Below are positions 1 through 64,000 of a stretch of 64,000 nt of DNA, piece by piece. A program made the position numbers and the translations under genes. How positions within the stretch are numbered: position 1 is the stretch's first letter; each line of letters starts with the position of its first letter. The notes below the pieces were generated by a model. That model saw only the letters and a list, made by a program, of their open reading frames with translations. It ran no database searches and was not told the DNA's origin. The DNA comes from Macrostomum lignano. Taxonomy: Eukaryota. The DNA is taken from NCBI GenBank assembly GCA_002269645.1, contig NIVC01001396.1, forward strand, positions 233,100 to 297,099. The letters run 5' to 3'.

Positions 1-754
1 TAATAGCATATTGTTACTGCACGGGCCTAAGAGCTTAAGACGCAAACTTCTTGAAGCGCGCATAAACTTTAAACTTTAGATTTGCAATTTTCGACAAAGT
101 TTCGAGTGAACTTCTAGTTGAAAGTTAGCTGATATAAAAAATCTAGTTCGGCAAAGATCTCGGCTAACTGCAGCTGGTGAAATGTACAACCACAATAGCC
201 CACTTACACCGATCTTTATATACTTTTACTTGTAACATGCATTTCGCGGATATGTTACTTGCCATTTGTTACGCAACACTTTCAGTGCGCTCTTGTGCCG
301 CCTCTAAAAGCAATTGTTACAAGCACAAATTTTATGACACTTCGCGCTTTGGAAGGCGTCCCCTTAAAAAAGCCTCCTTTCAAAATCCAAACGCTAAAAC
401 TGTAGCAAAAAATTAAAACAAAGGCACGAGACAGACTGCTTTAATAAGCAGGATTTTTCACTGCTCCGAGTAGTTGATGCTGAGAATTGCCTTTAAATCA
501 AATTATTATTTGTTGTCACATTTGTAGTCCAAAGCTTACTTGGCTTGTCAAATAGGAGCTCAAAACTAACAAAATACCAGGTAGGACTTCCGAGAAAGCA
601 TGCAAGCGATGCTCTTGCTTGGATTAAAAAAATTAAGGTCAGGATTATAATGAGTCAAGGGTGAGGGTTGGATTTGGTCTCGAGTTTGTCTCTCTCTGTA
701 TCCCTTTGGATTAGGTTCTCCAGAACTCTTTTCGAAGCTGTTTAGTCCGGACAT

Positions 755-1108
755 TTACCGTTTGCCCATCCTGACGAAGGAGGCGCGCTTCTTCTTACCC
801 ATCCTGACATAGGAGGCGCGCTTCTTCTTACCCATCCTGACATAGGAGGCGCGCTTCTTCTTACCCATCCTGACGAAGGAGGCGCGCTTATCAACGCCGT
901 TACTATCGGCCTCGTTGGTCATCACGTCGAGCAAGTTGACAGTCATTTTCAGGGTGACCGCGGCGCACTCATCGACACAGTCTGGTCGCGCGGCCAGCTC
1001 CGCGCGGCTCATGCAGACGTCGACAGTGTCAAGCTTGCAGGCATGCAGACTGCTGGTGCACAAGATGACCAGCAGCAGAACCAGCGACGAAATTTGCGAC
1101 AGCGACAT
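755..1108 (-). CDS. Neuropeptide precursor, FVRx-amide type (flatworm NPP-1 / lophotrochozoan FVRIamide-like), yielding ASFVRM-NH2 x2 and ASYVRM-NH2 x2
   Basis: 117-aa ORF with hydrophobic signal peptide (MSLSQISSLVLLLVILCTSSLHA), 4-Cys acidic spacer, then four 33-nt units each peptide-Gly-basic site (KR/KKKR). Gly before dibasic sites indicates C-terminal amidation. Family assignment from recall of FVRL/FVRI-amide peptides, not a search. Confidence 0.9.
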   Translation of the reverse strand: MSLSQISSLVLLLVILCTSSLHACKLDTVDVCMSRAELAARPDCVDECAAVTLKMTVNLLDVMTNEADSNGVDKRASFVRMGKKKRASYVRMGKKKRASYVRMGKKKRASFVRMGKR

Positions 1109-2021
1109 CCCGGATAAGTTCCTGCGGTGACGGTTGAGTTCGAGAGGTGCTTTCGTCAGTTGGTTGGTTCAAGAAAATTAGTACAGGCTATAAGAAATTC
1201 ATAAGACAGATTTATTTCGCAGTGATTTTAACAAATTATGACAACGAAACTTTTCTGTAGTTTAAATCGGTCGATGAATTTGCATATTATATTGAATTAA
1301 AAGTGATAAAAATGTCTTTTTAATTATTATCTCAAACTGAAAGACAAACCTGACTTTGGCGCGTTAATTAGTTTTAAAATTGTTAGTTTTATGCCGGATG
1401 TTGTCGGTGCAGCGTGAATACATGTACAGAAAAAGAAATCTGATGCAGACCAAGCTCTCGCAAAGTGTAAAGTTGAATTCAAAATTTTTGTTTAACTCAA
1501 TTGGAAAAATTTTAGATTTTAATGCCATGCAGTGTTGCTAATGAAGTGTCAATTTCACTCAGCATGCTCAGGTCTCTCAGCTAGTTTGCATATTTGCTTA
1601 ACCTCACACTGAAGAAGCTCTAGACTTAAGCCTTATAGTGACAAAGCCATTGATCGATTGGGATGCTGTGGATTTTGCGTCGCTAAACTGAAGAATAAAA
1701 TTTCACGTTCACCTGCTCAAATAAGAATTTTTTAAAGAAACGCTTACGATGTTTGAAAAGTTCTTCAAATACGCACCGACAGCCCCCTATCGAGTTTCAT
1801 GTCAAAAGTAAATTTTGAGCAACTTGAGCTCTCCTCGTTTTTTGTCAAACATTCCCTATCGCCTTTTTTACAAGCCACTCCACCAGTTACCCAAGCGCGT
1901 GAAGTTGTGCTTCTAAAATTCTACTTACACTTCGAAATTAGAATTCGAACCCGACCGAATCATTCACTTGGAAAGCCAGTCATCGAGCAGTACCAATCAA
2001 TACAGGTATTGTAGAGAACTA

Positions 2022-2290
2022 GGGGTTTGTAGCCTAGTGAGGGGCAGTAGACTAGAGGCTATAGAGCGTCGGACTCCCGACTGGAAGGTTGTGGGTTCGA
2101 TTCTTGACCCACAACTCGGAACAATTTGTGTCCTTGAGCAAGACAACTCAACTCTGCATTGCTTCAGTTCTTCACTCAGCTGTAAAATTGAGGGTGTGCG
2201 TGGCGACCGCCCCCCCTTCCAGTCTCGGACCGAACAGCCGTCGGTTGCACATCTGCACATAAGGACAGATGTAATAAATAATTATTATTA
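2022..2290 (+). mobile_element. tRNA-derived SINE with CORE-like central domain, copy 1
   Basis: A-box-like TAGCCTAGTG (head partly duplicated), B box GGTTCGATTC, then TGTGTCCTTGAGCAAGACA...CTTCAGTTC...CAGCTGTAAAAT, 3' segment GGTTGCACATCTG and (TAA/TTA) tail. Homologous to copies at 17135 and 31681. Confidence 0.8.
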
Positions 2291-3037
2291 TCATTACCAT
2301 TGGAATACATCAAAGCGGATCAAGTCAGCTAGAAGATCAATAAGTTCAGGAGAACCTTGCTAACTACTAGCGTAAATTTAGAGCATTCCGAAGGCCTTTA
2401 TGGTTCTCTCGCTATTTTTTGGGTTGCCTTCATCATTTTTCATTTCTCTGCTAATTCAAGATGCCGGCCTGACATCAAGTGGAGAGCTGAGAAAGAGGAA
2501 GAAATATGGTTGAAATTCGACTTGAGCTCTGAGCTTCACACAAAAATGGGAAGAAATGGTTGCCTGCTGCATTTTGCTTTTTTGCGTCGAAAAATTCCCA
2601 AAAAAAAAGATTTTCCCAGTTATATTTTCTTCAAATTGTTTCTTCAGCAGTTTCTCAAGTTTCCTTGCGGATTTGGGCGAAAAATATTAATGGGATTTTA
2701 ATCCCACGGCTTACCTTTTCGGATTTCCCAAACGGAATCTTTAATCTGTCAGAGAGGATTTGGTTGAGTTTTGTTTTCAATGGAAAAAATCTTAATTGAG
2801 TGCTGCTAACGCGTTGCTGTGCAGTGATGGAGCGCCGAGTGGATTAGCAAAGAGGCTGGGGCTCGGGCTGCTCAGGCTTGGTTTAAATATTTTCTTCGTT
2901 TCTGACTGCCCACGCCAAGCAGCCTCTTTTGGCTCTGGCTCGCGGTTGGCTGGGATGGGGAACCGCTTTGAATTGCTGTCTTTACGGACTACTATTGGCC
3001 TGGTGATCGGTCGTCTCTTTTGCTTGCTAGATTGAAG

Positions 3038-3933
3038 CACTAAAGCCCTGGTGCTAAAGTCCTGGTGCTGGCGCCCCTGGTGCTAAAGCCCCTTGGTGCT
3101 GGCGCCCCTGGTGCTAAAGCCCCTTGGTGCTGGCGCCCCTGGTGCTAAAGCCCCTTGGTGCTGGCGCCCCTGGTGCTAAAGCCCCTTGGTGCTAAATTCC
3201 TGGTGCTGGCGCCCCTGGTGCTGGCGCCCCTTGGTGCTGGCGCCCCTGGTGCTAAAGCCCCTTGGTGCTGGCGCCCCTGGTGCTGGCGCCCCTGGTGCTG
3301 GCGCCCCTGGTGCTGGCGCCCCTGGTGCTGGCGCCCCTGGTGCTGGCGCCCCTGGTGCTGGCGCCCCTGGTGCTGGCGCCCCTGGTGTTGGCGCCCTTGG
3401 TGCTAAAGTCCTGGTGTTGGCGCCCTTGGTGCTAAAGCCCGTTGGTGCTAAAGCCCCTGGTGCTGGCGCCCCTGGTGCTAAAGCCCCTTGGTGCTGGCGC
3501 CCCTGGTGCTGGCGCCCCTGGTGCTGGCGCCCCTGGTGCTGGCGCCCCTGGTGTTGGCGCCCTTGGTGCTAAAGTCCTGGTGTTGGCGCCCTTGGTGCTA
3601 AAGCCCTTGGTGCTAAAGCCCTTGGTGCTAAAGCCCCTTGGTGCTAAAGCCCTGGTGCTAAAGCCCCTGGTGCTGGCGCCCCTGGTGCTGGCGCCCCTGG
3701 TGCTGGCGCCCCTTGGTGCTAAAGCCCTTGGTGCTAAAGCCCTGGTGCTAAAGCCCCTGGTGCTAAAGCCCCCTGGTGCTAAAGCCCCCTGGTGCTGGCG
3801 CCCCTGGTGCTAAAGCCCCCTGGTGCTAAAGCCCCCTGGTGCTAAAGCCCCCTGGTGCTAAAGCCCCCTGGTGCTGGCGCCCCTGGTGCTAAAGCCCCTG
3901 GTGCTAAAGCCTCTGATGCTAAAGCCCCTGGTG
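3038..3933. repeat. GC-rich 15-16 bp minisatellite (GGCGCCCCTGGTGCT / AAAGCCCCTGGTGCT)
   Basis: Direct tandem units visible; explains the GAGAP/WCWRP/VLAPL ORFs. Confidence 0.95.
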
Positions 3934-4377
3934 TGGAATCCAGAAAGGCTTTGATCCCAGCGACCCAAAGTTGTCCCAACTATATTTACCCGACAAGGCT
4001 AAGTCTATGAATAATTTTGCCACTGAGTGTGCGGGGATGTGTAGGCGCTGGAAGTAAACGATGCCGAGTTTTGACGTCTTCCTAGCGACTGAGTTTGGAA
4101 CCCTTAGACAAATCGAATCAAGCGCTATAAACTACTTACTAAGCATATATAATGTATTGGTAGACTTAAGTAGCCCGTAAATCAATCAATCCATCAATCA
4201 ATCATGTCCTTCACTGTGTTGCTAGGAGTATGGAGTTGAGGCAGAAATATTTTTGGCAACAACTTGGGCCAGGAATCAGATTTTGGGTAAGTAGTATGTC
4301 TCACTGTTGCATTGCAGATCAGCTGGGGGTGTTGCACTTTTATAAATGACTACTTTTTATTGCTACGGTAGATAGCA

Positions 4378-4735
4378 CAGTTGCTATGGAAGATAATTTA
4401 GTTGCTATGGCAGATTATTTCGTTACTATTGGGAGATTATGTAGTTTCTTGGGGAGATAATGTAGTTGCTATGGGAGATTATTTAGTTGCTATGGGAGAT
4501 GCTGTAGTTGCTATAGGAAATAATGTAGTTGCTATGGGAAATAATGTAGTTGCTATGGGGTAGATAATGTAGCTTCTATGGTGGATAATGTAGTTGCTAT
4601 GGCAAATAATGTAGTTGCTATGGTAGATTATGAGTTGCTGGGGGAGATAATGTATTGCTATGGAAAATAATACTGTTGCTATGGGTGATACTGCAGTTAC
4701 TTTGGGAGATGATTTAGTTGCTATGCTATTTTTGC
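4378..4735. repeat. Degenerate ~21 bp minisatellite (ATAATGTAGTTGCTATGGGA)
   Basis: Repeated TAGTTGCTATGG core. Confidence 0.85.
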
Positions 4736-5185
4736 TACTATAATATACGCACATCACAATAAAAGTTTGTTTTAATTTCGTTTAACTCAAAAAAGAGCCG
4801 AATATTATAAAAACATTTTCAATATACTACTCAACTTAATCAACTGAGTAGTATCGTATGAAAACAGCATTAAGATGGATTTCAGAAAACAGCAAATTTA
4901 GAATTGTATATATTCTAACCAACCAATAGAATGCCGGCAATCCTGGACAAATAAGCACGAAGCACGAACTGCAGATATAATAGAGAGGAAAATGAAATTG
5001 CAAGAACAGCAGAGAACAAGGGGGTCTCCTAGAATAAACCTACACAGCTGCATAATTGCTTCCTTGCACGTTACTGCTAACAGCCTTGAAGCAATTAAGT
5101 GAGAAACAGATAAATAAATCATAAACTTAAATTTTTGTTTTGTTGTTGAAACTAACTTCCTCGGGTCAAAGACCCTTCGATCAGC

Positions 5186-37943
<32,758 letters not shown>

Positions 37944-40616
37944 TTGGCTGGGCTGGGGCTGGGTGATGTGATTAACAAACTGAGCTAAAATAACTTGGAC
38001 GCCAGCGGAACGCGGCGGAGTGGAGTGAGGTGGGTGAGCAGCCCGTTTAGGCCATAAAAACAGGGCTGGGTTAGGGAGTTTTTATGACTTCCACCCCAAC
38101 CTCCCTCCTTACCCAGACTGAACTCTCTTACCTTATATGTACATTTAATGTACACTTAGTCAAGATACCCTCTCCGCCTCCGCCGCTCGCTCTGGCTAAT
38201 AATATAATCGATAAGCGATAAGTCGCTTTAATCATATAATTATCCTGAACTTGTGTACAAAAAACGCCACATTAACAACGTAAAAACTTGCTGGCAGATA
38301 GTCATTGCACTGTCTCTTTGTTTGTCTGAACCCTAAAGTCGGAAACAGCAAGATTTCGCTTTATAATTATGGTTTAAATGAATCATGAGTTGGACAACCC
38401 AATGTTGCATTATTTTGTTTATCTATCTTATCGTCACATGCATGCTAACGCTGTTTGTTTTGTTTTTAAAAAATCGGCAAAATGATTGCGTTAAAAACGA
38501 TATTTTTGTTCCCTTTCCCTTTCCTTGGTACGTGTCTGTTTTAACACAACGAAACTTAAAAAATCTTTCTCTTTATCATTAAATCATGAATTTGCTAGAC
38601 AAAAAACAGTTTTTGTTTGTTTCTTTTTGCGCAAAATTTTTATACCATTTTGCATCATCATTTGCTACTATTGCAAGTAGGCAGCTTCGAGCATCGATTT
38701 TGAGAAGTTTGTAGATTTTCGCTTTTTGCGTCTCGATCAAAGTTTGTTGTGTCTTTTCGCAAGACCCACCCCTCTTGTTTGAGAGATGCTGCCCTCCATT
38801 TCTGTTGCCTTTGACCCTAATCTATATATGCTTATCCGCCCTAAGTTTCTGTTAACAGCAAAACCTGCAATAAACAATTATCAATTAGTTGAACTCTGAA
38901 ACTTGTTGAACTTTTAACAAATAGCACATTGAAATACTAATTAATAGACAATTTACTGCATGCCCCTTTCATAGAAGCACTTCGTACTAGCATGTCATTG
39001 ACTCATAATACGACTATGCGGGGGTTCTTTGATTTTTTCTAAGATAAACGTGAAAGAAACGTCATATTTCAATCATAAAAGAAGTGTTGTTTTAAAAAAT
39101 GAAAGAACCGTCATATCGAACATACTAGATTCATATAGAGACGCTATAAGATTTCAAAGGTTCGGGGGGGTGTTGCCGAGATGCCAAGGCTGAGTGGGTC
39201 AGAAGCTATACATGCAGAAGCTAAATGGAATACATTTTATTTTTATCTTTGTTGGCTCCCCAACGGGGGGGAGCACTAATTGCTAAGTTGCATAATGGCA
39301 CTGAAGTTTCCCCACGGCGCAAAGAATTGGCTATAAAATATCTCCAATGGCTCCTAATCTCTTATTATCCTAAAATTAGCGGTAAAATCTTCCTGTGGAG
39401 CTAAATGGCGCTAATGTTTTTGTTCAGTGACTGGTTATGCTGCAATGACATCGGGGCTGCTACGAGTGGCTCTCGCTCGAGAAGGCTGTGGCTTGAGAAT
39501 CGTGTTGTCAGCACTCATTTTGGCGCCGCAGGTACTCATTTTGGCGCCGAAGCTGGCGCTATATTTTGGCGCCTTGCAGAAAAATTATTGATTACCACAA
39601 CGATTCACAAGGTGGGCTGGGGGGATAAAGCATGTCTCCCCATAGCTTTTACCGGGGGAGAACACGTCCCCCCTGTCCCCTCCCCGGTGGCGACCGGGGA
39701 AAAGTTACGGCTACTTTGTATGAAAAGTTCAAATCAAAGTTTTTGCTCAAAAGACCGCTAGAATTACCGTGTGTTTCATTAAGGAAAGTCAGGCCACACT
39801 CTCTCGGTATACATGTAATTCATTCGGTCATATTCGGTCCCCTGTCATTATATGTAATAGCAGTTCATTCTCTAGAATCACTTTTAGGAATAGATAGGCT
39901 TTCTTATAAAACGGCACAAATCGCCTTGCAAAAATTATTTAACGAAAATGTGTCTATACAAATGACAATATACAATATAGTACTGCAGAGTTCGCTAAAA
40001 ACGACAAACAACTTGCGAAACGTCAGTAAATTACTAAAAAAATTAAATACTCGTAATAGCCAGCCAGTTAAAATAAGAGAGATACTCGTAAAACAACATC
40101 TGTGTAAATCTAATGCACATAGTCGAACTCAATATTTCGACATCTTGGAACAAAAAGTTTTTGTTTTATTTTAGTTCATCATCACGTGATATTTTCATTG
40201 GAATATAGACGAAAGGTAACTTATTTTTAGCTTAGAAGTTAGCTTAGAAAGTTTGCGCCGCAAAACACTTAAACTTCGCAAACATCGCAGTACAATAAAA
40301 AGGACAAATATTTTTTACCAAATACTATATTTTAGTGCTAAACCCGGAAAAATAACTACGATAAAACGACAACAAAAAATTAATTATCGTTAAAATACGG
40401 ACTTGGTTTACAGTTTTCTTAGAGAATTCGCGTTTTTATCTCGCTAGGGCTAAATATTACTTGTTTATTGCTATTCTCAAACATAATTACGGCTGAATTT
40501 TTGTTACAAGATTTTCGGCGCGAATTTAAATAAAATTACAAGTAAGCAGAATTACGCAGTTATACGAGCGAAGTAACGTTCGGAATTGACTTGTGAATAG
40601 TTATCGAGTAAAAAAA

Positions 40617-43466
40617 TTAACTATCTAGCTCATATGCTTTGGATTTCTCTCGATTGCTGGTCGCAACAAGTTCGATTCGTCTAGCCATATCTTTTTGAAC
40701 GGCTTCGTAAAGCTCAGGCCTCGTGCAGTTTGAGTTGTTGACGCCGCGAGCGTGGGGCCCCAGCTGGTCTTTGGTGATGAAATCCCACAGGACTCGAAGC
40801 CAGCTGGTGTGATGGGGAAGACTGTTGTAGTATTCGCCTGCGATGCGGCGAACTTCGGGCAAGCGTCTGCGTTTGGTAAATCGAGGTTCTCTGTGATTTT
40901 TTGTGTCTCACTGTGAGAAACACCTCGTATGTATGAAGTGTGAGGAATTTGCAGTGTCTGTGAGGAGTGTGCAGTGTCTGTGAGGAGTGTGCAGTGTCTG
41001 TGAGGAGTGTGCGTGTCTGTGAGGAGTGTGCAGTGTCTGTGAGGAATGTACAGTGTCTGTGAGGAGTGTGCGTGTCTGTGAGGAGTGTACAGTGTCTGTG
41101 AGGAGTGTGCGTGTCTGTGAGGAGTGTGCAGTGTCTGTGAGGAGTGTGCAGTGTCTGTGAGGAATGTACAGTGTCTGTGAGGAGTGTGCGTGTCTGTGAG
41201 GAGTGTACAGTGTCTGTGAGGAGTGTGCAGTGTCTGTGAGGAGTGTGCGTGTCTGTGAGGAGTGTGCGTGTCTGTGAGGAGTGTACAGTATCTGTGAGGA
41301 GTACGAGCTATACAGGGTCTGTGATGAGTTCTTAGTACTCTGAGGAAGTTGCAATAGTTATGAGTACAGATGCTCAGGTGTAGCCACAACAGACCTGTAG
41401 GGAATATAAGGGAAGTCGTGATGCTCAATATGGTAGCCAACATTGAATAGCAGGACATTCAGTGGACCATAGTAACTGTGGGTGCTCTGACCGCCCGAGA
41501 ACAAGTAGTGCTCGGAGATGAAATGTCCCGCCAGAGGGTGCGGTCCAAAGCCGAACAGTGTGCCAACAATCAGATAGCAGAGACTTTTCCAGCCGAACAG
41601 TACATAAATGGATAAATCGAATGTCATACAGACGGTGAAGTTGAACAGTTCCCAAGGTGTGGTCGGCTTTGGAGACTTTATAAACGGTCGCAAACCGTGG
41701 ATGAAGGGATGAGCGCATAGCCAAAGGAGTTTAGTCAGCGGGTGACGAAACAGACGCGCCTCAGTCTTGGTTGGTATGTCAACATCATTGTCCTCGTGAC
41801 CCAGCCATCTGTGATGATCGGTGTGATACTTCTTGTAACTGATGGCCATTGGTATTGCTATGGGCAGATTGCAGAATATTGCCAACAGTCTGTTAGCCCA
41901 CGGTCGCTTGTGTCCGAATGCCAAGTTGTGACCTGCGTGGTTTTGTGCGTTTAAGTTATTGTACCCGGGGAATTACGTCACTACTAACAAACAAAGAAAT
42001 AAGCAAATCAATTAGGAGCTGGAAAAATCTTTGGATTCATAATTGTCACATGAACAATTCACGCTAAATTTGATTGAAAATCGATATTAAAAATAATCGC
42101 AGAAGGACTGTGGACACTCTGCGTGGCTCAACACCTTAGGCGACATCGTCCCACGAATTTCTTTAACCAAGAAAGCGGAGAGAGATAAAACTGGTTTGAT
42201 TTGAATTAAGTCTCAATCCAGAAACATCTGTCTAATTGAATATATTGAGGAGAAACGGAGAACGTTAGCTTTTTGATGCTTTTAGGAAGTCTATTAGTCT
42301 ACAAAATAGTAATAACATCATAGTCTATAAAATGTATGTTTGAAAACTTTGACATTCAAAGCATTCCCTATCAAACAGCCACTTATAATGACAAAGTGGA
42401 TTAGCACTCTATGTGATAGTCGTTATAATGTTTGAAATAGACTGACTCTTGGGTATTGGAATTTTGATGGGAAATTCAACAAATGGAACTGGGAAAAAAC
42501 CTCATTAGAAATGTTTTCTATCCGTCATTCTTTTGCGTGGCTGTACTGTACCGCGAGTACAATATTACGTGTTTTTGACCCAAACGGTCTATGGCCATAA
42601 ATTTCGATGACTCAACTGTCTATTATCTAAACTGTCTATGACCTAAACTGTCTATGTTCTAAACTGTCTATGATCTAAACTGTCTATGATCTAAACTGTC
42701 TATGACCCAACCTGTCTATGATCTAAACTGTCTATGACCTAAACTGTCTATGTTCTAAACTGTCTATGACCCAAACTGTCTATGATCTAAACTGTCTATG
42801 ACCTAAACTGTCTATGTTCTAAACTGTCTATGATCTAAACTGTCTATGATCTAAACTGTCTATGACCCAACCTGTCTATGATCTAAACTCTCTATTATCT
42901 TAACTGTCAATGACCCAAACTGTCTATGATCTAAACTGTCTATGATCTAAACTGTCTATGACCCAAACTGTCTATGATCTAAACTGTCTATGACCTAAAC
43001 TGTCTATGTTCTAAACTGTCTATGATCTAAACTGTCTATGATCTAAACTGTCTATGATCTAAAATGTCTATGACCTAAACTGTCTATGATCTAAACTGTC
43101 CATGACCCGAAATCCCATGAACCAACACCGATCGCACTCACCAATCTCGTGAATAGCTGAGCCCAAGCTGTGATTCAGCGTGGCCCCAACAGCGTAGGCC
43201 ACCAGCAATAACACAGCCCAGTTCGGTTGCGTCACCCGAATCACGTGACAAAAGCCCAGCTGAACTGCCACCTCGCAGGTGACAATAACGGCTATCCAAG
43301 GATCGCTGCCCATCAGCTGTTTGATCTGGGGATATTTGGCAAGGATCTCACGACGTCGGCTGACATGGGGCTCCTCCGAGTACTCCCAGCGGTCTGAGTC
43401 CAGTTCGACTTTTAGACCGAGTTTCAGAGCGTTGAAAAACGACTGCTTTAGGTTTGTTGCAGACAT
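40617..43466 (-). CDS. DEGS1: Sphingolipid delta(4)-desaturase / C4-hydroxylase family (DES1/infertile crescent-like), 3 coding exons, 370 aa
   Basis: Exons 43466-43142, 41932-41395, 40866-40617 (1113 nt, GT-AG, frame continuous). N-terminal EPHVSRRREILAKYPQIKQLMG; His boxes HEIGH, HTDHH, HIEHH; GHFISEHY; SYYGPLN. AATAAA on the minus strand at 40469-40464. DEGS1 versus DEGS2 activity cannot be decided from sequence. Confidence 0.93.
40950..41300. repeat. 18-20 bp minisatellite (GTGTCTGTGAGGAGTGTGCA) in DEGS intron 2
   Basis: Tandem units. Confidence 0.92.
42615..43105. repeat. 16 bp minisatellite (TCTAAACTGTCTATGA) in DEGS intron 1
   Basis: Period 16. Confidence 0.93.
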
Positions 43467-43509
43467 TCTCTACCGGTAGTTGCTGATGCTGTCCTGCAGA
43501 GGAGAAAGT

Positions 43510-44150
43510 ATGACTCATTTAGACTCCTCTATGACTCATTTAGAAATATTTATGACCCTTTTAGACACTTTTATGACTCTTTTAGACACTTTTATGACCC
43601 ATTTAGACACATTTTGACTCCTTTAGGCTCATGTATGACCCCTTTCGACACCTTTATGACCTTTTAAACATCTGGATGACCAATCACATCTGCATGACTC
43701 ATTCAGACATATGTATGACCTATTTAGACACTTTTATGACCCATTAAGACACCTTAATGACTCCTTTAGACACATGTATGACCCCTTTCGACACCTTTAT
43801 GACCTATTTAAACATCTGTATGACCAATTATATCGGCATGACCCATTCAGACATATTTATGACCTATTTAGACACTTTTATGACCCATTTAGACACTATC
43901 ACTCCTTTAGAAACTTTTATAACCCATTTAGACACTTTTATGGCACACTTAGGACACCTCTATGACCCACTTAGACACCTTTAAGACCCGTTTAGACACT
44001 TGTATGACCCACTTAGACACCTTTAAGACCCGTTTAGACACCTCTATGACCACTTAGACACCTGTAAGACCCGTTTAGACACTTTTATGACCAATTTGGA
44101 AACTTATATGACCAACTTAAACACTTTAAACGCTCTATGACCCGTCTATG
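43510..44150. repeat. Degenerate ~22 bp repeat (ATGACCCATTTAGACACTTTT) upstream of the DEGS start exon
   Basis: Diverged tandem units. Confidence 0.8.
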
Positions 44151-44864
44151 ACCGATAATTTCCATTTATAACAAAATAATAGGGAATCTCATTACAATAA
44201 AATTTAAGTCCAGCCTTAATTCGCTATGCAAACACCTATAGTCTGCACTGCATATTAAGGTTCATCACTCAGAAGAGCCTACAGTACTTAAAAATGACAA
44301 GGTGCATGCATAAGTAGCAAGAACTTACGGTTAGCCTATAGGTGAAAAACGAGAGGAGAACTGGTACTCTTTCTTCCCATCTGCCCCGTCTCCCCCTATC
44401 CGTCCCTTATTTATGCATCCGGGCTACACTATGGCTCGCTTTGACAGGCGCTGGGGTTGGGGTGGGAGCAATTCCCAACGGGAATTCTATCGCATGCCTT
44501 CCCCACGTCAATCCAGTTTCTGCCCCCCCCTCCAAAAAGCAGCTTAGCACACGGGAATAATGTTACGATTGGTTAATAAAAATCTATTGCCTGAGTCAGG
44601 CAGGGCTGTGGGCAGGGCATCTATGGCCATAGACTGGTCATAAAACCCTCAGTCTATATAGGCTAGCGTATTGATTTTATTAATCTATGACCACCGTATG
44701 ACTACAGTATGACTACAGTAAGACTACAGTATAACTATAATATGACTACAATTTGACTACAGTATGAATACAGTAGTGACTAAAGCATGACTATAGTATG
44801 ACTACAGCATGATTATAGTATTGTGTCCAGATTATGTCGATAGTATGACCACAGTATAGTTAAG

Positions 44865-46260
44865 ACAAGGAGGGAGATCTGAGAGGGAGAGGCGGTGGAT
44901 AGGGAGAGAGAGACTGAGAGGGAGAGACTGAGAGAGAGACTGAGAGGGAGAGACTGAGAGGGCGAGAGTAAGAGGGAGAGAGTGAGAGGGAGAGACTGAG
45001 AGAGAGAGACTGAGAGGGAGAGACTGAGAGGGAGAGACTGAGAGAGAGACTGAGAGGGAGAGACTGAGAGGCAGAGAGGCAGAGACTGAGAGGCAGAGAC
45101 TGAGAGGCAGACTCTGAGAGGGAGAGACTGAGAGGGAGAGGCGGTGGAGAGGGAGAGAGAGACTGAGAGGGAGAGACTGAGAGGGAGAGACTGAGAGGGA
45201 GAGACTGAGAGGGAGAGACTGAGAGGGCGAGAGTAAGAGGGAGAGAGTGAGAGGGAGAGACTGAGAGAGAGAGACTGAGAGGGAGAGACTGAGAGGGAGA
45301 GACTGAGAGGGAGAGACTGAGAGGGAGAGAGTGAGATGGAGAGAGTGAGATGGAGAGACTGAGATGGAGAGACTGAGAGGGAGAGAGGGAGAGCGAGAGG
45401 CTGAGAGGGAGAGACTGAGAGGGAGAGACTGAGAGGGAGAGAGTGAGAGGGAGAGACTGAGATGGAGAGACTGAGAGGGAGAGAGGGAGAGCGAGAGGCT
45501 GAGAGGGAGAGACTGAGAGGGAGAGACTGAGAGGCAGACTCTGAGAGGGAGAGACTGAGAGGGAGAGACTGAGAGGGAGAGACTGAGAGGGAGAGACTGA
45601 GAGGGAGAGACTGAGAGGCAGACTCTGAGAGGGAGAGACTGATAGGGAGAGACTGAGAGGGAGAGACTGAGAGGGAGAGACTGAGAGGGAGAGACTGAGA
45701 GGCAGACTCTGAGAGGGAGAGACTGAGAGGCAGAGACTGAGAGGGAGAGACTGAGAGGCAGACTCTGAGAGGGAGAGACTGATAGGGAGAGACTGAGAGG
45801 GAGAGACTGAGAGGGAGAGACTGAGAGGGAGAGACTGAGAGGGAGAGGCAGAGAGGGAGAGACTGAGAGGCAGAAACTGAGAGGGAGAGAATGAGAGGCA
45901 GAGACTGAGAGGCAGACTCTGAGAGGCAGAGACTGAGAGGCAGAGACTGAGAGGCAGACTCTGAGAGGGAGAGACTGATAGGGAGAGACTGAGAGGCAGA
46001 GACTGAGAGGCAGACTCTGAGAGGGAGAGACTGAGAGGGAGAGACTGAGAGGGAGAGACTGAGAGGGAGAGACTGAGAGGGAGAGACTGAGAGGCAGAGA
46101 CTGAGAGGCAGAGACTGAGAGGCAGAGACTGATAGTGAGAGACTGAGAGGGAGAGACTGAGAGGGAGAGACTGAGAGGCAGAGACTGAGAGGGAGAGACT
46201 GAGAGGCAGAGACTGAGAGGGAGAGACTGAGAGGCAGAGACTGAGAGGGAGAGACTGGCA
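44865..46260. repeat. 14 bp GA-rich minisatellite (GACTGAGAGGGAGA)
   Basis: Period 14; SLPLSLS ORF artefacts. Confidence 0.95.
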
Positions 46261-46599
46261 GATAGAGATCAAGTACTAAGAGATCAATTGAGAAGCAGAT
46301 TGGAAAAAGCAGAGAAAAAGGTGAATTCAAAGTGAGCAATGCACTCATACTGCAGATCGAATAGCTGTCAGGGCGTGGTCGGCACAGACTGCCGGTCAAT
46401 GGACAGCTGAGTAAAGAGAGTCTTGGGAAATCACTGACGACATAAAAGGCATTATTCCAGATTTACAAAGGATACGGGAGAATCAGTATGTTGCCTTGGC
46501 GTTCGTGTGTGCTTTCCCAATTCAATGCAAGCGGTATTGTGATTGCGCCTCAAGATAAATTGAGTCAGGCCCTAAAATGAGTGCTTGAGTTAGGCGCCA

Positions 46600-47025
46600 A
46601 AATGGGTGTTTAGGTGAGGCGCTAAATTAAAATGAGTGATTGATTGAGGCGCTAAATTCGGTGATTGAGTACAGCGCTAAAATTAGTGATGCGCCAAAAT
46701 GAATGACTGATTGAAGCGCCAAACTGAGAGGTTGAGGCGCCAAAATGAATGACTGATTGAAGCGCCAAACTGAGAGGTTGAGGCGCCAAAATGAATGACT
46801 GATTGAAGCGCCAAACTGAGAGGTTGAGGCGCCAAAATGAATGACTGATTGAAGCGCCAAACTGAGAGGTTGAGGCGCCAAAATGAATGACTGATTGAAG
46901 CGCCAAACTGAAAGGTTGAGGCGCCAAAATGAATGACTGATTGAAGCGCCAAACTGAGAGGTTGAGGCACCAAAATGAATGATTGATTGAAGCGCCAAAC
47001 TGAGAGGTTGAGGCGCTAAAATGAA
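46600..47025. repeat. 46 bp dimeric minisatellite (GAGGCGCCAAAATGAATGACTGATTGAAGCGCCAAACTGAGAGGTT)
   Basis: Unit made of two ~23-nt subunits, each with a GCGCCAAA core. Confidence 0.93.
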
Positions 47026-47559
47026 TGAAAATTCCAAAAACAACCACAAGTGCACCACAGCTCACAAAGGACACAAGTTGAGTGCAGAAACCGGCTTCCA
47101 AAAGGGATCGGATTAAAAAGCACTCAGCTGGAGGGGGGGTAATTCATTAGAATTGTAATCATAATTCGGAATCATGCGTGATAAATCATTCTTCAGCTCG
47201 ATGTGCGGAACGCATGGGCGGGGCACTTCTTGATCCTTATTGACCAAAATTCATCTCTCATTTTGAAGTAGCGCGCAAGCTGCTCCAGTGCTGATATGCT
47301 AATCGGCTTGGGGCTTGAGCTGTAAAAGTACATGCAAGCCCAGCAGATGCGATATTCTAGCGACCCTAGCAACCAGACGTGATACTATAGCGACCCTATA
47401 CAAATATCATATCTGTAAGATTTCACTCACCTTATCAACACAGAGATGAGTTACATGCAGTCTGGTGCTCCGTTGTTTAAAAACGAAAGATATGGTTTTA
47501 ACTTGAGTACTCATGTATGGCAAAACTGCACCAATGGCTGAGCCGAAGCAACTGGATTT

Positions 47560-48266
<707 letters not shown>

Positions 48267-48859
48267 TTTTACCTATGATCAAGCACAAACGAGTAAGTAT
48301 TTACCGTTATTCAATCGCCTTCCAATTCCCTAGAACTTCAAAGCCGCCGCTCAGAGCATTGCTGAGAAGTCAGCTCTATACTCAGTATTGACTCAGCCTT
48401 ATAACTCCCCAGCTGGTTGCCCTTGGCAACTGGGATGCGAAACTTTTCCAAGCGACCAACCGTCTCAACTTCTTTCTTCTTCTCCCTTTCCTAGTGGGCC
48501 GGCGTGAGGAGCCATTGCTGTTTGCTAAATTGCAAGGCAGAGCCAAGTAAGACCCAGCCCAGCAGGTGTATAATGTTATATTTATACTACTTAGAGCGTA
48601 GCGCAAGTCAATCAATGCTTGTAGAATCCGATGCTATTTTTAGAAACCAATTTTGGATTTCACCTCCGCCAAGCAGAGCGAGTTGGTCAATGATGGCCTC
48701 TAATTAAGCTGTAAAAAAGGTACCTAGAAAATATAGCCCTTTTCAAAGTAGCGAGAGCACTAGTGAAATCTCTATTTTTGATCATAAACTGCGACTCACG
48801 CCTTAAAGTGGAATCAGTTTAACTTCATCTTTAACGGAATAGCAAGAAAAAATGATATT

Positions 48860-49715
48860 GAAGATGGGAGTGATAAAAAGGAGTGACAATGAGGAGAGTG
48901 ACACTGAGTAGAGTTCCAATAATGAGAGTGACACTGAGTAAAGTGACACTGAGTAGTGTGACAGTGAGTGACACTGAGAAGAGTCTCACTGAGTAGAGTT
49001 ACACTGAGTAGAGTGACATTGAGTAGAGTGACAGAAAATAGAGTGGCAATAAGGAGTGACACTGAGTAGAGTGACAATGAGTAGAGTGACAGAGAGTAGA
49101 GCGACACTGAGTAGAGTGACAGAGAGTAGAGTGGCAATAAGGAGAGTGACACTGAGTAGAGTGACAGAGAGTAGAGTGGCAATAAGGAGTGACACTGAGT
49201 AGATTGACAATGAGTAGAGTGACAGAGAGTAGAGTGGCAATAAGGAGAGTGACACTGAGTAGAGCGACAGAGAGTAGAGTGGCAATAAAGAGAGTGACAC
49301 TGAGTAGAGTGACAATGAGTAGAGTGACAGAGAGTAGAGTGACAGAGAGTAGAGTGACAGAGAGTAGAGTGACACTGAGTAGAGTGACAGAGAGTAGAGT
49401 GGCAATGAGGTGAGTGACAATGAGTAGAATGACACTGAGTAGAGTGGAAATAAGGAGAGTGACACTTAGTAGAGTGACAATGAGGAGAGTGACAGTGAGT
49501 GACACTGAGAAGAGTCTCGCTGAGTAGAGTGACAGAGAGTAGAGTGGCAATGAGGAGAGTGATACTGAGTAGAGTGGCAATGAGGAGAGTGACACTGAGT
49601 AGAGTGGCAGGGAGTAGAGTGACACTGAGTAGAGTGACAGAGAGTAGAGTGGCAATGAGGTGAGTGACACTGAGTAGAGTGGCAGGGAGTAGAGTGGCAA
49701 TGAGGAGTGGCAGTA
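48860..49715. repeat. 15-20 bp minisatellite (AGTAGAGTGACACTG family)
   Basis: Tandem degenerate units. Confidence 0.9.
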
Positions 49716-50039
49716 AGAGACGAGACGATTTACATGGTCCCACATAGGCAAATCAATTTTTCCGAGTATGCAAAAGCCATCAATCATTTGAAAATTTGCA
49801 AATGCAAAAAACAGCACGATTTGAGGCCTGATTGATAACTGGCTACTCATCCACAATAATGGGGACACCTATCAAGACTATAATACTGAGTGTCAGTTCC
49901 AATTAGCAGCTCAATATTCATACATCTGATAGGTGCTAAGGTTTAAATTGTACAAGTACATGAACGGCTTCCAACTAAAAAATAGTTTAAATTTTCTCTG
50001 GTGAACTAATCTGTACTATAGTTGATATATATAATTGCT

Positions 50040-50580
50040 AAGTGGACACAACAGTCCACAGGTGGACACACACTGCAACTAAATGAACACACAATGCCTC
50101 TAGTGGACACTCGATGTCTCTAAGTGGACACACAATGTCTCTAAGTGGACACACACAGCTTTTAAGTGAACACACAATGTCTAAGTTGACACACACTAGA
50201 TGGACACAAACTGCATCTAAGTGGACACACGCTGCATTTAAGTGGACACACGCTGCATCTAAGTGGACACACACTGCCTTTAAGTGGACACACACTGCCT
50301 TTAAGTGGACACACACAGCTTTTAAGTGGACACACAATGTCTAAGTGGACACACACTAGATGGACGCAAACTGCCTCTAAGTGAACACACACTGCCTCTG
50401 AGTGGACACACACTGCCTCTAAGTGGACACACGCCGCATTTAAGTGGACACACGCTGCATTTAAGTGGACACAATGCATCTAAGCGGACACACGCTGCAT
50501 CTAAATAGACACACACGGCCTCTAAGTGGACACACACTGCTTCTAAGTAGACACACATTACCTCCAAGTGGACACACTAT
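50040..50580. repeat. ~21 bp minisatellite (AAGTGGACACACACTGCCTCT)
   Basis: Tandem degenerate units. Confidence 0.9.
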
Positions 50581-50996
50581 TCCTTGAAGTCGAGACACAG
50601 GGTATTCATTCAATGAAAGAATCTTTGCTCACAAACCAAAAACAACAGAATCTTTGCTAAAGAAACAACAGAAACTTGATACAATTGCGCAGCTGAGGGT
50701 CATCCATTTATTCTTGGCAGTCATTTAGAATGATTAATAATGATTTCCCTAGGACAATGTGGAAATAGAAAAGCAGACATGAGGAAGCAACGCTCTATAG
50801 GGGCCTACATGCATATGATGTATGGGGATATAAAAAACACAGACTAAATCGACTCTTACTTAATCTTTTGTGTTCGACAAAGAGTAGTCAAAGATGAAAT
50901 TGATCAGAAATTGCTTTTTTTCCTAATTCCTTAGTGGGATCGGTTCACTGTTCATATCTAATATGACAGCAGTTATGTAATTTAAGGTCTAATTAT

Positions 50997-51285
50997 GCAC
51001 GCGAAGGTGTATTCAGCACGCCAGTGAAGTATGAGACAGACCAGGCCTAAGGGCTACGGTCTGCGATGCTTCACGCCTGCCCCTATATTCAGCAGGTCAA
51101 GGCTGGAGAGGGAGGTCTGCACCCGCTATTTGCCACTGGCAGCCGCAGACCCCCCCCCTCACGCTGTTTCACAAGTCGACCCAGGGTACTCGTCCCCGCG
51201 TGTGTTCAAGGCAGACCCTAGGGCTGCTGGACAGACTGGGCTCCGACGCTGGCGACCCATCCAGTGGCTTCGGCCGAATTTGGGT
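50997..51285 (+). ncRNA. Candidate HDV-like self-cleaving ribozyme at the retrotransposon 5' end
   Basis: P1 GCACGCG (50997-51003) with CGCGUGU (51197-51203), G1-U wobble; P2 ACCCA (51179-83) with UGGGU (51281-85); P3 GGG/CCC; L3 UACUCGU; P1.1 AC/GU; CGAA at 51275-78. Manual fold only. Confidence 0.72.
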
Positions 51286-51468
51286 ATGCGGGTCTGGCTT
51301 GCCAGCCTGCAGGCCGTGGTACTGCTTAACGTACCCCCTAATGCCTAAGGTGTTTGACCGTGCCGATGGGCTGGAAGGCCGGGGGGTTGTCCGGTCGCTA
51401 GCGGTCCTTTTCTTTTTCTTCTTTCCTCTTTCTTTTGTGACTCAGCTCACTCCTTCCCGCTTTCAGCT

Positions 51469-52933
51469 ATGGCGTCATCCGCCTCTTTAACCCCCGCTGA
51501 AGCCGGGGCCCCGGCAACTCCGGCCGGTGACTCTGGCACCAGCGCCGCCCCACCGGGGGCAGATGGGCTTGCCGCCGGCTCGGCTGGTGACATGCCCGCA
51601 CGCGCAACCGGGCCCTCCGCTGAAGCCCGACGCACCCGCAACCAACGCCGCAACGAGCGGCGACGGCGACTACGGGTACTGCGGGCCGGCCACCGGCGGA
51701 AGGGGAACCTAGGGAGGGCGAGGCTGCTGTTGGGCCGAAAGGAACCACAGCAACCCCTGCCCCCAGGATACAACCCCCGCTGGTGAGCCACCCAGTATAC
51801 CTGCTACAAGCGCGGCCGGGCCTTCGGGAACCGCCGCCACCAACTACGCCTCAAAGGTCAAGCTCCAACCGGCGGTCATCGTCTTCGGGGAAGAGCAGGA
51901 CCTCACGGCCGACGAGCTCGACAGTGCCTGGCGCACCATCGATGCTGCGCTCATCGACCAGCTCCTGGCGGGCCGCCCTGTGAGCGTGGTCAAGTCTGCC
52001 AAGACCGACGGCTGCATCTTCATCTGGTGCAGCTCGGAGGAGAGCAGCCGCAATCTACGCGAGCTTCTGCCAAAGCTGAACTGGCCCAAGAAGCTCGGCA
52101 AGCTCGTCTTCGCCAGCGAGGGCGAACGACAGAAGACCCAGCGCTTTCGCGTCTGGATCCCGGCCGGCAGTGCCATTAAGTCCGGAGATCAGCTTAGGCA
52201 AATATTGCTAAAGCTGCACCCCGACCTTAAGGTCAACGGGCTCCTACACCACGCCACTTCCCGCAAGGAGAAGGGGGCTACGGTGATCCTAGGGCTCTCT
52301 GATGACTGGGCTAAGCGCTTGCCGCCTAAGTCCACAATTCATATTGGTCTGACTCAGCTGACCATCCTCCGTTGCGAGGAGCGGAAAGCTGATGAAGCCA
52401 AGAATGCCAAAGCTTCCGAAACCGGAACTGGGGCCCAGGCTCCTCCGGCAAAGAAGCCGAGGCAAACGGCCGATCCTATGCCCGGTAAGGCAGTTCGCGC
52501 TGCTGAAACCGGAAATCGCAATCGCAGACCCGCCAGGAGCACCCGGAGGTCCGGCCTGATCCAGCGCGCGCTGGACCAGGCCAAGAACCTTCGTGCGCAT
52601 CGTGAGCGGGCCCGCGCTTCTCGCGCTCCACCCCAACAGCCAGAAGGCCAGACTCTAAGCGGGGAGGCTCCGACCGACTGGTTCGAGTCTGTGACTCACC
52701 AGGAGGCTGGCGCCACCCGCATCGACCTGACCGACGAGGCAGAGGGGACGGGCAGTGACAGCACCGAAGCACGCAGGAGAGGCGACGGTAACGTCCACGC
52801 TGGGCTCACGTCCGCGGAGGACTCCACAGCCACCCTAACTGCTGAGGACGCTGAAACTCCCATGGAGGTCTGCGGGTCACCCACCACTGAAAAGGAGGAG
52901 GATGACCTGCTCAACGATTCCCCAACTGCGTGA
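51469..52933 (+). CDS. Retrotransposon ORF1 (gag-like), split by a single +1 frameshift near 51754-51778
   Basis: ATG ORF 51469-51786 overlaps an open second frame 51713-52933. Removing one base from a C run (e.g. 51760-51764) gives 487 aa including NYASKVK...IVFGEEQDL...DGCIFIWCSSEES. No CCHC knuckle seen. Confidence 0.7.
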
Positions 52934-52935
52934 TA

Positions 52936-55900
52936 ATGATCAGCAACCAGGGAATCCATTGCCTGCAGATTAATCTGCAGCACTGCGTCGCAGCCTCGGT
53001 CAACCTTATGCGTTACGCCGAGCTCGACAAGCCGGGGCTCATCCTCGTCCAGGAACCCTGGACTCTCAGAGGTAAGCCTCAAAACGCCCCTGCTGGCTAC
53101 AATTGTTTTTATACTTACCCTCGCGAGGCCAACCAGCCTCCCAGAGCTTGCATCTTTGCGAGCAAAACGCTCAGTGCGTGGCTCAGATCGGACCTGTCCA
53201 ACAGGGACATCTGCGTCATCCAATCCGAGGACCTTCTTCCTGGGAAGACCACCCTCATTGCCTCGGTTTACCTACCAGGCGATGCTGCGGTCGTCCCCAG
53301 AGCCCTCGCTACGCTGGTAGAGCTCTGCTCTGCCAAAAACTACGAGCTCATGGTTGCCGGCGACATCAACGCCCACCACACTCACTGGGGCAGCACTGGC
53401 ATTAATCAGAGAGGCGAAGACCTCCTAGCCTACGTTGCCTCTACGACCCTCGAGTTCTGCAACTCTGGGTCCACCCCTACCTTTGACAACGGACGGTGGT
53501 CGGAGGTGATCGACGCTACGCTCGCAACGCCCAGACTCTACCAGAGTATTGGGGCGTGGCGGGTGCTTCCAGTGTCCTCACTATCGGATCACAAGTTCAT
53601 CTCCTTCAACCTAATGGCCGCGCGTAGCGCAACTCGTGTTATGTGGAGACGGAACGCCAGAAATACGGATTGGGAAACCTTCGGGCTCGCCCTGAAGGAA
53701 TTCCATCGGTCTCCTGGCCAACCATCCACGATCACGTCGTGCCGAGAGGCGGATGAGTGCGCGACTGTTTTGACAGAGACGCTAACCGCCGCCTTTGAGG
53801 CGTCCTGCCCTTTAAAAGCCTATAAAGGGAAAAAATCGGCGCCGTGGTGGAATCCCGAGCTCGGCAACCTCCGTCGCAGGGCTAAGAGACTCCACCGCAG
53901 AGCAACTAAAACTAAGAGCCCTGCAGACCAAACCGCCTATCATGAAGCAATTCATGAGTTTAAAAGGCAGGTTAGGAATGCAAAGGCTCAAAAATGGCGA
54001 CAATACTGTGAGGAGCTAGAGGGCTCACGCCCCACCTCCAGAGTTGTGAAAGCGCTCACGCTGGACAAAATGTCTAAGCTCTCCTCGGTCAAACGCACCG
54101 ACGGTACGTCCACGGACAACCCAGGGGAAACGCTTGATGTAATGCTCACTGCGTTTTTCCCTAACGAGCCAGCTAACCAGACCACTCCGGATCACTCGGA
54201 GGGAGGTCACGCGCTGGCTGCATCTATCATCACGGAGGACCGCATTGTGAGAGCGGCAAATTCCTTCAAGCCTTTCAAAGCCCCAGGACCCGACGGCATT
54301 GTACCGGCCCTTCTAAGAGAGGCGGTTAAATGCCCAGGCTTCCTGCGCAAACTTTGCAGCCTTCTTCGGGCATGCATCACGCTTGGTTATGTCCCGCAGG
54401 CATGGACCGAGGCAAAGGTGATCTTTATCCCTAAGCCAGGCCGCCCGGACTACCATTCTATCAAATCCTTCAGACCGATCAGCTTGACCTCCTCCCTGGT
54501 CAAGCTGATGGAGAGACTGGTGCTTTGGCGCCTTCTCTCTGTTGAGCTGAAGAACAAACCTCTCAGCGAGAACCAGCACGCTTTTCGGGCGGGTCGCTCC
54601 ACTGAAAGCGCGCTGCACGTCCTGGTCGATAAACTCGAGAAGGCCGTGCTTGGTAGTGGCTTTGCTCTGGGGATCTTCCTGGACATCATTGGCGCCTTCG
54701 ATAACGTCCTCTTTGAGGCGTTCCGAAGAGCTCTTTGTGAGAGGCTAACGCACTCACATCTCACCAGATGGATCATGTACATGATCAGCCATCGCACGGC
54801 CACCGCCAGTCTGCTGGGCTACCAGAGGACGGTCCCCGTCTGCAAAGGTAGCCCGCAAGGTGGGGTGCTGTCTCCAGTTCTCTGGAATATGGTCATCGAT
54901 GAGCTCCTCCGGGATGTTCGGCCTGACCCCATTCTGAAAGTTGGATATGCGGACGATGTCACCGCGGTGGCATCTGGTCCGTCCCCTGATACCCTCAGGG
55001 ACCTTCTTCAGAACTTCATCTACGCTGCTGAGCAATGGGCGGACCGCTGTGGTTTAAGGCTCTCTGAGACTAAGACCGCAGCGATCATGTTCACCAGCAG
55101 GACCAAGTGGCAGATTCGGCCGCTCACGCTTTACGGAAGGGAAATCCCCTTCTGCAAGCAGACTAAATGTCTGGGTATTACCCTGGACCACAGGCTGAAC
55201 TGGTCTCCCCACGTTCAAACAAAAGCCAAAAAGGCCTTCGCAGTCCTCGCGCAATTGCGCAGGGCCGTCGGCACCACCTGGGGGCTCACCCCCAAGCGCC
55301 TCTGGTGGATCTACACTGCAATGGTTAGGCCCGCTATCTCGTATGGCGGCCTGATCTGGGCTAGCGCCCTGCAGATAAAGACCTGTCTAGAGGCTCTCAG
55401 GAGAGCGCAAGGGCGCGCTTGTCGCACGATCATGAGCGCCCCTCCGTCTGCTCCTTACGATGGCCTCAACGCCTTCCTCAACATTCCTCCGCTGGACATC
55501 TTTGTCCGCAGGGAAGCGGCTAAGACTGCCCGCCGTCTAGCTGACGCTGGCATTCGAATCCAGCCCCATAGGGCCATGGCTAAGCGCAAGCTTCTGCCCC
55601 ACGCTGACCTCTGCCTCAAGGACTTGAGAGACAGCGGCGGGCTCCACGTCCTATCTGACGGCGAACCCCGCACTCTCAACCTCTTTCAGCGCTACAAGGT
55701 CACCATCCCCTCTAGGGATGCTGCCAATGACCACTGGAATTTCCAGGAGGTCCATTGCTACACGGACGGATCCATCAAAGACGGTCGCGCCGGCTTTGGG
55801 GTCTGCATCATCATCAACGGCCGCGTAATTGCCACGCATGCCCAGCACACTGGTAGACTCTCCACAGTCTTCCAGAACGAAGTCCTTGCCATCAGCTCTT

Positions 55901-56640
55901 GCGCTGCAGAGCTAAACGCCAAGGTTACGAGAGGAAAGACTATTGTCATCCACTCCGACAGCCAAGCGGCCTTACAGGCCCTTTGCCACACCACAACGAA
56001 CTCCCGGACAGTCGCCGACTGCGCCCGGCAGCTCAACCTCCTGGCCAGAAGCAATACTGTCAGGCTGAAGTGGATCCCAGGGCACGCAGGGTTTCCGGGG
56101 AACGAGCTGGCAGACACCCTCGCCAAGAGGGGCGGCTCTGGCTCTTTTTTCGGCCCTGCCCCCCTGGTCCCTATGCCCTTGACAGTCATCAATCGTCAGA
56201 TCGACGACTGGGCTGACTCCCTCCACAGGGACAGATGGGCGGGCACCCAAAACTGCCGGCAATCTCGTGCCGCGGTTCCTTGCCCGTCTCACAGGCTCAG
56301 AAACATCCTTCTGAACCAGAATCGGAAGGATATTCGAGCCCTTGTCATGACCCTTACCGGCCATGGCTACCTCGCCAGGCACTGCTTCCTCCGAGGCGAC
56401 CTCGAGAGCGAAATTTGCCCCTTTTGCGAGTGCGACAATGAAGATGCTCAGCACTTTGTCTGTCACTGCCCTTTCTTTAACAGAGACCGGCTACGCTACC
56501 TCGGGCCGAACCCGTCCATTGACGAGGTTTGCCAGCCCGACAGCATCCCACGGCTCATCCAGTTCCTTCGGGCGACTAGACGAGCCAGTTTCTTCCCAAC
56601 GGAAGATCACGCTGCAGGACGGACCGGCGGACCACCCTGA
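52936..56640 (+). CDS. Retrotransposon ORF2: AP endonuclease, reverse transcriptase, RNase H, CCHC finger (1234 aa)
   Basis: QINLQHC, LVQEPW, AGDINAHH, SDH (APE); KAPGPDG, FRPISL, PQGGVLSP, YADD (RT); YTDGS, SDSQAAL, WIPGHAGFPGNELAD (RNase H); C-x2-C-x8-H-x4-C. No stops or frameshifts. ATG at 52936 (the track starts at an upstream GTG). Confidence 0.95.
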   Translation: MISNQGIHCLQINLQHCVAASVNLMRYAELDKPGLILVQEPWTLRGKPQNAPAGYNCFYTYPREANQPPRACIFASKTLSAWLRSDLSNRDICVIQSEDLLPGKTTLIASVYLPGDAAVVPRALATLVELCSAKNYELMVAGDINAHHTHWGSTGINQRGEDLLAYVASTTLEFCNSGSTPTFDNGRWSEVIDATLATPRLYQSIGAWRVLPVSSLSDHKFISFNLMAARSATRVMWRRNARNTDWETFGLALKEFHRSPGQPSTITSCREADECATVLTETLTAAFEASCPLKAYKGKKSAPWWNPELGNLRRRAKRLHRRATKTKSPADQTAYHEAIHEFKRQVRNAKAQKWRQYCEELEGSRPTSRVVKALTLDKMSKLSSVKRTDGTSTDNPGETLDVMLTAFFPNEPANQTTPDHSEGGHALAASIITEDRIVRAANSFKPFKAPGPDGIVPALLREAVKCPGFLRKLCSLLRACITLGYVPQAWTEAKVIFIPKPGRPDYHSIKSFRPISLTSSLVKLMERLVLWRLLSVELKNKPLSENQHAFRAGRSTESALHVLVDKLEKAVLGSGFALGIFLDIIGAFDNVLFEAFRRALCERLTHSHLTRWIMYMISHRTATASLLGYQRTVPVCKGSPQGGVLSPVLWNMVIDELLRDVRPDPILKVGYADDVTAVASGPSPDTLRDLLQNFIYAAEQWADRCGLRLSETKTAAIMFTSRTKWQIRPLTLYGREIPFCKQTKCLGITLDHRLNWSPHVQTKAKKAFAVLAQLRRAVGTTWGLTPKRLWWIYTAMVRPAISYGGLIWASALQIKTCLEALRRAQGRACRTIMSAPPSAPYDGLNAFLNIPPLDIFVRREAAKTARRLADAGIRIQPHRAMAKRKLLPHADLCLKDLRDSGGLHVLSDGEPRTLNLFQRYKVTIPSRDAANDHWNFQEVHCYTDGSIKDGRAGFGVCIIINGRVIATHAQHTGRLSTVFQNEVLAISSCAAELNAKVTRGKTIVIHSDSQAALQALCHTTTNSRTVADCARQLNLLARSNTVRLKWIPGHAGFPGNELADTLAKRGGSGSFFGPAPLVPMPLTVINRQIDDWADSLHRDRWAGTQNCRQSRAAVPCPSHRLRNILLNQNRKDIRALVMTLTGHGYLARHCFLRGDLESEICPFCECDNEDAQHFVCHCPFFNRDRLRYLGPNPSIDEVCQPDSIPRLIQFLRATRRASFFPTEDHAAGRTGGPP

Positions 56641-56884
56641 CCGGCCCCACGCCTCTGCCTGTCTGCGGGCCTTCAGGGGCTAGCGGAATGGGCGACCCTC
56701 GCCTCCCCGCTGTGTCTACGGACCACCCTGCAGCTAAGTCAAGTCAAGGTCTAATTATAGCTGACATTGCTTTGCTCTTTGAGCGAGCTTTGTTCAAGGC
56801 TATTCTATTGCTATTCTGAATTAGCAGTGGGGACTGGCATTATCTCCGCTCCTAGCTCTCTGTATGCATTGTTCATGTACTGTC

Positions 56885-57185
56885 CTCTCCCCTCTCTTCT
56901 CTCAGCTCCCCCATCTTCTCCCTCCCCTCTCCTCTCTCCATCTCTTCTCTATTCTCTCCTCTCCCCTCTCCACTCTCCGCTCTCCACTCTCTCTTCTCCG
57001 CTCTCTCCTCTCCGCTCTCCCCTCTCCACTCTCCCCATCCTCTCTCTTCCTTCTCCTCTCTTCCATCTTCTCTCCTCCATCTCCTCTCCCCATCTTATCT
57101 CTCCCCCTTCTTCTTCCTCATGTCCTCTCTCCCCTCTCTTCTCCTCCCTATCTTCTTCACTCCCCCCTCCTCTCCCCCTTTCACC
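56885..57185. repeat. CT-rich low-complexity tract
   Basis: Polypyrimidine composition. Confidence 0.85.
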
Positions 57186-57504
57186 TTTTTAAAGTGCAAC
57201 CTCCTTTTCTCCTTTCTGTATCTCTTGCTATATTAGTGTTTATATTCTTGTTGACATTCACTAATCTGAAACACACCATACGCAACATGTCGTTAGGGAG
57301 CTACTCTTTGTCATCTTTTTACTAGTTCACTACTTGAAATTGGTTTACAATGCAATATTTGCGTATTTCTTTCAAATTCAAATTTGCTTCGTTTATTACT
57401 TTCAAGTATCAAAACAAGAGAATCATTGTTAAAATGGCATTTTTAGAAAAATATGAGTCACTACAACTCTCACACAAAATACTACAGAACACAGAAACTA
57501 TGAG

Positions 57505-58355
57505 TCACTATTCTTAGAATCCCAATACCTATTCTTAGAATCTCGATATCTATTCTTATAATCCCAATACCTATTCTTAGAATCTCGATATCTATTCCTA
57601 GAATCCCAATACCTATTCTTAGATTACCGATACTTGTTAAAATCCTGATCCATATTCTTAGAATCCTGATCCTTATTCTTAGACCTGATCCTTATTCTTA
57701 GAATCTCTATACCATTCTATAGAATCCCGATCCTTATTCTTGGAATCCCGATACCTATTTTTAGAATCCCAATCCTTATTCTTAGAATCCCGATCCTTAT
57801 TCTTTGAATCCCGATCCTTATTCTTAGAATCCCGATACCTATTTTTAGAATCCCGATCCTTATTCTTAGAATCCCGATACCTATTCTTAGAATCCCGATT
57901 CTTATTTTTAGAATCCCGATACCTATTCTTAGAATCTCGATCCTTATTTTTAGAATCCCGATACCTATTCTTAGAATCCCGATCCTTATTCTTAGAATCC
58001 CGATACCTATTCTTAGAATCCCGATCCATATTCTCAGAATCCCGATCCATATTCTTAGAATCCCGATCCATATTCTCAGAATCCCGATCCATATTCTCAG
58101 AATCCCGATCCATATTCTTAGAATCTCGATACCTATTCTTAGAATCCCGATCCTTATTCTTAGAATCCCGATCCATATTCTTAGAATCTCTATACCATTC
58201 TTAGAAGCTGGATACCTATTCTTAGAATCCCGATCCTTATTCTTAGAATCCCGATTCTTATTCTTAGAATCCCAACCCTCAAAATCAAAAATCTATTTTT
58301 AGAATCCTGATCACTGTTAATCAATCCCAACTACCGATCCCAATTCTTAGAATCA
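57505..58355. repeat. 21 bp minisatellite (ATTCTTAGAATCCCGATCCTT) directly upstream of the PSMC3 exon
   Basis: Period 21; palindromic core ATTCT-T-AGAAT. Confidence 0.95.
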
Positions 58356-58383
58356 ATCAATCAATCATTCAATCACTTCTCAG

Positions 58384-61118
<2,735 letters not shown>

Positions 61119-62722
61119 GATGGTTTGATTGACTACTGTAATAAAACTTGCGTCTCGAATGTGTTTAGTGTGCTAACAGTGTTCACTGGGGGTTGAGCAA
61201 GAATGCATCTATAACCTTACTGTACAAGCACCTGTGTTGCCGTCTAAATCAATGCATATTCCTGGTATTTTCTTTTTTGAATAATCTCCAACTCTTATCT
61301 CACCGAGTCACCGTCTCTCGTTCAAATCTCTTCCAATGTCTCTATAGTTTCGAATCACACTTTCATCTATTTTGTCACACCTTTTCCACTCTTTAAAGTC
61401 AGTCCTATCTTATTGGTTAGTTTCCTATTCAACGTATTGAGTATTATTTTTCACAATCAATATTCGTACTATATGCATATATTCGTATACGCTGCCCTAT
61501 ACTAACTGTTGATTGCTACTTACAGTAGGATAAAACGCGCTAAAACTCTTTCAGTTGCAGCTCAGTTTATAATCCCGATAAATAGGAAGCAATAAAAACT
61601 TGCATATCTAGTATATCCTCTATTTTACTTATAGTAGTAGTTTAAGCAAAAGGTTATTCAGACATCGGTTAGTGATTTTTCAGTGTCTAGCATTTTTTGA
61701 TTTTGTTAGTGTTTTACTTTTTTATCATTCAGTTCCGTAACTTGCTATACAACCTACTAAAATGTGTCCACTAACTATACTGTATTTGTTATGACTTTAA
61801 ATAACTTGAATAAACTTGATTTCAATTTAATAGCTCTATTTCAGTTGGTTTGAATTCAAATAAATTTCTTTTCTCTTTCAATCTTCGTTCCACCTCTATC
61901 TTAAAATTTTAGAAAACAAAGCTTTTATTAAAAGTTAGGTTAGTCTTTAATATAAGAGTTAGAAGTGAACTTATAATGCAAAGTTTTATAAATTTATAAA
62001 TTAGTATTTTACTGATGAAAATCACAAAACGCATGCTCTAGTCTGGTAAAAAAATGAAAAGTCCAGGATATATGCATCAACCAGTAAGAATTATAGTAAA
62101 CAGCAAATAAACTCATAAGGCAGAAGAAGCAAGTGTTAAAAAGTTAACATGCTCATACAATTAATTATTGACATTGAAATGTTATGATATTCTAGTATTT
62201 TTTCTGTTACATAAATACAAAGTATTGTTTAATGCCCTTTAATGGATTAGATTTCAGCATAGATATTGTAAGTTCAATTACAACCAATATAATTATATTT
62301 AGCTTGGTAATTGGTATATAAGTAATTTGTTAAGCATGTCTGACTTCAAAATGATTTTACCTTTTACAGAGCCAGGTGAGAGAAAGATCGATTAAAAATA
62401 TAAACTTAAAAATTTCGGAAATTTTAGTGTTTATTTTCATTGAAAACCTAAAGTTTGTTTTTATACAAAATTCCATTAGGATATTCGATTTTTTAAAATT
62501 AGACTCCTTTTAAAAGAAGAAAAAAGAAAAAAGTAAGAAAGTGTACGATACAGATAAACACTGCTAAGATTGACAGACTGTTGTGATAATATGTTTATTA
62601 TTACAAATTTTCGTATGCTCTGTCACTACTAATGCACAGCCAAATATTAAATAGCTATCTAGTATTTTATCATATTTAAAGTTCCTGTGTCTTAGATGTT
62701 ACAGCAAACAAAAAGCAAACTG

Positions 62723-63322
62723 TTAGGACTTGTGAGAGTTGCAACACCATTGAAATGAGTCAGCCTGGCTAAGCTTCTTCCTGTTGGAGACACTTGTCCA
62801 AGAGCATTGGCAGCAGTATGCTGTGTGCTGCGGCGAATTAGATAGCTTCTTACTCAAGTTTTGCCTGTCAGGCATGAAGTTCCGAAAGAACATATAGTTT
62901 ACAGACGATACCCAATGTTGACCGCGGAAAATTAAAACTTGAAAGTCGCACTTCATGCAATGCATATTGTCACAGGCTTTCTCCTGCATTAGGCTACAAT
63001 GCCCATACTCCATCTCCTTTGGACCAGCCAGAAAAATAGACCTACACTTCAAAGTAGGTGTTTCATTCGAGTAGTCTTTGGCGGTCAGCGGTGCTTCAGT
63101 CGAAGATTTCTGTGGATGTGACTTGCTTTTCTTGCTATCAGATTCGATTTCGTCAAGAGATTTGAGCAGGTCGCTAGCATCGCTAGTTTTTGTTGCAGTT
63201 GTAGAGTTCACCTTAGTTGAATTGTTGGTCTTCACAGAGTTCACAGGAGTCAAAGTGGACTTTTTTTGCAATGAGCCTTCAATTTGATCCAGCAGATCGT
63301 CAACGTCATCTATTCCAGCCAT
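62723..63322 (-). CDS. CFAP418: CFAP418 / C8orf37 (retinal maintenance protein) homologue, intronless CDS
   Basis: MAGIDDVDDLLDQIE resembles the family N-terminus; C-terminal ACDNMHCMKCDFQV, YMFFRNFMP, AYCCQCSW, WCC pattern. Start could instead be ATG 63337. Splice acceptor at 63343-63342. Confidence 0.85.
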   Translation of the reverse strand: MAGIDDVDDLLDQIEGSLQKKSTLTPVNSVKTNNSTKVNSTTATKTSDASDLLKSLDEIESDSKKSKSHPQKSSTEAPLTAKDYSNETPTLKCRSIFLAGPKEMEYGHCSLMQEKACDNMHCMKCDFQVLIFRGQHWVSSVNYMFFRNFMPDRQNLSKKLSNSPQHTAYCCQCSWTSVSNRKKLSQADSFQWCCNSHKS

Positions 63323-64000
63323 TTCAGCTTCTTTCATATAACTAATAGAAAAAATATGCCTGAAGTAAGTACGTTGAAATGCTGACAAAGCAAAAGATTT
63401 ATTTATGCTGAAGGTTTATTTTTTCATACTATAATTACAAATAAATAAAAACACTAAATAGAAAATACGACGAAAAATATTTTATTTATTTTTATGAAAT
63501 AACTACAAAACTTTGTTATTCTTTAACAAAACGTTATAAAGTACGGAATAAGTTGAAACCTAAATTGCTAGTATTCCGCATTGGGACGAAAGTTACAAAT
63601 TGCTTAGTCGCTTAAGAGCCCTGACTCGAAGAAAGATCGATTTTTATTATAAATTCATATTAATTTATTGCGTTCATTAAATTTGACTTTCTTAATTAGT
63701 AGCTAATCCTAAATTAGTCTAAAAACTGAAGATTTTTGATTGCACGAGGAGATATTTTTAATATCTTCTTGATATTTTGTACCTGTAATACAAAACCAAC
63801 ATTCACGTATTACGTTGCTAGTATCCTTGTAGAATCCTCAATTAAATAAATGAAAGATTTTTTAATTGCACTAAAATATTGATTTTTTGTGAATGGAACA
63901 GTAGGACAGTAGTAGCAAAAATCCTGAATATATATTTACTACAAAAACACCGTAAAGCACCGGAGATAAATTTGTCTTAACTTCAAGATTAACAAATTTC

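What the first reader, a model, noticed from the sequence alone, without database searches (positions are those of the whole stretch)
50997..51285. HDV-like self-cleaving ribozyme fold whose G1 is exactly the first base of the retrotransposon
Seen: the TSD ends at 50996 and the next 7 nt, GCACGCG, pair 7/7 (G-U first pair) with CGCGUGU at 51197-51203. These follow GGG-UACUCGU-CCC (P3/L3) and precede GU. L3 carries AC where HDV has CC and the junction carries GU where HDV has GG, so P1.1 is kept by compensatory change. CGAA (candidate catalytic C51275) precedes the P2 3' strand UGGGU. The ~175-nt J1/2 folds into its own hairpins (GUGAAG 51024-29 with CUUCAC 51069-74; CAGACC with GGUCUG; GGUCUGC 51114-20 with GCAGACC 51145-51). 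Established: HDV-like ribozymes process 5' ends of R2, RTE, SART and Baggins/LOA elements. Inference: this copy cuts itself out of read-through transcripts; I am not aware of a described flatworm LOA example. Imperfections: P2 is only 5 bp, two extra U lie in J4/2, and a competing GGC-UUCG-GCC hairpin could sequester C51275.
Basis: partly seen in the sequence, partly recalled or inferred. Interest (0 to 1): 0.88.

Follow-up and report, generated by a model that had tools for sequence, protein, structure and literature searches.

The report
Self-cutting RNA at retrotransposon start
The first ~245 bases of a full-length jumping gene in the flatworm Macrostomum lignano fold like the known HDV-type self-cutting RNA, and distant relatives keep the same fold; this is a well-supported new example of a known trick for trimming a retrotransposon's RNA to its exact start, not a new kind of thing.

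Summary
A 5,749-bp non-LTR retrotransposon (APE-RT-RNase H) lies at 50997-56745 between perfect 13-bp target-site duplications. Its first 7 nt pair 7/7 with 51197-51203, directly after a GGG-UACUCGU-CCC hairpin, and a 2-bp P1.1 follows. A core anchored like this at a fixed start occurs in 0.08-0.24% of controls.

The same layout sits at the 5' boundary of four other elements in three deep lineages (ORF2 identity 29-61%): L001, L009/L064, L016 and L023. Both-sided compensatory changes occur in P1, P3, P1.1, P2 and P4. L3 keeps CGU and an AA follows P1.1. A family-level HDV-like 5' ribozyme is therefore very likely, although cleavage is untested.

The closest relative cannot form it, and those bases make a local hairpin of their own. 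Comparison favours P4 51210-28, J4/2 51229-36 with C51232, and a 4-bp P2 (51180-83/51237-40).

No Rfam HDV model matches. A covariance model built from distant relatives finds L001 but not this copy. ORF1 is frameshifted, so this copy may be inactive. The LOA assignment was not tested. Verdict: new member of a known kind, moderate interest.

The parts
50984..50996 (.). Left target-site duplication, AAGGTCTAATTAT
   Evidence: Identical 13-mer at 56746-56758
50997..51003 (+). P1 5' strand GCACGCG. G50997 is the first base of the element and the predicted cleavage-site nucleotide (cut between 50996 and 50997)
   Evidence: 7/7 pairs with 51197-51203. P1 covaries in L001, L009, L016 and L023
51004..51179 (+). 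J1/2 peripheral domain. It holds an imperfect closing helix 51007-17/51163-72, hairpin 51024-74 (inner stem 51037-42/51058-63, conserved loop AGGCCUAAGGGCUA) and hairpin 51114-51
   Evidence: RNAalifold with L001 gives 35 pairs, 6 of them with both-sided changes. Closing helices were read by eye in L001 (11-19/153-161), L009 and L016; for L009/L016 also
51180..51183 (+).
   Evidence: Possible partners are UGGG 51237-40 or UGGGU 51281-85
51184..51196 (+). P3 (GGG/CCC) with the 7-nt loop L3, UACUCGU
   Evidence: All three P3 pairs covary (GGG/CCC versus ACC/GGU). L3 positions 5-7 are CGU in all five lineages
51197..51203 (+). P1 3' strand CGCGUGU
51204..51205 (+). P1.1 3' nucleotides GU, pairing with C51189 and A51188 of L3
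   Evidence: Both pairs change on both sides among the relatives
51206..51209 (+). J1.1/4, UCAA. The AA is invariant in all five lineages
51210..51228 (+). P4 hairpin in model B: GGCAG(A)CC-CUAG-GGCUGCU
   Evidence: -8.9 to -9.4 kcal/mol, no better than shuffles. It is the positional counterpart of the strong P4 hairpins of L001, L009 and L016
51229..51236 (+). J4/2 in model B, GGACAGAC. C51232 is the favoured catalytic candidate
   Evidence: Sequence reading. UGGAC occupies the same place before the P2 3' strand in L023. Relatives L001, L009 and L016 have G-C-U-R-N here
51237..51240 (+). P2 3' strand in model B, UGGG (4 bp with 51180-83)
   Evidence: MAFFT aligns it with the L001 P2 3' strand UCUGAG 232-237
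51252..51285 (+). Downstream stem-loop ACCCA...GGC-UUCG-GCC...UGGGU.
   Evidence: Local MFE -18.3 kcal/mol, 57% of the ensemble. An ACCC/GGGU pairing is also possible in L001
51469..52933 (+). ORF1, broken in this copy: ATG 51469 to a stop at 51786 in frame 1, then continuing in frame 2 to 52933
   Evidence: The L001 ORF1 aligns from 51794
52930..56640 (+). ORF2, intact, 1236 aa: AP endonuclease, reverse transcriptase, RNase H and a C-terminal Cys/His motif
   Evidence: Pfam PF03372/PF14529, PF00078, PF00075. 98% identical to Macrostomum lignano UniRef entries
56641..56745 (+). 3' UTR ending in AAGTCAAGTC
   Evidence: The motifs AGCGGAATGGGCG and CCCTGCAGCTAAGTCAA are shared with L001
56746..56758 (.). 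Right target-site duplication

Best explanation
The 5' end of this Macrostomum lignano non-LTR retrotransposon encodes an HDV-like (nested double-pseudoknot) self-cleaving ribozyme, inherited within a broad clade of APE-RT-RNase H elements.

Proposed fold, in order:
- The first 7 nt of the element RNA (50997-51003) pair with 51197-51203.
- A ~175-nt J1/2 domain folds on its own and brings P1 and P2 together.
- P3/L3 (51184-96) and the 2-bp P1.1 build the active site.
- A J4/2 cytosine cuts the phosphodiester between 50996 and 50997.

Proposed consequence: an element RNA embedded in any read-through transcript is trimmed to its exact first base. Complete reverse transcription of that RNA gives insertions that begin at G50997 right after the TSD.

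Shown: the pairings, the element boundaries and the comparative conservation. Inferred: catalysis, the identity of the catalytic C, co-transcriptional action, and whether this frameshifted copy is still active.
For: 1. Boundaries. A perfect 13-bp TSD places the element start at G50997.
2. Core. All core pairs are present. An anchored core is rare by chance: 47/20,000 shuffles and 51/63,440 window positions.
3. L001 (61% ORF2 identity). This contig begins at its nt 1 with GCCUGC, which pairs with GCAGGC directly after GGG-UCUCCGU-CCC, followed by AG-GCAA.
4. L009/L064 and L016. They carry the same layout at an AT-rich to GC-rich boundary, with 10-12-bp P2, clean P4 hairpins and J4/2 of GCUGA and GCUAAAC.
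5. L023. It has the same core with a G-U first pair.
6. Covariation. In a hand-made structural alignment of the first four lineages (window, L001, L009, L016), both-sided changes occur in 4/7 P1, 3/3 P3, 2/2 P1.1, 5/5 P4 and 6/6 P2 pairs. L3 CGU and the AA after P1.1 are invariant there and also in L023.
7. Specificity. A family descriptor hits only these five lineages plus about 2 likely false sites on the sense strand and 1 on the antisense strand, in about 540 kb per strand. All five lie 1.8-2.4 kb upstream of ORF2. The five fall into three deep lineages.
8. Covariance models. One built from L016 finds L009 (E 5e-7). One built from L016+L009 finds L001:170-238 with the model-B layout (E 0.009).
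9. Literature. Published R2 ribozymes have P1 of 6-7 bp, variable P4, P1 to P1' spacing of 23 to >700 nt, and a conserved L3 G paired to an L3 U (PMC3774820). J1/2 helices activate large HDV-like ribozymes (PMC4908430).
Against: - No Rfam HDV-family model matches, even at E<=10 on sub-regions.
- The covariance model from distant relatives gives only a 2.9-bit local hit in the window.
- In this copy no cytosine directly follows P4 (GGAC instead of the relatives' GC), and P2 is only 4 bp in model B.
- The P4 hairpin is no more stable than shuffled sequence.
- Unconstrained and partly constrained MFE folds prefer other pairings.
- ORF1 is frameshifted, so the copy may be dead.
- The structural alignment was made by hand because MAFFT mis-registers these short blocks. 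P2 and P4 were chosen per sequence by complementarity.
- No other M. lignano copy could be retrieved.
- Starting at G1 is also what an internal promoter would give.
- No cleavage data exist.
Confidence: 0.72

Rival explanations
1. Reader's exact fold (model A). It is the same ribozyme, but P4 is the whole 51206-51274 domain, C51275 in CGAAUU is the catalytic base, and P2 is ACCCA 51179-83 with UGGGU 51281-85.
For: - It has a 5-bp P2 flush with P3.
- With the core fixed, the nested part is more stable than model B: -34.7 versus -29.6 kcal/mol.
- GCCGAAUU resembles the J4/2 of L016, GCUAAAC.
- L023 shows that a ~110-nt P4 domain exists in the family.
- From my memory, not tested: the human CPEB3 ribozyme also has CGAA in J4/2.
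Against: - L001 has no P2 partner at the homologous place.
- UGGGU pairs locally with ACCCA 51252-56, and the inner C-UUCG-G hairpin takes up C51275.
- In the model-A MFE, C51275 pairs with G51210.
- The covariance model gives no alignment spanning 51179-51285.
- Model-B elements are transcribed first.
Confidence: 0.2
2. A conserved structured 5' UTR without catalysis. The pseudoknotted fold serves as an internal promoter, a translation-initiation element or an ORF2-protein binding site. In this reading the 5' end at G50997 is set by transcription initiation.
For: - In R2 and L1Tc the same 5' region also acts as a protein-binding site, an IRES-like element or a promoter (PMC6765202, PMC3383444).
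- This copy lacks a C in the canonical first J4/2 position.
- Much conserved structure lies outside the core.
Against: The conserved and covarying parts are exactly those that define the HDV fold:
- P1 anchored at nt 1;
- P1.1;
- the 3-bp P3 with a 7-nt L3;
- G-C at the start of J4/2 in three relatives.

A promoter acting as DNA would not need P1 or P1.1 compensation.
Confidence: 0.1
3. Chance complementarity in a GC-rich 5' UTR.
For: Loose un-anchored HDV-like cores occur about 6 times in 128 kb of this window. There is no Rfam hit.
Against: The anchored probability is 0.08-0.24%. The finding is repeated independently in four other elements with different helix sequences.
Confidence: 0.01

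Closest known systems
R2 retrotransposon HDV-like ribozyme (Eickbush & Eickbush 2010; Eickbush et al. 2013, PMC3774820)
   Same: - A 5'-terminal double-pseudoknot ribozyme that frees the element RNA from a co-transcript.
- P1 of 6-7 bp directly after P3/L3.
- A long, variable J1/2 (23 to >700 nt) and a variable P4.
- A conserved L3 G and U.
   Different: - R2 has a restriction-like endonuclease, a single ORF and a fixed 28S rDNA target, and often cleaves upstream in the rRNA.
- This element has APE + RT + RNase H and two ORFs, inserts in a non-rDNA site with a 13-bp TSD, and is predicted to cut at its own first base.
L1Tc ribozyme (L1TcRz) of Trypanosoma cruzi and the ingi clade (PMC3185411, PMC4035085)
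   Same: - An APE-RT-RNase H LINE flanked by TSDs.
- An HDV-like ribozyme starting at +1 of the element.
- Downstream element sequence can interfere with the active fold. A comparable downstream helix is seen here.
   Different: - L1TcRz is compact (77 nt) and doubles as the Pr77 promoter.
- Here the fold spans about 245 nt with a 175-nt J1/2 domain.
- There is no sequence similarity, and promoter activity was not tested.
Baggins and RTE HDV-like ribozymes (Ruminski et al. 2011, as summarised in PMC6765202)
   Same: HDV-like ribozymes at the 5' ends of randomly inserting non-LTR elements that rely on read-through transcription.
   Different: I could not read the primary paper. Whether this element belongs to the same clade as Baggins (LOA) was not tested.
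drz-Agam-2 type large HDV-like ribozymes with a P1.2 peripheral domain (PMC4908430)
   Same: A structured J1/2 with a helix that closes the domain next to P1 and P2. Such a helix is seen in the window, L001, L009 and L016.
   Different: The sequence and host differ. In the window the closing helix is imperfect (U-U mismatches).
Twister-variant ribozymes at the 5' end of Perere-3 in Schistosoma mansoni (PMC8501958)
   Same: A flatworm non-LTR retrotransposon with a 5' self-cleaving ribozyme whose cleavage site abuts the TSD.
   Different: - The ribozyme class differs (twister, not HDV-like).
- There the TSD supplies one strand of P1. Here both P1 strands are internal to the element.

Membership tests
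HDV-like self-cleaving ribozymes | Nested double-pseudoknot topology, in the order P1, J1/2, P2, P3, L3, P3', P1', P1.1, P4, J4/2, P2' | tested here: met
   All helices can be drawn in this order. P1, P3, P1.1, P4 and P2 keep pairing through both-sided changes in four lineages, and L023 repeats the same core
HDV-like self-cleaving ribozymes | Cleavage site is the first nucleotide of P1, a G, usually in a G-U wobble | tested here: met
   The G50997-U51203 wobble is the first P1 pair. L023 also has G-U, while L001, L009 and L016 have G-C. Cleavage itself was not tested
HDV-like self-cleaving ribozymes | 3-bp P3 closed by a 7-nt L3 that carries the conserved U and G and the P1.1 partners | tested here: met
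   GGG-UACUCGU-CCC. U is at L3 position 1 and G at position 6. P1.1 is C51189-G51204 and A51188-U51205. The role of the L3 G and U is described in PMC3774820
HDV-like self-cleaving ribozymes | Catalytic cytosine at the first position of J4/2, directly after P4 (PMC10879173) | tested here: inconclusive
   There are three candidate registers: C51232 (model B, preceded by GGA), C51275 (model A, paired in the MFE) and C51224 (if GCUGC is J4/2, leaving a 3-bp P2). Relatives L001, L009 and L016 have G-C right after P4
HDV-like self-cleaving ribozymes | P2 of about 5 bp or more next to P3 | tested here: inconclusive
   4 bp in model B and 5 bp in model A. Relatives have 6, 7 and 10-12 bp. In R2 one third of elements have P2 mismatches (PMC3774820)
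HDV-like self-cleaving ribozymes | Match to curated covariance models (Rfam HDV, CPEB3 and drz families) | tested here: not met
   No HDV-family hit at the gathering threshold or at E<=10, on the window, on sub-regions or on L001. The value of this test is limited: the models do not encode the pseudoknots or a 175-nt J1/2, and the family has only about five conserved nucleotides (PMC4870747)
HDV-like self-cleaving ribozymes | [quoted passage not shown] | not testable with these tools
   Needs bench work
Ribozyme-terminated non-LTR retrotransposons (R2, L1Tc, Baggins, RTE type) | Ribozyme G1 coincides with the 5' end of full-length insertions and is conserved across the element family | tested here: met
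   The TSD boundary is at 50996/50997. The L001 contig starts at G1. L009 and L016 show compositional boundaries at G1. All five cores lie 1.8-2.4 kb upstream of ORF2
   Pfam hits. This order is shared with the I, R1, Tad1 and ingi clades, so it is not diagnostic
   No reference set was available. The named hits are uninformative (X-element and Metarhizium RT at 24-27%)

The most novel reading that the evidence does not exclude
The 5' leader is a regulated, multi-state RNA and not just a cutter.
- In both the window and L001, a downstream segment pairs back onto the 3' part of the ribozyme: 51260-69 onto 51222-31 in the window, and 259-269 onto 232-242 in L001.
- After, or instead of, co-transcriptional cleavage the leader would then refold into a different conserved structure. 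That structure could be an IRES-like or ORF-protein-binding form.
- A second GCACGC at 51016-21 offers an alternative P1.
- Together these would give a switch that couples 5'-end processing to translation or packaging across a previously unrecognised, widespread aquatic-invertebrate LINE clade.
Probability: 0.15. Interest if true: 0.6.

Novelty: new member of a known kind. Interest (0 to 1): 0.45.

Why it matters
HDV-like ribozymes are an established way for promoter-less LINEs to define their RNA 5' end (R2, L1Tc, Baggins, RTE). This finding adds several things.

- A flatworm example. The literature searches returned no relevant paper that links Macrostomum with ribozymes, and the only paper found combining HDV-like ribozymes with Platyhelminthes is an R2 survey that I did not open. 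The described flatworm case in Schistosoma uses twister variants.
- Breadth. The ribozyme is shared by at least three deep lineages of an RNase H-bearing LINE clade that is common in environmental metagenomes.
- Practical use. It fixes the true 5' end of full-length copies for annotation. It offers natural sequence variants for studying tolerance of the fold: G-C versus G-U at the cleavage site, three P1.1 solutions, and large J1/2 and P4 domains. It also gives a testable processing signal in M. lignano, a species used as a laboratory model.

It does not change how we think these elements work.

Tried and rejected
- Rfam at the gathering threshold and at E<=10, on the window, on 50800-51500, on 51170-51295 and on L001 1-300. 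Only chance miRNA, CRISPR or lncRNA hits appeared.
- Other copies in the window: none.
- Exact look-up of the window's ORF2: not on record.
- ORF1 profile search: only L001 itself and one UniRef model without DNA.
- P0002, the second-closest relative: DNA unavailable and 5'-truncated.
- Collection scans for the conserved J1/2 loop motif: 0 hits in metagenomes. Two hits in viral contigs (L006, L007) were not examined and I presume they are chance.
- Relatives L002-L005: either 5'-truncated or without a recognisable core.
- Looser descriptors were swamped by false positives, with more hits on the reverse strand than on the forward strand.
- L046:858-924 (E 0.07 with model R1) lies inside ORF1 coding sequence and was rejected.
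- L066, L012 and L056 look partly similar. The L066 5' end resembles that of L001, but no canonical P2 or P1.1 could be drawn, so they were left out.
- MAFFT could not hold the short structural blocks in register. The covariation table was therefore computed on a hand alignment, and the count of structure pairs was not used.
- A TSD for L016 could not be established.
- I ran no further search on a spurious 5'-UTR ORF, because M. lignano assemblies appear to be absent from that collection.

Full report
**What is there**

The window comes from Macrostomum lignano: ORF2 is 98% identical to UniRef entries of that species. A GC-rich insertion lies at 50997-56745, flanked by a perfect 13-bp direct repeat AAGGTCTAATTAT at 50984-96 and 56746-58.

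- ORF2 (52930-56640) is intact at 1236 aa and has AP-endonuclease, reverse-transcriptase and RNase H domains.
- ORF1 is split by one frameshift near 51786.
- The 3' UTR ends in AAGTCAAGTC.
- It is the only copy in the window.
- It sits in a region made almost entirely of unrelated tandem arrays.

**Check of the observation**

- P1 is 50997-51003 with 51197-51203, 7/7 pairs, G-U first.
- P3/L3 is GGG-UACUCGU-CCC.
- P1.1 is C51189-G51204 and A51188-U51205.
- The proposed P2 is ACCCA/UGGGU, and CGAA lies at 51275-78.
- The J1/2 hairpins are also present.

A loose, un-anchored HDV-like core is not rare, about six in 128 kb of this window. A core whose P1 starts at one prescribed base is rare: 47 of 20,000 dinucleotide shuffles and 51 of 63,440 window positions. 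Here the prescribed base is fixed independently by the TSD.

**Relatives**

No second M. lignano copy could be fetched.

The closest relative with DNA is L001, a Logan contig with 61% ORF2 identity.
- It begins at its nucleotide 1 with GCCUGC.
- That hexamer pairs with GCAGGC, which lies directly after GGG-UCUCCGU-CCC and is followed by AG and GCAA.

A protein-guided scan of metagenome contigs returned 80 loci with ORF2 relatives at 28-37% identity. Three independent ones have the same layout at the point where AT-rich flank turns into GC-rich element:
- L009 (identical to L064): P1 GGGGGGG/CCCCCCC, P3/L3 ACC-UCUACGU-GGU, P1.1 AG, then UAA, P4 CUGCAG-GAGA-CUGCAG, J4/2 GCUGA, and a 12-bp P2.
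- L016: P1 GGGGGG/CCCUCC, P3/L3 ACC-GCCUCGU-GGU, P1.1 GG, then GCAA, a 9-bp P4, J4/2 GCUAAAC, and a 10-12-bp P2.
- L023: P1 GGCUGC/GCAGCU with a G-U first pair, P3/L3 ACC-UCCUCGU-GGU, P1.1 GG, then AAAU, and a 7-bp P2 after a 111-nt P4 domain.

ORF2 identities define three deep lineages: window with L001 (61%), L009 with L016 (55%), and L023 alone. All other pairs are 29-35% identical.

A descriptor distilled from these cases requires a 3-bp Watson-Crick P3, L3 of the form NNNNCGU, P1 of at least 6 bp, two Watson-Crick P1.1 pairs, and AA within 4 nt.
- It hits only the five lineages plus two sites inside ORF2 on the sense strand, and one site on the antisense strand, in about 540 kb per strand.
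- All five true hits lie 1.8-2.4 kb upstream of ORF2.

**Covariation**

I made a hand structural alignment of the window, L001, L009 and L016. Both-sided changes that keep pairing occur in 4/7 P1, 3/3 P3, 2/2 P1.1, 5/5 P4 and 6/6 P2 pairs.
- P1, P3 and P1.1 are positionally fixed. They are contiguous with L3, and P1 is anchored at nt 1, so those counts do not depend on alignment choices.
- P2 and P4 were located per sequence by complementarity, so those counts are biased towards pairing.
- P1.1 occurs as AC/GU, CU/AG and CC/GG.
- Among unpaired positions, L3 positions 5-7 are CGU and an AA follows P1.1 in all five lineages.
- G-C opens J4/2 in L001, L009 and L016.

Covariance-model searches agree in part.
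- A model built from L016 alone finds L009 (E 5e-7).
- A model built from L016+L009 picks L001:170-238 as the best hit in its leader, with exactly this layout (12.4 bits, E 0.009).
- The same model gives only a 2.9-bit local hit at 51180-51241 in the window.

**J1/2**

The first is kept in L001 with compensatory changes.

In addition, a helix closes the J1/2 domain a few bases after P1 and a few before P2. I read these helices by eye, and RNAalifold supports the L009/L016 one.
- L001: 11-19 with 153-161, 9 bp.
- L009 and L016: CCAUG/CAUGG and CCGUGG/CCACGG.
- Window: 51007-17 with 51163-72, imperfect.

This matches the P1.2 'pinch' domain that activates large HDV-like ribozymes (PMC4908430). 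The 175-nt length is within the published range for R2, where P1 and P1' lie 23 to >700 nt apart (PMC3774820).

**The 3' half**

- It has no counterpart in L001.
- Its UGGGU pairs locally with ACCCA 51252-56, around a C-UUCG-G hairpin that includes C51275.
- In the constrained MFE, C51275 pairs with G51210.

Model B has P4 at 51210-28, J4/2 GGACAGAC at 51229-36 and P2 as CCCA/UGGG at 51180-83/51237-40.
- It is the positional equivalent of the fold in L001, L009 and L016.
- It is transcribed first.
- It shares UGGAC before the P2 3' strand with L023.

Model B also has weaknesses.
- P2 is only 4 bp.
- Three bases lie between P4 and the candidate C51232.
- P4 is no more stable than shuffled sequence.
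- The nested part is 5 kcal/mol less stable than in model A.

A third register reads GCUGC 51223-27 as J4/2, as in L001, but leaves a 3-bp P2.

My split is about 50% model B, 25% model A, and 25% another register or a decayed copy.

**Mechanism**

This part is inferred from established knowledge of R2, L1Tc, Baggins and RTE ribozymes (PMC3774820, PMC3185411, PMC6765202).
- The element is transcribed as part of a longer RNA, or from its own promoter.
- The leader folds co-transcriptionally.
- The J4/2 cytosine and a bound Mg2+ catalyse attack of the 2'-OH of nucleotide 50996. This leaves a 5'-OH on G50997.
- The processed RNA is translated and copied by target-primed reverse transcription.
- Complete copying gives insertions that start at G1 next to the TSD, as seen here.

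None of the catalytic steps was or could be tested here.

**Comparison and novelty**

This is the known R2 / L1Tc / Baggins / RTE strategy. No Rfam model recognises it. That is expected for a family with about five conserved nucleotides (PMC4870747) and a 175-nt insertion, but it remains a failed membership test.

- The LOA label was not tested. The domain order is shared with several clades.
- The literature searches returned no relevant paper that links Macrostomum with ribozymes, and the only paper combining HDV-like ribozymes with Platyhelminthes is an R2 survey that I did not open.
- The described flatworm case uses twister variants (PMC8501958).

Verdict: a new member of a known kind, with good comparative support for the core and an unresolved 3' half. 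Interest is moderate.

Noticed in passing
window 1-64000: Apart from the retrotransposon, the window is a mosaic of more than 40 different short-period tandem arrays. Periods are 4-63 nt and each array is 0.1-1.6 kb, separated by a few hundred bases. Examples are (ACAGTG)n at 26890-28532, a 14-mer at 13084-14506 and a 22-mer at 9123-10239.
   Followed up: partly
window 29523-30101 and 47559-48266: (GATA)n and (TATC)n arrays form a roughly 400-nt inverted repeat about 18 kb apart. The repeat finder reported it as arms that are 94-96% complementary.
   Followed up: no
window 51016-51021: A second GCACGC lies 19 nt inside the element. It could form an alternative 6-bp P1 with 51198-51203. This recalls the 5'-extension and duplication model proposed for R2 ribozymes.
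   Followed up: partly
window 51469-51990: ORF1 changes from frame 1 to frame 2 around 51710-51790 (stop at 51784-86), while ORF2 is intact. This could be a real frameshift or a sequencing error in a GC-rich stretch.
   Followed up: partly
L001 269-275 and L016 745-751: The 7-mer GCUAAAC is the J4/2 of L016. It also occurs in L001 about 40 nt downstream of L001's own J4/2, and it aligns with the window's GCCGAAUU (51273-80). This is unexplained. It might be a remnant of an older register of the ribozyme.
   Followed up: partly
window 51222-51231 / 51260-51269; L001 232-242 / 259-269: In both elements a downstream segment can pair back onto the 3' part of the ribozyme: onto the P4 3' strand in the window, and onto the P2 3' strand in L001 (an 11-bp helix within a fold of z-score -4.1). 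This may be a post-cleavage refolding or an attenuator, as reported for L1Tc.
   Followed up: partly
L001 1 and 5950-6492: The Logan contig starts exactly at the predicted cleavage base, yet it runs about 540 nt past the element's 3' end into flanking sequence with antisense ORFs. If the run is RNA-seq, this is what a ribozyme-processed read-through transcript would look like. The type of run could not be checked.
   Followed up: no
window 51045-51058; L001 46-59: The loop motif AGGCCYAAGGGCUA in the first J1/2 hairpin is nearly identical between elements with 61% ORF2 identity. It was not found in metagenome contigs (0 hits). Its function is unknown.
   Followed up: partly
window 56641-56745; L001 5850-5962; L016 about 6060-6100: The window and L001 share the 3' UTR motifs AGCGGAAUGGGCG and CCCUGCAGCUAAGUCAA. 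The tails are short tandem repeats, not poly(A): AAGTC in the window and GAAGA in L016.
   Followed up: no
L066 3586-3640: A distant relative starts, after an AT-rich flank, with CCTCTGCGAATGGCAGG, which resembles the L001 start GCCTGCAATGGCAGG. ACC-UUGCCGU-GGU-GCAGGGG follows only 11 nt later. It may be a compact variant with C at +1, but no canonical P2 or P1.1 could be drawn.
   Followed up: partly
window 56860-57180: A CT-rich low-complexity tract (CCTCTCC-like units) begins about 100 bp after the right TSD. Similar CT-rich arrays recur at 13084-14506, 16107-16705 and 24653-25648.
   Followed up: no

Follow-up and report, generated by a model that had tools for sequence, protein, structure and literature searches.

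Organization of the family A retrotransposon

The window analysed here is a 64,000-nucleotide stretch of Macrostomum lignano DNA, and the nearest named proteins belong to the same species. Its forward strand carries a full-length non-LTR retrotransposon of 5.7 kb (50997..56745), termed family A, whose limits and content were established from target-site duplications, exact copy counts and Pfam domains. The element is flanked by identical 13-bp target-site duplications (50984..50996 and 56746..56758) and ends in an (AAGTC)2 tail (56736..56745). ORF1 (51469..52933) encodes 488 residues in intact copies and is readable in 19 of the 30 family A copies that are best by similarity; in the window copy the frame is broken, and the ATG frame stops after 105 codons. 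Comparison of ORF1 with Pfam returned a weak match to DUF4780 with an E value of 0.016, under the cut-off. ORF2 (52936..56640; 1234 residues) contains APE endonuclease, reverse transcriptase and RNase H domains. The presence of two ORFs, the second with an APE-RT-RNase H arrangement, is that of a LOA-type or I-group LINE. On the resemblance of this RNase H-containing layout, family A is a putative LOA-type element, the relatives of ORF2 carrying no clade names.

Exact matching across the genome assembly (G000) identified 93 family A ORF1 starts and 146 ORF2 3' ends. Together with examples of truncated copies, this difference shows that 5'-truncated copies integrate; the 5' module is thus dispensable for insertion, and an RNA whose 5' end had been replaced by a spliced leader (SL) should be copyable. 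In one family A copy the truncation falls 16 nt upstream of the point where the ORF1 exon begins, adjoining a candidate branch A. The same truncated copy sits in the apparent pol region of another element and has multiplied with it (L259-L261, L263, L266-L268, L270). It represents a single event; that reverse transcription halted at a branch point is conceivable, with nothing to support it.

Three host genes were noted in the window. A forward-strand PSMC3-like proteasome ATPase gene at 58383-61118 lacks its first 108 residues and is either a truncated paralogue or the result of an assembly break. The idea that the window copy lies within an intron of this gene was set aside, as the window nowhere encodes those 108 residues. 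On the reverse strand, genes at 63360 and ~43497, which we take to be CFAP418-like and DEGS1-like, respectively, each carry an acceptor upstream of the start codon, which would make them suitable positive controls for SL addition.

The element's 5' end is predicted to fold as an HDV-like ribozyme

Pairings read from the sequence arrange the first 289 nt of the element (50997..51285) into a predicted HDV-like ribozyme fold. P1 comprises 7 bp (50997-51003/51197-51203) and starts at the putative cleavage site, the 5' end of family A, with a G.U pair. A nested double pseudoknot is formed by P2 (5 bp in family A, 51179-51183/51281-51285), P3 (3 bp, 51184-51186/51194-51196) and P1.1 (2 bp, 51188-51189/51204-51205), with P4 starting at 51206. 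The 5' strands of P1 and P2 are separated by a long J1/2 that contains a 175-nt insert. The candidate catalytic C, C51275, is the first letter of a CGAA (51275-51278) that is followed by two extra U ahead of P2; its catalytic role in J4/2, with the adjoining purine run, is presumed by analogy with HDV ribozymes.

Twenty-six of 30 family A copies begin exactly at the first G of this fold (50997). The pairings are nearly invariant across nine aligned sequences from family A and its sister families B and C, copies too alike to lend the fold any support from covariation. Pair probabilities for P1 are 0.90-0.97 when the fold ends at 51205 and 0.01 in the pseudoknot-free fold to 51285. A scan with Rfam at gathering score gave 0 matches, which the long inserts may explain. 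Our model is that the element's 5' end is an HDV-like ribozyme with predicted self-cleavage. The premise of an HDV-type ribozyme in the original prediction is supported to this extent, as the predicted fold starts at the first base of the element, with cleavage as a prediction.

A pyrimidine tract and a splice acceptor precede ORF1

Upstream of ORF1 is a 57-nt tract containing 50 pyrimidines (51408..51464), the long form of which is specific to family A. Within it are two motifs with a putative branch role, TGACTCAG (51438-51445) and CTCAC (51446-51450), which in fold prediction can alternatively form a 4-bp hairpin (51438..51450). The tract runs into TTTCAG (51461-51466), which is followed by CT and the ORF1 ATG (51469-51471). 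The AG at 51465..51466 is a 3' splice site with an exon start at 51467, as seen in the joint of one RNA contig described below. The description that had drawn attention to this site, a tract of ~60 nt with branch-like motifs, TTTCAG and CT-ATG, is borne out by the sequence.

When ranked by pyrimidines in the upstream 40 nt, the site ending at 51466 is second among the 319 YTNCAG sites of the window, and after mononucleotide shuffling of the 5' UTR an equally good site turned up somewhere in the sequence in 7 of 20,000 trials, so that the tract and AG exceed what chance would give. Both are identical in 30 of the 30 best copies, which bears out the conservation that had been proposed as a check, but these copies were chosen by similarity and are ~99.5% alike, and thus say little about selection. 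At position -3 of the 93 exact ORF1 starts the base is C in 91 and T in 2, the latter being TAG variants with a normal tract.

The original prediction named a GTATGC at 51284 as the only donor candidate upstream. This proved incorrect, since four more GT sites (51007, 51096, 51200 and 51350) match U1 at 6/9 positions, better than the 5/9 at 51284, which falls within a P2 strand of the predicted ribozyme. None of the GT[AG] sites in the family A 5' UTR is the species' GTRAG donor. The AG has two features expected of an outron acceptor: it fits the M. lignano trans-acceptor motif [T/C]TNCAG and has no canonical donor upstream. According to the sections of the SL study drawn on here, this motif is also that of ordinary acceptors, and for trans-splicing it is enough that an unpaired acceptor lies close to the 5' end (PMC8629364). 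Splicing at 51467 would remove the five upstream AUGs of the family A 5' UTR.

The AG is used as a 3' splice site in cis

RNA joints at 51467 were sought in four runs, all of them Logan contigs and none raw reads. A single contig, from one of the four runs (X14, which is only guessed to be RNA), has 26 foreign letters ahead of 51465 on its short side, in a joint that enters the element at 51467. These letters match three genomic places, at each of which an exon end is followed by GT; from its translation we take this host exon to be aldehyde dehydrogenase (ALDH)-like. At one of the three places (L066, G000:C1870:23000-32500) a family A copy in sense orientation occupies the next intron, so that the donor of the ALDH exon and the AG of family A, 2,063 nt apart, delimit a GT-AG intron. 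The other two ALDH-like gene copies are without a family A insertion in the 9.5 kb inspected. The AG at 51465-51466 thus functions as a spliceosomal 3' splice site, at least once and in cis, as observed in one contig with a GT donor.

In runs X1, X2 and X4, contigs read straight through the AG, indicating that the unspliced form is present. None of the matches listed for the four runs joins an internal GT to 51467. A joint 51408>51645 in X4 (depth 4, ends TT..CA) was rejected as it is not GT-AG and is likely a sister-family artefact. There was likewise no SL joint at 51467 among the listed matches. The RTE control, a second LINE family described below, was equally blank in the same four runs, which means that the contig assay cannot see such joints. 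Of the joints at 51467 anticipated by the original prediction, the one found thus attaches a host exon in cis; the missing SL joint comes from an assay that is blind to it. Neither of the two variants with a base other than C at -3 among the 93 ORF1 starts is a host-exon join.

Two sister families share the 5' module and differ at the AG

Loose ends in the contigs of the four runs pointed to two further families, and alignment revealed that the 5' module of ~410 nt (50997..51407) is common to three LINE families, A, B and C, with ~91-95% identity in their full-length matches. The 93 copies of family A, 61 of family B and 259 of family C nearly account for all 419 exact matches of a word from the module. 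ORF1 is far less alike: that of family B is ~50% identical to the ORF1 of family A, and that of family C ~35%. The occurrence of a module over 90% identical with divergent ORF1s suggests, from sequence comparison, recent swapping of a ribozyme module between families (50997-51407; L069-L126). In family C, the most abundant of the three, a 473-residue ORF1 is readable in three of eight sampled copies.

Families A and B both end in CTTT(T)CAGCT-ATG. Family B keeps CCCGCTTTTCAGCT-ATGGC without the long tract, and has YAG in 19 of 20 sampled copies. The 18-nt block at the AG that is kept between the two families, CCCGCTTT(T)CAGCT-ATGGC, has persisted despite ORF1s that are only about half identical, which points to selection on the block and is the best point in favour of the original prediction. 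Family C, by contrast, ends in CCTTTTATC-ATG, a C/U run followed by ATC or ATA and then the ATG, and no AG occurs in the last 17 nt before the ATG in the 25 loci inspected, some of which are the same place. Since family C lacks the AG, the feature common to the three families is the C/U run and not the AG. In families B and C the place of the tract is taken by hairpins and, after them, a short C/U run; the hairpin just ahead of this run carries a bulged G, and family A keeps a 4-bp remnant of it. The tract starts exactly where the families diverge, a position at which family B has a T run of variable length.

Spliced leader copies in the genome

The genome contains 58 exact matches to the M. 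lignano SL, as given in the part of the published study that reports it (PMC8629364). In 20 of the 48 matches inspected, a GTAAG donor directly follows the SL, as in SL RNA genes. The premise that the host performs SL trans-splicing is therefore well founded, as its genome carries SL RNA genes identical to the published SL.

Twelve of the 48 inspected matches lie at an apparent LTR 3' end (L037-L045, L065, L133, L135), and in L042, L044 and L133 a PBS-like stretch and an ORF resembling gag come after the SL. It seems that the terminal repeat of an LTR retrotransposon has captured a copy of the SL. Other dispersed copies are joined to unidentified sequence (L046, L047, L049, L127, L129, L139, L141, L143) and are possibly retrocopies of trans-spliced RNAs.

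A further eight of the 48 run into an element of a family unrelated to family A (L177-L206, L215-L258), which encodes a single ORF of 1037 residues with APE and RT and without RNase H. Its SL-joined copies have (TTG)n tails at four of eight loci checked. By its ORF and short-repeat tail we place it near the RTE clade and refer to it as RTE-like. All 80 starts of this family were inspected, and eight are SL-joined, with six distinct flanks; the eight are a lower bound, as long arrays hid the 5' end in some copies. In one further copy the SL is joined at a downstream AG. At its 5' end the RTE-like family has a 17-nt unit, terminated by TTTGCAG, that is repeated in tandem, with 0 to 77 units in the copies counted (SL and array loci L145/L036, L146/L048, L128, L130, L134, L136, L050, L131 and L238). 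In the main family the last base of the SL exon abuts the base after an element AG, at three different AGs; in a sister form the sequence that the SL adjoins lies upstream of the element. Exact SL joints after AGs fit trans-splicing better than template switching. Together these copies indicate at the sequence level that RTE-like LINE RNA has been trans-spliced and then retrotransposed in M. lignano. Many other copies start at a G just ahead of a unit; this G could stem from copying of a cap or belong to the AG. No ribozyme-like 5' region was seen in this family, and clean target-site duplications were not found around its SL-joined copies. SL trans-splicing may replace both promoter and ribozyme here.

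Family A starts are not joined to the SL

If family A RNA were SL-capped, it should sometimes be copied by its own reverse transcriptase and leave SL-joined copies in the genome. The pattern used for family A catches any base except C at position -3 of the ORF1 start. None of the 93 genomic ORF1 starts is SL-joined (upper 95% bound 3.2%), as opposed to 8/80 in the RTE-like control, whose SL-joined copies demonstrate that such fossils are visible in this genome. The difference gives a Fisher p of 0.002 on raw counts and of 0.03 on an assumed de-duplication (0/60 vs 6/66); the 93 copies are not independent, as among 16 further copies inspected 8 have a flank in common and derive from one truncated insertion spread inside another element. 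For family B, a gapped SL-to-start pattern yielded no SL-joined start genome-wide; its 36 matches were unrelated, and the family C start lies outside its coverage. A B-start pattern, too short in that most of its matches were chance or tandem repeats, yielded none among 100 of 148 matches listed, 38 of them with an acceptor.

The SL ends in AUG, and its addition at 51467 would create an 8-codon out-of-frame reading over the ORF1 start. Out-of-frame SL AUGs occur at RTE-like joints as well, which makes this a weak argument against SL addition at 51467.

How is ORF1 of family A expressed?

The observations allow several accounts of the tract and AG. The one towards which the evidence inclines us, with some hesitation, is that the tract is a C/U-rich stretch before the ORF1 start, that ORF1 is expressed mainly from unspliced ribozyme-cut RNA and not from SL-capped RNA, and that the AG traps exons. 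The ribozyme would cut the element out of host read-through RNA, and the cut, uncapped RNA would serve as both template and message. ORF1 translation would proceed by cap-independent initiation, as proposed for L1Tc, with help from the C/U run before the AUG. What families A, B and C would have in common is this run in unstructured form; the AG of families A and B would make it an exon trap, one that may take the SL at a low rate. We favour the unspliced route because family C has the same module and no AG, because no SL starts were found among the 93, because contigs cross the AG unbroken and because L1Tc RNA is reported to lack an SL. Against it stand the conserved block of families A and B, the gain of a long tract by family A, the absence of a canonical donor upstream, the five upstream AUGs that splicing could remove, and the non-independence of the 93 copies. 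The A-B block also weighs against a neutral origin, in which the tract is simple-repeat growth at the seam between module and family-specific sequence and the AG an inherited accident. Such an origin would account for a tract that begins exactly at the point of family divergence, for the variable T run of family B at the same spot and for a window rich in simple repeats, but the tract length is invariant in 30/30 copies, and we regard it as improbable.

Under the model of the original prediction, ribozyme-cut RNA would be regularly SL trans-spliced at 51467 and only the unspliced RNA would be reverse-transcribed. Its premises hold, and much is in keeping with it: the AG matches the trans-acceptor consensus of the species and is competent for the spliceosome, no GTRAG donor lies upstream, the block is kept between families A and B, retroelement RNA of the RTE-like family receives the SL in the same genome, and the Cer1 retroelement, in the portion of that work cited, sets a precedent with a long RNA that stays unspliced and a subgenomic one spliced to SL1 (PMC3315495). 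The analysis yielded no positive evidence for re-capping; against it stand the comparison of 0/93 with 8/80 and a family C that has no AG. The 5' module is dispensable for insertion, as truncated copies demonstrate. The model calls for an extra mechanism to bar SL-capped RNA from reverse transcription; no SL loose end appears among the matches listed for the four runs, in an assay that failed its RTE control. We consider regular re-capping unlikely, while granting it a real chance. As the main route for family A it is likely not in use, with moderate evidence against it, and if this family uses the SL, it probably does so to a small extent or in RNA that is not reverse-transcribed. A selected role of the AG in cis-splicing, whereby intronic copies would express ORF1 behind a capped 5' exon taken from the host gene, has on its side the only splice actually observed and the same A-B block. 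That splice is one contig from 1/4 runs, neither -3 variant of the 93 is a host-exon join, and family C again lacks the AG. Moreover, if the host exon is coding, ORF1 would come after another reading frame, and a ribozyme that acts fast would presumably cut the intron beforehand. This makes selection for cis-splicing the least likely of these accounts.

A broader idea, about as doubtful as regular re-capping and if anything a little more so, is that Macrostomum LINEs use the host SL machinery in two ways: in families A and B the ribozyme would free the RNA, the AG would take the SL for the message and the reverse transcriptase would copy the ribozyme-ended form, while the 17-nt array of the RTE-like family would let the SL both release and cap the RNA.

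Comparison with known elements

We know of no splice acceptor in the 5' UTRs of the R2, RTE and LOA/Baggins ribozyme elements. Their HDV-like ribozymes, described by Ruminski et al. 2011, reportedly process 5' ends from host co-transcripts, a likeness to the role predicted here.

A closer parallel is the HDV-like ribozyme at position +1 of the trypanosomatid LINEs L1Tc and ingi, Pr77, whose activity was tested according to the parts of these reports used here (PMC3383444, PMC4035085). The same source describes L1Tc RNA without an SL in trypanosomes, whose mRNAs arise by trans-splicing (PMC3383444). As far as these excerpts extend, the systems share a fold at nucleotide +1 of a LINE, a trans-splicing host and a module common to several families, as well as an uncapped RNA with proposed cap-independent translation, predicted here from sequence. 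Pr77 is 77 nt, whereas the family A fold is 289 nt with its J1/2 insert and a predicted cleavage, and a strong acceptor 2 nt before ORF1 in two of three M. lignano families sets these apart from the L1Tc/ingi elements of those excerpts. Cer1 of C. elegans, with its SL1-spliced subgenomic and unspliced long RNAs, gives the two-RNA idea a precedent among retroelements; unlike family A it is an LTR element, the cited portion mentions no ribozyme, and trans-splicing spares its gag-pol RNA (PMC3315495).

In parasitic flatworms, SL-bearing LTR and LINE loci have been tentatively derived from trans-spliced transcripts, and the sections cited give neither junction-level proof nor 5' anatomy (PMC12582326, PMC5832876). 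To judge from those sections, these loci match the RTE-like family, while family A is without such copies; the RTE-like family differs from them in its exact SL-exon joints at several AGs and its tandem acceptor array. Among the listings and passages that our literature search covered there was no ribozyme-plus-outron system and no tandem-acceptor LINE; work on NeSL-1 and Terminon, the Ruminski papers and SL-site supplements may bear on this.

Implications

Family A is a variant of the HDV-ribozyme 5' ends of LINEs, with a functioning splice site whose AG lets intronic copies trap the exons of host genes. The translation of retrotransposon RNA that a ribozyme has cut and left uncapped is an unsettled matter, and M. 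lignano provides a natural comparison in three LINE families with a common ribozyme module, of which two have an acceptor ahead of ORF1 and one has none. The species is also amenable to transgenesis and has public SL-read data. The tandem-acceptor 5' array of the RTE-like family is a firmer result and a stronger lead than re-capping in family A, and this family, with its SL-joined copies, merits study of its own.
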